In this document: piece after piece, positions 1-64,000 of the stretch
How positions within the stretch are numbered: position 1 is the stretch's first letter
Layout of the letters: each line of letters starts with the position of its first letter
NCBI GenBank assembly: GCA_947589475.1
Contig: CANQBO010000004.1
Span: 2,547 to 66,546, forward strand
Length of the DNA: 64,000 nucleotides
DNA from: an uncultured Clostridia bacterium
Lineage (GTDB): Bacteria; Bacillota; Clostridia; Christensenellales; CAG-917
Direction: 5' to 3'
Made by a program: the position numbers and the translations under genes
The notes under the pieces: model-generated
Told to the model about the DNA's origin: nothing
What the model saw: only the letters and a program-made list of their open reading frames with translations
Databases searched by the model: none

Positions 1-4
1 TTTT

Positions 5-1402
5 GTGCGTTCCACATTCCGCATGCGCGGGGACATAATCGACATCTTCCCCTCGACGAGTTCGGAGATCGCCATACGCGTGGAGCTGTTTGGGGACACC
101 GTGGAGCGCATTTGCGAGATAGACGGCGTGACGTCAAAGCCCGTCAGCGAGCTTGAACATACCCTGATATTCCCCGCTACGCAGTACGTCATCAGCGGCG
201 ACAGGGAGGAGATACTCCGCCGCATAATGCTGGACAAGCAGGACAGAGTGAAGTATTTTCAGGAGCGGGGCAAGCTCATTGAGGCGCAACGCATCGACGA
301 ACGCGTAAATTACGACGTCGAGATGATTCGCGAGGTGGGCTATTGCAGCGGCATCGAAAACTATTCGCGCTATTTCGACGGCAGACAGCCGGGGCAGGCG
401 CCGTACACTCTGCTGGACTTCTTTCCCAAAGACTTTTTGCTGTTCATAGACGAGAGCCATATGACCATACCGCAGATACACGGCATGTACAACGGCGACC
501 TCGCGCGCAAACATAACCTTGTGGAATACGGCTTCCGACTTCCCAGCGCATACGACAACAGGCCCCTCAAATTCGAGGAATTCGACAGCCACATCCGTCA
601 AGTCGTGTGCATGTCCGCGACTCCCGCGAAGTATGAGTTGGACAGGGCGGACGACGTTGTGGAACAGATCATACGTCCTACGGGACTGCTCGACCCCGAG
701 ATCGCGGTCAAGCCCGTGCAGGGACAGGTGGACGACCTCATCGGCGAGATAAACAAAGTCGTCGAAAATAAAGGCAGGGTGCTTGTGACGACGCTCACCA
801 AAAAGATGGCGGAAAACCTCACGGACTATTTGAAGGAACTGAACATCAAGGTCAAATATATGCACTCCGACATAGACACGCTTGAGCGTATGGACATCGT
901 AAAGGGGCTGAGAGAGGGCGATTTCGACGTGCTTGTGGGCATAAATTTGTTGAGAGAGGGACTCGATTTGCCCGAGGTGCAACTTGTCGCAATTCTGGAC
1001 GCGGACAAGGAAGGCTTTTTGAGAAGCGAGAGCGCGCTTATACAGACTATAGGTCGCGCGGCGAGAAACGACAAGGGCAGAGTGGTCATGTATGCGGATA
1101 CGATTACGGACAGCATGCGCCGCGCAATAGACGAGACAAACCGCAGACGCGCGCTTCAGGACGCCTACAACAAGGAACACGGCATTGTACCCAAGACCGT
1201 GGTGAGCAAGATCAAAAACTCGCTTGAGATCACAAAAAAGGCGCCGAAGGGCGAGGCTATGAGCGCAAAGGAGATCGCAAAGGAAATAGAGCGGCTGAAG
1301 GGCATGATGAAAGTCGCAAGCGAACAGCTGGACTTCGAGCGCGCGATACTTCTCCGCGACGAGATGAACGAACTCAAGCGCAAGCTCAAAAAACTGAGCT
1401 GA
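5..1402 (+). CDS. uvrB: Excinuclease ABC subunit B (5' truncated by window edge)
   Basis: Motifs [39 protein letters not shown] and C-terminal UVR coiled coil ([11 protein letters not shown]); directly upstream of uvrA. Confidence 0.98.
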
Positions 1403-1545
1403 ACGGGGAAAAATGTAAACATATGATGAGTTTTGTCGAAAATTGCAAGATAAAGGCGGAAAAAAATTTCCAAACAATATAGGCAAAACTCAAGAATAAT
1501 GACAAAAATGACTCAAACTATCTAAGACCTATCGAGGGTGTATAA

Positions 1546-4356
1546 ATGGACAAGATAATAATTAAGGGCGCGAGAGAAAACAATCTCAAAAACATCGATC
1601 TGGAGATACCGCGCGACAAACTCATCGTGTTTACGGGGCTGAGCGGAAGCGGCAAGTCCTCGCTTGCTTTCGACACGATATTCGCCGAGGGACAGCGCAG
1701 ATACGTCGAGAGCCTTTCAAGCTATGCGCGCATGTTTTTGGGACAGATGCAAAAACCCGAAGTGGAGTACATCGAGGGGCTTTCTCCCGCCGTATCCATA
1801 GATCAAAAGACGACGTCGCACAATCCGCGCTCCACGGTGGGCACGGTGACGGAGATATACGACTATCTACGCCTTCTCTATGCGCGCATAGGGCATCCGC
1901 ATTGCCCAAAGTGCGGCAGACCCATAGAGCGGCAGACCGTGGACCAGATCTCCGACCGCATAATGGAGAGGACGGGCGCAAAGTTGCAGATCATGGCGCC
2001 CATCGTGCGCGGCAGGAAGGGCGAATACAGAAAAGAACTTGAGCAACTTCGTCGCGCGGGATATGCGCGAGTGAGGGTGGACGGCATAAACTATACGCTG
2101 GACGAACAGATAGAACTCGACAAAAACGTCAAGCACAACATTTCCGTCGTCATCGATCGCATAGTGATAAAGGATGGCGTCGAGGCGAGGCTTGCCGAGG
2201 CGCTTGAGACGGCGATAAAGCTCAGCGAAGGGCTTGTCATCGCGGACGTGGACGGCGAAGAAACGACGTATTCCACGCGCTATGCCTGTCCCGATTGCGG
2301 CCTGTCCTTCGAGGAGTTGACTCCGAGGCTGTTCTCTTTCAACAATCCCTACGGCGCGTGTCCCGAGTGCAGCGGGTTGGGCTTCAAGGAGGAGATAGAC
2401 CCTCAACTTCTCATCGCAGACCCCGAAAAGAGCATAAACGAGGGGGCTATAAAAGCGTCCGGATGGCTTGTGGACACGTCGTCGATGGCGACGATGCAAT
2501 TTGCCGCGCTTGCGGACGCATACGGGTTTTCGCCGGATACGCCCGTCAAGGATCTGCCGAAAAAAGCGCTGGACATAATCTTTTTCGGCAACGGCGGCGA
2601 GCGCATACCCATGTCCTACAACTCGCGCGGATACAAGGGCTTTTATCAGGCGTCATATGAGGGCATAGCCACAAACCTCATGCGTCGCTATCGCGAGACG
2701 GACTCAGAGATGATAAAGGCGGAGATATACAAATATATGAAAGAGGTGCCGTGCTCCGCGTGCAAGGGCAAGAGGCTGAAACCCGAAGCGCTCGCGGTCA
2801 CCGTGGGCGGCAAAAACATCTTCGAGATGACAGAGATGTCCATAGACGCGCTGAACAAGTTTTTGGGAAGCCTCGAGCTTACGCATACCGAACGCCTCAT
2901 CGCGGACAGGATACTCAAAGAGATACGCGCGCGCCTCGACTTTTTGAACAACGTGGGGCTGGATTACCTCACGCTGTCGCGCTCCGCGGCTACGCTTTCG
3001 GGAGGGGAATCGCAACGCATACGCCTCGCAACGCAGATAGGAAGCGGACTTACGGGCGTGCTGTACATTCTCGACGAGCCGAGCATAGGTCTGCACCAAA
3101 AGGACAACGAGAGGTTGCTCGCCTCCCTCAAAAATCTCAGGGACATCGGCAACACCCTCATCGTCGTGGAGCATGACGAGGAGACCATGCGAAGCGCGGA
3201 CTACATCGTCGACATAGGTCCCGGGGCGGGCATACACGGCGGCGAGGTCGTTGCACAGGGCACGGTGGAGGACATCATAGCCTCGCCGAGGTCAGTCACG
3301 GGCAAGTACCTGAGCGGCGAATACAAAATCGAAGTCCCCCTCGCAAGGCGGCAGGGAAACGGCAATTTTTTGACCGTGAAAGGCGCCGCTCAAAACAATT
3401 TGAGAGGAATAGATGTCAGAATTCCGTTGGGTACGTTCACCTGCGTGACGGGCGTGAGCGGAAGCGGCAAGTCATCGCTTGTCAACGAGATACTCTATCC
3501 GCGCGTTTCAAACATACTCATGAAGAGCAGGCTTGCCGAGGGCAAGTGCGACGCAATTTTGGGCGTTGAAAACCTAGACAAGATCATTTGCATAGACCAA
3601 AGCCCCATAGGGCGCACTCCGCGCTCCAACCCCGCGACGTACACGGGAGTATTCACCCCCATACGCGAGCTTTTCGCCTCACTGCCCGACGCAAAGGCGA
3701 GAGGGTACAGCGCGGGACGCTTCTCTTTCAATACTTCGGGCGGCAGGTGCGAGCATTGCTCGGGCGACGGCATAATCAAGATAGAGATGCACTTCCTCCC
3801 CGACATCTACGTGCCTTGCGAGGTGTGCAAGGGCGCGAGATACAACCGCGAGACGCTCGAGGTGCGCTATAAGGGCAAAAATATTTCCGAAGTGTTGGAT
3901 ATGACCATAGAAGAAGCCGTATCTTTCTTTGAAAATATCCCCAAAATACGCAACAAGATCCGCACCCTCAACGACGTGGGACTCGGCTATGTCAAACTCG
4001 GTCAGTCCTCGACTACGCTTTCGGGCGGCGAGGCGCAGAGAGTCAAGCTTGCGACGGAACTTTCCCGCCGCTCCACGGGCAAGACGCTGTACATCCTCGA
4101 CGAGCCTACCACGGGTCTGCATACGCACGACGTCAGCAAACTTTTGAGTATTCTGCAACAGCTCGTCGAGCAGGGCAATACCGTCGTCGTCATCGAGCAT
4201 AACCTCGACGTGATCAAGGTCGCGGACTACATCGTCGACCTAGGTCCCGACGGCGGAGACCGCGGCGGACGCGTCGTCGCAGAAGGCACTCCCGAATATG
4301 TCGCCACCGTAAAAGACAGCTACACGGGCGAATTTTTGAGAAAAGTTCTCCCGTAA
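1546..4356 (+). CDS. uvrA: Excinuclease ABC subunit A
   Basis: Two ABC ATPase domains ([27 protein letters not shown]) and CxxC zinc modules. Confidence 0.99.
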
Positions 4357-5400
4357 GCTAAGAAAAACGCAACTCCCGTAAGAAGAAAATATACATTTCA
4401 CAATTCTGCATTTGACAAGAAGCGAGCCTATGATGTCAGAAATGCTCATGGGGACGCGGGCTTCGCCCGCTGGTTTATTACGGGACCCCCACCACCGCCT
4501 CTGGCGGAGCCTCCCCCTAAACATCACCCCACAAAATCACTACGTAATTTTGCGGGGACCCCGATAGCGTTCCTACACTCACGCTGTAAAGGGGTATGCC
4601 AAAATCGGGAAAGATGCAAGTCTGAGCTAAACGGGGTCCCCATAGAAATGAGCGTAGTGAATTTTATGGGGTATATGATCGGGGTCCCCACGAAAAGTAC
4701 TTCTCATGGGGTAAATAAAGGGGTATGCCAACAAATTGATAAAAATGAAAGTTTGTCTGAGAGTAGGCATCTCCCTTCAATAACATTAGTGTAGAAATTT
4801 AACATGTGTATAGGGGGAGGCTCCGCCGTAGGCGGTGGTGGGGGTCCCGACTTATAACGAAAACTTTGTCTGAGCGTACTTATACTCGTAATTTGCCGTG
4901 TCCGAGCGACGTCGCGGAGCGAGCGGGATACACTTACGTACGCAGTGAGGGCGGGGCTTCTGATTTTTTCCGCCCGAACAAGTGGCATAAATGCGCACAG
5001 ACAAGATAAAGGGAATAAACAAAGTAAAAATCAACAGCCTTAGATAAAGGCTGTTTGTATTTTAATTAAGTGCGCACGATGTAACGCGGTGAGCGAGCGA
5101 AGCTTTTCCCCGACCCTGCCGCGCCGCTAAGTTGGGGATATGTTTGCGCGTAGAGCGCAAACAGTTAGTGTGTTCGGATAGGTCGGGGAACGCCGTGAGG
5201 CGAGGGTGGGTCATTTAAATAAGTTTGTCCGAGATACCAACGTATATCCCTAGTGCGCTCAAGCGCAGACGTAAAGCTAGTCCCCAAACTCATCGCTGCA
5301 CGTAACGAAGGGAGAGGTCGGGTCTTTCAATAACGCCATGTCCGAGCCGCCGACGCTTTTCATGCTTGAGTTTGGATGTGCGGACAAAGTTTGAAAAAAT
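4357..5400. repeat. Mosaic non-coding island of REP/MITE-like palindromic modules
   Basis: Inverted pair CGGGACCCCCACCACCGCCT..GGCGGAGCCTCCCCCTA (about 4481-4519 vs 4811-4849); three CCCC..GGGGACCCC palindromes (4525-4562, 4633-4673, 4681-4713); blocks shared with 32600-33560 and 49566-49720. Confidence 0.85.
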
Positions 5401-5412
5401 TCGACGTTATGC

Positions 5413-5441
5413 TTGTGTTTGCAGGGGGCGTATGATATAAT
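5413..5441 (+). promoter_or_regulatory. Sigma70-type promoter of ftsK operon
   Basis: TTGTGT-17 bp-TATAAT with extended -10 TG. Confidence 0.6.
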
Positions 5442-5530
5442 GTTTGAGCTAATAGTAAATATTGCATAATTATATTAAATCACATATGCGTGCGCGGGAG
5501 CGTTGTGCGGCGCGCGTGAGAGAGGAAAAA

Positions 5531-8500
5531 GTGACGGATACGAGACAGGCAAGAGCAAATAAGGGCAATCGGATCGCGATAGGGGTGCTTATCGCAGTCG
5601 TTTCTTTATTCTGTTTTTTGTCGGATATCGGCGCATTGGGCGGCGTGGGCAGGATGGTTTACGGCTTTTTGGTGGGATTTTTCGGTTTGGCGTCCTATGC
5701 GTATGCTTTGATGGGGATAATTTTCGGCATTGCGATCGCGTTCGGCGTGAAAATAAGACAACGTCTCGCGCGTTCGGCATATCTTTTCGGAATGTTGCTT
5801 TTGGGTATTTTGGCGCTTCACATCTATACGTCCAGCGGGCACATTATCGGCGCGAATTACGGAGAATATCTGCTCAGGTGCTATCATGAGACGAATACGG
5901 CGGGCGGAATGCTCTTCGGGCTTCTTGCGTACCCGCTTATGAAAGTCGTCACGGGCGTGGGAGCGCTTTCCATCGCCTGCGCCGCGTTTTTGATCATGGC
6001 GGGTTGCGGGCTTATACCGAGCCTCAGGCGCAACGTCGTATACAAAGCCGCCACTCCCAAAGAGAGAAAAGAAGAGAGCGAGAAAGAAAAGGCTCCGCGC
6101 AAGAAAAGAAAACGCAAAGGGGACAAAGTCACCGCCGTGGACGAGCCTGTCATCACGGACTTTTCGCATACTTCAAACGGCACGAGACTGTTTGTTGTGG
6201 ACGTGGAAGGCAAACCCGAAAAACCGCGCAAGGGCAAAGGCTCCTACGGCTATGTGCCCCTCGGCTTCGACCCGCTCTATCCCAACAGGGACGGCGGATA
6301 TGAGGACGAACAGCGCATGACGGCAAGCTCGCCGTACACCGCGCCCGCTCCCGAAAGGGCGACGTATGCGCCCATGAAGGACACCGCGAGGGAAATACTT
6401 TTCGGAAGCGGTCCGAGCGATGAAAATATCGCGAGATATGAGGCGGCGCGCAAGGGCAGGATGGAGCCTATGTCGGACGTCGGGCGCACATATTCCACTC
6501 CCGCTCAGCGCAGACAGGATATGATGGACACTTTGGGCGGCGGAGGAGACCCGCAGTCCGAATTCATCGCCCGCCATCGCGCGGAAAACGAAGATCGCGC
6601 CGTCTCTCCGAGCGGCGAAGTGGATTTCGAGACGTTGAAAAACGAGAGTTTGAGACAGTGGCGCACTTCTCCCGCACCCATATTCGAGGCGGACGCAAGC
6701 TCTGCTCCGAGCGGACGGGAAGTGCTCAGAGCCGCACCCGCGGAGGAAGAGAAGAAAGAAGTCGCGCGTCCCACGAGGCATATGCCGAAAGCGGAGGATA
6801 AAGCCGCTTCGCATCCGCAGGATAGGCCGTCTACGGAAAACGTCAATGTCGGCATGCTCGGCGCGCTGAATATGGCAAAGACAAATCAAAGACCCGCCGA
6901 ACCCGTCGAGGAAGAGGACAAAGAGACCGTCGTCGACGCGTACAGGACGCCGCAAAGCTCCACTCCCGGGGCTGAGATCGCGAGGAGCGACGGACAGAGC
7001 GGGTATACTCCCGTGCAGAAGCAGGGGCTTGACAGCGTGAGATATATGCCGTCGACAGGCACCAAATTGCCGCGCGCATTTCAATCGAGCGCCGTGGATC
7101 AGACTCCCGCAAGACCCGCGGGACCCGCAAAACCCGCGGAACCCGCATATCAACCGCCGGAGAAACTCACCTATCAGCCCGTAAAGAAGGTGGAGCCGTA
7201 TGAGCCTACGCCCGTGAAGCCGCTCGAGGAGGAAAAACCCGTCGAGGAGGCTCAAATTCCGTCCGAACCCATAAAGGCGCCGAGAGAGGTCACGGGGGAC
7301 AAGATGTCCGCTTCCGCGATACAGAGCGCAACGGATATTGCGCACATGAGCGCAAGAGAAGTTGAGAGCGCGGAAATGGACGCGCGGATAGAGAATATCA
7401 AAAAGAGCAAGGGGCTTACTCCCGCGTTTGCGGACGAGCCGAGCATGAAAGAGAAAAAGGCGAAGGAGGCTTCGCGCAGAGCCGCCGCTCCCGTCGAAGA
7501 GGGCGCGCATGTGCATCAGCCTACGGTCGAGCAGGTGATAAAGAAGGCGGAAGCGCCCGTGAAGCCAAAGCGCCCGTACGTCGCGCCGCCGTTGAGCTTG
7601 CTTGAACCGCCGACGGAAAAACTCGCTCCCGACGACGATATAGAGGAAAAGAAGGAGAGGCTTGTCAGCACTCTTATGGACTTTGACATCATCGGCGATG
7701 TGGAAAGCGTAGACGTAGGTCCCACATTTACGATGTACAGGGTGAAGGTCACTCTGAAGAAGGGCATTTCCGTCGCGACCATACTCAAATATTCAAAAGA
7801 TATTGCGATGAAGATGGAAGTCGAAAGCGTGCGTATCCTGGCTCCCATACCGGGAAAGAACGCGGTCGGCATAGAGGTGCCGAACAAGAGGCGGCGCACC
7901 GTCAATATAAGCGAGATATTGCAGTCGAGCACATTCAACTCCGCTTCCGATCCCGCGACGTTCGCGCTGGGCGTGGACTTGTACGGCAACAGTCATGTGG
8001 CAAGAGTGACAAAACTTCCGCATCTGCTTGTCGCGGGCACGACGGGCAGCGGCAAGAGCTGTTGTATCAATACGTTGATCGTGAGCTTGCTTTATAAGGC
8101 GTCTCCCGACGATATAAGGTTTATACTCGTTGACCCGAAGAGGGTGGAGCTGTCCGTTTACGCGGGCATTCCGCACCTGTTGATGGACGAGATCATATGC
8201 GACGTGGACAAGGCGATAAAAGCGCTCGCGTGGGCGGAAAAAGAGATGGAGCGCCGCACCAGATATTTTTCGGAAACGGGATACCGTGACATCGCGGAGT
8301 ACAACTCCGACGTCAAAAACAGCGGGCTTGAAAAGATGCCTCTCATCCTCATAATCATCGACGAGTTCGCGGACCTCATGACTATGGGCAAGAAGGCGGT
8401 GGAGGTGTCCGTCGGCAGGATCGCCAGCCTCGCGCGCGCCGTGGGTATACACCTTGTGCTTGCGACGCAACGCCCCTCCGTGGACGTCATCTCGGGCACG

Positions 8501-9073
8501 ATAAGAAACAACATCCCCTCGAGAGTGGCGTTCAGAGTGTCCGACAGCGGCTCCAGCCGCACCATACTGGACACCGTAGGCGCGGAAGATCTGCTGGGCT
8601 TGGGCGACATGCTGTATATGGAACCCGGTACGTCCGATCTCAAGAGGATACAGGGCGCTTTCATCTCGAACCCCGAAGTCAAGAAGGTGGTGGAGTTTGT
8701 AAAGAGCCACAACGACTGCTATTTCGACGAGCAGGCTAAGGACGCGATCTTCAACGATAAGCCCGAAAAGAAGCCCGAAGCGGCGCAAAAGGAGAGCAAA
8801 GCCACGCGCGACGCTCCCGATCTTATCGCCGCGCTCGAGCTTGGAATACTGTTGCGAGAGACGGACGGAAATTCTTTCAGCACGTCGTATATACAGCGCA
8901 AGCTCGGATTCGGATATCAAAAGGCGGCGAGGATCGTGGATACCGTCAAGGATATGGGCTACATCGGCGTGAGCGAGCGCGACTCCAAAAAGACCATCGT
9001 CACCATGACGAGAGAAGAATTCGAGGAGTTTAAATCGTCCGTAGAGTCGGATGACGAGGGCGACGATGAGTGA
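5531..9073 (+). CDS. ftsK: DNA translocase FtsK/SpoIIIE
   Basis: N-terminal TM block, long Pro/Glu-rich linker, PHLLVAGTTGSGKS, IIIDEFADL, LATQRPSVD, C-terminal gamma domain (STSYIQRKLGFGYQKAARIVD); GTG start at 5531 after AGAGGA. Confidence 0.95.
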   Translation: MTDTRQARANKGNRIAIGVLIAVVSLFCFLSDIGALGGVGRMVYGFLVGFFGLASYAYALMGIIFGIAIAFGVKIRQRLARSAYLFGMLLLGILALHIYTSSGHIIGANYGEYLLRCYHETNTAGGMLFGLLAYPLMKVVTGVGALSIACAAFLIMAGCGLIPSLRRNVVYKAATPKERKEESEKEKAPRKKRKRKGDKVTAVDEPVITDFSHTSNGTRLFVVDVEGKPEKPRKGKGSYGYVPLGFDPLYPNRDGGYEDEQRMTASSPYTAPAPERATYAPMKDTAREILFGSGPSDENIARYEAARKGRMEPMSDVGRTYSTPAQRRQDMMDTLGGGGDPQSEFIARHRAENEDRAVSPSGEVDFETLKNESLRQWRTSPAPIFEADASSAPSGREVLRAAPAEEEKKEVARPTRHMPKAEDKAASHPQDRPSTENVNVGMLGALNMAKTNQRPAEPVEEEDKETVVDAYRTPQSSTPGAEIARSDGQSGYTPVQKQGLDSVRYMPSTGTKLPRAFQSSAVDQTPARPAGPAKPAEPAYQPPEKLTYQPVKKVEPYEPTPVKPLEEEKPVEEAQIPSEPIKAPREVTGDKMSASAIQSATDIAHMSAREVESAEMDARIENIKKSKGLTPAFADEPSMKEKKAKEASRRAAAPVEEGAHVHQPTVEQVIKKAEAPVKPKRPYVAPPLSLLEPPTEKLAPDDDIEEKKERLVSTLMDFDIIGDVESVDVGPTFTMYRVKVTLKKGISVATILKYSKDIAMKMEVESVRILAPIPGKNAVGIEVPNKRRRTVNISEILQSSTFNSASDPATFALGVDLYGNSHVARVTKLPHLLVAGTTGSGKSCCINTLIVSLLYKASPDDIRFILVDPKRVELSVYAGIPHLLMDEIICDVDKAIKALAWAEKEMERRTRYFSETGYRDIAEYNSDVKNSGLEKMPLILIIIDEFADLMTMGKKAVEVSVGRIASLARAVGIHLVLATQRPSVDVISGTIRNNIPSRVAFRVSDSGSSRTILDTVGAEDLLGLGDMLYMEPGTSDLKRIQGAFISNPEVKKVVEFVKSHNDCYFDEQAKDAIFNDKPEKKPEAAQKESKATRDAPDLIAALELGILLRETDGNSFSTSYIQRKLGFGYQKAARIVDTVKDMGYIGVSERDSKKTIVTMTREEFEEFKSSVESDDEGDDE

Positions 9074-10391
9074 TGTGAGGCAAGGCATGAGGATCGGCGC
9101 GATCTCGCTCGGATGCGATAAAAACAGAGTGGACACCGAAAAGATGTTGGCAAGGCTCAAAGAGGGCGGGCACAGCATAGTTTCGCGCGAAGAGGACGCG
9201 GAAATACTCATCGTCAACACCTGCGCTTTCATAAAGAGCGCGAAGGAGGAGTCCATTGCGGAAATATTAAGCGCGATAGATTTCAAAAAACGCGCCGAGG
9301 GCAGGCATGTCATCGTGACGGGGTGCCTTGCTCAGAGATATGAGGAAGAGCTGAAGGCGGAAATGCCGGAGGTGGACGCTTTCCTCGGCACGGGCGACTA
9401 TGACAACATCCTCGAGGCGGTCGACAACATCGCGGCGGGGGAAAGATATTCTCGCAGAGAGGGTCTCGACAAGTTTTATGCGGGGCGTGTGCTCACAACG
9501 CCATTGCACACGGCATATCTCAAGATCGCGGACGGGTGCGACAACCACTGTACATATTGCGCGATCCCGTCTATACGCGGCAAATATCGCTCCGAGGCGA
9601 TGACAGACCTCCTAGACGAGGCGGGAAGGCTTGCGGACGACGGCGTAAAGGAGCTTATCCTTGTCGCGCAGGACGTCACGCGCTATGGCATGGACTTTGA
9701 CGGCAAACCGCACCTGACGGAGCTTGTAAAGGAGCTTGAGGGGCTGAGTTTCGAGTGGATACGCCTCTTGTATCTCGAGCCGGAAATGGTTTCGGACGAG
9801 CTTATCAACTTCGTGGCGAGCGAGAAAAAAGTCGCAAAATATATGGATATTCCTCTCCAGCATATCTCGAGCGCAGTGCTCAAGCGCATGAACAGGCACA
9901 CGGACGAGGCTATGACGAGGGCTATAGTAAAGCGCGTGCGCGAGGCGGGGATAACGCTTCGCAGCACCTTCATTTGCGGCTTCCCGGGCGAGAGCGAGGA
10001 GGATCACGACAAACTTCGTAGCTTCATCGCCGAGGGAAATTTGGATTACGCGGGTTTCTTCGCCTATTCAAGGGAGGAAAATACTCCCGCGGACAGACTT
10101 GACGGGCATATCCCCGTCAAGGTCAAGCAGAGAAGGGCAAGGGAGCTTGAAAAACTCCAGCAGAGCGTTACGGCGCAAAGACAGCGCGAGAGAATAGGAC
10201 AAGTCGCGAGAGTTTTGTATGAGGATATAGATTTTTCGCGGCAAATGTTTTCGGGAAGGTCTGAGAGCGAAGCTCCCGACATCGATACCGAAATTTACTT
10301 CACGTCGGACTTTCCGCTCGAGGTAGGAAATTTCTACGACGTCGAGATCACGGGGACGCTGGGGCTCGACCTGTCGGGCAGGACCGTATAG
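9066..10391 (+). CDS. rimO: Ribosomal protein S12 methylthiotransferase RimO
   Basis: SLGCDKNRVD, NTCAFI, VTGCLAQRY, KIADGCDNHCTYC, TRAM C-terminus; conserved ftsK-rimO-pgsA-cinA-recA order. Confidence 0.95.
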   Translation: MSDVRQGMRIGAISLGCDKNRVDTEKMLARLKEGGHSIVSREEDAEILIVNTCAFIKSAKEESIAEILSAIDFKKRAEGRHVIVTGCLAQRYEEELKAEMPEVDAFLGTGDYDNILEAVDNIAAGERYSRREGLDKFYAGRVLTTPLHTAYLKIADGCDNHCTYCAIPSIRGKYRSEAMTDLLDEAGRLADDGVKELILVAQDVTRYGMDFDGKPHLTELVKELEGLSFEWIRLLYLEPEMVSDELINFVASEKKVAKYMDIPLQHISSAVLKRMNRHTDEAMTRAIVKRVREAGITLRSTFICGFPGESEEDHDKLRSFIAEGNLDYAGFFAYSREENTPADRLDGHIPVKVKQRRARELEKLQQSVTAQRQRERIGQVARVLYEDIDFSRQMFSGRSESEAPDIDTEIYFTSDFPLEVGNFYDVEITGTLGLDLSGRTV

Positions 10392-10403
10392 GACTAAGAA
10401 GAA

Positions 10404-11075
10404 ATGAAAATTACGCTTGCAACAAAGATCACTATATCAAGGATGTTTCTCACCATTCCGTCGGTGGCGCTGTATATCGCGGGACAGTTTACGGCGGGCG
10501 GCACGAGGATAGTGCTACTCAGCGTAGCGTGCGCGCTGTTTGCCATCGCCTGCATCACGGATTTCGTGGACGGCGCCATCGCGCGTTCGACGCACTCCGT
10601 ATCCGTGCTGGGCAGTTATCTCGACCCCATCGCGGACAAAGTCAATATCTGCCTCATGCTGTTTGCCATCGTGTGCTTCGGGGACGGGCTTAGTTGCGTC
10701 TATGCCGAAAACGTCGTAACTGTCGCCGTTTTGGGCGGGGCTATATTCGTAAGAGAGTTGCTTGTCGGCATGCTCAGGACGATCGCCGCAAAGATAGGAA
10801 AAGTAATCTCCGCCGACATATTCGGCAAGATAAAGACCATATTTTTGAACATCGCCGTATCGGTGCTGGTCGTCGCGGGTCTGCTTAAGCCGTGCGCGTA
10901 TATCGGCACCGTACTGTACTATATCGGCGCTCTCGTCACCGTGATAAGCGGAGTGCACTACTTCATCAAAAACAAGGACGTGTTGACAGACGACGCAGAG
11001 AGCGGCATAGAGGTCGGCGCGTCCGATGGGGACGTCCGCGAGGCGCACGGGGACGCGCATGCCGAGGAGGAATGA
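10404..11075 (+). CDS. pgsA: CDP-diacylglycerol--glycerol-3-phosphate 3-phosphatidyltransferase
   Basis: CDP-alcohol phosphotransferase motif TDFVDGAIAR..G.YLDPIADK; gene context. Confidence 0.9.
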   Translation: MKITLATKITISRMFLTIPSVALYIAGQFTAGGTRIVLLSVACALFAIACITDFVDGAIARSTHSVSVLGSYLDPIADKVNICLMLFAIVCFGDGLSCVYAENVVTVAVLGGAIFVRELLVGMLRTIAAKIGKVISADIFGKIKTIFLNIAVSVLVVAGLLKPCAYIGTVLYYIGALVTVISGVHYFIKNKDVLTDDAESGIEVGASDGDVREAHGDAHAEEE

Positions 11076-11771
11076 ATGCAGCAGGAAGTCGTAAAGCTTT
11101 GCGGACTTACAAAGGAGGAGGTGCTTCGCCGCCTCGCTCCGTTTGCGGATAAGGGGTTGGAATTCGATATAAACGAGGACTGCCTCGACGTCACGCTCAC
11201 CGTTAAGTCTACGCTGTCCAAACGCGAGTTCGACCCGCTTAAGAGCTGGATATATCGATCGTTCGAGACCGAAGTTTACAGCGCTTTCGGGCAGGGACTT
11301 GCCGAGACTGCCGCCGCGCTCCTAAAACGGAACGGCAAGACGCTCGCCGTCGCCGAAAGCTTGACCGGAGGATTGATATGCTCCTCTCTCGCGGCGATCC
11401 CCGGCATCAGCAACAACTTTTTCGAGGGCGTCGTGTGCTACAGCAAGCAGTCCAAACAGGAAAGGTTGGGAGTCAAGGCTACGACGTTGTCCAACTACGG
11501 CGCGATAAGCGAGCAGACCGCCATAGAGATGGTGCGCGGACTGAACGTCCCGCCCGTCGATATAGGGCTGTCCACGACGGGGCTTGCAGGTCCCGACGGG
11601 GACGAGGGGAAACCCGTAGGACTCGTGTATATCGGCGTGGGCGCGGGGGACTTCATACGCGCGTTCGAAAAGCGCCTGAGCGGGTCGAGAAACGAGATAA
11701 GGCGGCAGACCGCAAACCTTGCGCTGTACTACTTGATAAAATATCTGAGAGGGGAAGTATTTACGCTGTAA
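11076..11771 (+). CDS. cinA: CinA family / NMN deamidase PncC domain protein (no N-terminal MoCF-like domain)
   Basis: AVAESLTGG, TTGLAGPDG, KPVGLVYIGV; immediately before recA. Confidence 0.85.
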   Translation: MQQEVVKLCGLTKEEVLRRLAPFADKGLEFDINEDCLDVTLTVKSTLSKREFDPLKSWIYRSFETEVYSAFGQGLAETAAALLKRNGKTLAVAESLTGGLICSSLAAIPGISNNFFEGVVCYSKQSKQERLGVKATTLSNYGAISEQTAIEMVRGLNVPPVDIGLSTTGLAGPDGDEGKPVGLVYIGVGAGDFIRAFEKRLSGSRNEIRRQTANLALYYLIKYLRGEVFTL

Positions 11772-11849
11772 ATGTGCCATTTTTGGGACAAACAATGCGT
11801 TAATATATAAACAAGATCAACTGCCCGAAAGGGGAAAGGAGAGAATATT

Positions 11850-12881
11850 ATGGCAGATAAGATCCAAAAGCCAAAGTCAAGAGAGGAAAGCCTTCAGGAC
11901 GCCCTCGATAAGATAGAAAAGCAATTCGGCAAAGGCTCGATAATGCGCCTCGGCGACGACAACGTGCAACCCGTCGAGGCAATATCGACGGGCTGTCTCA
12001 CCCTCGACATCGCGCTCGGCATAGGCGGCATTCCGAAGGGCAGGATAATCGAGATATACGGACCCGAATCGTCGGGCAAGACTACGGTCGCCCTGCATTG
12101 CGTTGCGGAAGTGCAAAAGGCGGGCGGCACGGCGGCTTTCATCGACGCGGAACACGCGATAGACCCCGTGTACGCGCAAAATCTGGGAGTGAGGCTCGAA
12201 GACCTCTACATTTCTCAACCCGACGACGGCGAGCAAGCTCTTGACATCTGCGAGACGCTTGTGAGAAGCGGCGCGGTGGACATAATCGTCGTGGACTCCG
12301 TCGCGGCGCTCACTCCGCGCGCCGAGATAGACGGCGACATGGGGGACAGCCACGTCGGACTTCAGGCGAGGCTGATGTCACAGGCGCTACGCAAACTGAC
12401 CGCCGTCTCGTCAAAGAGCAAGTGCACCATAATCTTCATAAATCAGTTGCGTGAAAAAGTGGGCGTCATGTACGGCAATCCCGAGACGACGACGGGCGGC
12501 AAAGCGTTGAAATTTTACGCTTCCGTTCGTATAGATATACGAAAAAAAGACTCCGTCAAGGACGGCGCCGACATCATCGGCAATCACGTCGCGGCAAAGA
12601 TCGTCAAAAACAAGGTCGCGCCTCCCTTCAAAGTCGCCGAGTTTGACATCATGTACGGAAAGGGCATATCGAATACCGCGTGCGTGCTCGACCTCGCCGT
12701 CGAAGCGGGCGTCGTGCAAAAGGGCGGCAGTTGGTTCAGCTACAACGACGAGAAGATAGGTCAGGGCAGGGACAAGACCGTCGCCTACCTCGAGGCAAAC
12801 CCCGACGTATTCGCCGAGATCGACGCAAAAGTCAGAGCAAAATATTCCATCGGCATGAGACCCGCCTCCGACGAGGACTAA
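11850..12881 (+). CDS. recA: Recombinase RecA
   Basis: [35 protein letters not shown]. Confidence 0.99.
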
Positions 12882-12890
12882 GCAAATTTG

Positions 12891-13030
12891 TATGTGGGGT
12901 TCCGCCCCACGCCCCGGCAAGGGACTTCGTCCCCTGCACTCCAAGCTAAAAACGCGCGAATGTGGCTCTTTTATCGCACACATTCGCGCTTTTTTGATTG
13001 TTTGCAAGGACAAACTCCTGCGTGAGAGCT
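12891..13030 (+). repeat. Composite 3' element copy 1 (hairpins plus intrinsic terminator plus conserved tail) after recA
   Basis: AAGCTAAAAACGCG-stem-TTTTT-N-AAACTCC(T/C)GCGTGAGA is shared with 43314-43460 (+) and 33615-33845 (-). Confidence 0.8.
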
Positions 13031-13085
13031 TGTTATTTACGCTTGCATTGTCCGAGCGCGCTTATACACGCCGTGCGCCGTTTGT

Positions 13086-14465
13086 TCAAATCTCGTGGGT
13101 ATAGGCGTCGGTGTAGACGAGGCGGGCGATGTGGATGGGACGGAAGAGCTTCTTGTGGATGTAGGCGGTGTAGGCTATGGTGAGAATGAGCACGGCGGCT
13201 TCCGAGATGGGCAGGGCGAGCATTACTCCGTCGAGACCCATGCCGAGAGGCAAGGTGTAGATGAGCAAAGACGAGAGCGCGAAGCTTCTGAGCACGGATA
13301 TTGACATCGCCATGCGGGAGCGGGATATTGACTGCAGATAGTAGACTCCCAGCACGTTGAAACCCATCACGACAAACCACAGCGAAAAGAGACGCGTCAT
13401 ACGCGGAGTCGCGGCGACGACGTCGGGAGTAGTTGTCATGATGAGGCTTACGACCTCTACGGGAGCAAGCTCCAAAACGGCTGTGAATATTGCCGAGAGG
13501 ACGGCGGTGCAGACTACGCCCAAAGAGAGAGACCTGAGTATGCGATCGGGCTGTCTTGCGCCGTAATTCGCGGAGGATATGGGCTGTACGGCGAGGCCTA
13601 CGCCCCCGAAAAGCGCCTGAAACAGCGCGGCGACGGTGGATATGACCCCAAACACTGCGAGGTTAGCCTCCGTGCCGTATCGCATTATTTGATTGTTCAT
13701 GAGCGTGGAAATGATGACAGTGCCGAGTTCCAGCACGCCCGCGCTGAAGCCTGCAAAAAGTACGACGCCCGTCGTATGGGGGAAGTCCGCGGGCTTTACG
13801 AAGCGCAAGTTGCACCGTTTTTTGAAGAAGTGCAAAAGCATTATCACCGTTTGCAGTCCCGCGCCCAGCACGGTGGCAAGCGCCGCGCCGCGCATGCCCA
13901 TGTGCATGGGAAATACGAAAACTATGTCGCCGATGATGTTGACGACGCCGCCCGTTACGACGGCGGTCATTACGTGCGCGGGAGACTTGTCGTTGCGCAC
14001 GAAACAGCCGAGGAAGTTGGGGATCACAAAAAGCGGCATACAATAGACGATCAGATCGCCGTATTCTAGCACTTTGGGCAATATCGCGTCGTTTGCGCCG
14101 AAGAGACGGAATATCTGCTCCTTGCAAGTTATGCTCACAGTCCAGAATACCGCGAGAAGTACGGCAAGGATGATGACGGACACCGTGAAATAAGAGCGTC
14201 CCTTCTTCACGTTGCCTTCGCCGAAGGATTGACTCATCAGCACCGCGCCGCCCATGCCTGAAAGCACGGCGAAAAAGCTCATTATACCAAAATAGGGCAA
14301 CAGCACCGCCATAGCCGCCGCGCCCGCCTCGCTCTCGGACCTGCCGACCGCGATGGTGTCCACAAAACTGTATATGGAAATGACCACCGCGCTTCCCATT
14401 GCGGTGACCAAAAACTTGAAGTAGAGTTTTGAAACGTTGTCCTTCAAAAGATCCATATCGCTCAT
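13086..14465 (-). CDS. MATE family efflux transporter
   Basis: About 12 TM segments in two halves; IYSFVDTIAVG, NIIGDIVFVF.MGMRGAALAT, QPISSANYGA. Confidence 0.9.
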   Translation of the reverse strand: MSDMDLLKDNVSKLYFKFLVTAMGSAVVISIYSFVDTIAVGRSESEAGAAAMAVLLPYFGIMSFFAVLSGMGGAVLMSQSFGEGNVKKGRSYFTVSVIILAVLLAVFWTVSITCKEQIFRLFGANDAILPKVLEYGDLIVYCMPLFVIPNFLGCFVRNDKSPAHVMTAVVTGGVVNIIGDIVFVFPMHMGMRGAALATVLGAGLQTVIMLLHFFKKRCNLRFVKPADFPHTTGVVLFAGFSAGVLELGTVIISTLMNNQIMRYGTEANLAVFGVISTVAALFQALFGGVGLAVQPISSANYGARQPDRILRSLSLGVVCTAVLSAIFTAVLELAPVEVVSLIMTTTPDVVAATPRMTRLFSLWFVVMGFNVLGVYYLQSISRSRMAMSISVLRSFALSSLLIYTLPLGMGLDGVMLALPISEAAVLILTIAYTAYIHKKLFRPIHIARLVYTDAYTHEI

Positions 14466-14841
14466 ATATGATAACATATCGGCGAAATATATGCAATCAA
14501 ACGCGCTTGCAAGCGCAAGTTAAAATTTAAAGCGAGAGCAAGAAAAGTCATAAGCGCGACGCATCGATCAACTTGCGCGTCAAGCAACGAAGAGGCGGAT
14601 ACAGAGGCATTTGGGCATATCGGATGCGAACATATAAAAGGCTCATATTTTGTCGCGCGCGGGCATATCCGAGACGGAAAATGGCATATGTCCGGGGATA
14701 TTCGCATTTAAAATACAAAAAATGCACAGATATATTGTAGAGATTTTAATATTTTCTCTTGATTTATTGCAGGATTATGTTATTATATTTCTATAAGGTA
14801 GACCGTAAAATAATACGGTATAACAAAGCGGAGGTAAATTT

Positions 14842-15642
14842 ATGTCGAAATTTTTATGCTCGAATTGCAAAACTCCCGTCGAAGTGACTCCCGACGTCAA
14901 AGTTGTCGTGTGTCCCGGATGCGGAAAGAAGTACAGAAATCCCAAATATGCAGAGCCAACGCCTCAGGCGGAACTTGCGCCCGCGCAGGCGCCTACGCCG
15001 ACGCCGGCACCCGCTCCCGCGCCTAAGCCTCAAGTGCCCAGTTTGGCGTGCCGCGGTTGCGGACATCCCATCGAGCTTACGCCCGATCTCGCGGTCCTCA
15101 CATGCCCGGAATGCGGCAAGAAATATAAAAATCCGAATTATGCAGCGCCGACGCAAGCTCCCGCACCGTATGCGCCCGCACCTACGCCTACGCCCGCGAC
15201 GGAATCGACTCCCGCATACGAGTCTGCTCCCGCGTATACACCCGCTCCCGAGGCAGGATCTGCTCCGTCCTACGATGCAACACCCTCTCCCGACGCGCCC
15301 GCCGCTCCCGCCGTTGCCCCGACGAGCAAGTTTACGGGCACGATGATAAGCTGGCTGGGACACCACCTCTTCAATATGTTGATGTTGGTCATCACGCTCG
15401 GCTTAGCGTATCCGTGGATCGTCTGCCGCAAATATCGTTGGAAGATAGACCGCCAGATCATAGACGGACACAAACTCAAATTCGAAGGCAAGGGCGGCTC
15501 TTTGTTCGGACATTGGCTGTTGTGGGCATTCCTCACAATCATCACAGTCGGCATCTACGGTCTGTGGGTTCCCTGCAAGATCCAGCGTTGGATCACGGAG
15601 CGCACGCATATCGACGAGACATACGTCGCGCCTCAAGAATAA
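14842..15642 (+). CDS. Double zinc-ribbon, Pro/Ala-linker membrane protein with DUF898/YjgN-like C-terminus
   Basis: Two CxxC..CPxC modules; Pro/Ala linker; duplicated F.G...L..IT.G....W membrane repeat; GGAGG RBS. Confidence 0.75.
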   Translation: MSKFLCSNCKTPVEVTPDVKVVVCPGCGKKYRNPKYAEPTPQAELAPAQAPTPTPAPAPAPKPQVPSLACRGCGHPIELTPDLAVLTCPECGKKYKNPNYAAPTQAPAPYAPAPTPTPATESTPAYESAPAYTPAPEAGSAPSYDATPSPDAPAAPAVAPTSKFTGTMISWLGHHLFNMLMLVITLGLAYPWIVCRKYRWKIDRQIIDGHKLKFEGKGGSLFGHWLLWAFLTIITVGIYGLWVPCKIQRWITERTHIDETYVAPQE

Positions 15643-15665
15643 CTTCTAAATTTTAGATCATCTTA

Positions 15666-15699
15666 AAAAACGGCTCCTTTTTGGAGTCGTTTTTCGTTT
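15666..15699 (+). terminator. Intrinsic terminator
   Basis: AAAAACGGCTCC-TTTTT-GGAGTCGTTTTT. Confidence 0.75.
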
Positions 15700-15878
15700 G
15701 CCTCGACGTGGAAATATGTAAATGTCGTGCTAGGGCGGCGCGGATAAGGTCAAGCCAAAATCAATTCGATTTTGATTGCATAATTTGCACGGTTATTCTT
15801 AAAAAAAAGCAGATAATCGGCACATATAAATTGTAAAAACGCTTTTGAGGCAAGCTTTTGTTCGTTTTGCGTATTTAG

Positions 15879-16027
15879 TTAGGGCGCAGGGGGTGAGATC
15901 TCTTGCCGCGGTGTAGGCGCGTAGCCCACATATGGCGGTGAAACCCTCCGACGGGCTGTAGGGTGGGACTACGCATAGTGAGAGCGTGGCAAGTAGAGGG
16001 ATAAATATATAAGGGGGATGCGCTTAG
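15879..16027 (+). ncRNA. Candidate free-standing structured RNA, 6S-like rod with bubble
   Basis: Nested stems 15902-15910/15985-15993, 15919-15929/15963-15974, 15931-15936/15955-15960, a closing stem GGCGCA/TGCGCT, G-U pairs favouring the + strand; lies between convergent genes. Confidence 0.4.
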
Positions 16028-16036
16028 TCCACAATA

Positions 16037-16918
16037 TCACTTGAAAAAATTGTTCAGTGCGGTTTCAAAATCCTCGGGATGGGAGGCGCGGGAGAGGGGC
16101 GAGAAGCAAGCGGCGAGGGCGTCTGCCGCGATATCGAGAGAGAAGCAATGTTTGAGCATATGGGGAAGGGCGAGGACGAGGCAGGAAGAACAGACGACGG
16201 GCGAGTAGAGCGCGAGCGCGCTGTCGCCGAAGTATGCCTCGAAGCCGTCGTCGTCCGCGGCGGACCACGCTATATCTGCGAAAAGTCGGGATCCCAAAAG
16301 CAGATAGTCGTCGAGACATATCTTTTCGCCGTCCAAAAGAAGGGTGCGCGAAATTTTATCGAAATTTTGCAAAAAGTCGCATATGTCGCACATTTTGAGG
16401 GGCACCGAGGGATAATCCTCGTTGATGTCGGACGTTATTTTGCGCCACAAAAGAGAGGTTGCAAGCCGTCCGCCTCTGTCAAGCAATATGACGCCTTTGT
16501 CCTTTTGCATTGCAAACTCGTAGGCGACTCGTGCGACGCGCTCTATCTCAAGTTCCGAAAAATATTCCACATCGTAGGCGGCGCGCCCGAAAGTTGCGTT
16601 TTCTTCATATCCGCTCCTGTCGCCGTAAATGCCCGACGTCGCGTTTGTCACAAGTTCTATTTCTCCCGCTCGCAGGGAAGTATGCAGTCCCAGCTCCTTT
16701 TGAAGCGCCGCCGCCATGCCGCTCTCTTTTGCGTCCGCGCCCACGAGCACCGCACCCGCGCTCTTCGCGGCGGACACGGCGCCGAGTTTGCCGCATATGG
16801 CGGGCAACGCCTCAAGTTTGAGGGGAATGTCAAAGCGCGCTTTCAGTTTGTCGATGGCGAGTCGGGTGAGCTTGAGCGCGGGATCCCCGTCCATGAAAAA
16901 CGCAACTATTTTATTCAT
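16037..16918 (-). CDS. Degenerate isocitrate/isopropylmalate dehydrogenase family protein (LeuB-like)
   Basis: EIERVARVAYEFA, TSLLWRKI, EDYPSV, LFADI resemble LeuB; DKAN, NMFGDILSD and EPxHGSAPD motifs are lost. Confidence 0.7.
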   Translation of the reverse strand: MNKIVAFFMDGDPALKLTRLAIDKLKARFDIPLKLEALPAICGKLGAVSAAKSAGAVLVGADAKESGMAAALQKELGLHTSLRAGEIELVTNATSGIYGDRSGYEENATFGRAAYDVEYFSELEIERVARVAYEFAMQKDKGVILLDRGGRLATSLLWRKITSDINEDYPSVPLKMCDICDFLQNFDKISRTLLLDGEKICLDDYLLLGSRLFADIAWSAADDDGFEAYFGDSALALYSPVVCSSCLVLALPHMLKHCFSLDIAADALAACFSPLSRASHPEDFETALNNFFK

Positions 16919-18701
16919 CGTTGTCTCCTTTGTCCGATGGCGCGCCGACATCTTCGGCATGGTCTGCTGAAGGCGCGGAGTCTATTTCGTTCTCTGCGTC
17001 GTCTGCCATAGACAAAACCGTTTCCATAAACTTTGTCGGCTCATTCTCCGCGTTTGCCGAGATCGCTTTGCGCAATCGACGAGGGAAATGCAGTTTGCCG
17101 AGATGGTCAAACGGGCTTACGATCTCCTCGACGTGCGCGTCGAAGTCCTCGGGGTCATCCACTTCCGCGCACAGCGTGAGCTTGTCGCCTACGTGCAGGA
17201 CGGTTTCGGTTTCGGGCACGACGTTTTCGTTGCCTCTCTCCAGCAATTTGAAGGTCGTGCCTTCTTGCCAAAGCAGGTCGCCCAGCTGTTTGCCCGCGGC
17301 GAGGGACGCTTCGCCTATGCGCGCGGTATATTCGTGCAAGCCTCTCTTCAAACCGTGTCCGAAACGCTCCTCCATATCCTCGAGCAGGAAGTCATAGAGC
17401 GGCTTGACGGAGAATATTTCGCTCAGCATATAGCCTATAAACACGCCCAGCACGACGGGCAGGAGCAGGGTGGACTGCCACGTGAATTCCACAACGAAGA
17501 TCAACGCGGTGAGCGGAGCCTTGACCGTCGCGGCGAATATCGTCGCCATACATATGAGCACGATGTAGTCCGTAAACGCCGCGTCCATGCCCATGAGGAC
17601 GAGAAGGCGTGACATCAACGCGCCGACAAGCGCGCCCAAAGATATTATAGGCACGAATATGCCGCCCGGTACGCCCGCGCCTATGCCGAGCACGAGGCTC
17701 ACCAGCCTTAGGACGATTATGATGACGAGCGTCGCCGCTATGGGTGTGCCGAATACAAGACCCAGCGACATCTGTCCTTCGCCGCCGTTTGTGGCGAGCA
17801 TATTGATGAGCGAGTGCCCGCCGCCCGTCGCGTACACCGTGACAAGTCCCGCCGCGCCCGCAAAGAGGAAGGGAATGAGATATCTGACGGCGCCTTTGAG
17901 CGCGGTGATCTTCATCATGCGTTTTCTGCCGAATTTGACAAGATAGAACAAAAGCACGCCGACAAGTCCGCTGACAAGCGCGGCAAGCGCGACGTACAAA
18001 TAGCCAATCGCGGGCATCTGCACAAGTTTGAAACCTATAAGCTCGCTCTCTATCTCCAGCCCGAGCGCAAGGTGCAACAGGTTGCGCGTTATCACCGCGG
18101 ATATGACCGCGGAAAATGAGCATATGAGTATGGACGGCGTAAAGCGACGATGCGCCTCTTCAAGCGCGAACACTATGCCCGTGAGAGGCGCGTTTGCCGC
18201 GACTGCCACGCCCGCGCACGCTCCGCCCGTAATCTGATAGCGTCGCTCCATATCCGTACTGCCAAACGGCCTGCTTACGGCGTCGCCGCACATGCCGCCT
18301 ATGAACATGCTCGGACCCTCAGCGCCCGCGCTTAGCCCCATAAATATGCTGATAAGGCTCGCCGCCGCCATAGCGGGGAGCATTTGATACCACTTCATCT
18401 TGAGAAGCCCGCGGGTCACGCCCTCCGTCTGCGGAACTCCGTTGGAGCCGAGCATGGGCAGAAAACGATTGAGCGTGCCCACCATAAACGCGCCTACCGC
18501 CAGCACCAAAAAAAGCAGAGGCACAAACGCGGGACGCGCCTGCACGCTCTCGTAGATGTTGTAGGAATGCTCGGACAGCACCTCCGTCGCCAGCGCGAAA
18601 AACGTGACGACCACGCCCACCGTCAGCCCCGTAAGTATGCCGACCAGCATGACCGTGACGCTCTTCCTGTACATGTTTTGAAGTATCTGCCTTTTTGTCA
18701 T
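16911..18701 (-). CDS. ClC family H+/Cl- exchange transporter with TrkA-C-like C-terminal domain
   Basis: SNGVP, GAEGP, NAPLTG.VFALEE, GGIFVP, KAPLTA, PLY motifs. Confidence 0.9.
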   Translation of the reverse strand: MTKRQILQNMYRKSVTVMLVGILTGLTVGVVVTFFALATEVLSEHSYNIYESVQARPAFVPLLFLVLAVGAFMVGTLNRFLPMLGSNGVPQTEGVTRGLLKMKWYQMLPAMAAASLISIFMGLSAGAEGPSMFIGGMCGDAVSRPFGSTDMERRYQITGGACAGVAVAANAPLTGIVFALEEAHRRFTPSILICSFSAVISAVITRNLLHLALGLEIESELIGFKLVQMPAIGYLYVALAALVSGLVGVLLFYLVKFGRKRMMKITALKGAVRYLIPFLFAGAAGLVTVYATGGGHSLINMLATNGGEGQMSLGLVFGTPIAATLVIIIVLRLVSLVLGIGAGVPGGIFVPIISLGALVGALMSRLLVLMGMDAAFTDYIVLICMATIFAATVKAPLTALIFVVEFTWQSTLLLPVVLGVFIGYMLSEIFSVKPLYDFLLEDMEERFGHGLKRGLHEYTARIGEASLAAGKQLGDLLWQEGTTFKLLERGNENVVPETETVLHVGDKLTLCAEVDDPEDFDAHVEEIVSPFDHLGKLHFPRRLRKAISANAENEPTKFMETVLSMADDAENEIDSAPSADHAEDVGAPSDKGDNDE

Positions 18702-18855
18702 ATGCCCCGCCAAAACCAAATTATATCCAAATTATAATACGCCTATTGCGAAAAAGCAAGTTGATAGGGGAAGGACAAGAACATACACAATGCAAAAACC
18801 AGACGGGATAATCAAGCAAATCGCAAAATGCGGCGGTGCCAAATCGTCAAGGTTG

Positions 18856-18884
18856 TTGACTATGCGCGGGCAGGGTGCTATAAT
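18856..18884 (+). promoter_or_regulatory. Near-consensus sigma70 promoter upstream of LRR gene
   Basis: TTGACT-17 bp-TATAAT with extended -10 TG. Confidence 0.8.
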
Positions 18885-18889
18885 GACAC

Positions 18890-19056
18890 TGCCACAACTT
18901 TATAATTTACTACTTTTCTGCACTTACTATTGGGTAACAAGTGCATTTCTTGGTATGCGGAAAGTAGTAGCATATTAAGGTTGTGGCAAATCGGCAAGAG
19001 TGCACTTGTTATATTTGACTGCTTCGTGAATGTGCGCCCTTGTCGGGCGCATTTTT
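18890..19056 (+). ncRNA. Structured leader or small RNA (long hairpin, potential pseudoknot, terminator)
   Basis: Stems 18890-18900/18978-18988 and 18908-18922/18956-18969; loop 18935-18952 complementary to 18995-19011; terminator TGCGCCC-TTGTC-GGGCGCA-TTTTT at 19033-19056. Confidence 0.55.
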
Positions 19057-19095
19057 CGTATATCAAAACGGGCGCAAGCCCGAAAGGAGTAAAAC

Positions 19096-22000
19096 ATGAA
19101 ACGTAAAGGCAAAATATTTATAGCCCTGCTTGCGGTGGCGCTTCTGCTGTGTATCGCGGCAGTCACGCTTGCCGCATGCGATCCGAAAGAGCAATCGATT
19201 GTGGGTCATACAGGCAGATATTACGAGTATAATGGCGGCATCAAAGCCCCGAATCTGTGGGTAGATATTCAAGCCGACGGGTGGGTCGATGACGCAGGGC
19301 TGAGAGGTACATACAAACTCAGCGGGAGCGCCATATCCCTATATTGTGATGGAGAACTTCTGTTTGAAGGCACTCTTGAAAACGGAGTGTTGACAATTTA
19401 TATCTTAGGCGTTCCCACAAAGTACTATAAGGACGGCTTTGGCCCGTCAAGCGGGTCTCAAACGCCGACTACCCCCGACGAAAAGCCGGAAGAGAAACCG
19501 GAAAACACCAAATGTACCGTGACATATCATGCAAACGGCGGGATATTTTCGGGAGATAACGAGATTTACAGCATCACGGTGAATAAAAATTCCAAACTGA
19601 CCGCGCCCACGTCCCCGACTCGCCTCAATCACACATTTTTCGGTTGGTCGAAAAAGTCAAACAGTTCGGACCTATGGAATTTTGATACAGACACTGTCGA
19701 GAGCGACCTCGACCTGTATGCCGTATGGCAACAGCGTTCCGCCGTCATATTCAGCGTTGAAGGCGCAAGCATAGACGGGACGGACATCTTCATGCTTGTT
19801 GACAGAAACACCACTCAAGTGTCTTTGTCAAATATGATAGTATGTAGCAACGATAGCACGTGGGAGCTTTACTATGACAGCCTCGGACAGACAAAGATAC
19901 CCACAAAGATAGCCGCAAGCAAAAACGGGCATCTCAATGACGGCGCAAATGATTTTTGGATCGTCGTCACATCAAAAGATAATGTCCAAACAAATGTATA
20001 TCAGCTCACCGTGTATCGCAGTTATGCCGTCCCTGTCAATTATATGGACGGACTTTCGCTTTTGAAAGCGGAAACGGCATATACGGGATATGAATATTCT
20101 TTGCGTTATACTCCGAATATAAAAGGCTACAAATTTAATGGGTGGAAGATAGATGGCGAAACAGCGACCACTGTCACGCCATGGGGCGCCGTAAATGTGG
20201 ATGTGGACAAAACGGCAAATAAATATCAAGTAAATTTCAATGAAAACGGCGGCACTTTGTCAAGCGGCGATAAAGCCCCTGTGACAGTAACTTATGATGA
20301 CGAATTCGACTTTCCCATCCCGTCTCGCACGGGTTATTCCTTCAAAGGTTGGGAGTATGATGGCAAGCTTTTGTCCGATTTGGGCGGCAATTCGCTCACG
20401 GGTTGGGACATCGCTCAGTCTGTCACCGTAAAGGCGAAGTGGGAAGCAAATCAATACAAAGTGACAATAAAGTCCGACAACGTCGAAATGGGCACAGTTT
20501 CTGATGAGGGCGACCATGAGTGGGACTATGACTCCACCCATACCCTCACAGCCAACACAAATGAGGGGTGCACTTTCATGGGTTGGTATGATAATGACAA
20601 ATTGCTTTCGCGTGAGCTGAATTATCAAATAACCGTGAGCACTACAAATCCGACTTACACCGCGAAGTGGTATAAAATTCAAATTGCCCCCGAAGATAAA
20701 AGTCAAGGCATCACAGTGGAATTAAACAACACATACATAGTAGGACAAGAAGTTTATATTGAAGCAACACCATATCTCGGTTATGATTTTGCAGGTTGGT
20801 ATGTTGATGGCAAAAACCTGTCTCAAGAAGAAGAATATATTTATATAATGCCTGAAAATGAAACAAAGGTCATTGCAAAATTCAGCGTTGTACCCGAAAT
20901 GGCAAATTATACTTTTACATCATCTATGACAGAATGCAATATTACAGGAATTGTTGATACATCTGTTGAAGAGATCATCATACCCGACTATGTGACAGGA
21001 GTCTATTCATATGCATTTGATGAGTGTGACAATGTTACATCAGCCACTATACCTGCAATCGCGACGGAAGCCTTGCCTAAAAACAACTTGACCACAGTAA
21101 CTATTACGAGTGGAGAAATTCACAAGAGGGCATTCTTTTATTGCACAAGTTTGCAGACGGTGACAATAGGCGAAGGCGTTACGAGTATAAGCACTGATGC
21201 ATTCCATTATTGCACAGGTTTGACCGAGATTACTATATCCGACAGCGTGACCAGCATAGACTATCGGGCATTCTATGGTTGCACAGGTTTGACCGAGATT
21301 ACTATTCCCGACAGCGTGACAGGCATAGATGATGATGCATTCGAAGGTTGCTACAAGTTGGTTCATATACGCAATTTGAGTGGAGTTCAAATTTTATCTC
21401 CTGCTTGGATTGGAGAAGTTTTGACTACAAAGGACGCTGAATTTCAAAATAAACTTGAACGAGACGACAACGGCATTTGGACTTATACTGTCGGCGATAC
21501 TGTTTATGCAATAAGATATGACGGTGAAAGCACCGATTTGGATCTTCCTCTCAACGAATCAATCGATGCGATTTATCTGTATGCGTTTTATAACTCTCGT
21601 CTTACATCTGTCATAATTCCCGACGGTGTGACAAGCATAGGTGATTATGCATTCGAGGGTTGCACAAGCTTGACCGAGATAACAATTCCCGACGGTGTGA
21701 CAAGCATAGGTGATTATGCATTCGAGGGTTGCACAAGCTTGACCGAGATAACAATTCCCGACGGTGTGACAAGCATAGGTTATTATGCATTCGCTAGTTG
21801 CACAGGTTTACAAACCGCAAATTGGAATGCTACAAATTGCAAAGTACGCGACTATAGATATTCAATTTTCGCAGGGGATACACAGCTTACAACAGTAAAT
21901 ATAGGAGATAAAGTCCAAACTATTCCTTATTGGACATTCTGTGATTGCACGAGTTTGAAGACAGTCACAATAGGAAAAAGTGTGACAAGCATAGGCATTG

Positions 22001-23802
22001 GAGCATTTTCAGATTGCACATCACTTGAAACAGTCAATTGGAATGCTACAAATTGTACATCCGCAGGACATTCTCCTTATGCCATTTTTAATGGTTGTAT
22101 TATACTTAATGCGGTAAATATAGAAAATGACGTTCAAACAATTCCCGGTTATGCCTTCTACGGTTGCACAGGCTTGACTGAGATAACAATTCCCGACAGC
22201 GTGACAAGCATAGGCGGTAGTGCATTCTCCAATTGCACAGGCTTGCAGACAGTCACTATTGGCGACGGTGTGACAAGCATAGGCGGTAGTGCATTCTCCA
22301 ATTGCACAGGCTTGCAGACAGTCACTATTGGCGACGGTGTGACAAGCATAGGCGGTAGTGCATTCTATAATTGCACAGGCTTGACTGAGATTACTATCCC
22401 CGACAGCGTGACAAGCATAGGCAAATATGCACTCTACGGTTGCACAGGCTTGAGTGAGATATCGATCCCCGACAGCGTGACAAGCATAGGCGAGTCTGCA
22501 TTCTCCGGGTGCAAAGGCTTACAGACTGTCAATTGGAATGCAACAAATTGTACAGAGGTGGGTTCTGATTCCCATTATATTTTCTATGGTTGCACTCAAC
22601 TCACAACAGTAAAGATAGGTGATAACGTACAAACAATTCCCGATTATGCATTCTACGGTTGCACAGGCTTGACTGAGATTACTATCCCCGACAGCGTGAC
22701 AAGCATAGGTTATTATGCATTCTACGGTTGCACAGGCTTGCAGACAGTGACAATAGACGAAGGTGTGCAAAGCATAGGTTATAATGCATTCGAAGGTTGC
22801 ACAGGCATAAAAGTTGCTACTATGCCAGCTTTGGCAATAGGCTATATCCCAAACAAATATAGTCTAACCACTGTTAATATTACAAAAGGCGATATAGGCG
22901 GTAGTGCATTCTCCAATTGCGCAGGCTTGCAGACAGTCGCTATTGGCGACGGTGTGACAAGCATAGGCAAGTCTGCATTCTATAATTGCACAGGCTTGAC
23001 TGAGATTACTATCCCCGACAGCGTGACAAGCATAGGCGGTAGTGCATTCTCCAATTGCACAGGCTTGCAGACAGTCAATTGGAATGCAATAAATTGCACA
23101 TATAATGGAAGTGAATATTATGTATTTACAGGTTGTAATAAACTTACGACGATAAACTTCGATGATAACGTACAAACAATTCCTGCTTCTATATTCTCTA
23201 AGTGTACAAACATAACTAGAGTAAATTATCTCGGAACTCTCAAAGGTTGGTGTGAGATAGAGTTAGGCAACGCATCATCAAATCCTTTGTATGTTGCAAA
23301 CGCTACCAAAGTAGGAAAGGCAAAATTGTATCTAAAAAATGTCGAGGTAACAGGCAATGTGAATATTCCATTGGGAACAACAAAAATAGGCGATCATGCA
23401 TTCTATGGACTTACAGGCTTAACCTCTGTTACTATTCCTGACAGCGTGGAAAGCATAGGCGGTAGTGCATTCTCCAATTGCGCAGGCTTGCAGACAGTCA
23501 CTATTGGCGACGGTGTGACAAGCATAGGCAAGTCTGCATTCTATAATTGCACAGGCTTGAAAGATATATATTATGCGGGAGATAAAACGCCGTGGGAAAA
23601 TATCGAGAAAGGCGAGCGTTGGGACCAATACTGGGTTCAGTTAGATTATTATAGTGGTTCATACTATACCATCAATTATCAACTCCACTACAATTCCACG
23701 GGGCCCGAGGATGAGAGCTCGGCAAGCGAAGCGGCGGCGGTGATTTTACAAAATGCGGTCGTGGATGTGGACGCTCCCAAAGAGTGGGCAAAAGAAAACT
23801 GA
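19096..23802 (+). CDS. BspA-type leucine-rich-repeat surface lipoprotein with InlB B-repeat-like domains
   Basis: Lipobox LAAC; GW-containing repeats (PTRLNHTFFGW, RTGYSFKGW); more than 20 23-aa repeats of type IPDSVTSIGxxAFxxCTGL. Confidence 0.92.
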   Translation: MKRKGKIFIALLAVALLLCIAAVTLAACDPKEQSIVGHTGRYYEYNGGIKAPNLWVDIQADGWVDDAGLRGTYKLSGSAISLYCDGELLFEGTLENGVLTIYILGVPTKYYKDGFGPSSGSQTPTTPDEKPEEKPENTKCTVTYHANGGIFSGDNEIYSITVNKNSKLTAPTSPTRLNHTFFGWSKKSNSSDLWNFDTDTVESDLDLYAVWQQRSAVIFSVEGASIDGTDIFMLVDRNTTQVSLSNMIVCSNDSTWELYYDSLGQTKIPTKIAASKNGHLNDGANDFWIVVTSKDNVQTNVYQLTVYRSYAVPVNYMDGLSLLKAETAYTGYEYSLRYTPNIKGYKFNGWKIDGETATTVTPWGAVNVDVDKTANKYQVNFNENGGTLSSGDKAPVTVTYDDEFDFPIPSRTGYSFKGWEYDGKLLSDLGGNSLTGWDIAQSVTVKAKWEANQYKVTIKSDNVEMGTVSDEGDHEWDYDSTHTLTANTNEGCTFMGWYDNDKLLSRELNYQITVSTTNPTYTAKWYKIQIAPEDKSQGITVELNNTYIVGQEVYIEATPYLGYDFAGWYVDGKNLSQEEEYIYIMPENETKVIAKFSVVPEMANYTFTSSMTECNITGIVDTSVEEIIIPDYVTGVYSYAFDECDNVTSATIPAIATEALPKNNLTTVTITSGEIHKRAFFYCTSLQTVTIGEGVTSISTDAFHYCTGLTEITISDSVTSIDYRAFYGCTGLTEITIPDSVTGIDDDAFEGCYKLVHIRNLSGVQILSPAWIGEVLTTKDAEFQNKLERDDNGIWTYTVGDTVYAIRYDGESTDLDLPLNESIDAIYLYAFYNSRLTSVIIPDGVTSIGDYAFEGCTSLTEITIPDGVTSIGDYAFEGCTSLTEITIPDGVTSIGYYAFASCTGLQTANWNATNCKVRDYRYSIFAGDTQLTTVNIGDKVQTIPYWTFCDCTSLKTVTIGKSVTSIGIGAFSDCTSLETVNWNATNCTSAGHSPYAIFNGCIILNAVNIENDVQTIPGYAFYGCTGLTEITIPDSVTSIGGSAFSNCTGLQTVTIGDGVTSIGGSAFSNCTGLQTVTIGDGVTSIGGSAFYNCTGLTEITIPDSVTSIGKYALYGCTGLSEISIPDSVTSIGESAFSGCKGLQTVNWNATNCTEVGSDSHYIFYGCTQLTTVKIGDNVQTIPDYAFYGCTGLTEITIPDSVTSIGYYAFYGCTGLQTVTIDEGVQSIGYNAFEGCTGIKVATMPALAIGYIPNKYSLTTVNITKGDIGGSAFSNCAGLQTVAIGDGVTSIGKSAFYNCTGLTEITIPDSVTSIGGSAFSNCTGLQTVNWNAINCTYNGSEYYVFTGCNKLTTINFDDNVQTIPASIFSKCTNITRVNYLGTLKGWCEIELGNASSNPLYVANATKVGKAKLYLKNVEVTGNVNIPLGTTKIGDHAFYGLTGLTSVTIPDSVESIGGSAFSNCAGLQTVTIGDGVTSIGKSAFYNCTGLKDIYYAGDKTPWENIEKGERWDQYWVQLDYYSGSYYTINYQLHYNSTGPEDESSASEAAAVILQNAVVDVDAPKEWAKEN
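21616..21780 (+). repeat. Identical 69-bp LRR coding units in tandem
   Basis: 21616-21684 is identical to 21685-21753, with a partial third copy. Confidence 0.9.
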
Positions 23803-23931
23803 CAAAAGATAGACAAATGATTTGAAAAACTAACGCTAAAATCACAAGGCGTCGCTCGGTTGGGCGGCGCCGCGGTTTTTTATGATGGGAGTTGGCGACA
23901 TTTTGCAGTCGAATTTTGGGAAAAGTAGGCG

Positions 23932-24912
23932 TCAGTCGTTTTGATACATTTTGAGGGTTTCTTTGAGTTTGGAGATTATTTTGTTGCGGAGGGAGGCGGG
24001 GGAGAGGACTTCGACGTTGGTGTTGTACTGAAGCGCCCAGTAGATCATAGCCTGTTCGCTTGCGCGCACGCGCACGGTGATGGAGTCGCCCTCCTGTTTG
24101 GTCACGGTGAAGCCGTCGCCGAACCAGTCCGTCAAGTCCTTGACGAAGTTTTTGTCGCACTTTAGAGTCGCGCGGACGGGCTTGTCGCTGAACATATAGG
24201 GCAAGCAGGTGGTGAGGTCGTGATAGTTCAAGCCGTGCTCGAAGCCCGCGTTGTCCGTGACGGGGACGGCGTCGGCGGGCAAGATTTCGGGGCGAGTGAT
24301 CCTGTCTATCCTCAGATAGCTTATCTTTCCGCCCTTATTCTCGTTGCGGAAAACCACATAATAGCGTTGATTGTTGAGTAGCATGCCATATGGCGAGCCG
24401 ACATACCGCTCCTTAAAGAGCAACTTTTTGTCCGTGCCCACGGTGTTGTAGTCAAAGGCTATTTGTTTGCCGCCGTCTATCGCCTCGCCGATTATGTCGA
24501 TGTTCAAAAAGAAATCTTTGTTTTCAAACTTGCCCCAATCGTTGACGGAGTGCACGTGCTTGATGTGCTCGCCCACGTCGGGACCGCCCAGCGCGATGAG
24601 CTTGTCGATAAGATCGGAAGAGTAGCGCGTCCCTATATATTTGGAGCCTTGCACGCTGTCTATGAGCCAGCGTATCTCGTACTCTTCAAGCGCGGGTTCG
24701 TCCTGTATGAGATACACCCCGCGCCGCCTCTCGGACAGCGGATAAAAATCTCTCAGGCGGGAGATGTTGCGCCCGACCGCCTTGCGCTCGCACACCACGC
24801 CGTATTCGTCGTACAGCAGGTCGATGATGCGCTGTTGCGTGAGCGGCTCGTCATAGGACGAGTACTTTTTCAAAATGTTGTAGATTTGGATGAGCAGAGT
24901 TTTTGTCGCCAT
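23932..24912 (-). CDS. WYL domain-containing transcriptional regulator (wHTH-WYL-WCX)
   Basis: N-terminal HTH (PLTQQRIIDLL..CERKAVGRNI), WYL core (SPYGMLLNNQRYYVV..YLRIDRI), WCX end (VEVLSPASLR). Confidence 0.9.
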   Translation of the reverse strand: MATKTLLIQIYNILKKYSSYDEPLTQQRIIDLLYDEYGVVCERKAVGRNISRLRDFYPLSERRRGVYLIQDEPALEEYEIRWLIDSVQGSKYIGTRYSSDLIDKLIALGGPDVGEHIKHVHSVNDWGKFENKDFFLNIDIIGEAIDGGKQIAFDYNTVGTDKKLLFKERYVGSPYGMLLNNQRYYVVFRNENKGGKISYLRIDRITRPEILPADAVPVTDNAGFEHGLNYHDLTTCLPYMFSDKPVRATLKCDKNFVKDLTDWFGDGFTVTKQEGDSITVRVRASEQAMIYWALQYNTNVEVLSPASLRNKIISKLKETLKMYQND

Positions 24913-25220
24913 ATTCGCCTCGCTTTGGGACGCCTCACGCCCCTTGTCTTGAAATGAGCATATCAAATATGATGTCCCACTTACGGTACATATTATAGGC
25001 TATGATGTTGTCATAGGCAATACCTCAAACCGAATTTGCCGACGCAAATTTCTGAGGGGCGCAAATATAATCATAGCGGAGGTCCGAACTATGTTGGTTT
25101 TGGCGGCAGGCGCGGCGGTCATCTTGTTTTTAATATCCGTTTTTAAACACTAATGAAAAAGCACGACCCCTTATGAGAAAGCATACTCTAAGGGGTCATG
25201 CAAATGTTTCGATCTGTTTT

Positions 25221-26399
25221 TCAATAATATTCTCTCAGTGTTTTGAACAGGGGAAGGGAGCGGAGTATCCTGCCTTTGTCCACGCAATAGGCGACGCGGC
25301 AATAGCCCTTCGCGGCGAAGTCGTCCCCGGGCACTATGAGCAGACCGAGGTCGCGCGCGCGAAGCGAGAGCGCTTTGGAGTCGCCGTCGGGAGCTTTCAT
25401 CAAAATGTAGAACGCGCCGTCGGGAGGCGCACATTCAAAGCCCGCGGCGATGAGTCCGTCGTACATCAGCTTGCGGTTTTGAGCATAGGCGGCGAGGTCG
25501 GGTGCGGCGTCTTCGCACTTTGCGACTACGCGCTGAGCAAGGGCAGGCGCGCATACATAGCCGAGCGCTCTTCCCGCGCCCTGTATCGCGCAGAACAGCT
25601 CCCTGCACATGTACGCTTTTGGCGAGACCGCGACGTAGCCTATGCGCTCGCCGGGCAGGGAAAGCGTCTTTGAATAGCTGTAGCAGACGACGGTATTTGC
25701 GTAGTAAAGCGGAATGTAGGGCACCGTCGCGCCGTCGTAGGCAAGCTCCCGATAAGGCTCGTCCGAAATGATATAGATATGGGTTTTAAGCTGTTCGCTT
25801 TTGCGCTCGAGCAGGGCGGAGAGCTTCTCTATCAAAGTTTGGGAGTATATCTTTCCGCTCGGATTGTTGGGCGAGTTGACTATGACGGCTTTGGTGCGCG
25901 GAGTTATCGCCGCCTCCATAGCGTCAAGGTCGATGTCGAAGTTTTGCGTAAAGGGTACGGATATGGGCGTGCCGCCCGCCGCTTTGACGTACACGGGATA
26001 TTCCGTAAAATAGGGCGCGCACAGAATAAATTCGTCGCCGCTTTCGCAAAGCGCGTTTATGGATATGGCAAGCGCGGCGGACGCTCCGCAGGTCATGTAT
26101 ATGAGTTCGGACGGCAAGCGGAAGTCGAAACGCCTTTGTATGCCGCGCGATACAGCCTCGCGCGTCTCGTCAAGCCCGTGCGCCGATGTGTAGCCGTGTA
26201 TGCTTATCGTATCGGGATCTTCGGCGAGCGCCGCTATAGTCTTTTGCACCTTATGCGGGGCAGGGACGCAGGGATCTCCTATCGAAAAGTCGAAAACGTA
26301 GTCTTTCCCAAGTGATTTCGCGCGCTGTTTGCCGAAGTCGTTGAGTTCTCTTATCACGGAGCCTTCGCGTCCGACATCAAACATAAATTTGTTGAACAT
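25221..26399 (-). CDS. PLP-dependent aminotransferase class I/II (aspartate aminotransferase-like)
   Basis: NSPNNPSG, SDEPY, SYSKTLSLPGERIGY, DGAFY. Confidence 0.93.
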   Translation of the reverse strand: MFNKFMFDVGREGSVIRELNDFGKQRAKSLGKDYVFDFSIGDPCVPAPHKVQKTIAALAEDPDTISIHGYTSAHGLDETREAVSRGIQRRFDFRLPSELIYMTCGASAALAISINALCESGDEFILCAPYFTEYPVYVKAAGGTPISVPFTQNFDIDLDAMEAAITPRTKAVIVNSPNNPSGKIYSQTLIEKLSALLERKSEQLKTHIYIISDEPYRELAYDGATVPYIPLYYANTVVCYSYSKTLSLPGERIGYVAVSPKAYMCRELFCAIQGAGRALGYVCAPALAQRVVAKCEDAAPDLAAYAQNRKLMYDGLIAAGFECAPPDGAFYILMKAPDGDSKALSLRARDLGLLIVPGDDFAAKGYCRVAYCVDKGRILRSLPLFKTLREYY

Positions 26400-26512
26400 T
26401 TCCTTGTCTCCTAATATTTTTATTATTATATCACCGCGACTCGGAGTTTGTAAATATTTTTGATGACAAGCGGGACAAGCGGTGCTAAAATATATATGGA
26501 AAGGAGGGAGCT

Positions 26513-27268
26513 ATGGCTACTCTTAAAGATTCAAACGTTGAAGCGGTGAAAAGGCTCGCCGACGCGCTCAGAGGCGCGACGAGAGCGGTCGCGCTTACGG
26601 GGGCGGGCATATCCGTGCCCAGCGGCATACCCGATTTTAGAAGCGGCGGCGGACTATACAGCACAAAGTTCGGCAAATTCGACCCCGAAACTATGCTTTC
26701 GCGTTCGTTTTTTGACGCGCACCCCGAGGAGTTTTTCGCGTTTTACAGGGAGAAAATGATATATGAGGGCGCAAAACCAAACCCCGCGCACCTTATGCTT
26801 GCCGAGCTTGAGAGGAGGGGAATACTCTCCGCCGTCGTCACGCAGAACATAGACGGTTTGCATTTCGACGCGGGCAACAAGCGCGTTTTCGAGTTGCACG
26901 GCAGTGTGAGGCGCAACAGATGTATGAAGTGCGGCAAGAGACAGGACGGGACGGACGTCGTCTTGAAATCGGACGGAGTGCCGAGGTGCGACTGCGGCGG
27001 CGTCATAAAGCCCGACGTGGTGCTGTATGAGGAACCGCTCGACAAGGACGTCTTTATGGGCGCGGAGAGGTGTATCGAGCATGCCGACGTCATGCTTGTC
27101 ATAGGCACTTCCCTCAAAGTTTATCCCGCCGCGGGGCTGTTGTATTCCTTTTCGGGGGATACGCTCGCGCTCATAAACAAGGGCGATGCCATGACGGGCG
27201 GCAGGGCGGACATATTCATCGACGACGATTGCGCCGCCGTCGCTCAAGAATTGATGAAACTGCTGTAA
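26513..27268 (+). CDS. cobB: NAD-dependent protein deacylase, Sir2 family
   Basis: GAGISVPSGIPDFRS, TQNIDGLH, ELHGS, KPDVVLYEE, GTSL.VYPAA. Confidence 0.93.
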   Translation: MATLKDSNVEAVKRLADALRGATRAVALTGAGISVPSGIPDFRSGGGLYSTKFGKFDPETMLSRSFFDAHPEEFFAFYREKMIYEGAKPNPAHLMLAELERRGILSAVVTQNIDGLHFDAGNKRVFELHGSVRRNRCMKCGKRQDGTDVVLKSDGVPRCDCGGVIKPDVVLYEEPLDKDVFMGAERCIEHADVMLVIGTSLKVYPAAGLLYSFSGDTLALINKGDAMTGGRADIFIDDDCAAVAQELMKLL

Positions 27269-27358
27269 ACAAAGGTTTAAAACATCAAAACGCGCGCATG
27301 AAATGCCTTTTTCGCAAATATATGCGCATCGATGTAAACATATAAGGAGGCGAAATGT

Positions 27359-28063
27359 ATGAATATAGACGAAAAATATTTCGCGCCGTCCGTGGCGGAC
27401 AATTCTTTGGATGGCGTGCTCGAGCCGTGCGAAAAAGTGCTTTTCCGTTCAAAACCGGACAAAAAATCGTACATTTTGGCGGCGGTGATCAAGATGTTGC
27501 CTATCGCTCTCATTTGGCTGTGCTTTGACGCAACTTTCCTCATTTTCATAGGGCGGGCACTAAGCAGAGGCGAAATGCCCATGTCAATGCTCGGCTTTGT
27601 CATCCCTTTTTTCATAATACATCTTGCGCCCGTGTGGATATGGCTGTACAGGATAATACGCTCCACGGTTGAGATCAAAAACATAGAATACGCCTTTACG
27701 GACAGGCGCGTAATCGTGCGCAGCGGCGTCATCGGCATAGATTTCAAATTTTTCTACTACGACAAAATAGAAAGCGTCGTCGCAAAGGTGGGACTCATAG
27801 ACAGAATGTGCAAAGTGGGCGACATCTACATCACCGCGGCGGGCACGGCGGGCGTCATCTTCGACCAAAAGGATCCCTACGGACTTGCGACCAAACTTCA
27901 AAAGCTTGCGACGGACATCCGCGCCGACATCAGCTATCCAAATGCTCTCCGTCCCGATCAAAACCCCGGCTACAACACGCAACTCGCCTCGGACGCGTTT
28001 GCGCCAACCGCCGACGGCGCACAGGCTCAAGAAACAGCCGAGGAAAATAAAGATCAAGAATAA
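27359..28063 (+). CDS. Membrane protein with bacterial PH domain
   Basis: Two TM helices followed by EYAFTDRRVIVRSGVIG..VGDIYI. Confidence 0.75.
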   Translation: MNIDEKYFAPSVADNSLDGVLEPCEKVLFRSKPDKKSYILAAVIKMLPIALIWLCFDATFLIFIGRALSRGEMPMSMLGFVIPFFIIHLAPVWIWLYRIIRSTVEIKNIEYAFTDRRVIVRSGVIGIDFKFFYYDKIESVVAKVGLIDRMCKVGDIYITAAGTAGVIFDQKDPYGLATKLQKLATDIRADISYPNALRPDQNPGYNTQLASDAFAPTADGAQAQETAEENKDQE

Positions 28064-28197
28064 ATTGTGAATGTATCCCGATATGAGGCACAAGGCGGGA
28101 AAATATTCCTGCGGGAGTGTGGACGAAAAAAGACTGAGACGCGGGGGTTTAAACCCGCATATGACGCGCGGAGGGGAGTAAAATATATCATAAAAAG

Positions 28198-28223
28198 AAA
28201 GCGGGCTTGTCGCCCGCTTTTTT
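28198..28223. terminator. Bidirectional terminator
   Basis: AAAGCGGGC-TTGTC-GCCCGCTTTTTT between convergent genes. Confidence 0.75.
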
Positions 28224-28246
28224 ATATCATCGTCGACAGGCGAAGC

Positions 28247-29557
28247 CTAATCGACGGAAAATTCGGAATAGATGGCGTTTATCGCTTTTTCGTAGTCGAA
28301 GGAGTCCACTCCGACGATTATGTTCAACTCGGAGGAGCCTTGATCTATCATGCGGATGTTGATGTGTTTTTCGGCGAGCGCCTTGAATATCTTCGCGGCG
28401 GTGCCCTGTCTTGAGGTCATGTTGTGTCCTACCGTAGCGATGAGGGACAGTCCCGACTGCACGTCTATGCCGTCCGCTTTCGTAGCGCGCCAAAGCGAGG
28501 CGATGAGGGAGGGCAGTTTGCCCTCGAGATATTCGTCCCTCACGATTACGGACAGCGCGTCTATGCCGGATGGCATATGCTCAAACGACACGCCCTCCTC
28601 CTCGAGCACGGACAGCACGCGGCGCGCAAATCCTATTTCGCTGTTCATCATTTCCTTTTGGATGTTGATGATCGAAAAGCCTTTTCTGCCCGCGATGCCC
28701 GCGATCACGTTTTTCCCACCCATATGGCGCACGTTCGGCACGATTACGGTCCCCGCCGCGGACGGATGGAAGGTGTTTTTTATGTTTATTGGGATACCCG
28801 CGCGGCGCACGGGGAATATAGCCTCGGGATGAAGCACTTCCGCTCCCATGTACGCAAGCTCCCTAAGCTCGTCATAGCTCAGGCACTCTATCAGCTTCGG
28901 AGATCGCACTATGCGCGGGTCTGCGGAGAGGAAACCGTCGACGTCCGTCCAGTTTTCGTATACGTCCGCGCCCACAGCGCTTGCGACGATCGCCCCCGAG
29001 ATGTCGCTGCCTCCGCGCGAAAAAGTCTTTATCTCGCCGTTGGGCAAAGCGCCGTAAAAACCGGGGAGCACCGCGCGATCCGCTTTGCTCAGTGCGGCGC
29101 GCAGACGCGTGAGGGAGTCCTCGAGCAGCAGTTCGCCGTCATTGGAAAACGCAATAAGACCCGCCGTATCCACAAACGGAACGTCGAGGGCGGCGGCGAG
29201 GATGACGGCGCTCAAATACTCGCCGCGGGAAGCAGTAAAATCGCGCGAATGCGCATTCAGGATGTCCTCGCGCACTCCGTCAAGTATCGCCGAGATGTCG
29301 ATGTTCAAGCCGAGGTCGTCGCATATGTCGCAAAATCGCCGATATATTGCAGAAAATTTTTCGTCGAAATCTCCGCCGTCAAGCGCGGAAAAACAGGCGT
29401 ACAGCGCGTCCGTGATCTTTATGTCGGCTTTGTTACGCTTGCCGGGAGCAGAGACTACGACGTACTTGCGGCTCGCGTCCCGCCGCACGATCTCCATAAC
29501 TTTTCTTATGCTTTCGCCGTCCGCCATGGACGTGCCGCCAAATTTGCATACTCGCAT
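28247..29557 (-). CDS. lysC: Aspartate kinase
   Basis: KFGGTS, VVSAPGKR, TFSRGGSD, WTDVDG, two ACT domains; start MRVCKFGG. Confidence 0.92.
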   Translation of the reverse strand: MRVCKFGGTSMADGESIRKVMEIVRRDASRKYVVVSAPGKRNKADIKITDALYACFSALDGGDFDEKFSAIYRRFCDICDDLGLNIDISAILDGVREDILNAHSRDFTASRGEYLSAVILAAALDVPFVDTAGLIAFSNDGELLLEDSLTRLRAALSKADRAVLPGFYGALPNGEIKTFSRGGSDISGAIVASAVGADVYENWTDVDGFLSADPRIVRSPKLIECLSYDELRELAYMGAEVLHPEAIFPVRRAGIPINIKNTFHPSAAGTVIVPNVRHMGGKNVIAGIAGRKGFSIINIQKEMMNSEIGFARRVLSVLEEEGVSFEHMPSGIDALSVIVRDEYLEGKLPSLIASLWRATKADGIDVQSGLSLIATVGHNMTSRQGTAAKIFKALAEKHINIRMIDQGSSELNIIVGVDSFDYEKAINAIYSEFSVD

Positions 29558-29737
29558 ATCGGACACCCAACACCTTTTACTTCTGTTATATTCTATTGTT
29601 TCGCGCGCGAAGTGGTGAATTTTTAAGCGGGTCGCGCGACGAGTAGCTTCGCGTCCGAGCGACGTAGTCACTGACTGAGTTTGGAGCGTCGCTAAACGAG
29701 GGGCATGGCAGGGAATTCGCATTTCGGATAAAAGCAA

Positions 29738-29775
29738 ACCGCGAGGGAATATGTCATCTCATATTCCCTCGCGGT
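29738..29775 (-). terminator. Perfect 16-bp hairpin, probable terminator downstream of GH3 gene
   Basis: ACCGCGAGGGAATATG-TCATCT-CATATTCCCTCGCGGT followed by TTGCTTTT on the - strand. Confidence 0.65.
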
Positions 29776-29987
29776 CGTTCTTTGATCAACGCTCATTCTA
29801 TTTAGGAGCCGAGCGCCGCAACGCTTTTCATGACAAGCGCAGTATTTTGTCGATATCCGCGTTTTGTCAAGCGTCGCGCAACGATCGCCGTAAGTTGGCG
29901 CTTAGTTTTGTGACAAATGCCGATTGAAGCTCGGAGTTTGCGCAATTAAGGCATATAGTTCGGCGGTCCTTTTTTCGGGCAGGACGA

Positions 29988-32462
29988 TCATTCCGCCTTC
30001 TTTGCCTTCTTCTTGACGGAGTCGGGTTTGCGGTATTTCTTTTTGAAACCGCCGAGGAATTTGCAAAAGCCGCCGCGTTTGCCGTTTACCATATCCACGA
30101 GACCTTCGAGGGTGCGCTCGGAAATTATCGTAGGCGCCCATTGCACTGTGCACCTCAAAGGCATATCGAGGGCGGAGTTTATGATCATCTCGGGGTTCTC
30201 AGCGGACTTTGCCACAAGTTTGCAACCGAATTTGACGACGCCCGTGATGAATCTGCCCCACGGCGACACGCTGACTTGTCCGAGGCTGTTGTTGCAAGTA
30301 AGCTCGCCCTTCTTATAGGCGGAGTTGTCGGGAATTGCGTGAGACAGCAATGCCTCGAAATCCTTATCGGGGACCTCGCCGCCCTTAAGCGAATAATAGT
30401 AGGGCGCAGTCTTATGGTAGTCGGGGATGGGCGCGTCGGGGTTTGCGCTCTCGACATAGACGCGTGCGGTGAGTTTGATGTCGCGCGAGGACGCTCCGAC
30501 CAAAATGTCGAAGTCGCCGCTTTCGATGTGCCAATCGTTGATGTTGACGTTGTAATATGCGAAGGCGCGGCTGTCGAGGTTTATGGAGATCTCTTTTTCT
30601 TCACCCGGTTTCAGATAGACTTTCTTGAAGCCTTTCAGCTCCTTGACGGGACGGAATATAGTGCTCTCGACGTCGCTAACATACAGCTCGGCGACTTCCG
30701 CTCCCGCAACTGTGCCCGTATTTTTGACCTTGAATGTCACGGTGAGTGGCTCGCCCTCCTTTATCCTGTCCGCGGACAGTTTGAGGTCGCCGTATTCAAA
30801 CGTCGTGTAGCTCAAACCGTAGCCGAAGGGGTAGCGCACGGGCTTGTTCGCCTTGTCGAAATAGCGATAGCCGATGTACACGCTCTCGCGATACTCCACG
30901 GTGCGCGGACCCATGGGGAAGTATTTGGACACTATGTTGTCCTCGCCCTTGACGGGGAATGTCTCGGGAAGCTTGCCCGATGGATTGACCGCGCCGTACA
31001 GCACGTCGTACGCCGCCTCGCCGACGGCTTGTCCGCCTATGTAGAGGTTGAGTATGGATTTGACGTCCTTCTCCCATTCGCCGAGTACGACGGGCGCGCC
31101 TATGGACAGCACGACTATGACGTTTTTGTTGACCTTGAGCAGTTCGCTCACAAGCAAGTTGTGCGCCTCGGGCATGTTGAGGTGAGAGCGGTCGTAGCCC
31201 TCCGATTCGTAGGCGTCCGTGAGACCTATGAACACCACGACTTTATCCTTTCCCTCCGCCGTTTTGAGCGCCTGTTTCAACAGTTTTTTGCTCATGCCGT
31301 CGCCATTGAGGGTGTAGCCGTCCGCATATTCGTATGCCTGTCCCGCCTCGTCGAGGGCGTCCGTAAAGGATACGATCTTTGTCGCGGCGATGTGGCTCGA
31401 TCCCGCGCCTTGAAAACGCGCTTGCTTTGCGAGTTTGCCGATGACAGCGATCTTCTCCGTCTTTTTGAGGGGTAGGGCGCCGTCCTCGTTTTTGAGCAGT
31501 ACCGCGCTGTTTGCCGCGGCTTTTCTTGCGATCTTATGATTTTTCTCGAAATCGGTCTTGTGACCCTCGACTTCGCGCTCTCTGTTTTCAAAGGCGAACT
31601 TTATCATTCTCAGCGCGATCCTGTCAAGATCCTCTTCCTTCAGCGAGCCGTCGTTGACCGCGGCGATTATCTTGCGGTCGTTGAGGCCCTTGTTGCCGGG
31701 CATCTCGAGGTCCAGCCCCGCTCTTACGCCCTCTATACGGTCGTTGACCGCGCCCCAGTCGCTGACTACGATGCCTTTATACCCCCATTCGTCGCGCAAT
31801 ACGTCCGTGAGCATGCGCTTGTTGTCCGAAAGATAGGTGCCGTTGAGACGATTGTACGAGCACATCACCGTTGTGGGCTGTTCCTCCTTAACGATGCGCT
31901 CGAAAGCGGGCATGTATATCTCGCGCAGTGCGCGCTCGTCCACGACGGAACTTATGTTCATACGGATATGTTCCTCATTGTTGGCAAGGAAGTGCTTGAG
32001 CGATGTGCCGACGTTTTCCTTTTGTACGCCGTGTACCCACGCTCCGCCCATAACGCCCGCAAGGTAGGGGTCCTCGGAAAAATATTCGAAGTTTCTGCCG
32101 CACAGGGGACTGCGCTTGATGTTGACGCCGGGACCCAAAACCGTGCAAACCTTGAGACCCTTTGCCTCGTCCGCTATAGCCGCGCCCACTTCCTCAAGCA
32201 GAGCGGGATCCCAGCTTGCCGCCGTCGCCGCCGCGCCCGGGAAGCATGTCGCGGGTTCGGACGAACCCATGATGTTGGTTCCGTTGGACTTCTGCTTTTC
32301 CTTCCTCAGACCGCTCGGCCCGTCCGACACCCAAACCGCGGGGATGTCGATGTCGTCGCGCTTGATGGGTTGCGTGAGCCAGTTGGTAGACCCCGAACAA
32401 AGCGACGCTTTTTCCTCAAGCGTAAGCTTTGACAGTATCGCCTTATAATCTTTTTCTGTCAT
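29988..32462 (-). CDS. Glycoside hydrolase family 3 beta-glucosidase with Fn3-like domain
   Basis: SDGPSGLRK, GRNFEYFSEDP, LKHF, VVSDWGA nucleophile, ESEGYDR, YPFGYGLSYT. Confidence 0.95.
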   Translation of the reverse strand: MTEKDYKAILSKLTLEEKASLCSGSTNWLTQPIKRDDIDIPAVWVSDGPSGLRKEKQKSNGTNIMGSSEPATCFPGAAATAASWDPALLEEVGAAIADEAKGLKVCTVLGPGVNIKRSPLCGRNFEYFSEDPYLAGVMGGAWVHGVQKENVGTSLKHFLANNEEHIRMNISSVVDERALREIYMPAFERIVKEEQPTTVMCSYNRLNGTYLSDNKRMLTDVLRDEWGYKGIVVSDWGAVNDRIEGVRAGLDLEMPGNKGLNDRKIIAAVNDGSLKEEDLDRIALRMIKFAFENREREVEGHKTDFEKNHKIARKAAANSAVLLKNEDGALPLKKTEKIAVIGKLAKQARFQGAGSSHIAATKIVSFTDALDEAGQAYEYADGYTLNGDGMSKKLLKQALKTAEGKDKVVVFIGLTDAYESEGYDRSHLNMPEAHNLLVSELLKVNKNVIVVLSIGAPVVLGEWEKDVKSILNLYIGGQAVGEAAYDVLYGAVNPSGKLPETFPVKGEDNIVSKYFPMGPRTVEYRESVYIGYRYFDKANKPVRYPFGYGLSYTTFEYGDLKLSADRIKEGEPLTVTFKVKNTGTVAGAEVAELYVSDVESTIFRPVKELKGFKKVYLKPGEEKEISINLDSRAFAYYNVNINDWHIESGDFDILVGASSRDIKLTARVYVESANPDAPIPDYHKTAPYYYSLKGGEVPDKDFEALLSHAIPDNSAYKKGELTCNNSLGQVSVSPWGRFITGVVKFGCKLVAKSAENPEMIINSALDMPLRCTVQWAPTIISERTLEGLVDMVNGKRGGFCKFLGGFKKKYRKPDSVKKKAKKAE

Positions 32463-32599
32463 AATTTCCTCCAAAAAAATGTATGAACATACAATTATAG
32501 ATATATTATACATTAAATAAATCGCCCTTGCAATAGTCATTTGACCACTTTTCGCGATTTAGAGCGGGAAACGCCCTCGCTTGCATTTTGCTTGCCTTA

Positions 32600-33560
32600 T
32601 GTCGAGCGTATAAGTGCTCGGACAGAGTTCCCATTATAAGTAGGGACCCCCACCACCCGTTTGCATTTGCTCAATACCCTCGCCCATTACGAAGTAAGGG
32701 CGATAAGGGCACACTGCCCATTTACCCCGCAAAATCACTACGTAATTTTGTGGGGACCCCTTAGAGGCTCAGACATGCTTTGAATTTAGCACGCAAAAAA
32801 CATAACGCTTCACAATTCTCTTACCCCATAAAATTCGTTCCACACGCTGTACATTTCTGCACTGTTTTACATTGTCACTCATTATTATGGGGACCCCAAA
32901 ACAGCTCGGACAAATGTTGCGTTAGAAATGCTCATGGCTCGCGCCTTTTGCGCTTGGGGACGCGGGCTTACGCCCGCTTATTTATTACGGGACCCCCACC
33001 ACCCGCGAAATTTTCGCGGGAGCCTCCCCCTATACTCACGTTTGTCTGAGCGACATCGGGGTCCCCACGAAAAGTATTTTTCGTGGGGTAAATCAAGGGA
33101 GATGCCTACGCTTAGACAAAGTTTTCGTTATATGCTCGGATAAACTTCTCATTATCCGCTTTGGGCATACCCCTTTACAGCGTGAGTGTAGGAACGTTAT
33201 CGGGGGTCCCCATAATAATGAGTGACGATGTCACTTTTTAAATAATCATTACGCGAGTGGAACGAATTTTATGGGGTGATTTTAGGGGGAGGCTCCGCGT
33301 GAAAGCAAGCGGGCGTAAGCCCGCGTCCCCAAGCGCAAAAAATAGCAAGCCATGAGCATTTCTGTCTTCAAAGGCTAGCTTCTTGACAAATGCAGAATTG
33401 TGAAGCGTACATTTTTTGCGCGCGGAGTGGCGTAGCATTTGCGGTGGGCTTATATAGCACCTTGCTCTGCAATGGTGCCCAGCCCTGAGCAAATGCAAGC
33501 GGGTGGTGGGGGTCCCGAGAAAACACTCGGACAGAGGATGCTTTATGGAAGCGGGCATGG
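32600..33560. repeat. Second mosaic REP/MITE-like island with large imperfect internal inverted symmetry
   Basis: Pairs 32643-32677/33487-33520, 32822-32897/33203-33279, 32924-32980/33308-33363; 33160-33410 is an inverted copy of about 4395-4600. Confidence 0.85.
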
Positions 33561-33614
33561 CAAACGTAAATTATGAGTGCGTTCAGGCTAAGCGATGAGA
33601 CCGGCGTAAATATT

Positions 33615-33845
33615 AAGTTCTCACGCGGGAGTTTGTGCCATACGCACAATAAAAAACGCAAGCGACGGCAAGAAATTGCCTAGCTCGCGTTTTTAGCTTG
33701 GGACCCAAAGGGCAAATCGCCATATGCCGAGGCGCGGGGTGCATGTGGCGTGTGGGGCGAAAAGCCCCGCATAGAACGCAAAAAGCCCTGCGTGGAGCGA
33801 TGAAGTCCCTTGTCGAGGGCGCGGGGTGGAACCCCGCATACGGCG
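33615..33845 (-). repeat. Composite 3' element copy 3 after cdaA
   Basis: Reverse strand reads CCAAGCTAAAAACGCGAGC..GCTTGCGTTTTTT..CAAACTCCCGCGTGAGAAC. Confidence 0.75.
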
Positions 33846-33857
33846 CGGGTCCTGAAA

Positions 33858-34727
33858 TCAATAAAATCTGCCCGTCTTGCTGCGTTTTTTCTTTTTGTGG
33901 GAGTTGGCTTCGCGCATGGCGATGGCGGTGGGGGAGATTCCGTAGGCTTCCTCGATCTCGTCCTTGAGTTTGTCCATGGTCATATAGCGTTTGATCTCGC
34001 CGTGTTTGACGACGGAAATTATGCCCGTTTCCTCGCTGACGACGATGGAGAGCACGTCCGTTTCTTCTGTGACGCCGATGGCGGCGCGGTGGCGGGTGCC
34101 CATTTCCTTGTTGACGTTGCGCTGGGTGAGCGTGAGGAAGCAACCTGCGGCGACGATCTTATTGCCGCGTACTATGACGGCGCCGTCGTGAAGGGGCGCT
34201 TTGGTGTTGAAGATGCTCTCGAGCAGGGGAGCGGAGAGGGTAGCGCCGAGGCGGGTGCCCGTGTCGAGGATATTATCGTGAATGTCGCCGACGGAGTCTA
34301 TGATTATGATCGCGCCGACGTCCTGTTTTGACATATCCTGACATGCGGTGAGAATTTCCGCGGTGGCTTCTCTAAGCTCGTCGTCGCTGGTGTGCATCTC
34401 AAATTGCCGCTGTTGGCTGGACACCTTTTGGAAGATGTTTTTGAAGTCGTTTTGATAGACGACGCAGGCGCACACGATGTCGAAGATGACGACATAGTGC
34501 ATGATGTACTTCGCCACCTCGAGAATGTGCTTTTCGGGGTAGTAGGCGGAGAGAGTCTGCACGGCTATTTCGAGCACGCAGCCGAGCAAGAGCAGACAGA
34601 GCACCTTGACGTTGCGCTTGTAGATGAAAAAGAGCAACATAACCACGAGCACTACGACCAAAATGACCGCGTCTATGGCGGCAAAGGGGCCTATGTTTTT
34701 TGCAAATTCAACAAAATTGTAATCCAT
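33858..34727 (-). CDS. cdaA: Diadenylate cyclase CdaA (DisA_N/DAC domain)
   Basis: Three N-terminal TM helices; PLHDGAV, GTRHRAAIG, VSEETG. Confidence 0.93.
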   Translation of the reverse strand: MDYNFVEFAKNIGPFAAIDAVILVVVLVVMLLFFIYKRNVKVLCLLLLGCVLEIAVQTLSAYYPEKHILEVAKYIMHYVVIFDIVCACVVYQNDFKNIFQKVSSQQRQFEMHTSDDELREATAEILTACQDMSKQDVGAIIIIDSVGDIHDNILDTGTRLGATLSAPLLESIFNTKAPLHDGAVIVRGNKIVAAGCFLTLTQRNVNKEMGTRHRAAIGVTEETDVLSIVVSEETGIISVVKHGEIKRYMTMDKLKDEIEEAYGISPTAIAMREANSHKKKKRSKTGRFY

Positions 34728-34777
34728 ATATTCCTCTCATCCCGCAGTGGGAATAAAACTTTTTCAAAAGTCTAAGC

Positions 34778-35647
34778 TCAGATGTCGAACTCGTCGAACA
34801 CTTTGTCGTCGTCGTTATTATCCGAGCCGTCCGGTCGTTCGTTGCCAAAGACGTCCGCCGCGTCCGTGCGAACGGTGTAGGGTGCGTCGGTATGCACGTC
34901 ATAGTAGCTCCCGCGAGTGGCGGGGTCGAGGAAGAGGTGCGCCTTTTTCTTGAGCAACTCGCCGAGCACGATGATCGCGACGAGATAGGCGACGTAAACC
35001 GCCATACCCGTGACGCAACCCGCCGTGAGCATGGTGAGGTTTGCAGTGATGTCGACGTTGAACATCTCCGAAAGAAGCTCGGGCGTGTCCATAAGTATGA
35101 GCACGGCGCCGTTGCCGAGTATCGCCTTTATGCCGCCTCCTATCATAAACCACATAGCCCACGAGCGGAAGGCGTTGTATTCCTCGGCGGGATTGAAGCG
35201 ATAGACGCGTTTGAACACGACGAAGAACATTACGAGCATAGCCGCGCCGTTAAAGAGCGTGGACAAAAAGCCCGTCGTGCAAAAGAGCACATTCTCGTTG
35301 AGCAACCCGAAAATGCCGATAAAGCCCATGAGCAGACGGGAGCCTGCAATGAACAGCATGACAAAATACATAAAGTCCGAGCGCGATATGCAACGCACAT
35401 AGCGCATGAAACCGAAGTGATAGACTATAAATGCGAACAGCATGCAAAGAAGAGTCGGGACGATGACGTCCCCAAACAGCATCTCGAGGACGGTTATGAC
35501 GATGTTGAGGCGCGTCATATCCGCCGCCGAAGCCGCGAGAAGCGCGCACGTAGAGTATATGTCATAAAAATTGCACACCAGCGTTGCGAAAAACAGTCCC
35601 AAAAGTATGGGAACATGATACTTTTTGTCAAGTTTGTTCGGTACCAT
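34778..35647 (-). CDS. Hypothetical multi-pass membrane protein
   Basis: About 6 hydrophobic helices, AAGGAGG RBS, acidic tail; between holA and cdaA. Confidence 0.8.
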   Translation of the reverse strand: MVPNKLDKKYHVPILLGLFFATLVCNFYDIYSTCALLAASAADMTRLNIVITVLEMLFGDVIVPTLLCMLFAFIVYHFGFMRYVRCISRSDFMYFVMLFIAGSRLLMGFIGIFGLLNENVLFCTTGFLSTLFNGAAMLVMFFVVFKRVYRFNPAEEYNAFRSWAMWFMIGGGIKAILGNGAVLILMDTPELLSEMFNVDITANLTMLTAGCVTGMAVYVAYLVAIIVLGELLKKKAHLFLDPATRGSYYDVHTDAPYTVRTDAADVFGNERPDGSDNNDDDKVFDEFDI

Positions 35648-35656
35648 AGCGCCTCC

Positions 35657-36634
35657 TTATTGCGTTGCCAAAAGCGTGAGTATCGCCTCGCTCAGAGCGC
35701 TCGCTTCGCTACGCTCGCCGCTGACGAACTCGTATTGCAGAGAGTGCAGAAGATCCACGATGGCTTTTAGTCGCACCTGAGAATAATTTTCCGCGCTCTT
35801 TCTCAAAAAATACACCTGTCCCTGCTTTTTGAAGCCGAATATCTTTGCGAGTTGCTCGTTGCTCATGTCCTTGTTGAGGGAAATGTGGAGCATGCGCCTG
35901 TAGCGCTCGTATATCGCCGCAAGCAACACGTGCTCGGGTATTCCGCTCTTCAAAATGGCGTCCGTGACCGTGAGCGCTCTCCCCGCGTCGCGGTTTGCGA
36001 CCGCCTCGGACAAGATGTACGTCTGATATTCTATGTCCGACGCGACCATCTGCGTTACGTCTGCTCGCGCGACTCCGTCGGGCGAATAAGCCTTGAGCTT
36101 TTTTGCCTCGCCGACTATGCGCGCAAGCGAGCCTTGCGTGCGGGTGATAAGCTCCTCAACAGCGGCGTTTTCTACGGGTACGGCGGGAGGAGATGAAAAC
36201 TGCTCGCGCACGAAATCTCTAAGCTCCTCGTCCGAAAGAGCGGCGCAGGACACGGACTCGATATTTTTGCCCTTGAAAAGCTTTGCGCCTTCCCTCACAT
36301 CCGCGACAAGAATCGCTTCTGAGGCGGGAGAGTCGAGATATGCCTTGAGTTTTGCCGTTTCGTCCTCGTTCAAATCGTCCTTTTCAAGCACGCACACCCT
36401 GCGTATGTCGAAAACGGGGAAGGTGTAAAGCGTCTCTATCGCCTCGCCGACATCGGACGTCTTTGAAAAGTTCATGTCTTTAAATCCCGAGTCGAGCGTT
36501 TCGCCGAAGAGACGTTTCGCCTCGTGCAAAAGATATTCGTCCTCGCCCGTAAGGAAATAGGCGGCGGCAAATGTGCCTCCGTTGACGGCGTCGTTGAGAT
36601 GCGTCTTAAGCTCGGAATACTTCAACGCTTTCAC
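35657..36634 (-). CDS. holA: DNA polymerase III subunit delta
   Basis: YFLTGEDEYL, TFPVF..RRV, EAKKL, C-terminal collar pattern; typical length. Confidence 0.85.
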   Translation of the reverse strand: MKALKYSELKTHLNDAVNGGTFAAAYFLTGEDEYLLHEAKRLFGETLDSGFKDMNFSKTSDVGEAIETLYTFPVFDIRRVCVLEKDDLNEDETAKLKAYLDSPASEAILVADVREGAKLFKGKNIESVSCAALSDEELRDFVREQFSSPPAVPVENAAVEELITRTQGSLARIVGEAKKLKAYSPDGVARADVTQMVASDIEYQTYILSEAVANRDAGRALTVTDAILKSGIPEHVLLAAIYERYRRMLHISLNKDMSNEQLAKIFGFKKQGQVYFLRKSAENYSQVRLKAIVDLLHSLQYEFVSGERSEASALSEAILTLLATQ

Positions 36635-36717
36635 CTCGATTTATTTATTATTATAATATCATCATTTTGAATGTATGTAAAGGAAAAATAACTTAGGACA
36701 TCTCAAAATTCGGGGCA

Positions 36718-36746
36718 TTTACTTTTGCGAGAGGGTGTGATATAAT
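36718..36746 (+). promoter_or_regulatory. Sigma70 promoter
   Basis: TTTACT-17 bp-TATAAT with extended -10 TG. Confidence 0.6.
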
Positions 36747-36848
36747 GTTTTTATCATAGGCAGTGCGTCGCCGCAAGCAAGCGCCAGATCGCAAAATAAG
36801 CGCTTTATACGGCAAAAAACGTGTCTAAAATGCCGATAGGAGGAAATT

Positions 36849-38180
36849 ATGTGTGCAAAGATAGCCGTTGTGGGTTTGGGACAAGGGGGCGCGTGCGCCG
36901 CGTATCACCTTGCGAGAGCGGGGCACGACGTCACGGTTTTCGAGAGGAGCGCAAGAGGCGAGACGGGCTATGAATGGCAGGACGACATACGTTCGGACAT
37001 ATTTTCGCTCTGTGATATGCCCATGCCGAGCGAGGACGTATACGAGCAAAAGCGCAAGTGGCTTTTCGTTTCGCCCAACCGACAACACTCTCTTCCCGTG
37101 CCGCCGCTTCCGCCCATGGAGGAAATATCCGTGCACAGGCGGGGTCTTTGCGAGTACTTCGCGAGGCAGATAGAGGGCGCGGGCGGAAAGCTGAGATTTG
37201 CCACTCCCGTGAGCGCGCTTCTCATCGAAAATGATAAGGTGGCAGGCATTAAGACGGCTGAGGGCGAGGAGCGCTTCGACCTCGTCATAGACGCAAGCGG
37301 CATGAGATCGCCATTTCGCGGACAGCTCCCGAAGAAGTTTTGCGTGCAGGCTATGCCCGAGGATGAGGGCGTACTTTACGGCTACCGCGCGTTTTTCCAT
37401 AGGGTCGCGGGCGCGGATACGCGCGAGAAGGACATTGAGAGCACTATGGTCCTTAAGCATATGGGGAAGGCGGGCATAAGCTGGTGTAACCTCGTCGGCG
37501 AGGACAGAGTGGACGTGCTCATAGGCAGGCTTGGCGGCTTGAGCGACGAGGATATTGCCGAGGCAATGGAGGATCTGAGGGCACATAACGCCATACTGTC
37601 AAGAGATATGTATTTCGGACAGCGCGTGCAGATTTGTTTAAGAGGCACTATACCCGTCGGCGTCGCGGACGGCTACGTCGCGGTGGGGGACAGCGCGTTT
37701 GAGACAATGCCACTCATGGGCAGCGGGATAGAGTCGTCCATGAAGGCGGGCAAGATGCTGGCGGACTGCATAGCCGAAGGAAACGACTTTTCTGCCGTCG
37801 GACTTTGGGGCTATTGGACAAAGTGGATGAAGGAGTTCGGCGCGGGTTTCGCGTTTATAGACGTGCTTAAGAGATGGGCGCTCAACATAGATCCGAAACA
37901 GATAGATTGGGTGTTCGGCGGCGGGCTTATTGAGAAGAGCGACCTCGCGCTTGTAAGCACGGACACGAACGGAGCAAAACCCAAGATACCCGCGAAGTCA
38001 ATATTCAAAAAGATAGGGCTGTTGCTCGGGCGGCCGTCGCTGACCTTCCCCGCGATAGGGTGCGTAGTCAGGGCGCTTAAGGCGAAGAGCGTAGCCGCGC
38101 ATATCCCAAAAAAGTATGACGAAAATAAGATCGCAAAATGGGCGAAAAAATATACAAAACGCCTCTGCGCATGCGAGTAA
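36849..38180 (+). CDS. FAD-dependent oxidoreductase, geranylgeranyl reductase-like
   Basis: VVGLGQGG Rossmann motif, LVIDASG, VGDSA..PLMGSGI. Confidence 0.85.
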   Translation: MCAKIAVVGLGQGGACAAYHLARAGHDVTVFERSARGETGYEWQDDIRSDIFSLCDMPMPSEDVYEQKRKWLFVSPNRQHSLPVPPLPPMEEISVHRRGLCEYFARQIEGAGGKLRFATPVSALLIENDKVAGIKTAEGEERFDLVIDASGMRSPFRGQLPKKFCVQAMPEDEGVLYGYRAFFHRVAGADTREKDIESTMVLKHMGKAGISWCNLVGEDRVDVLIGRLGGLSDEDIAEAMEDLRAHNAILSRDMYFGQRVQICLRGTIPVGVADGYVAVGDSAFETMPLMGSGIESSMKAGKMLADCIAEGNDFSAVGLWGYWTKWMKEFGAGFAFIDVLKRWALNIDPKQIDWVFGGGLIEKSDLALVSTDTNGAKPKIPAKSIFKKIGLLLGRPSLTFPAIGCVVRALKAKSVAAHIPKKYDENKIAKWAKKYTKRLCACE

Positions 38181-38220
38181 AAGAGCTAATTGGGGTCGAT
38201 ATTTTGAGGTCGTGACATCT

Positions 38221-39051
38221 ATGGAGATTACGTACAGAATTGCGAGGATGGGTCTGCACTACTTTGAGGAGCCGTGCATTTCGGGAGAGCGGGGCAGTGG
38301 CACCGTATTCTTTTCGGGTTGCAATTTGAGGTGCGCGTTCTGTCAAAATTTCGAGATCTCGCATGGCGGCAAGGGTATGGAAGTCGCCGAGGAAAAACTT
38401 ATATTCGGCATGAAAAAGCTTGCGGCGGCGGGCGCGCACAACATAAACCTTGTCACGCCGTCAAATTTCACAAATCAGCTGATTCATACGCTTAAAGTTG
38501 CAAAATCGACGCTTAAAGTGCCTGTTGTGTGGAATAGCAGCGGATATGAGACTGTCGAAAATCTGAAAAAACTCGAGGGACTTGTCGATATATTTCTGCC
38601 CGACTTCAAGTATAGCGACGACTCGCTCGCGTGGGAGTATTCGCATGCAAAAAACTATAGTAATGTCGCGCGCGCGGCGATCGCGGAAATGAGGCGGCAA
38701 CAGCCTTACGACGTTTTTGACGGGGACGGCATGATGAAGCGGGGCGTCATAGTCCGCCACCTCGTATTGCCGGGCGCGATCGAAAATACTCGGGGCGTGA
38801 TACGCGACATAGCGGGTATAGACAAGTCCCTGTACGTCAGCGTGATGGGGCAGTATTTTCCCACTCCCGCCGTCAAGGATCACCCTACGCTCGGGCGCAG
38901 GCTGTCGCAAGAGGAGTACGACGCGGCGACGGACGCTTTTTTTGCCGCGGGGCTTGCAAACGGCTTTTCACAGGAGCTTGACAGCGCGATAGAGGACTAT
39001 GTGCCTTCTTTCGACCTCGTCGCTTTGCGCGAATTTTTGGAATTAAGATAA
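38221..39051 (+). CDS. pflX: Radical SAM protein, PflX family
   Basis: HYFEEPCISG..GSGTVFFSGCNLRCAFCQN, NINLVTP, LPDFKY, IVRHLVLPG; ATG 38221 after GAGG. Confidence 0.85.
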   Translation: MEITYRIARMGLHYFEEPCISGERGSGTVFFSGCNLRCAFCQNFEISHGGKGMEVAEEKLIFGMKKLAAAGAHNINLVTPSNFTNQLIHTLKVAKSTLKVPVVWNSSGYETVENLKKLEGLVDIFLPDFKYSDDSLAWEYSHAKNYSNVARAAIAEMRRQQPYDVFDGDGMMKRGVIVRHLVLPGAIENTRGVIRDIAGIDKSLYVSVMGQYFPTPAVKDHPTLGRRLSQEEYDAATDAFFAAGLANGFSQELDSAIEDYVPSFDLVALREFLELR

Positions 39052-39063
39052 TAGGAGGTCGCT

Positions 39064-39597
39064 ATGACAGACGGTATTGTTTTAATGGACGGCGTTATGC
39101 TTGAGAGAACGCTTAAAAGGATCGCTCATGAGATAGTCGAAAAAAACGGAGGGACGGAGGATCTTGTGCTTGTCGGGATAAAGACGCGCGGAGTACCTAT
39201 GGCTAGTCGCATCGCAAACAGCATCGAAACGATCGAAGGCGCGAGACCGCCTCTCGGGTCGCTCGACATCACCCTCTATCGCGACGATCTCTCTCAAATA
39301 GGAGAAGTGCCGACTGTAAAAGGCAGTGAAATTCCTTGTGATATAAGAGATAAAAACGTTGTTCTGCTCGATGATGTCCTCTTCACCGGAAGGACGGTTA
39401 GAGCGGCAATAGAAGCTCTGTTGCATTTCGGACGTCCGCGCACGGTACAGCTTGCCGTGCTTATCGACAGAGGGCACAGGGAGCTGCCGATAAGAGCGGA
39501 CTATGTCGGTAAAAACGTACCTACTTCTTTGCATGAAAGCATTGCCGTGCACTTTTATGAAACGGACGGCGAAAATTGCGTAGCGCTTATTAAATGA
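39064..39597 (+). CDS. pyrR: Pyrimidine regulatory protein / UPRTase PyrR
   Basis: [47 protein letters not shown]. Confidence 0.97.
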
Positions 39598-39674
39598 CTT
39601 TTAGTATATTTAAAGTAATATTCAATAATAGCGCACAAGAATAGCGCACAAGCGGAAATTGGATAGGAGAGTTA

Positions 39675-40094
39675 TTAAAGTTCTTCCTCCGTTATAACTT
39701 CAAATCCTTCTGCGAGCAGGAGACGGGCGGTCATTCCGTTGCCTTCTGTTTTGGTGCCGCTGAAAGTGCCGTCGTAAATCTTTCCTTTGCCGCACGAGGG
39801 GCTGTTCGCTTTTAACACACATAGCGCCACCCGATTATTTTTTGCGATTTCAAGCGCTAAGCGGGCGCCGCGCAAGTATTGTTCGGTGACGTCGTCGCCG
39901 TTTGAAGCGAGTACTTTGTCTCCGACGATCTCCCCGGGGAGCCGCGGAGTAGGCAAGCCGCCGAGCACCTCGGGACATACGGGGATAAGCTCCGCCTCGC
40001 TTGAAAGAGCGAGCGCTTTTTCGTTTTTGCAATTGTCTCCTTTGTAGCGGCAGTTGTATCCTAAAAGGCAAGCGCTTACGAGTATTTTTTTCAT
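39675..40094 (-). CDS. DUF523 / TudS thiouracil desulfidase family protein
   Basis: SACLLG..CRY, PVCPEVLGGL.TPR, SPSCG motifs carrying the conserved cysteines. Confidence 0.9.
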   Translation of the reverse strand: MKKILVSACLLGYNCRYKGDNCKNEKALALSSEAELIPVCPEVLGGLPTPRLPGEIVGDKVLASNGDDVTEQYLRGARLALEIAKNNRVALCVLKANSPSCGKGKIYDGTFSGTKTEGNGMTARLLLAEGFEVITEEEL

Positions 40095-40206
40095 TTTTTC
40101 ACTCCAAAGACAGATAAATCAATTATACACGAAAGCCACATTTTTTGCAATATTCAACTTGATATGCCACGATGCGTGTTTTATGCGACATTTTGTCGGT
40201 TTTTGT

Positions 40207-40333
40207 TTGACTTTGCCGACCGAATATGGTATCTTTCTAGAAGAAAATCTTTAAGAGCGATACGGGATATCGACAAGATTGTGCAAATTCTTCGTAAACG
40301 TTACCTTGTCATATCCTATGGCAAGGTTTTTTT
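40207..40333 (+). promoter_or_regulatory. Promoter plus PyrR-type attenuator of uraA-upp-upp
   Basis: TTGACT-17-TATCTT; stem AATCTT..AAGATT (40246-40280) with CTTTAA and CGGGA loop; terminator 40303-40333; antiterminator pairing GGATATCGACAAG/CTTGTCATATCC. Confidence 0.7.
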
Positions 40334-40375
40334 AAAGGTTTTCACTACTCGGAAATCAATTTAAGGAGATATTTT

Positions 40376-41953
40376 ATGAAACTTGTTTATGATGTCGGCG
40401 ACAGACCGCCGATCAAGCAAAATCTGGTCTTTGCTTTGCAGCAGATCATAGCTATTATGGCAGCGACTTTGCTCGTCCCGATACTTGTCAGCAATTTCGG
40501 GCTGGACTGCGATCCTGCCGCGGCGCTTTTCGGCGCAGGTGCGGGTACGATAGTATATCTGCTTTTTACAAGGTTCAAAAGCCCCGTATTTCTCGGTAGC
40601 TCATTTACGTTTGTAGGCGCTTTGCAGGCGGTCGCGGCACAAAATTACGGATATTGGGGACTCATCATCGGCGTTCTTTTCGCGGCGCTCGTATATGTTA
40701 TCATAGGCGTTATCATTAAATATGTCGGATCGAAGTGGATAAATAAATTGCTTCCTCCCATCATAATCGGACCTATTCTCGCGATCATCGGTCTTTCTCT
40801 CTCGGGCACAGCGGGAAGCTGGTCGACGGGGAACGGCGGCGAAGCTTACAATCTCGTAGCGGTCATTGTGGCGCTGTTCACATTCTTTATGATCGTCTTT
40901 GCCTCCGTAAAAGGAAAGAAAAACATGAAACTCATCCCCTTCATCGTCGGCATAGGCGCGGGTTTGGCTCTTGCGCTTGTGCTCACCGGATTCGGATATA
41001 TCAACGATTCGGCGGCGGCGCTCAAATTCAGACTTGTGGACTTCACTCCCATCGTGAATTGCTTCAAGCCCATTCGCGTTCAAAGCTTCTTAGATTATCC
41101 TAAATTCACGTTCCTCAAGGCTATTATGGACGACACGCCTCGCGCTCTCAACGGCGCCGCGGTCGGCAATCTTGCGCTCCTCTTCATGCCTATTGCGATC
41201 GTGGAGCTTGCTCAGCACATTTCGGATCACAAAAACATTTCAAACATCATCGGCAAAGACGTGCTTGAAAATCCCGGTCTCCACAACACGCTGTTCGGTG
41301 ACGGCGTAGGTTCTGCGGTCGGCGCATTCTTCGGAGGTTGCGCAAACACGACGTATGGCGAGTCCATAGGTTGCGTAGCGCTCACGGGCAACGCTTCTAC
41401 ATCGACGATTTTGATCGCGTCAATAGGTTGCTTGATCATATCGTTCTTCTCACCTTTTGTAGCGCTTATCAACATGGTCCCCAAATGCGTCATAGGCGGC
41501 GCGTGCATCGCTCTGTACGGTTTCATTTCCGTCAGCGGTCTCAACATGTTGCGCGGCGTCGATCTCAACGACCATAGAAATCTTTATCCCGTCGCGGCGA
41601 TCCTCGTCATTGGCGTTGGCGGAATAACCCTCGATTTCGGTTATAACGCAATGGCAAACGGCGGTAAGGGCGGCGCGGCATTCCAACTTACATCTTTGGC
41701 GGTAGCGCTCATAGTAGGCGTGCTCATCAACCTCTTTACTCATAGCGGCAAATCCGGCAAAGCGGAAGAGGAGTCGGCAGACGGCGCGGAATGCGAGACC
41801 GACGCAAAGGATGGACAGACGGTGTTTGAGGAAGCGGCGGCGGACGATACGACCGAGCCGACTCAAGACGACGCTTGTGACAACGAGTCCGAGAGCAGCG
41901 ATCCGCAAGAGGACGTTTCGGCAGATAAGCCCGCAACGGACAATAAGGAATAG
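40376..41953 (+). CDS. uraA: Uracil permease (NCS2/NAT family)
   Basis: FALQQ, PVFLGSSF, NTTYGESIG signature; acidic C-terminal tail. Confidence 0.9.
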   Translation: MKLVYDVGDRPPIKQNLVFALQQIIAIMAATLLVPILVSNFGLDCDPAAALFGAGAGTIVYLLFTRFKSPVFLGSSFTFVGALQAVAAQNYGYWGLIIGVLFAALVYVIIGVIIKYVGSKWINKLLPPIIIGPILAIIGLSLSGTAGSWSTGNGGEAYNLVAVIVALFTFFMIVFASVKGKKNMKLIPFIVGIGAGLALALVLTGFGYINDSAAALKFRLVDFTPIVNCFKPIRVQSFLDYPKFTFLKAIMDDTPRALNGAAVGNLALLFMPIAIVELAQHISDHKNISNIIGKDVLENPGLHNTLFGDGVGSAVGAFFGGCANTTYGESIGCVALTGNASTSTILIASIGCLIISFFSPFVALINMVPKCVIGGACIALYGFISVSGLNMLRGVDLNDHRNLYPVAAILVIGVGGITLDFGYNAMANGGKGGAAFQLTSLAVALIVGVLINLFTHSGKSGKAEEESADGAECETDAKDGQTVFEEAAADDTTEPTQDDACDNESESSDPQEDVSADKPATDNKE

Positions 41954-42010
41954 AACATTTATGAAGATGTGGTCCATAGATTTTTGGGCCACATCTATTT
42001 AATTTTGGAT

Positions 42011-42652
42011 ATGGAAGATTTTTTGAAAAATGTAACGATATTGCATCATCCGCTCATAGCGCACAAGATCACGCATCTTTGCGATATAAACACGCCCACA
42101 AAAGAATTCAGAGAGATCGTAAGCGAATTGAGCATGCTTATGGGATATGAAGCGTACAGGGATCTCAATACTAAACTTATTGAGATACAAGCGCCGCTTT
42201 CCAAATTCATGTCACCGGTTATAGACGAAAAGATAGCCATCGTCCCCATACTTCGCGCGGGTTTAGGTATGGTCGACGGATTGACCGCTCTTTTCCCGAA
42301 CGCGCAGATAGGGCATATCGGACTGTATCGCGATGAAGAGACTCTCGAGCCGTGCGAGTACTATTGCAAACTTCCGCTCGATTGCGTCGACGGGCAATGT
42401 ATAGTCGTTGACCCCGCGCTTGCTACGGGTGGTTCGGCGGCCGCGGCTGTGCAGATGATCAAAAACCGTGGATTTAAAAACATCAAGCTTATGTGCCTTA
42501 TTGCGGCGCCCGAGGGCATAAAAAAAGTGGTCTCTCAACATCCCGATATAAAAATTTATGTCGCGCATTACGCTGACGCGCCCCTGAATGAAAAAGGCTA
42601 TATTTTGACGGCATTCGGCGACGCCGGCGACCGTATTTTCGGAACTAAATAA
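42011..42652 (+). CDS. upp: Uracil phosphoribosyltransferase, divergent paralog
   Basis: HPLI.HK, PILRAGLGM, GHIGLYRDE, DPALATGGS, GDAGDRIFGTK; substitutions in the uracil pocket. Confidence 0.85.
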   Translation: MEDFLKNVTILHHPLIAHKITHLCDINTPTKEFREIVSELSMLMGYEAYRDLNTKLIEIQAPLSKFMSPVIDEKIAIVPILRAGLGMVDGLTALFPNAQIGHIGLYRDEETLEPCEYYCKLPLDCVDGQCIVVDPALATGGSAAAAVQMIKNRGFKNIKLMCLIAAPEGIKKVVSQHPDIKIYVAHYADAPLNEKGYILTAFGDAGDRIFGTK

Positions 42653-42663
42653 GAGGTGAAATT

Positions 42664-43302
42664 ATGCAAAAATATGAAAACGTAACGATTTTCGATCATC
42701 CGCTCATAAGACACAAGGTCGCCATCCTGCGCGACAAAAATACGGGCATGAAGGAGTTTCGCGAGCTTGTCGAGGAAATTACCACGCTCATGGTTTTCGA
42801 GGCGTTTAAGGACGTGCCCACAAAGACAGTTATGGTGGAAACTCCGCTTGAGACGACAGAGCAGACTATGGTCGCGGACAATGCCGTCACCATAGTTCCC
42901 ATTCTGCGCGCGGGCTTAGGCATGGTCAACGGCGTGCATACGCTGTTCCCGACGGCACGCGTAGGGCATATCGGCCTCTATCGCGACGAGGAAACGCTGG
43001 AGCCGCACGAATACTATTGCAAACTTCCCGACGGCATTGAAAACAGCGTCGTCATCCTGCTCGATCCCATGCTCGCAACGGGCGGCAGCGCGGTAGGAGC
43101 GATAGACCTTCTAAAGAAGCGCGGATGCAAAAACATCCGCCTCATGAACATCATAGGCGTGCCGCAGGGCGTCGAGACCGTGCATAAGGCGCACCCCGAC
43201 GTCAAGATCTACGTGTCCACCCTCGACCGTCAACTCAACGACGTCGGCTACATCCTCCCGGGACTCGGCGACGCCGGCGATCGTCTCTTCGGCACGAAGT
43301 AA
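42664..43302 (+). CDS. upp: Uracil phosphoribosyltransferase, canonical
   Basis: DPMLATGGS, GYILPGLGDAGDRLFGTK. Confidence 0.97.
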   Translation: MQKYENVTIFDHPLIRHKVAILRDKNTGMKEFRELVEEITTLMVFEAFKDVPTKTVMVETPLETTEQTMVADNAVTIVPILRAGLGMVNGVHTLFPTARVGHIGLYRDEETLEPHEYYCKLPDGIENSVVILLDPMLATGGSAVGAIDLLKKRGCKNIRLMNIIGVPQGVETVHKAHPDVKIYVSTLDRQLNDVGYILPGLGDAGDRLFGTK

Positions 43303-43313
43303 TATCGGTTATT

Positions 43314-43460
43314 ATACGTGTGGCTACTCGCCCCACACCCTCGGCAAGGGGTTTCACCCCCTGCACCCAAAGCTAAAAACGCGCAAACTCAAGCTCTTGC
43401 ATCGCTTGGTTTGCGCGTTTTTGATTGATTGTAAACGTCAAAACTCCTGCGTGAGACCTT
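43314..43460 (+). repeat. Composite 3' element copy 2 after upp (includes terminator)
   Basis: Collinear with 12891-13030; stem GCGCAAACTCAAG/CTTGGTTTGCGC then GTTTTT. Confidence 0.8.
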
Positions 43461-43477
43461 GACATAAACGTTAGCAT

Positions 43478-43870
43478 TGTCCGAGGGCTATTTATTTTAC
43501 CTGTCATTTCGAGCGTAGTCGAGAAATCCCCTTGTCCGAGCGTCCCCATACCCGCCGTTCGCCTTGTCCAAGCTTTAACATTCCCTCTGTCCGAGCGTAC
43601 CTGTTCACGGACGTTTGCCGTGTTCGAGCTTGAACGCAAACCATGTCTGAGTTCTGCTATACTCGCCGTCTGCCGTGTTCGAGCTTTAACATTCACTTAG
43701 TCAGAGCGTTCTTATACATAGACGGACGTTTTGCCCGAGCAATTAACGCACCCTCTGTCCGAGCGTCCTTATACCGCCGTCCGCCATGTCTGAGCGTCCC
43801 TATACATGCCGTCTGCTGCGTCCAAGCCGAAACATCCTTTGTCCATGCGCATTTATACTCCGACGGCAGT
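43478..43870 (+). repeat. Degenerate tandem array of TGTCCGAGC-headed units
   Basis: About 13 units, mostly alternating about 32 bp and about 23 bp; one TGTCATTTCGAGCGTAGTCGAGAAATC REP at 43502-43528. Confidence 0.8.
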
Positions 43871-43898
43871 TGCGTTTGGAGGAGGAGTGTGCTATAAT
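43870..43898 (+). promoter_or_regulatory. Sigma70 promoter of TPR-DUF4037 pair
   Basis: TTGCGT-17 bp-TATAAT with extended -10 TG. Confidence 0.6.
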
Positions 43899-43935
43899 TT
43901 TTGAGGTCGCGATATGGCGCGATCTGTGAGGGCGT

Positions 43936-44742
43936 ATGAAAAATCAAAATACATGTACAAGTTGTTCAAAGGAGCCGCAGGGGTATGTGCCCGTCGCGAG
44001 GGTGATAGAGCGGCTTGACGAGCTTGCCGCGCGGAATGACAGCGCGGGGCTGGAGCGCGTGCTCGACTATTGGGAGAAGGAGGCGAAGGCGCTCGGCGAC
44101 GACCGCGGTTTGCTTGTAATTCTCAGCGAGGAAGTGGGGCACTACCGTCGCGAGGGCGACGAGAAGAAGGGACTGTCCGCGTGCGAGCAAGCGCTTGCGC
44201 TTTTAGCCGTCGAGGAGGAGATCACCGTCGCGGACGCCACGGTATATTTGAACATTGCGACGACTATGAAAGCATTCGGAAGGGCGGAGGAAGCCCTCAA
44301 ATATTATGACGTCGCGCGAGAGGTGTACGAGAGAGAACTTGACGAGGGCGACTATCGTCTGGCGGGATACCACAACAACTATGCGACCGCGCTTGCGGAC
44401 CTCGGCAGATTTGACGAGGCTAGGGCGCATTATATGAAGGCGCTCGACATTCTGAAGGCGCAGGGAAACGTCAACGAAGCGGCTATAACATACGTCAATC
44501 TTGCTAAGCTGGCGGACGACGAGAGAGAGGCGCTCGGCGATGAGGACGACGGCAGGGCGGACGAGTATATCGAGCTTGCTTATGCCACCCTCATGAGCGA
44601 TGACGCAGAGCAGAACGGACCCTATGCGAGCGTGTGTATGAAGGTCGCGGACGCTTGCGGCTATCACGGATATTTCCTTTACAAAAATGAACTTGAGGAG
44701 CGCGCGAAGGCGATATATCGCGCAAACGGCGGCGAGGCGTAA
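43936..44742 (+). CDS. Tetratricopeptide repeat protein
   Basis: TPR helices ATVYLNIAT..GRAEEALKYY, AGYHNNYA..LGRFDEA..Y.KAL. Confidence 0.85.
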   Translation: MKNQNTCTSCSKEPQGYVPVARVIERLDELAARNDSAGLERVLDYWEKEAKALGDDRGLLVILSEEVGHYRREGDEKKGLSACEQALALLAVEEEITVADATVYLNIATTMKAFGRAEEALKYYDVAREVYERELDEGDYRLAGYHNNYATALADLGRFDEARAHYMKALDILKAQGNVNEAAITYVNLAKLADDEREALGDEDDGRADEYIELAYATLMSDDAEQNGPYASVCMKVADACGYHGYFLYKNELEERAKAIYRANGGEA

Positions 44743-44835
44743 GTAACCTTGTCGCGACAAGCAAAAAATTGCGGAAATCACGTAAATCATGGTTTATATG
44801 CGCAATATGTCATAATAAACCGCATGTTTTGAGAT

Positions 44836-45771
44836 ATGAAAGGACTTGAAGAAGCAAGAAAATTTTACAATGAAGCCGTCTCGGAAATGATAGACAGAGA
44901 GTTTTTGCCGTATGCAAAGCGCATCGCGGTGGGGCTTTGCGGGCATGGGTCGGAGTGCTTCGGCTTTGATGACGACATCTCGCGCGATCACGATTTCGAG
45001 ACGGGAGTGTGCCTCTTTCTCACGCGCGAGGACGAGGCGAAGATAGGCTATCGTCTCACGCGCGCATACGACCGCGTAAAGTCCGATTATAGGGGAACGC
45101 AACTTGCGCACACGAGCGTTATGGGCGCAAATTCGCAGGGAGTACAGGTCATCGGCGACTTCTACCGTCGCTATACGGGGAGCGAGGGCGCGCCCGTCAC
45201 GCTGAGGGATTGGCTGTTCACCGAGAGCGAGTACCTTGCGGAGGCGACAAACGGCGAAATATTCCGCGACGACCTCGGCGAATTCGGCAGGATAAGAAAT
45301 GACATCTTGCACGGCATGCCCGAGGATGTCCGCCTCAAAAAGCTCGCCGCTATGCTCGTACGCATGGCGCAGACGGGACAGTACAATTATCCGCGCTGTC
45401 TTTCTCACGGCGAGGAGGGGGCGGCGATGCTCGCGCTCACGGAGTTTGTGAAGTGCGCCGCGCAGACGATATTTTTGTTGAATCGCAAGCATTGTCCATA
45501 TTTCAAGTGGACGTTCCGCGCGCTTCGCGAGCTGCCCGTGATGTCCGACCTAGCGGATCCGCTCGAGTTTTTGCTCACCGCGGACAACGACAAGCAGGGG
45601 AGCAAGGTCAAGACGGAGATAATAGAGGACATCGCCCACGCCATCATAAAGGAGCTGGGCGTGCAAAACCTCGCGCACCTCGAGGGCAACTATCTTGAAC
45701 CGTTCGGCTTCGCGCTGCAAAAGCAGATCAAAAATGCGGAACTGAGAAATATGCACATTTTAGTCGGATAA
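44836..45771 (+). CDS. DUF4037 domain protein (nucleotidyltransferase-like)
   Basis: VGL.G.GSECFGFDD.ISRDHDF, ATNGEIFRD, AQTGQYNY.R, PYFKW. Confidence 0.85.
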   Translation: MKGLEEARKFYNEAVSEMIDREFLPYAKRIAVGLCGHGSECFGFDDDISRDHDFETGVCLFLTREDEAKIGYRLTRAYDRVKSDYRGTQLAHTSVMGANSQGVQVIGDFYRRYTGSEGAPVTLRDWLFTESEYLAEATNGEIFRDDLGEFGRIRNDILHGMPEDVRLKKLAAMLVRMAQTGQYNYPRCLSHGEEGAAMLALTEFVKCAAQTIFLLNRKHCPYFKWTFRALRELPVMSDLADPLEFLLTADNDKQGSKVKTEIIEDIAHAIIKELGVQNLAHLEGNYLEPFGFALQKQIKNAELRNMHILVG

Positions 45772-45787
45772 AATTTAAAAAAAGTGC

Positions 45788-45964
45788 GGATATCGCGAGC
45801 AGCCGAGCGTAAAGCAATTTTCAGACGCGGCGCGCGAGTTGGGACTGTCGGAGCGCACTTTGCATACGAGCGGGCATGCCTCCGCACAGGACATCGAAAA
45901 GTTGAAACAGCATGTGCACGCGGACGAGACCGTAATAGTGCACACTTCCGCCGAGCAAAAGTGA
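45788..45964 (+). pseudogene. C-terminal remnant of an MBL-fold beta-CASP (RNase J-like) hydrolase
   Basis: Frame not in the ORF track reads GYREQPSVKQFSDAARELGLSERTLHTSGHASAQDIEKLKQHVHADETVIVHTSAEQK-stop; no start codon, in-frame TAA at 45776. Confidence 0.75.
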
Positions 45965-45971
45965 CAAAATA

Positions 45972-45996
45972 GTCCGCCCGATTTGGGCGGACGTTT
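45972..45996 (+). terminator. Intrinsic terminator
   Basis: GTCCGCCC-GATTT-GGGCGGAC-GTTT. Confidence 0.6.
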
Positions 45997-46092
45997 GATG
46001 TCGCAGAGAAAAGAATTACGATTTGGTCATTCAGTTACGATCTGCCCATTTTGCATGCATTGTTTCGTGCGGCAATATGTCGAGGGATTTTC

Positions 46093-46225
46093 CTTTTCAA
46101 AGGCTCACGCTTTGACATTGAAAGCAAATTATTTTAATGTTTTAAGTTGCGCTTTTGCGCGTTTCACGGCGGCGCGCATTTTGAAATTTGTGTAGGCGCC
46201 GTTGGCAAAGTCGGCAATTTATCTT
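46093..46225 (+). repeat. Direct repeat copy A flanking lipoprotein gene
   Basis: Core 46126-46180 matches 49443-49497 at 51 of 55 nt, with weaker similarity on both sides. Confidence 0.85.
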
Positions 46226-46470
46226 GCTAAACAGTGGACGAAATAAATGTTCATTGCGCGCTTTTTTCTCGTAAAATCAGTATAAATTTCGTCAAAATAC
46301 CGCGAAATACCGCGAAATCATACAAAATGTTCGATTTATTAAAATTTCACAAAATCATACAAAGTGTTTGACAACTCGCCTCAATAGGTGTATTACGTAG
46401 TGCGGGTACAACAGGCGGCTCAAAAAAAAAAGCAGCTGAGAAAATCAACTTATACCCGAAGGAGGACACT

Positions 46471-49320
46471 ATGAAGAAAAGGCAACTTGCACTTATGCTG
46501 GTTTTGGTCGGATGCGTTCTTTCGCTGACGTTAGGGCTTACTGCGTGTGCGAAAACCGAACAACCCTCCGAAGAAGAACCGGACACTACGACGCCGTTCG
46601 CGGCGCTTGAAAGCGCGTTTGATAATGCGCTCGATGAAGAAGGCGATCTTTATTTGCCCGTTTCGATCGGGTTCGAAGCATTCGGAGCGACCGAGCCTTT
46701 AAAAGGCGAGTTTAGTCTGCATCTCAACAAAGAGGCGTCCGAAGCAGGCGAGTATGCTGACGCTTTCAAACTTAGATTTGACGTGGATATTTCCGAGTTT
46801 CCGCTCATTTCGGACATCGCCGACACACTGACTCTGCGCTATCCGGGCGACGGACTGTTGCTCGTTATGCTTTGCAGCCATTCTAACGGCAAAGAAGTAG
46901 ATCTTGTGACGTACCCTGTCGACCTCGGCTCCGCACTAAAAATTCTTCAAAGCGTCAATTTTGACGATTCCGAACAACTTTACGACATTCTCGAGGGGTT
47001 GATCACTGTCAACAAGGACGCAGACGGGTTTACGGCGTCTCTGAACAGCGCCACCGTCAAATTGATGAATTCCGCCTACAAAGGAATTCTTTCAAAACTA
47101 GAGACCACCATTTCGGACGATCGCGGTATGGTACGTTCGCTGTTTGAGGCGACGTTTACGGGCGTTTCCGTCAAACTCACGGGCGTCGACATGATCTCCG
47201 CGATCGACGTTGCAATCGAAGGCGAGCCTCCCGTCAACGTCACCAAGGGAGAAAAATTCGACGTGAGTTTCGACATCGGCTTGCTCTCATCCTCGGGTAT
47301 GCTCACAGGAGCGTTTGAGGGAGATATGCAACTGCGTCTTACCCCTGCCGCAATTTGGTCAAAGGACTATTTTGCGATCGCCGAGGCGGGGCTTCATCTC
47401 GACCTTACGCCCGCAGGTACAATATTGGGAATGGTTTCGAGGCTTGCGCCGGCAGGGAGCTTGCCCGAATTTGTCAACCCCACACTCAGCAGTCTGGACG
47501 TCTACTATACGGGCGACGGCGTGTTGACGCTTGCTCTCAACAATACGGCAGAAGATCCCGTCACGGCAGAAGATCCCGTCACGGCAGAAGATCCCGTCAC
47601 GGCAGAATATCCCGTCTTTGTCACGCAGGTAGATCTTAAGACGGTACAAATGCCAGAACTGCCCGAAGATGTGACATCTTCACTGCTCGCCGAGTTCAGA
47701 TTCGAAAAGCAGGCGAAAGGGTATCTCTTCGCACTGGGCGACCCCATTGTACATACTGTAGACGAAGCGTATCAAGGGCTTGTCACAAAGGCAAAAGACT
47801 ACATCACGCAATCCGCAGGCACTTTTGGAGCGATCGCGGGCGCACTAATCGAAAAGATGATTGGCGCAACGATCGATGACATCGAATTCTTCATCGGCAC
47901 CGACGAAGAGGACAATTTGACGCTTGACTTTGCGGTGAAGGGCGTGCCCGTTTTCGACGCGGAGGACGATTATTATCAAAGGCGGCTTCTCTCTCTCACG
48001 CTCACCCACGGCGGGGAACTCACCGAAGAGGAAAGTAAGGCGCTTCTTGCGGGCAAGGATGAGGTCGCTCAACTTATGAAAAACGCGGAGACGGCGGCGG
48101 GATATACGGATAGAATACAAGACCTCGTCGACAATATGGACCTCACCGAGAGCGGTAAGGACGCATATCTCCAAAAGGTAAAAGAATTGATCAAAGAAAT
48201 AAACGGTCTGCCCGCAAACGTACGCAGTTTGATTTCGAATACATCATATTTGGCGGATACGAATTACAACGACGATACGCTTGCAAAGCTTCTCGTCATG
48301 CATGAGCTGTACTCTGCGCGGGCAAAGGCATTTGAAGATCTGCTTCCCGCGGAGGACAACTACGAAGGTTTCGAGGGGTGGGACGCGCTCAACGCGCTTT
48401 ACGACAGCGAGGACACGACTCATCGAAATGATTTGGGTATCACCGTCCCCGCCATCAAGGACAGCCCTGCCATACAGAAGGCGGTCGGCGAAGATCGCGT
48501 CAAAGCATTTGTTGAGGCAAGAGACAAATATGAAACCACTATAGTACAAAGCTTGAGAGAACGCATAACTAAGAACACGGAGAAATATAAAGACGTGACC
48601 GCGGACGTGACCGCGGACGCGACCGCGCGCGATGAACTGCTCGCTCTGCTTCAAGATTATTTGGAGGTCAAGCCCATATATGAGGCGCTCTCGGAAGAGA
48701 AGAGAAAGGAGCTCTCGGAAGAGTACAACGCTTATATGGCGCTTGCCTACACCAAAAATTTCGATGGTTTGAAGCAAGCGTATGAGGCTGTCAAAACCAA
48801 GATGCAAGCTCTGACGCAAGATGTCGACGCCACTGTAGATAATCTGTTGAAAATCATGAAAGAGCTTGTTCCGGTGTACGAGTGGAAATCCGGCATGGAC
48901 CTTTGGCAAAAAAGGGATGGCGAAAAAAAACCTTGGTTAAATTGGCTGAACAATGTCCCTTCTCAATATAACGAACGATCGTGGGAAATAAGCGGGTTGG
49001 ATTCCGAAGTCCATAAAGGGAAAGATAATATTGCAAATGCACTTGTCGACGCCTTAAAGGATAAGATAGCGACGGCGCTGAAGGCTTTGAATGACGAGCG
49101 TCAAACCTATGTAAAAGGCGATGGCTACGACTTTACAGTTTTGTCGGACGGCGAGACACTGCTTGAAAAGCTTCACGAATGGCGTTATTTCATCGACAGA
49201 GTTCTTCCGAATGCGGTAAAGAGTGAATTCCGCAACGATCAAGACCTTAATGATATTGTAGGCGGCATCGCGGCATATGAAAACGCGCTTTCCGCATATC
49301 TCGCCTCTCAAGGCGAATAA
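46471..49320 (+). CDS. Large hypothetical lipoprotein
   Basis: AGGAGG RBS, signal peptide with lipobox LTAC, beta-rich N half and helical C half; promoter TTGACA-17-TATTAC at 46368-46396. Confidence 0.85.
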   Translation: MKKRQLALMLVLVGCVLSLTLGLTACAKTEQPSEEEPDTTTPFAALESAFDNALDEEGDLYLPVSIGFEAFGATEPLKGEFSLHLNKEASEAGEYADAFKLRFDVDISEFPLISDIADTLTLRYPGDGLLLVMLCSHSNGKEVDLVTYPVDLGSALKILQSVNFDDSEQLYDILEGLITVNKDADGFTASLNSATVKLMNSAYKGILSKLETTISDDRGMVRSLFEATFTGVSVKLTGVDMISAIDVAIEGEPPVNVTKGEKFDVSFDIGLLSSSGMLTGAFEGDMQLRLTPAAIWSKDYFAIAEAGLHLDLTPAGTILGMVSRLAPAGSLPEFVNPTLSSLDVYYTGDGVLTLALNNTAEDPVTAEDPVTAEDPVTAEYPVFVTQVDLKTVQMPELPEDVTSSLLAEFRFEKQAKGYLFALGDPIVHTVDEAYQGLVTKAKDYITQSAGTFGAIAGALIEKMIGATIDDIEFFIGTDEEDNLTLDFAVKGVPVFDAEDDYYQRRLLSLTLTHGGELTEEESKALLAGKDEVAQLMKNAETAAGYTDRIQDLVDNMDLTESGKDAYLQKVKELIKEINGLPANVRSLISNTSYLADTNYNDDTLAKLLVMHELYSARAKAFEDLLPAEDNYEGFEGWDALNALYDSEDTTHRNDLGITVPAIKDSPAIQKAVGEDRVKAFVEARDKYETTIVQSLRERITKNTEKYKDVTADVTADATARDELLALLQDYLEVKPIYEALSEEKRKELSEEYNAYMALAYTKNFDGLKQAYEAVKTKMQALTQDVDATVDNLLKIMKELVPVYEWKSGMDLWQKRDGEKKPWLNWLNNVPSQYNERSWEISGLDSEVHKGKDNIANALVDALKDKIATALKALNDERQTYVKGDGYDFTVLSDGETLLEKLHEWRYFIDRVLPNAVKSEFRNDQDLNDIVGGIAAYENALSAYLASQGE
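47545..47616 (+). repeat. In-frame 18-bp tandem repeat x4 (TAEDPV)
   Basis: ACGGCAGAAGATCCCGTC x3 plus ACGGCAGAATATCCCGTC. Confidence 0.95.
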
Positions 49321-49350
49321 GAAATGAAAAAACCGTCCATTTCAAATCGA

Positions 49351-49381
49351 AGGGGGACCCCCGAAAGGGGGTCCCCCCTTT
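49351..49381 (+). terminator. Strong hairpin after lipoprotein gene
   Basis: GGGGACCCCC-GAAA-GGGGGTCCCC followed by CTTT. Confidence 0.7.
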
Positions 49382-49404
49382 GCGGTTTGCAAGGGCGCAT
49401 ATCA

Positions 49405-49540
49405 TTTTTCAAAAAGCTCGCGCTTTTGACTCTTTGGAAGCGAAATTATTTTAATGTTTTGAGTTGCGCCTTTGCGCGTTTTACGGCGGCGCACATTATA
49501 AAGCCCGTGTGTCTGCCTTTGCGAAGCTAGCAATTGATTT
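49405..49540 (+). repeat. Direct repeat copy B flanking lipoprotein gene
   Basis: Matches 46093-46225. Confidence 0.85.
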
Positions 49541-49565
49541 CTTAAAATAGGGAGTAAAATGCGCA

Positions 49566-49720
49566 CTTGGGGTCGCGGGCTTTGCCCGCTTTTTTTACTA
49601 ACGCTTGAGGAAGAGATTGCGGGATCCACATAAAATTGCGTAGCGATTTTATGGAGTGCAGACCACCCTCACTGCGTACGTGAGTATATCCCGCTCGCTC
49701 CGCGGAGTCGCTCGGACAGA
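49566..49720. repeat. Small mosaic repeat cluster
   Basis: 49666-49718 is an inverted copy of about 4898-4950; TGGGGTCGCGGGCTTTGCCCGCT matches 4449 and 32955. Confidence 0.8.
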
Positions 49721-49770
49721 GTGACGTTAAGCTAGGACAGGCGCTGTTATCCGTTTGCTCAAAGGATAAC

Positions 49771-50439
49771 TTACTTGGTGAGTTCGGCGGCGAGCAAAAG
49801 CTTGTAGAAGGGCGCTATGGCGGTGAATTGGGTCGCGAGATAGGAGGGTAGGGCGGGACTCATGAGCAAGTCATAGTCCGTGCTGTCCGCGCTTACGCCG
49901 ATGTTGGAGCGGCACAGCAGCTCTTGCGCTTCGGGCGTGTAGGCGTCGTATTTTGACGTCTTGAGGACGTCGCCGTACACCTCGAATACGGGCGTGTTTT
50001 TCAGCGCGTCGCGGGCGGCGATGTATTCCGCGGAGTTTTGCGTGATGAGGCGGCGGAAGTTTTTCATCGCGGACGGGGACGCTTGATAATAGCCGCACCC
50101 ATATGAGAATTTGTAGGGGGACACCTCGAAATAAAAGCCGGGCAAACCCTCGTACATCTTCTTGTCGCGTGCGAATATCGCCCAGCAGTGGTCGCGGTAT
50201 CTGTAGCCGTCCGTGGCGTAGCGCATGTCGCGATATATGCGCGATATGCTCCTGTCCACCTTCGGCTCGCAGATGAGCTGATCGTCTATGCCTTTGAGCG
50301 CGGGCGCGAGGGCGATGACAAGCTCCTTGAAAGGCTTCACCAAAAACTCCTCGTAGTCGGCTTTGTGATCCTTGTACCACTGAGGGGAGTTTTCCTTGTG
50401 ATTGAAGTATAAAAAATCGAGAGTGCGCTGTGTGAACAT
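49771..50439 (-). CDS. DUF2461 family protein
   Basis: F...TLDFL..N..W...HK..YE, SRIYRDMRY pattern. Confidence 0.8.
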   Translation of the reverse strand: MFTQRTLDFLYFNHKENSPQWYKDHKADYEEFLVKPFKELVIALAPALKGIDDQLICEPKVDRSISRIYRDMRYATDGYRYRDHCWAIFARDKKMYEGLPGFYFEVSPYKFSYGCGYYQASPSAMKNFRRLITQNSAEYIAARDALKNTPVFEVYGDVLKTSKYDAYTPEAQELLCRSNIGVSADSTDYDLLMSPALPSYLATQFTAIAPFYKLLLAAELTK

Positions 50440-50517
50440 ATTGCTTATTTTTGCAAAAAGCGGAGTTTATCATGGTATTTTTGCATGTTAAATCCGTAAT
50501 TTAGCGAATATCCCGTC

Positions 50518-51117
50518 TTAGACGAAAAGCGAAACGAGGGTATTTTCGACTATGTTGCGCATCGCGGCGTAGTCTATGTAGGGATGATGATCGAAAACAT
50601 ACTCGTGCGAGAAGGATTGCACGATGTCCATCGCGAAGTGCACGCGTTCGTTGAGGTTGGGCGCGTCCAGCCCCAGACTTGCAAGCTTGCCCGCTATTTG
50701 CAGGGTGATGTCGTCCTCAAGCCGAATGAAACGCGCGTTGACCTCCTCGTCGGAGTGGGACATGCTGTGCAACGCTTCGTGGATGTTGGCGTTTTTTTGA
50801 TGTATCTGCGTCGCCTTTGTAAGCACTTCGCAGGCGAGGGCATGCAGATCGACGGGGGAGCGCAGTTTGTCCATAAGCTCCAGCACGGGCGAGAATGCAT
50901 TCTCGACATATATGGAAAGCACGTCGAGCAAGATGTCGCGCTTGTCCTTGAAGTAGCCGTAAACTATGCCCGTGGACACCCCCGCGCGCTTTGCGATCTG
51001 CGCCGTATTCGTCGAATAGTAGCCCACCTCGCTGAAAAGCTCGTAGCCCGCTTCGACTATTCTGTTTTTCTTTTCGATGGAGCGCTCCTGTTTCGGCTCT
51101 CTTATATCCTTTGCCAT
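50518..51117 (-). CDS. TetR/AcrR family transcriptional regulator
   Basis: ELFSEVGYYSTNTAQIAKRAGVSTGIVYGYFKDK HTH. Confidence 0.93.
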   Translation of the reverse strand: MAKDIREPKQERSIEKKNRIVEAGYELFSEVGYYSTNTAQIAKRAGVSTGIVYGYFKDKRDILLDVLSIYVENAFSPVLELMDKLRSPVDLHALACEVLTKATQIHQKNANIHEALHSMSHSDEEVNARFIRLEDDITLQIAGKLASLGLDAPNLNERVHFAMDIVQSFSHEYVFDHHPYIDYAAMRNIVENTLVSLFV

Positions 51118-51455
51118 TTTCACCCCCGCGCCTGAATGCGTGACCGTCATCGTTTATTTTATTGTTTTATTCTATACAAAGTATTATTATATTTCCAAAT
51201 ATCAGCATGTGCGGCAACCGTATGCCGCGACAAGCGTGCGCCGAGACCGCGCTTGGCTCCTTTTTTTGCATCATGCTCAGCGACGACAGTACGTTGAGAC
51301 GCGTTTTTAGTCCTCGCGGTCTCGCCGAGCATATTTCGTCCGCCGCTATTTTCAAGCGTAAAATAAGGACATACGCCTCTACATGCCTTTAGTATACAGT
51401 ATTTTCGACTGTTTTGCAAGGCGAAAAATAAAATGTGAAAAAAATTTCGCATTTT

Positions 51456-51526
51456 TTGTTTAAATCGGTTGACTTGTTTAAATCGGAGTGCTATTATCAT
51501 ATCGCTAAAACATGAAATAAATTTCA
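51456..51526 (+). promoter_or_regulatory. feo operon promoter with repeated operator-like sites
   Basis: TTGACT-17-TATTAT; direct repeat TTGTTTAAATCGG at 51456 and 51474; palindrome ATGAAAT-AA-ATTTCAT near +1. Confidence 0.6.
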
Positions 51527-51566
51527 TATTCTTCGCATAGGATGAATATGGAAGTGGGAGAGACTT

Positions 51567-51779
51567 ATGCCGCTTATTGTTGCGCCGATAGGAAGAGAGC
51601 TGAGGATCGTCAGGATCCTGACGGATGAGAAAACAAAGAAGCATCTTGAGAATTTGGGCATCACAATTTCCTCAACGATCAGCATCATTTCTCAGAGCGG
51701 AGGGAGCACCATCTGCATGGTCAAGGACGGAAGGCTTGCTCTCGACAAAAATATCGCGACAAAAATATTAGTGGCATAA
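51567..51779 (+). CDS. feoA: Ferrous iron transport protein A
   Basis: 70 aa, HLENLGI..RLALD..A.KI.V; first gene of feo operon. Confidence 0.88.
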   Translation: MPLIVAPIGRELRIVRILTDEKTKKHLENLGITISSTISIISQSGGSTICMVKDGRLALDKNIATKILVA

Positions 51780-51790
51780 AGGAGGCAACA

Positions 51791-52156
51791 ATGCTTAAAC
51801 TGTTCAAAAAGAAGGAACAGGCCGTGCCCGAGGTCAAGACTTCGAGCGGGGAGCTTGTCACCGTGACGATGTCTCTCGACAAGTTCGAAATAGGGCAATC
51901 GGGCGTCATCAAGAGCATAGGCGGCGACGGCAAGATAAGGCGGCGTCTGTTCGATATGGGCGTGACTCCCGGCGCGGAGGTCTATCTTCGCAAGAGAGCG
52001 CCCCTCGGCGACCCCATAGAGGTCACCATACGCGACTATGAGCTTACTTTGAGAAAGACGGAAGCGGCTGTAGTCATGCTCGAGACAAAGGTGCCAAAGG
52101 GCGCGGACGGTAAAGCGGAGGGCGCTTCCGATGCTTCGGAGGTGAAAGATGCTTAA
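51791..52156 (+). CDS. feoA: Ferrous iron transport protein A (second copy)
   Basis: RRRLFDMGVTPG, APLGDPIE..IRDYELTLRK.EA. Confidence 0.92.
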   Translation: MLKLFKKKEQAVPEVKTSSGELVTVTMSLDKFEIGQSGVIKSIGGDGKIRRRLFDMGVTPGAEVYLRKRAPLGDPIEVTIRDYELTLRKTEAAVVMLETKVPKGADGKAEGASDASEVKDA

Positions 52157-54908
52157 ATTTGCACTTGCGGGCAACCCCAACTGCGGCAAAACGACGCTGT
52201 TCAATTCTTTGACGGGTTCGACCGCTCACGTCGGCAACTGGCCGGGCGTCACGGTGGACAAGAAGGAGGGCGTGTACAAAAAATGCGCCGAACCCATATC
52301 CATCGTCGATCTGCCGGGCATTTATTCGCTCTCGCCGTACACTCCCGAGGAGGTCATCTCGAGAAACTACATTCTCGACGAGAAGCCCGATTGTATCATC
52401 AACATCATCGACGCGACCAACCTCGAGCGCAATCTTTATCTGACTACGCAGATAATGGAGATCGACGTGCCCATCGTCATCGCGCTCAACATGATGGACG
52501 CGGTGGAAAAAAACGGCGACAAAATAGACCCCGCCAAACTCGAGGAGCAGATAGGGCTTCCCGTCGTCGCTATATCCGCGCTCAAGGAAAAGGGACTTGA
52601 CGAGCTTATGCAACGTGCCTACGAGGTGAGCAAACAGCCGAGGAAGGGCGCGACGGTACTCAGCGATACGGCGCTCATGCACTTGATACGCGACTGTCAA
52701 ATAGCGCTCGAAGGGCAGAAAGTCGAAAATTCGCTTTTCCACGCGATAAAGCTTGTGGAGTTGGACGAGATCGAAGTCGCGATGCATCCCGACAGCGCGA
52801 AGATGGTGGAGGAATTTAAACACACCTTCAACGACGACACATTCGGCAGCGATTTCGAGGCGATAGTCGCGGACAGCAGATACAAATATATTTCCAAATA
52901 TTATTCGGGCGCGCTGGAGCGCAAAAAACGCTCGGACGGCTCGGACGGCGAGGCGAGCAAACTGTCCGTTTCCGACAAGGTGGACAAGGTGCTCACCCAC
53001 AAGATATGGGGAATACCCATTTTCATCGTCGTGCTGTTTTTCATCTTCCATCTTACGTTTTCCGAGGATCTGCTTTGGATAGGCGCGGCGGGCGCGTTTG
53101 ACAAGGACGTGTTTGCCTACGACGCCGATGGCTATGCGATAACGGAATTCTACGACGCGGAGGGCAACCTCCTCGACAGCCTTCTCGACGAAAACGGCGA
53201 CCCCGTAGCGCTGTGCGACGCAAGCGGCAAACAGTATGACGTCTTTTATGACGAGGACGGCCATGAGGCGGAACTTGTCATAGGCGAGGACGGCGCGCTT
53301 GCCGAGCTTGAGACGGTGCCGTACGCGTACGCAACCAAAAACGGCGACAAACCCATAAAGACATTCTACGACAAGGACAAAAACGAACTTACGTCGCTCG
53401 TGGACGAAGAGGGCAATTTGCTCGAACTGTACGACGCGGACGGAAGAAAATACGAGCGCTTTTACAATGCGGACGGCTACGAGGTCAACATCGTCGTAGA
53501 CGAGGAGACGGGCGAGTTTGCGGACGTCGAGTTTGTCAGCGGCATAGACGAGTATCTTTCCGAAATAACCGTGCACACATTCTTCGGATACGAAGAGGGC
53601 GTGTATTCGCCGGGCGTGATTTTGCAAAATACGCTCACCGTGCTCACCGACCTAATAAGCGTGAGCATTGCCGAGGGTCTCAAGACAGCGGCTCCGTGGG
53701 TGAGTGGGCTTATCGTGGACGGCATATTCGGCGGTTTGTTCGCGGTGCTCAGCTTCCTGCCTCAAATACTGTTGCTCTTCTTGTTCTTCTCAATACTCGA
53801 GGACAGCGGCTACATGGCGCGCGTGGCGTTCATTCTGGACAGGATATTCCGCCGTTTCGGACTCAGCGGCAGGGCGTTCATGCCCATGATCATGGGCTTC
53901 GGCTGTTCCGTGCCCGCGATGATAAACACCCGCACGCTCGCCGACCAAAACGAGCGTACCTCGACGATACGCGTCATACCCTTCTTCAGTTGCGGCGCGA
54001 AGTTGCCCATTCTCACGGCGATAGCGGGCGGACTTGTTGAGCGCTTCGGGCTTGCAAACGCCGACCTCATCACGTACGGCATGTATCTTCTCGGCATAGT
54101 GACGGCGATATGTTGCGTGCTCCTCATGCGCAATACGACCATGAAGGGCGACGTCCCGCCGTTCATAATGGAATTGCCCGCATACCACGCGCCTCAATTC
54201 AAAAACCTTATGTTGCATCTGTGGGATAAGACAAAACACTTCGTCAAAAAGGCGTTCACGATTATTCTTCTCTCCACGATATTCATTTGGTTCATAAGCC
54301 ACTTCAGCTGGAATTGGCAATATCTTGAAGACTCCGAGATGGGAGGCAGTATACTTGCGGGGCTGGGAAGCATAATAAGACCGTTGTTTACTCCTCTCGG
54401 CTTCGGAAGCCAGCTCGATAAGCAGTGGGGCTGGGTGTTCGTCGTCGCGGCGATAACGGGCCTCATCGCAAAGGAAAACGTCATCGCGACATTCGGTACT
54501 TTGGCGGCATGCATTTCCGGCGCGTTCGTTGCGGACGAGGCTCTCGAGGGCGTGGACAGCGTGGTGCAGATGATCTCGGCAACGGGCATTACAGCCCCCG
54601 CGCTCATAGCGTTTATCGCGTTCAACATGCTCACCATACCGTGCTTCGCGGCGGTCGCTACGGCAAAGGCGGAGTCTCCCTCGAAGAGTTCCTTCAGATG
54701 GACGCTGGTGTTCTGGGTGGTGACCTCGTACATCGTGTCGGCAATGATATACATCATCGGCAGCTGGTGGTGGACGGTGTTCATCGTTGCGGCTCTGTGG
54801 GCGGCGGTCATTGCGCTCATAGTGCTCAACAACAAGGGCAAGATAGACGTCAAAGGCTTCTTCGATATGCTCAAAGAGAAGCTTCATCTAAAGCGTAAAA
54901 AGGCGTGA
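52149..54908 (+). CDS. feoB: Ferrous iron transport protein B with large acidic insertion
   Basis: GNPNCGKT, GNWPGVTV, DLPGIYSL, NMMD, LEDSGYMAR, GFGCSVPA, FIMELP, AKEN, PCFA. Confidence 0.96.
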   Translation: MLKFALAGNPNCGKTTLFNSLTGSTAHVGNWPGVTVDKKEGVYKKCAEPISIVDLPGIYSLSPYTPEEVISRNYILDEKPDCIINIIDATNLERNLYLTTQIMEIDVPIVIALNMMDAVEKNGDKIDPAKLEEQIGLPVVAISALKEKGLDELMQRAYEVSKQPRKGATVLSDTALMHLIRDCQIALEGQKVENSLFHAIKLVELDEIEVAMHPDSAKMVEEFKHTFNDDTFGSDFEAIVADSRYKYISKYYSGALERKKRSDGSDGEASKLSVSDKVDKVLTHKIWGIPIFIVVLFFIFHLTFSEDLLWIGAAGAFDKDVFAYDADGYAITEFYDAEGNLLDSLLDENGDPVALCDASGKQYDVFYDEDGHEAELVIGEDGALAELETVPYAYATKNGDKPIKTFYDKDKNELTSLVDEEGNLLELYDADGRKYERFYNADGYEVNIVVDEETGEFADVEFVSGIDEYLSEITVHTFFGYEEGVYSPGVILQNTLTVLTDLISVSIAEGLKTAAPWVSGLIVDGIFGGLFAVLSFLPQILLLFLFFSILEDSGYMARVAFILDRIFRRFGLSGRAFMPMIMGFGCSVPAMINTRTLADQNERTSTIRVIPFFSCGAKLPILTAIAGGLVERFGLANADLITYGMYLLGIVTAICCVLLMRNTTMKGDVPPFIMELPAYHAPQFKNLMLHLWDKTKHFVKKAFTIILLSTIFIWFISHFSWNWQYLEDSEMGGSILAGLGSIIRPLFTPLGFGSQLDKQWGWVFVVAAITGLIAKENVIATFGTLAACISGAFVADEALEGVDSVVQMISATGITAPALIAFIAFNMLTIPCFAAVATAKAESPSKSSFRWTLVFWVVTSYIVSAMIYIIGSWWWTVFIVAALWAAVIALIVLNNKGKIDVKGFFDMLKEKLHLKRKKA

Positions 54909-55159
54909 ATATGGGACCTATTGAAATAACAGTCATAGTGCTTGTCGCGGCATTCGTGCTTGCGATGATCATAGCGATGATCGTGAGAAAGCTCAAGGGA
55001 AAGCCGTCGCTAAGCTCGGATTGCGGTTGCTGTCCTTATAGCGGCGAATGTCACGGCGCCTGCAAGGGCGAGGACGTATCCGACATCGTCGCCGAGGCGA
55101 AGGCAAGACGGAGGGATAGGAGCGCTTCGCAAGCCGAGGACGTCGGCGACGCGGAGTGA
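54905..55159 (+). CDS. FeoB-associated Cys-rich small membrane protein
   Basis: Single TM then CGCCPYSGECHGAC; overlaps the feoB stop. Confidence 0.85.
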   Translation: MNMGPIEITVIVLVAAFVLAMIIAMIVRKLKGKPSLSSDCGCCPYSGECHGACKGEDVSDIVAEAKARRRDRSASQAEDVGDAE

Positions 55160-55212
55160 GCAAAATTTCAAAGTATCGGGGCAACGCCCTACGGTATACT
55201 CTCTCTTTTAGC

Positions 55213-55247
55213 AACGAAAGGCGCGGAATTTCCGCGCTTTTCGTTTT
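55213..55247 (+). terminator. Terminator of feo operon
   Basis: AACGAAAGGCGCGGA-ATT-TCCGCGCTTTTCGTTTT. Confidence 0.75.
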
Positions 55248-55382
55248 ATATGTGTTCAAAAGCGGGCAAAAGCGCGACGAATAGAGAAAAAACTTTGTAA
55301 AAAGACTTTTTTTTTCTTGAAATGTTTGATACTATATAATTTAAGCAATAATCAGTCGGGCGTACGCCCGTAGGAGTGAAAT

Positions 55383-56720
55383 ATGAACGAGGCAATAGTT
55401 GCAAACATAGCAAAATATGGGAAGATGCTCTTTGAAAAGAAGTACATCGAAAGCGGCTACATCGCCGTCAAAGAGGCGGACGGCATTTGCATCACGACCG
55501 CTACCGCCAAATTCGACGACATAAAGGCGGAGGACGTCGTCTTTGTCAACGACAAGAATATCGAGTCCTACGAGGGCAACTTCCGCGCGGCGGCGGTCAT
55601 ACTGTTCTGCGCCGTAAGACAGGACAAAAATTCGGGCGCGGCGGCCATAGTGGACAGCGACAGCATACTAAAATATTCCGAGAAACACCTCACTCTGCAA
55701 CCCATTTTGGACGACCTTGCGCAGGTGTGCGGCATAAGCATAAAGTGTGCGGCAAAAAACGTCGCGGCAGAGGTCGTGACCTCGCTTTCGGGGCTGAGAA
55801 ACTGCTGTTTCCTTCCCGACGCGGGCGCGGTCGTCACGGGGCGCACCCTCGACGAAGTGTTTACGGCTACTCTCGTGCTGGACAAGGCTTGCAACGCGGA
55901 GTTGCTTGCGGAGGGCAAGGGCGGCACTCAGCACCTCGGCAAGGTGCAGGCTGTGCTTGAGCACGTCGTTTACAAGTTGAAATATTCAAAGAAAAATCAA
56001 GAACAGCAAAAGGACGCGGCGGAACATATCGAGGAGAAACCCGTTGAAGGCGAGACAGCCGAGGCTCCCACGGAAGGCGAAACAGCCGAGTCCCCCGCTC
56101 AAGAGTCTAAGCCCGAGGATAAGAAGTCGGAGGCTAAGGAGGCGCGCGCAAGCGCGATCGTCACGGACAAGGAGAAAGAGATCGCGCAGGCGATAAAAGA
56201 CGCCGGCATGACTATGCTGGAGGAAAACCTCGTGCAGGGCACGTGGGGCAACATCGCCGTCAAGCTTGACGAGAAATATATGCTCGCCACTCCGTCGGGG
56301 CTCGATTATATGCTGTTGAAGCCCGAGCAGATCGCAAAAGTGGATATGGAAACGCTTGAGTGGACGGGCACGGACAAAGCGACAAGCGAAAAGGGCATAC
56401 ATGCGGTGTTGCTCGCGGGCGAGGGCATAGGAGCGACCATACACTCTCACCCCTTCTACGGCTGTATACTCGCCGCGATGGACAGACCGCTCCCCGTGCC
56501 CGACGAGTATAAGGATATTTTGGGGGAGGAGATACCTTGCGCAAAGGCGGCGCTCCCCGGCACGAAGGGACTCATCAAAAACGTAAGCGAGGCGATAGGC
56601 AACGCCCCCGCATGCTTCCTCGCGCACCACGGAGTCATCGCCCGCGGCAAGACCCTCGAGGACGCGCTGAACATCTGCCGCGCGCTGGAGAAAGCCTGCG
56701 AAGCGTATCTCAAGGCGTAA
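55383..56720 (+). CDS. Tandem class II aldolase/adducin domain protein
   Basis: C domain has GTWGNI, TPSG, TSE..IH, HSHP, HHG; N domain is homologous but lacks the His ligands; acidic linker. Confidence 0.85.
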   Translation: MNEAIVANIAKYGKMLFEKKYIESGYIAVKEADGICITTATAKFDDIKAEDVVFVNDKNIESYEGNFRAAAVILFCAVRQDKNSGAAAIVDSDSILKYSEKHLTLQPILDDLAQVCGISIKCAAKNVAAEVVTSLSGLRNCCFLPDAGAVVTGRTLDEVFTATLVLDKACNAELLAEGKGGTQHLGKVQAVLEHVVYKLKYSKKNQEQQKDAAEHIEEKPVEGETAEAPTEGETAESPAQESKPEDKKSEAKEARASAIVTDKEKEIAQAIKDAGMTMLEENLVQGTWGNIAVKLDEKYMLATPSGLDYMLLKPEQIAKVDMETLEWTGTDKATSEKGIHAVLLAGEGIGATIHSHPFYGCILAAMDRPLPVPDEYKDILGEEIPCAKAALPGTKGLIKNVSEAIGNAPACFLAHHGVIARGKTLEDALNICRALEKACEAYLKA

Positions 56721-56739
56721 TGATATTAAAATCGCACGA

Positions 56740-56775
56740 GTGCGCGGCTCGATTGTCTAGAGCCGCGCACTTTTT
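56740..56775 (+). terminator. Intrinsic terminator
   Basis: GTGCGCGGCTC..GAGCCGCGCAC-TTTTT. Confidence 0.8.
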
Positions 56776-56991
56776 GGTATATGCCAAAAGCGCGGATGTG
56801 ATGTCATTTGGAGAATTTAATCTGCCGAATTACATATTTATTCACAAAAATATGCGTATATAAAACAAAACTAAGCACTTTTATGCAATTTTTCAGTAAA
56901 AATATACGAATTTACTTGCGTTTTATGCACATCATGTTATAATTATCAATATCAAATCACGCTCGAAAAATGATGAGCGAAAGGAGTAAAT

Positions 56992-58953
56992 ATGAATAAA
57001 CATCATCAAATTCTACGGGGGGGGGTACATATTGCTTTAGTGCTTCTGTTGACTCTGTTGATAATATCCTCCTTCGTCGCATGCGGGCCTGCGAAAAATA
57101 AAGAGAGCAAGGTCGAACTTATCCCGCACGATGCCGAGACTCTGTTTGCGGAAAGTTATGATTATGTTTCCATGTTCGAGGCAACCATTGACGGCGGTCC
57201 GTTTGAGATCAAAGCGGAAAACATCGATGCGTCCGCTGTAAAATTGAATGAAGCGGGCATTTACGATGTAAAGTGCGAAATTGAGGTCGATGGCAAGAAA
57301 TACAGTGCGACCGCAAAGCTCACAGTTGTCGCGCCAAGAGATTTCTCTGTCGATGCAAAGTCAAGCGAGCTAAAAGTGGTCATCATCGGAGAACAGCTTG
57401 ACGTCGCAACGCTGTTCAGCGCGACAGTGGCGTCTAAGTCGTACACGTTGAAAGCGGAAGATATCGATGCGTCGGGTTTGGATCTGACAAAAGAAGGGCT
57501 TTACGAAGTTACCGCAAGTCTCACGATAGATGGTGTGACAAAGAGCGCAACTCAAAAGATATATGTCATACCTGCCGCAAATTACGACATAAACGGCGCA
57601 ATGGAATTCAACTACGCCAACTACAGCGCTAAAATATCCGTAGAAGAGGACGATAACGGCAATAAAGCCTCCGAGACTATTACAGTCAAAGACGCTGAAG
57701 GAAAGTATCATTATGAGAGCAGGCTCCCGCTGTCAAACGGTGGCGAAAGTCATGTGACATATGAGTTCCAACTTGATACCGATTCAGGCGCGGTTCTCAA
57801 AACATATCTCTACAATGAGACATCAAAAGAATGGGAAAAGCGCGCTACGGATTCGGATACGAATGCGTATGTCAACCACGTAGAAGTCGATGAGGCATTT
57901 GCAAACTACTTCATCCTCGGCGAGGATGGAATGTTCGCGGCGGACGCAGACGCACAGACATTGACGGATATTGCATGCAGCTTGCTTTGCTACAATACAA
58001 GTTTGATTGGCGATATTACGTCTTTGAAAGTGCGTGTTGAAAACAACAAAATCGTTAAAATCGTGGTAGAGTCGGCTTATGTGGGTGAAGACGATTATAT
58101 CGACAAATATCTCATCACGGTCGAACTCAGCGATTTCGGCGCCGTGGAATTCGATCTACCTTATTTTGAGCCTGAAGTCGAGATAACTCACGTTGATGCC
58201 GAAGTTTTTGTCGGTGACGAAACAGAGTATGATTTTCTTTCCATGTTTACGATAAAGGTTGATGGTCACAGCTACACCTTGGGCGAAGGCGACAAATACT
58301 CGATAGAGCAGAGCGTCGATTTCAACAAAGCCGACGAATATGATGTCACATTCAAACTCAAAGTAAAGGAGGGACTAGAAGAGCACACTGCCACAGCTAA
58401 ATTCACCGTCAAGGAAAAACCCATCGAGAAAAAGACTTTCCGCGCCGCCATGGAGGAGATGATTGCCAACTGCACGATGACGAAGACATCTAATTCCGGT
58501 AGCAATACAACAATATTCTTAGTAGACGGCAATGCAACATACAATCAAACTTCAAAATTCTTGTTTGATACAAACAATATCAATGGGAAAAATACACAAA
58601 GATATACGGTCAATACCGATAATACTTTAAAAGATGATGGTTTGAAGAGCGGTTCATTTTTACGCTTGTGTGATTTATTGGCGATAATAGATGATTTTGT
58701 TGTAGGCGATGACGGCATCACCTACACATATACCGGAGACCAGCTCACTACTATTTCAACTAATGCGGGTGCTTTAATGACCACAATGTATAAAGCCATT
58801 AATATAGAAATAGTTTTTCAAAATAACTCAATAGAGTCTATAAAATTTAATTTCAAGACGGGATCCAGTGCGACTGCAAAAGACGCTTATCATCTTTACA
58901 CGATCTCCGCGATCGGGACGACGGAGTTGCCTGTACAATTGCCAAAAGCGTAA
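56992..58953 (+). CDS. Surface lipoprotein with repeated bacterial Ig-like domains
   Basis: Lipobox FVAC; three repeats of type S.V....G.Y.V; G9 tract at 57017-57025. Confidence 0.8.
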   Translation: MNKHHQILRGGVHIALVLLLTLLIISSFVACGPAKNKESKVELIPHDAETLFAESYDYVSMFEATIDGGPFEIKAENIDASAVKLNEAGIYDVKCEIEVDGKKYSATAKLTVVAPRDFSVDAKSSELKVVIIGEQLDVATLFSATVASKSYTLKAEDIDASGLDLTKEGLYEVTASLTIDGVTKSATQKIYVIPAANYDINGAMEFNYANYSAKISVEEDDNGNKASETITVKDAEGKYHYESRLPLSNGGESHVTYEFQLDTDSGAVLKTYLYNETSKEWEKRATDSDTNAYVNHVEVDEAFANYFILGEDGMFAADADAQTLTDIACSLLCYNTSLIGDITSLKVRVENNKIVKIVVESAYVGEDDYIDKYLITVELSDFGAVEFDLPYFEPEVEITHVDAEVFVGDETEYDFLSMFTIKVDGHSYTLGEGDKYSIEQSVDFNKADEYDVTFKLKVKEGLEEHTATAKFTVKEKPIEKKTFRAAMEEMIANCTMTKTSNSGSNTTIFLVDGNATYNQTSKFLFDTNNINGKNTQRYTVNTDNTLKDDGLKSGSFLRLCDLLAIIDDFVVGDDGITYTYTGDQLTTISTNAGALMTTMYKAINIEIVFQNNSIESIKFNFKTGSSATAKDAYHLYTISAIGTTELPVQLPKA

Positions 58954-58975
58954 GTCGTAAGATAAGACAACGCAT

Positions 58976-59007
58976 AAAAAGCTCCGTTCTTCGGGACGGG
59001 GCTTTTT
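58976..59007 (+). terminator. Intrinsic terminator
   Basis: AAAAAGCTCCGTTC-TTCG-GGACGGGGCTTTTT. Confidence 0.8.
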
Positions 59008-59014
59008 GTATATG

Positions 59015-59080
59015 CGGCGGAGCAATACTATGGCAGAACAGGACTACGGCGGAGCAATACTACGGCGGAGCGATACGGCG
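59015..59080 (+). repeat. 16-bp tandem repeat, about 4 copies
   Basis: CGGCGGAGCAATACTA at 59015 and 59047, variants at 59031 and 59063. Confidence 0.85.
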
Positions 59081-59130
59081 CAGTCTGCTTGTATGGCATA
59101 TTCGACGCGGCGGCGCATACGCGCACAGGG

Positions 59131-59215
59131 GATCCTTCGACTACGCTCAGGATGACAAGGCGAGACGTAGGCGCTTGAGCGCATAGAGAATTTCTCGACG
59201 TTGCTCGGAATGACA
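59131..59215 (-). repeat. Pair of YGTC-tagged REP elements
   Basis: Reverse strand TGTCATCCTGAGCGTAGTCGAAGGATC and TGTCATTCCGAGCAACGTCGAGAAAT; homologous to 43502-43528. Confidence 0.8.
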
Positions 59216-59429
59216 AATAAAGCAAACAGCCCTAGGACAAAAATATGTCGCATATGCGCGCGCGAAGGCAAGGCGAACCGCAAGCGGCAGTATGGGCAGG
59301 ATACGTACACAATATGTTGTGGGTTGCGGGAATTTTGAACGCAAGATATGCAATTTTCGGAAAATTGCGGGCGCAGGGAATACTATTTGTGTTTTTTTGA
59401 ATTTTTTTGTCATAAGCCCCTCAAATTGT

Positions 59430-59549
59430 TTGACAGGAGCAAGGCGGATTTATTATAATTCTCTCATCATTTTTCCCGAAAGGGGAGGATGACGGCAGGT
59501 CGTTTGTTTCAACCGAGCTATGCTCGGAAACCGCTATGGCGGAGGTCGT
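59430..59549 (+). promoter_or_regulatory. Promoter and structured leader of xpt / nucleoside ABC operon
   Basis: TTGACA-18-TATAAT; three successive hairpins, the last overlapping GGAGG. Confidence 0.5.
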
Positions 59550-60122
59550 ATGAAACTTCTTGAAGATCGCATCCTTAAGGACGGCAAGGTGTATCCGGGC
59601 GAGGTCCTGAATGTCAGCGGATTTCTGAATCATTTGATAGACGAGAGTCTGCTTGACGAGATAGGAAAGGAAATTTCTGCGCGCTTTGAAGGCGACAATG
59701 TCACAAAAATTTTGACTATAGAGGCATCGGGCATCGCAATAGCTTGTGCGGCGGCACACTATTTGCACGCGCCGATGCTTTTTGCAAAAAAGAGCAGGAC
59801 TTCAAACATATCCGACAACTGCTATACGGCGGAGGTCATGTCCTATACTCACGGCTTGAAGAGCACCGTCTGCGTTGACAAGGAGTTTTTGTGCGCGGGG
59901 GACAGAGTGCTCATCGTGGACGACTTCCTTGCGCGCGGCGAGGCGGTCAAGGGCCTCATCAGCCTCATAAATCAGGCGGGCGCGACGCTTGTCGGTTGCG
60001 CGATCGCCATTGAAAAGGGCTTCCAGCCGGGCGGGGCGGAGCTTAGGGCGCATGGCATACGCGTTGAAAGCCTTGCCATCATCGAGTCCATGACGGACAC
60101 GAGCCTCACATTCCGCCATTAA
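59550..60122 (+). CDS. xpt: Xanthine phosphoribosyltransferase
   Basis: MKLLEDRILKDG, FLNH.ID, ILTIEASGI, IVDDFLA.G, IEKGFQ.G. Confidence 0.95.
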   Translation: MKLLEDRILKDGKVYPGEVLNVSGFLNHLIDESLLDEIGKEISARFEGDNVTKILTIEASGIAIACAAAHYLHAPMLFAKKSRTSNISDNCYTAEVMSYTHGLKSTVCVDKEFLCAGDRVLIVDDFLARGEAVKGLISLINQAGATLVGCAIAIEKGFQPGGAELRAHGIRVESLAIIESMTDTSLTFRH

Positions 60123-60168
60123 AAATCGAAACAAAATTAAGCCTAACGGCTAAAAAGGAGAATTATCA

Positions 60169-61440
60169 ATGAAAAAGAGAATTTTGTCGATAGTGCTCAT
60201 TGTAGCGCTTGTGGCAACGCTCACGATCGGTCTTGCGATCGGGCTTACGGCTTGCAATCCAACCGAGGGCGAGTATGTCAATTCCGATTACTCAAACATC
60301 AAGGTCGGTTTCATTATGTTGCATGACCCCGCAAACTCGACATATGACAAGAACTTCTACAACGCAATGGAAGAAGTCAGAAGAGGTCTCGGTCTCAGCG
60401 AGAGCCAAGTGCTGTACAGGCACACCATTCCCGAAGGACCCGAGTGCACACAGACTGCGGATGACCTTGTCGAAGAAGGTTGCAACATCATCTTCGCAGA
60501 CAGCTTCGGTCATGAGTCCTTCCTTTTGGCTTCCGCAAAGAAGCACCCGAACGTAGAATTCCTTCATGCAACAGGCACGCAGGCTCACACCGCAAATCAA
60601 AAGAATTTCCACAATGCATTCGCTTCCATCTATGAGGGCAGATACCTCGCAGGCGTTGCCGCAGGTCTCAAACTCAAAGAGATGGGCTATGGCGAAGGCG
60701 GTAGCAAGAATGTCAATAACCCCAAGGTCGGATATGTCGGAGCATTCACATATGCGGAAGTTATATCCGGTTATACCAGCTGGTTCCTCGGCGTTCGCTC
60801 CATAATCCCCGAAGCGACGATGGATGTCACATTTACAGGCAGTTGGTTTGATATTGCTCTCGAGCAGACTGCGGCAGAAAAGCTCATCAGCGGCGGTTGT
60901 GTTCTGGTTTCTCAGCATGCCGACTCTCTCGGCGCACCTCAAGCTTGCGAAGCGGCGGGCATTCCCAACGTCTCCTACAACGGAAGCACAGAGGCGACAG
61001 GCCCCAACACCTTCATCATCTCTTCGAGAATCGACTGGGCGCCCTATCTCAAGTATGCCATCAACTGCGTGCACACGGGTTCTCAAATCGCGACAGACTG
61101 GACGGGCACCATTGCAACGGGTTCCGTGCAAATTACAGCTCTCGGCAACAAGGTCTTTGCAGACAAGGCAAAAATTCAGGCAGAGCTTGACAAGGTGAGA
61201 GATCAGTTTATGGCGGGCACGCTTCATGTGTTTGCGACAGACAAGTTTACAGTAGATGGCAAAGAGCTAACCACTGACGAAACCCATGCAGATATAGATG
61301 ACGACGGAAATCATAAAGACGACGAGCAGTATACGGTCGTAAGCGACGGATACTTCCATGAGTCCGAATTCCGTTCCGCACCTTATTTTGATAAGAATAT
61401 CGACGGCATCACCTTGCTTGACACAAACTACGGCGACTAA
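60169..61440 (+). CDS. BMP family ABC transporter substrate-binding lipoprotein (nucleoside/purine)
   Basis: Lipobox LTAC, FADSFG, YEGRYLAGVAAG, FTGSWFD, SQHADS. Confidence 0.92.
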   Translation: MKKRILSIVLIVALVATLTIGLAIGLTACNPTEGEYVNSDYSNIKVGFIMLHDPANSTYDKNFYNAMEEVRRGLGLSESQVLYRHTIPEGPECTQTADDLVEEGCNIIFADSFGHESFLLASAKKHPNVEFLHATGTQAHTANQKNFHNAFASIYEGRYLAGVAAGLKLKEMGYGEGGSKNVNNPKVGYVGAFTYAEVISGYTSWFLGVRSIIPEATMDVTFTGSWFDIALEQTAAEKLISGGCVLVSQHADSLGAPQACEAAGIPNVSYNGSTEATGPNTFIISSRIDWAPYLKYAINCVHTGSQIATDWTGTIATGSVQITALGNKVFADKAKIQAELDKVRDQFMAGTLHVFATDKFTVDGKELTTDETHADIDDDGNHKDDEQYTVVSDGYFHESEFRSAPYFDKNIDGITLLDTNYGD

Positions 61441-61456
61441 TTTAGCTGTTAAAAAT

Positions 61457-61490
61457 TCGATTAGACGGAGCGTTCGCTCCGTCTAATCGA
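61457..61490 (+). terminator. Intra-operon hairpin (partial terminator or mRNA stabiliser)
   Basis: TCGATTAGACGGAGCG-TT-CGCTCCGTCTAATCGA after the binding-protein gene. Confidence 0.7.
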
Positions 61491-61531
61491 TTTATAACTT
61501 AAAATCAAGTATCAAAATCGGAGGTAACAGC

Positions 61532-63331
61532 GTGGAAAAAACTGTTGCTATTGAGCTTAGAGGCATCACAAAGACTTTCGGCGATGTGGTTGCCAACAAG
61601 AATGTGGATCTCGACGTTTATAGGGGCGAGATACTTTCTATTTTAGGGGAAAACGGAAGCGGCAAGACGACGCTTATGAATATGATCGCCGGCATTTATT
61701 TCCCCGACGAAGGGCACATCTTTATAAACGGCGAAGAGGTTGTCATCAAGTCGCCTAAGGACGCTTTTGCGCACAAGATCGGAATGATACATCAGCACTT
61801 CAAGCTTGTGGACACCTTCAGCGCGGCGGACAACATCATTCTCGGCGAAAAGTGCCCCAAATTTGATCTTAAAGAGGAAAAAGCGAAGCTTATAGAGGCG
61901 CACAGGGCGGAGAATGAGGCATATGAAAACTATGACGAAGCCGAGCATCCCGGTCCTCTCGCATACATGACAAAGCCGAAGTTCCACCCCGAAAAGGAAA
62001 CGAAGCGCCGCCTCGCGCTTATGCCGCTTGTGGGGATAGGAAGAAGGATCAAGTTCAATTGGCTTGCAAAGAAGCGCGCGGACGTCGTGCAGGACATCGC
62101 AAACCGCTTCGGATTTAAAATTGACCTTAAGAAGAAAATATACGACATGTCCGTCAGTGAAAAACAGACTGTCGAGATCATAAAAGTGCTGTATCGCGGC
62201 GCGGATATACTCATTTTGGACGAGCCTACCGCGGTGCTCACTCCTCAAGAAATAGAAAAGTTGTTCGACGTGCTTCGCAATATGAAGGCGGCGGGCAAGT
62301 CCATAATCATCATTACGCACAAGCTCAACGAAGTTATGGCGATCTCGGACAGAGTCGCGGTGCTCAGAAAGGGCGAACATATCGCGACGGTCAACACTTC
62401 CGAGACAAACGAGCAACAACTCACCGAGATGATGGTGGGCAAGAAAGTGTCCCTCAACATCGACAGAGCGGAGCCGCACGACGTCAAGAACAGGCTTGTC
62501 GTCAGTGGGCTGACCGCCGTCGACGTTGACGGAGTAAAAGTGCTTGACAACATATCGTTTGAGGCAAGATCGGGCGAGATACTCGGTATCGCGGGTATCG
62601 CGGGCAGCGGACAAAGGCAATTGCTTGAGGCTATTGCGGGGCTTTACAAGGTAAAGGACGGCACCATAACCTATTTCGATCCGAATAAAGACGACGCGCC
62701 CGTGGACCTCAGGTCAAAAACTCCCGTGCAGATACGCGACCTCGGCGTAAGACTGTCGTTCGTCCCCGAGGACAGGCTGGGCATGGGACTTGTCGGCAAT
62801 ATGGACCTCATCGACAACATGATGCTCCGCTCCTATCGCAAGGGCTTTATGTTCCTTGACAGGAAGTCGCCAAAAAAACTTGCCGAAACGATCGTGGAAG
62901 AGCTTGAAGTCGTCACGCCGAGCACACATACCGCCGTCAGAAAGTTGTCAGGCGGAAACGTGCAGAAAGTGCTTGTCGGGCGCGAGATCGCGGCTTCGCC
63001 TTCCGTGCTTATGGCGGCGTATCCCGTGAGAGGTCTCGACATCAACTCGTCCTACACAATATACAATCTGCTCAACGAGCAAAAAGAGAAGGGCGTGGCG
63101 GTCATATTCGTGGGCGAGGACTTAGACGTGCTCATAGAGCTTTGCGACCGCATACTCGTCATCTGCGCGGGCAAAGTGACGGGCGTCGTGGACGGCAGGC
63201 GCGCCATAAAAGAGCAGATAGGCTTGCTTATGACAAAGACATCCGGCGACGTCGACGAAAATCAGATGTCGATCGACGAGTTGCATGATGAGCAAAATAT
63301 AGACAACGATGAAGGAGGGGAGGCGTTATGA
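61532..63331 (+). CDS. Nucleoside/sugar ABC transporter ATP-binding protein (CUT2, double domain)
   Basis: GENGSGKTT, HQHFKLV, LDEPTAVLT, ITHKL, PEDRLG, LSGGNVQK. Confidence 0.95.
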   Translation: MEKTVAIELRGITKTFGDVVANKNVDLDVYRGEILSILGENGSGKTTLMNMIAGIYFPDEGHIFINGEEVVIKSPKDAFAHKIGMIHQHFKLVDTFSAADNIILGEKCPKFDLKEEKAKLIEAHRAENEAYENYDEAEHPGPLAYMTKPKFHPEKETKRRLALMPLVGIGRRIKFNWLAKKRADVVQDIANRFGFKIDLKKKIYDMSVSEKQTVEIIKVLYRGADILILDEPTAVLTPQEIEKLFDVLRNMKAAGKSIIIITHKLNEVMAISDRVAVLRKGEHIATVNTSETNEQQLTEMMVGKKVSLNIDRAEPHDVKNRLVVSGLTAVDVDGVKVLDNISFEARSGEILGIAGIAGSGQRQLLEAIAGLYKVKDGTITYFDPNKDDAPVDLRSKTPVQIRDLGVRLSFVPEDRLGMGLVGNMDLIDNMMLRSYRKGFMFLDRKSPKKLAETIVEELEVVTPSTHTAVRKLSGGNVQKVLVGREIAASPSVLMAAYPVRGLDINSSYTIYNLLNEQKEKGVAVIFVGEDLDVLIELCDRILVICAGKVTGVVDGRRAIKEQIGLLMTKTSGDVDENQMSIDELHDEQNIDNDEGGEAL

Positions 63332-64000
63332 GATCCGTAACAGGCAAAGAGAGCAAGTTCGACGCATTTGTCGACAAGCTCAAAAAGGAATCCCCCATAC
63401 ATATCGCAAAGCGCATGGACGCTCCGAAGTGGCTTCCTATCGTCATAAGGATAGCGGCGGTCGTCGCGGCGTTTTTGGTGTGCGCGATCGTGACGGCATT
63501 CTTTGAGCCGAGCGCGTTCGGGACTTTCTTTGTCGAGATGTTCAGAGGGACTTTCGGCACTCCGAGGCGCGTCATAAACCTGTTTTGGGAAGCGGCGATT
63601 TTGTTGCTCATCGCGCTTGCGGTCACTCCCGCATTCAAGATGAAGTTTTGGAACATCGGCGCGGAAGGACAAGTGCTTATGGGCGCGCTGATGAGCGCTA
63701 CGTGCATTTGGTATCTCGGCGGCAAGGTGTCCGAAGGCGGGCTTATCGTCCTCTGTCTGATCGCGGCTATGGCGGGAGGCGCGATATGGACGCTCATTCC
63801 CGCGCTGTTCAAAGCGAAGTGGAACACAAACGAGACGCTTTTCACTCTTATGCTCAACTATATCGCCACCGCTATTATTTCTTCTGCGATAGCCCTATGG
63901 GTAAAGACGGGATCTCACGTTGTGGGCATTATGCCAAACGGACATTTGCCGACGATCAACGGTCAGGATTATGTTTTGAACATCATTATCGTCGCACTGA
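63328..64000 (+). CDS. ABC transporter permease (3' truncated; not in ORF track)
   Basis: ATGA overlap with the ATPase stop; translates ..PAFKMKFWNIGAEGQ..KAKWNTNETLFTLMLNY, open to window end. Confidence 0.92.
   Translation, partial: MRSVTGKESKFDAFVDKLKKESPIHIAKRMDAPKWLPIVIRIAAVVAAFLVCAIVTAFFEPSAFGTFFVEMFRGTFGTPRRVINLFWEAAILLLIALAVTPAFKMKFWNIGAEGQVLMGALMSATCIWYLGGKVSEGGLIVLCLIAAMAGGAIWTLIPALFKAKWNTNETLFTLMLNYIATAIISSAIALWVKTGSHVVGIMPNGHLPTINGQDYVLNIIIVAL

Follow-up and report, generated by a model that had tools for sequence, protein, structure and literature searches.

Why should a bacterium keep two neighbouring genes for uracil phosphoribosyltransferase (Upp), only one of which has the usual base pocket, beside a uracil-type permease and a gene for a thiouracil desulfidase? 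The locus lies in a stretch of 64,000 nucleotides of DNA from an uncultured Clostridia bacterium (the window), whose genome holds two Upp genes only, upp1 and upp2, and only one TudS gene. All five genes named in an earlier, sequence-only reading (pyrR, a DUF523 gene, a permease and two Upps) are found where that reading had placed them. The features of the locus are:

39064-39597, + strand: pyrR, pyr attenuation regulator / weak UPRTase (NCBIfam NF003549)
39675-40094, - strand: tudS (DUF523), by family a [4Fe-4S] thiouracil / 4-thio-UMP desulfidase (PF04463)
40122-40150, - strand: promoter-like site 5' of tudS; TTGCAA, 17 nt, TATAAT (10 of 12 consensus matches, by pattern match only)
40207-40235, + strand: promoter-like site of the permease-upp operon; TTGACT, 17 nt, TATCTT, with TG (consensus scan)
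40244-40336, + strand: candidate PyrR-type transcription attenuator (RF00515 below gathering score); binding-type hairpin, terminator, T run
40376-41953, + strand: NCS2/UraA-type permease of a variant subfamily (PF00860)
41965-41996, + strand: 12-bp hairpin between permease and upp1
42011-42652, + strand: upp1, DPAL-type Upp paralog (A136; T200-A201-F202; C24, A61, G128, P191)
42664-43302, + strand: upp2, resident canonical Upp (TIGR01091), outside the cassette

For upp1 the gene stands but its proposed start does not: a GTG at 41969 had been suggested, while homologues point to the ATG at 42011, whose M1 is at least 90% conserved. The hairpin in the gap between permease and upp1 has a strong counterpart in the same place in all seven close relatives folded, with stem sequences that differ.

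The variant Upp, its permease and TudS

The two Upps are 56% identical and both score above the family cut-offs, upp1 with 241.3 bits for TIGR01091 (cut-off 208.35), 253.2 for NF001097 (114) and 226 for PF14681 (27), and upp2 with 286.8, 286.2 and 264.4 bits for the same three profiles. Their motifs are as had been read before: DPALATGGS and GYILTAFGDAGDR in upp1, DPMLATGGS and GYILPGLGDAGDR in upp2. The Met of DPML and the Pro-Gly-Leu before GD are residues that we take to line the uracil pocket of UPRTase, and it is here that upp1 departs from the canonical base pocket, with A136 for Met and T200-A201-F202 for Pro-Gly-Leu; it also has one extra residue just ahead of the loop (VAHYADAPLNE versus VS-TLDRQLND in upp2). 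Canonical Upps have M, P, G and L at the four pocket positions in 82 of 82 cases each, and DPAL-type sequences (n = 141) have T in 125, A in 123 and F in 129 at the loop positions; note that the two groups, 82 and 141 sequences, were split by the M/A position itself. Judged by these sequence comparisons, the pocket differences of upp1 are not chance drift. The loop is also where the AlphaFold model of upp1 is least confident: over the final three blocks of ten residues, which begin at residue 191, pLDDT falls from 78 through 56 to 39.

The PRPP-binding and catalytic motifs, on the other hand, are retained: ILRAG, LYRDE, VDPALATGGS and GDAGDR of upp1 align with those of solved Upps, and R82, R107, D134, P135, T139, G140, S142, D204 and D207 are invariant among 28 DPAL sequences. 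In MtUPRT, Arg77, Arg102 and Asp198 are catalytic or PRPP-binding residues (PMC3570474). A quick tree groups the DPAL sequences in a single clade (SH-aLRT 99, 30 rows, stem length 0.52), and their dN/dS of 0.004-0.088 (13 of 21 pairs computable) compares with 0.030-0.082 for canonical upp2. This clade of its own, purifying selection and the kept motifs bear out the view that the first paralog represents a conserved subfamily maintained by selection, and not a copy in decay. A canonical Upp is also present in 27 of the 30 genomes with a DPAL Upp, which makes the latter a second copy and not a replacement; three MAGs show the DPAL copy only.

By its sequence the permease is remodelled as well as the Upp, a point that the sequence-only reading had missed. 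It belongs to NCS2 (PF00860, 209.6 bits, cut-off 27), has an acidic C-terminal tail of ~70 aa, and stays below the cut-offs of the uracil-permease equivalogs (NF007995, 239.8 versus 477; TIGR00801, 226.8 versus 291.8). From the UraA substrate-binding set (Glu241, Glu290, Phe73, Gly289) it retains Phe77, Gly328 and Glu329, the counterparts of Phe73, Gly289 and Glu290, and in the alignment to E. coli UraA the position of Glu241 is taken by Gln280. Gln280, Glu277 and Thr78 are found in 28 of 28 module permeases; where a permease adjoins a canonical Upp, the three positions hold Glu, Val or Thr, and Ala, respectively (35/35). According to PMC5539350, UraA Glu241 makes a hydrogen bond to N3 of uracil and, via Wat1, to O4. 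A search with a canonical query did not detect a second uracil-type permease in the window genome. Uracil is probably still among the substrates of the variant permease, which may lack specificity for thiouracil.

TudS, by comparison, looks orthodox at its active site. It matches PF04463 with 152.7 bits (cut-off 34.7) and PDB 6z92 with E 2.4e-31, and in the latter alignment its cluster cysteines C9, C40 and C101 correspond to Cys10/43/104 of TudS, E42, S98, P99 and S100 to Glu45, Ser101, Pro102 and Ser103, and R16, Y17 and Y107 to Arg17, Tyr18 and Tyr110 (residue list from PMC10611767). All 29 of the module TudS proteins compared share these ten residues, S100 excepted; this includes Arg16, whose counterpart Arg17 is named there as the phosphate binder.

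A cassette beside a resident upp

To what extent do these genes belong together? We surveyed 80 species-level loci, 30 with a variant Upp and 50 with a canonical one. TudS, sought by both tblastn and HMM, is present within 29 of the 30 DPAL-Upp loci and within none of the 50 canonical-Upp loci. The lone exception (L027) is a 3.2-kb contig, and in its genome a fragment of TudS lies where a contig begins. The families common within 5 kb are the permease (28 loci), Upp (28), TudS (27) and PyrR (13 of 30, where pyrR adjoins the module), with the next family at 6; at least seven gene orders, a co-directional permease-tudS-upp among them, keep TudS, permease and variant Upp together. The conserved unit is thus TudS, permease and variant Upp, often with PyrR. 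Since the module has in essence a single origin for each of Upp, permease and TudS, these large locus counts are not independent events.

Within the window's genus the same four of 24 other genomes have the DPAL motif, TudS and PyrR, and the other 20 lack them; PyrR is found only in cassette-bearing genomes. Each of those four congeners has TudS and the DPAL motif on a single contig, separated by 2.3-2.5 kb. In other families of the same order, TudS occurs without a DPAL motif in 9 of 16 genomes. The proposed functional tie between DUF523 and the first paralog is thus strengthened by synteny and by identical presence and absence within the genus, and phylogeny and synteny, suggested earlier as a check, give one clade and TudS linkage in related loci.

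The tandem arrangement of the two upp genes, which had been taken as part of the unit, fares differently: an adjacent pair occurs in only 5 of the 30 related loci. At the empty site, each of the four module-less congeners examined carries rSAM, a permease of canonical type (with Glu) and upp, and upp2 is 75-91% identical to these same-site genes. As module-less congeners carry upp at the same site, upp2, which starts 12 nt downstream of upp1, is resident and lies outside the cassette, and the tandem pair in this genus arises because the cassette sits beside it.

PyrR and the permease leader

The pyrR product scores 247.1 bits for NF003549 (cut-off 138). In the permease leader we find the layout of an attenuator: a conserved binding-type hairpin at ~40246-40280, a terminator hairpin at 40303-40327 and a T run. 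Of the Rfam families RF00515 matches the leader best, over the whole length of its model, at 29.5 bits (gathering score 54; E 0.014, 181-nt search); the leader of L015, where RF00515 is again the best hit over the whole model and the layout is as expected, reaches 45.9 bits, also below 54. A scan of 11 module loci gave no RF00515 match at gathering level, and upstream of the permease in L028 there was no match. The hairpin is conserved in six leaders, where one base pair has twice changed on both sides, and the window and L007-L013 each have a single copy of it at the locus; the leader motif occurs nowhere else in the genome, and the TTGAC box of the permease promoter-like site is conserved in all six aligned leaders. 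An antiterminator may form by pairing of GACAAG in the hairpin with CTTGTC in the 5' arm of the terminator. From these sequences we infer that PyrR binds the leader, and the earlier suggestion of PyrR control gains support from the co-inheritance of pyrR with the cassette and from this sub-threshold PyrR-type attenuator.

Proposed thiouracil salvage, alternatives and known systems

We think it somewhat more probable than not that pyrR, tudS, the variant NCS2 permease and the variant Upp make up an accessory cassette for thiouracil salvage, which in this genus lies beside a resident upp; judging from its gene content, the cassette most likely lets its gut Clostridia host feed on thiouracil from the tRNA of other bacteria. 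Imagine that pyrimidines run short: PyrR would free the leader attenuator, and transcription would read through into the permease, upp1 and possibly upp2. The variant permease would then take in 4-thiouracil, and probably uracil too, given a Glu to Gln change at the UraA residue that contacts N3 itself and O4 by way of a water. The DPAL-type Upp, its pocket reshaped by Met to Ala and Pro-Gly-Leu to Thr-Ala-Phe, would join thiouracil to PRPP to give 4-thio-UMP, from which TudS would strip the sulfur at its [4Fe-4S] cluster, leaving UMP. The cargo of the permease and the substrate of the variant Upp are what we infer from their altered residues. With 4-thio-UMP the kcat/Km of TudS exceeds its value with 4-thiouracil by factors of 2650 and 2230 (PMC10611767), and this ~2000-fold preference makes import, phosphoribosylation and desulfuration, the order already proposed, the best reading. 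A special Upp is not strictly required for it, because canonical Upp already accepts 4-thiouracil, which by this route enters RNA unless TudS prevents it (PMC12210855).

The logic might also be the reverse, with TudS acting on the imported free base and the DPAL Upp taking uracil while excluding thiouracil, so that toxic 4-thio-UMP is avoided. Gly to Ala and Leu to Phe, two of the three changes in the loop, do add bulk, Upp is what makes 4-thiouracil toxic (PMC12210855), and TudS does act, weakly, on the free base (PMC10611767). However, Met to Ala removes bulk, TudS is two to three orders of magnitude better on the nucleotide, the phosphate-binding Arg is invariant in the module, and the canonical Upp kept in most of these genomes, in the window just downstream of upp1, would undo any exclusion; we regard this arrangement as unlikely. 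A similarly low probability attaches to salvage of another pyrimidine with sulfur or some other modification (2-thiouracil, say, or a 5-substituted 2-thiouracil released by wobble-base turnover), to which permease, Upp and TudS would all be tuned. All three do differ from characterised proteins, the module TudS is distant from the studied TudS_A (at the E value given above), and in vivo TudS enzymes allow growth with 2-thiouracil, but the permease change faces the N3/O4 edge of the base and not O2, and the TudS catalytic and substrate-stacking residues are unchanged, with S100 the one that is not invariant across the module.

Perhaps specificity has not changed at all, and the ordinary uracil permease-upp salvage operon of one lineage happens to travel with tudS, its substitutions neutral or related to regulation or oligomerisation. 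Pairs of permease and upp are frequent (in 35 of 50 canonical loci there is one), both Upps pass equivalog cut-offs, and the variant permease is the only detectable uracil-type permease of the genome. We find this harder still to accept: the altered positions are without exception invariant in the canonical Upps compared, one permease change hits a UraA substrate-binding residue described as functionally essential (PMC5539350), canonical permease-upp loci are without TudS, and a second, canonical Upp in so many genomes is difficult to explain if the two jobs are identical. That upp1 is a regulatory or structural subunit in heteromers with canonical Upp, an alternative raised before, seems very improbable. 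Upps are oligomers, according to a review, and the genes adjoin in the window and the five related loci, yet in most module genomes the canonical upp is on another contig or far off, some MAGs have the DPAL copy alone, and upp1 keeps all its catalytic and PRPP-binding motifs under strong purifying selection. Taken as a whole, the earlier interpretation survives in its TudS link, selection, pathway order and PyrR control, and gives way on the tandem unit and the regulatory subunit.

How does the proposed cassette compare with known systems? One comparison is with the PyrR-attenuated pyrimidine operons of Bacillota, such as B. subtilis pyrR-pyrP-pyrB..., and with uraA-upp salvage operons. As there, a PyrR gene lies beside a uracil-type permease, and the leader, as read from sequence, would hold an anti-antiterminator hairpin, an antiterminator and a terminator. 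Here, however, the putative targets are salvage and desulfuration genes rather than de novo pyr genes, and the loop of the hairpin deviates from the PyrR-site consensus. The permease shares the NCS2 fold of the E. coli UraA uracil:proton symporter (PDB 3QE7, 5XLS) but differs from it by Glu241 to Gln, a Glu gained three residues ahead of that Gln, and Ala74 to Thr, changes confined to the module-linked clade; UraA His245 is Asp in the window permease, but also in its canonical neighbours.

The upp1 product is homologous over its full length to Bacillus caldolyticus Upp (PDB 1I5E, E 5e-74) and of the same fold family. It shares with canonical Upp the PRPP motif, the flexible-loop Arg-Asp and the C-terminal GDAGDR, and is set apart by Ala for the invariant Met of DPML, Thr-Ala-Phe for the invariant Pro-Gly-Leu, the one-residue insertion, and C24, A61, G128 and P191; the DPAL type is moreover a separate clade, nearly always a second copy and nearly always linked to TudS. 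Toxoplasma gondii UPRT was reportedly used for 4-thiouracil RNA tagging by Cleary in 2005, a study cited in PMC4536494. Also of the Upp family, TgUPRT is said to make 4-thio-UMP from 4-thiouracil, as a side activity of a canonical pocket, whereas the DPAL clade may, from its residues, be naturally tuned to it.

TudS, finally, is of the same family as the enzymes of Pseudomonas and C. difficile (PDB 6Z92-6Z96), with cluster ligands and catalytic residues all present. Their published role is to use or detoxify 4-thiouracil, and a term search of passages in open TudS papers turned up neither a dedicated Upp nor a dedicated permease. In the window, by contrast, TudS is one part of a co-inherited cassette.

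Genes of the locus

All five genes named by the sequence-only reading are present, as judged by open reading frames and profile scans:

39064-39597, + strand, pyrR (NF003549, 247 bits against a cut-off of 138)
39675-40094, - strand, tudS, encoding a TudS/DUF523 protein (PF04463, 152.7 bits)
40376-41953, + strand, NCS2 permease gene (PF00860, 209.6 bits)
42011-42652, + strand, upp1, the variant Upp gene (above upp equivalog cut-offs)
42664-43302, + strand, upp2, the resident canonical Upp gene (above upp equivalog cut-offs)

One correction concerns upp1, for which a GTG start at 41969 had been proposed; the start is instead the ATG at 42011, and homologues share the N-terminus MEDFLKNV. The two Upp proteins are 56% identical. 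upp1 carries the motifs DPALATGGS and GYILTAFGDAGDR, upp2 carries DPMLATGGS and GYILPGLGDAGDR, and the whole assembly (1.89 Mb, 33 contigs, 97% complete) encodes these two Upps and a single TudS. DNA runs in which the stretch occurs carry the label of rabbit gut metagenome, and two studies other than the possible source contain a fraction of 0.31 or more of its sampled words.

Elsewhere in the window, positions 20001-24000 have a GC content of 0.42-0.44, compared with about 0.52 outside them, and may represent a foreign island. Just 3' of upp2 (43282-43378, - strand) there is a match to Clostridiales-2 RNA that is probably not significant (20.9 bits versus a gathering level of 58.6, E 0.5).

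The conserved cassette and its distribution

Sampling one genome per species, we collected 80 loci, comprising 30 with the variant, DPAL-type Upp and 50 that are canonical only. TudS is found in 29 of the 30 DPAL loci and in 0/50 canonical loci, by tblastn and also with an HMM built from module TudS proteins; because the module has essentially one origin, these counts speak to linkage that has been retained rather than to many independent events. The one exception, L027, is a 3.2-kb contig, and a TudS fragment sits at a contig start in the same genome. In the 5 kb around the DPAL gene, the families common to many loci are just four, the permease (28 loci), Upp (28), TudS (27) and PyrR (13), with the next commonest family reaching six loci. 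At least seven gene orders occur, including tudS divergent from permease-upp1 (as in the window), co-directional permease-tudS-upp1, and tudS-pyrR divergent from upp1-permease. A canonical upp lies directly 3' of the variant gene in only 5/30 DPAL loci; the link to DUF523 looked for in related genomes holds for the variant Upp rather than for the tandem pair. Canonical Upp is encoded somewhere in the genome in 27 of the 30 cases, the other three being metagenome-assembled genomes whose completeness is not known. TudS is also present in seven of the 50 genomes with a canonical locus, with no upp, permease or pyrR gene within 1.5 kb of it in any of the seven. Judged by gene content, then, the conserved unit is TudS, permease and variant Upp, and not the tandem upp pair.

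We scored presence and absence in 24 other genomes of the window's genus and in 16 from other families of the order. The DPAL DNA motif occurs in four congeners and in 0/16 genomes from other families. TudS, and PyrR at E <= 1e-20, occur in the same four congeners, and in 9/16 and 11/16 of the other genomes, respectively. TudS and the DPAL motif share a contig in these four, 2.3-2.5 kb apart; note that the four overlap loci in the 80-locus survey, the new part being 20 congeners with none of the three features. At the corresponding site, module-less congeners (four of four) have an FAD oxidoreductase gene, a radical-SAM gene, a canonical-type permease gene (its product has 44-47% identity to the window permease and carries Glu where the latter has Gln280) and a canonical upp. 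In the window, pyrR, tudS, the variant permease gene and upp1 replace the canonical-type permease gene, and the upp genes are in tandem because the cassette adjoins the resident upp. Class-wide, the DPAL motif pattern was found in 0/400 other genomes sampled, and since this pattern catches 24/30 known DPAL loci, the result signifies rarity rather than absence. On this sampling, the cassette is rare overall.

Two further observations concern these genomes. The FAD-oxidoreductase and radical-SAM pair, syntenic with upp in module-less congeners, occupies 36849-39051 of the window, where the FAD-oxidoreductase frame (36849-38180) overlaps the radical-SAM activase-like frame (from 38116) by 65 nt; the real start of the latter is probably later, because homology to relatives begins near residue 38-40. 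De novo pyr genes are present elsewhere in the window genome, and PyrR was not detected in 20/24 congeners (G481-G504, E <= 1e-20).

Regulation of the cassette appears to involve PyrR. The spacer between tudS and the permease gene (281 nt) has promoter-like sites on both strands by pattern matching. On the permease side, a conserved hairpin is followed by a terminator (40303-40327) and a T run, an arrangement common to the window and loci L007-L013. We infer that GACAAG of the hairpin can base-pair with the terminator's 5' arm, which corresponds to PyrR-attenuator logic. At the Rfam gathering level, RF00515 is absent from the window and from 11 module loci, and the window has no Rfam match at all. 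Searched alone, the window leader has RF00515 as its best match, covering the full model (29.5 bits versus a gathering level of 54, E 0.014). The pre-permease spacer of an Anaerovoracaceae-type locus (L015) reaches 45.9 bits against the same level, with E 1.8e-5 and a near-consensus loop, and the leader of an Oscillospiraceae-type locus (L028) gives no RF00515 match. Given these sub-gathering matches and the co-inheritance of pyrR, PyrR probably controls the cassette in two or more lineages. The leader core has no second copy in its own genome at up to 6 substitutions, and therefore no regulon can be defined. The remaining weak RF00515 matches in the genome were rejected as PyrR sites and look like plain terminators.

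The gap separating the permease stop codon from the upp1 start codon contains a strong 12-bp hairpin (41965-41996), and in seven close relatives the same gap holds a hairpin whose stem sequence differs. No obvious ribosome-binding site for upp1 follows it; candidate roles include processing, stability and partial termination.

Base pockets of the variant Upp and permease

The best 120 matches to upp1 in a collection of 5.8 billion proteins comprise 113 with DPAL, five with DPML and two without the motif, and nearly all DPAL matches among them have a T/S-A/G-F/A loop with an extra preceding residue. A quick IQ-TREE run on 112 Upps places the 30 DPAL rows together in a single group (SH-aLRT 99) with a long stem of 0.52; canonical Upps from the same genomes fall elsewhere, tracking their hosts. 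With only one full and one partial representative at 50% clustering among the best 150 matches, the clade is compact. We compared 141 DPAL with 82 DPML sequences, groups that were set by the Met/Ala residue itself. A136 is accompanied in DPAL Upps by T200, A201 and F202, where 82/82 DPML sequences have P, G and L, and by further replacements at C24 (versus R), A61 (versus T), G128 (versus K/R) and P191. Values of dN/dS, rough because dS exceeds 1, are 0.004-0.088 among upp1 orthologues of close relatives (13/21 pairs with computable dS) and equally low for upp2 (0.030-0.082, 7/10 pairs); on these values, a pseudogene or relaxed selection is rejected for upp1. By these sequence comparisons, variant Upps constitute a conserved subfamily, and upp1 is no decaying copy. 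An AlphaFold model of upp1 has a pLDDT of 88.5, with lowest confidence in the pocket loop. In the accessible portions of the literature searched, we found no residue-level account of Upp pocket contacts. The structure of the Toxoplasma gondii enzyme reportedly has uracil O2 and N3 read by backbone atoms and O4 via water.

Other Upps depart from the canonical type. A third type (MDLMLATG... with LYI[IV]PGIGDGGDR; L117:1786-2418, L118, L119, L120, L121) forms a separate clade (SH-aLRT 100) and turns up as an additional copy in six Oscillospiraceae-like genomes (G024, G025, G027, G018, G016, G023) that also have canonical and DPAL Upps; no TudS, permease or pyrR gene lies near it in the five loci fetched. 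P0127, a 220-aa representative with the loop GRIDKCGGDAGDR and no DPxL motif that our regular expression recognised, may be another pocket variant. Among long representatives matching the Upp profile there is no Upp-TudS fusion, the partners being permease, LMW phosphatase, RpiB, an amino-acid-kinase fragment and a radical-SAM fragment. In metagenomic examples (P0125, P0128, P0142, P0143, P0150), canonical Upp forms fusions with an NCS2 permease (630 aa), LMW phosphotyrosine phosphatase or RpiB.

The permease differs at its own base site. Gln280 of the window protein aligns with Glu241 of E. coli UraA, and all 28 permeases of DPAL loci have Gln280, Glu277 and Thr78; in permeases beside canonical Upps (35/35), position 280 is Glu, 277 is Val or Thr and 78 is Ala. 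Both groups retain the equivalents of UraA Phe73, Gly289 and Glu290. According to PMC5539350, Glu241 is functionally essential and hydrogen-bonds uracil N3, and O4 via a water shared with Ser72; the change therefore falls at the base edge where 4-thiouracil bears its sulfur. A canonical query found no second uracil-type permease in the window genome, and the variant probably still carries uracil. The window permease has a C-terminal tail (41740-41953) of about 70 residues, acidic, of low complexity and enriched in E, D, S and T, which E. coli UraA lacks; its relatives have long C-termini too (median 483 aa).

A possible route from thiouracil to UMP

In alignment with the solved structure of TudS, 6z92 (E 2.4e-31), the window TudS keeps the three cluster cysteines, Glu45, Ser101, Ser103, Arg17, Tyr18, Pro102 and Tyr110, all invariant in 29/29 module TudS proteins except for the Ser103 equivalent. 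According to PMC10611767, kcat/Km is 2650- and 2230-fold higher for 4-thio-UMP than for 4-thiouracil, Arg17 holds the phosphate, and 2-thio isomers are not specifically bound. It follows that a free base needs phosphoribosylation before it is a good TudS substrate. 4-Thiouracil enters Staphylococcus aureus RNA via canonical Upp, and Clostridioides difficile TudS prevents this entry (PMC12210855). We lean slightly towards a starvation-induced route in which the variant permease would import thiouracil, the DPAL Upp would make 4-thio-UMP and TudS would yield UMP. A broader proposal, held a little less firmly and falling just short of an even chance, is that thiouracil is the natural substrate of the DPAL phosphoribosyltransferases, which, with the Gln280 permease, TudS and PyrR, form a mobile pathway, induced by pyrimidine starvation, for some gut Clostridia living on 4-thiouracil from other bacteria's tRNA.

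The pocket changes are opposed in bulk, Met to Ala being smaller, Gly to Ala and Leu to Phe larger. The variant Upp might exclude thiouracil, or the cassette might serve another modified pyrimidine; we regard either as unlikely, and the TudS beside it retains the residues of a 4-thio-UMP enzyme. Unchanged specificity is less probable still. upp1 scores as an Upp and lacks the canonical base-pocket residues, and the permease has no Glu at the Glu241 position and scores below the cut-off of the uracil-permease equivalog. That upp1 is a heteromer subunit seems very improbable; it does stand beside upp2 in the window, and its PRPP loop, flexible-loop Arg-Asp and GDAGDR, with roles assigned after PMC3570474, are invariant in DPAL Upps. 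Complex prediction for upp1 with TudS, as would suit channelling of 4-thio-UMP, scored 0.00 in both runs and weighs neither way.

If the route from thiouracil to UMP is correct, gut bacteria would have a complete and regulated pathway that handles a modified base, turning 4-thiouracil, a poison of TudS-less competitors, into UMP; this would also give a reason for keeping a second Upp. The comparison further yields residue-level hypotheses of base selectivity (A136 and T200-A201-F202 in Upp; Q280, E277 and T78 in NCS2). No description of a dedicated Upp or importer linked to TudS was found in the accessible parts of the literature searched, three TudS papers included; Munneke et al. 2025 (Cell Host Microbe) may bear on the point. 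By sequence, all parts are members of known families, and thiouracil use through TudS is already known. If thiouracil is indeed its natural substrate, the variant Upp would be the first member of its family to have evolved a specificity other than for uracil, and a ready-made, naturally tuned candidate enzyme for 4-thiouracil RNA labelling.
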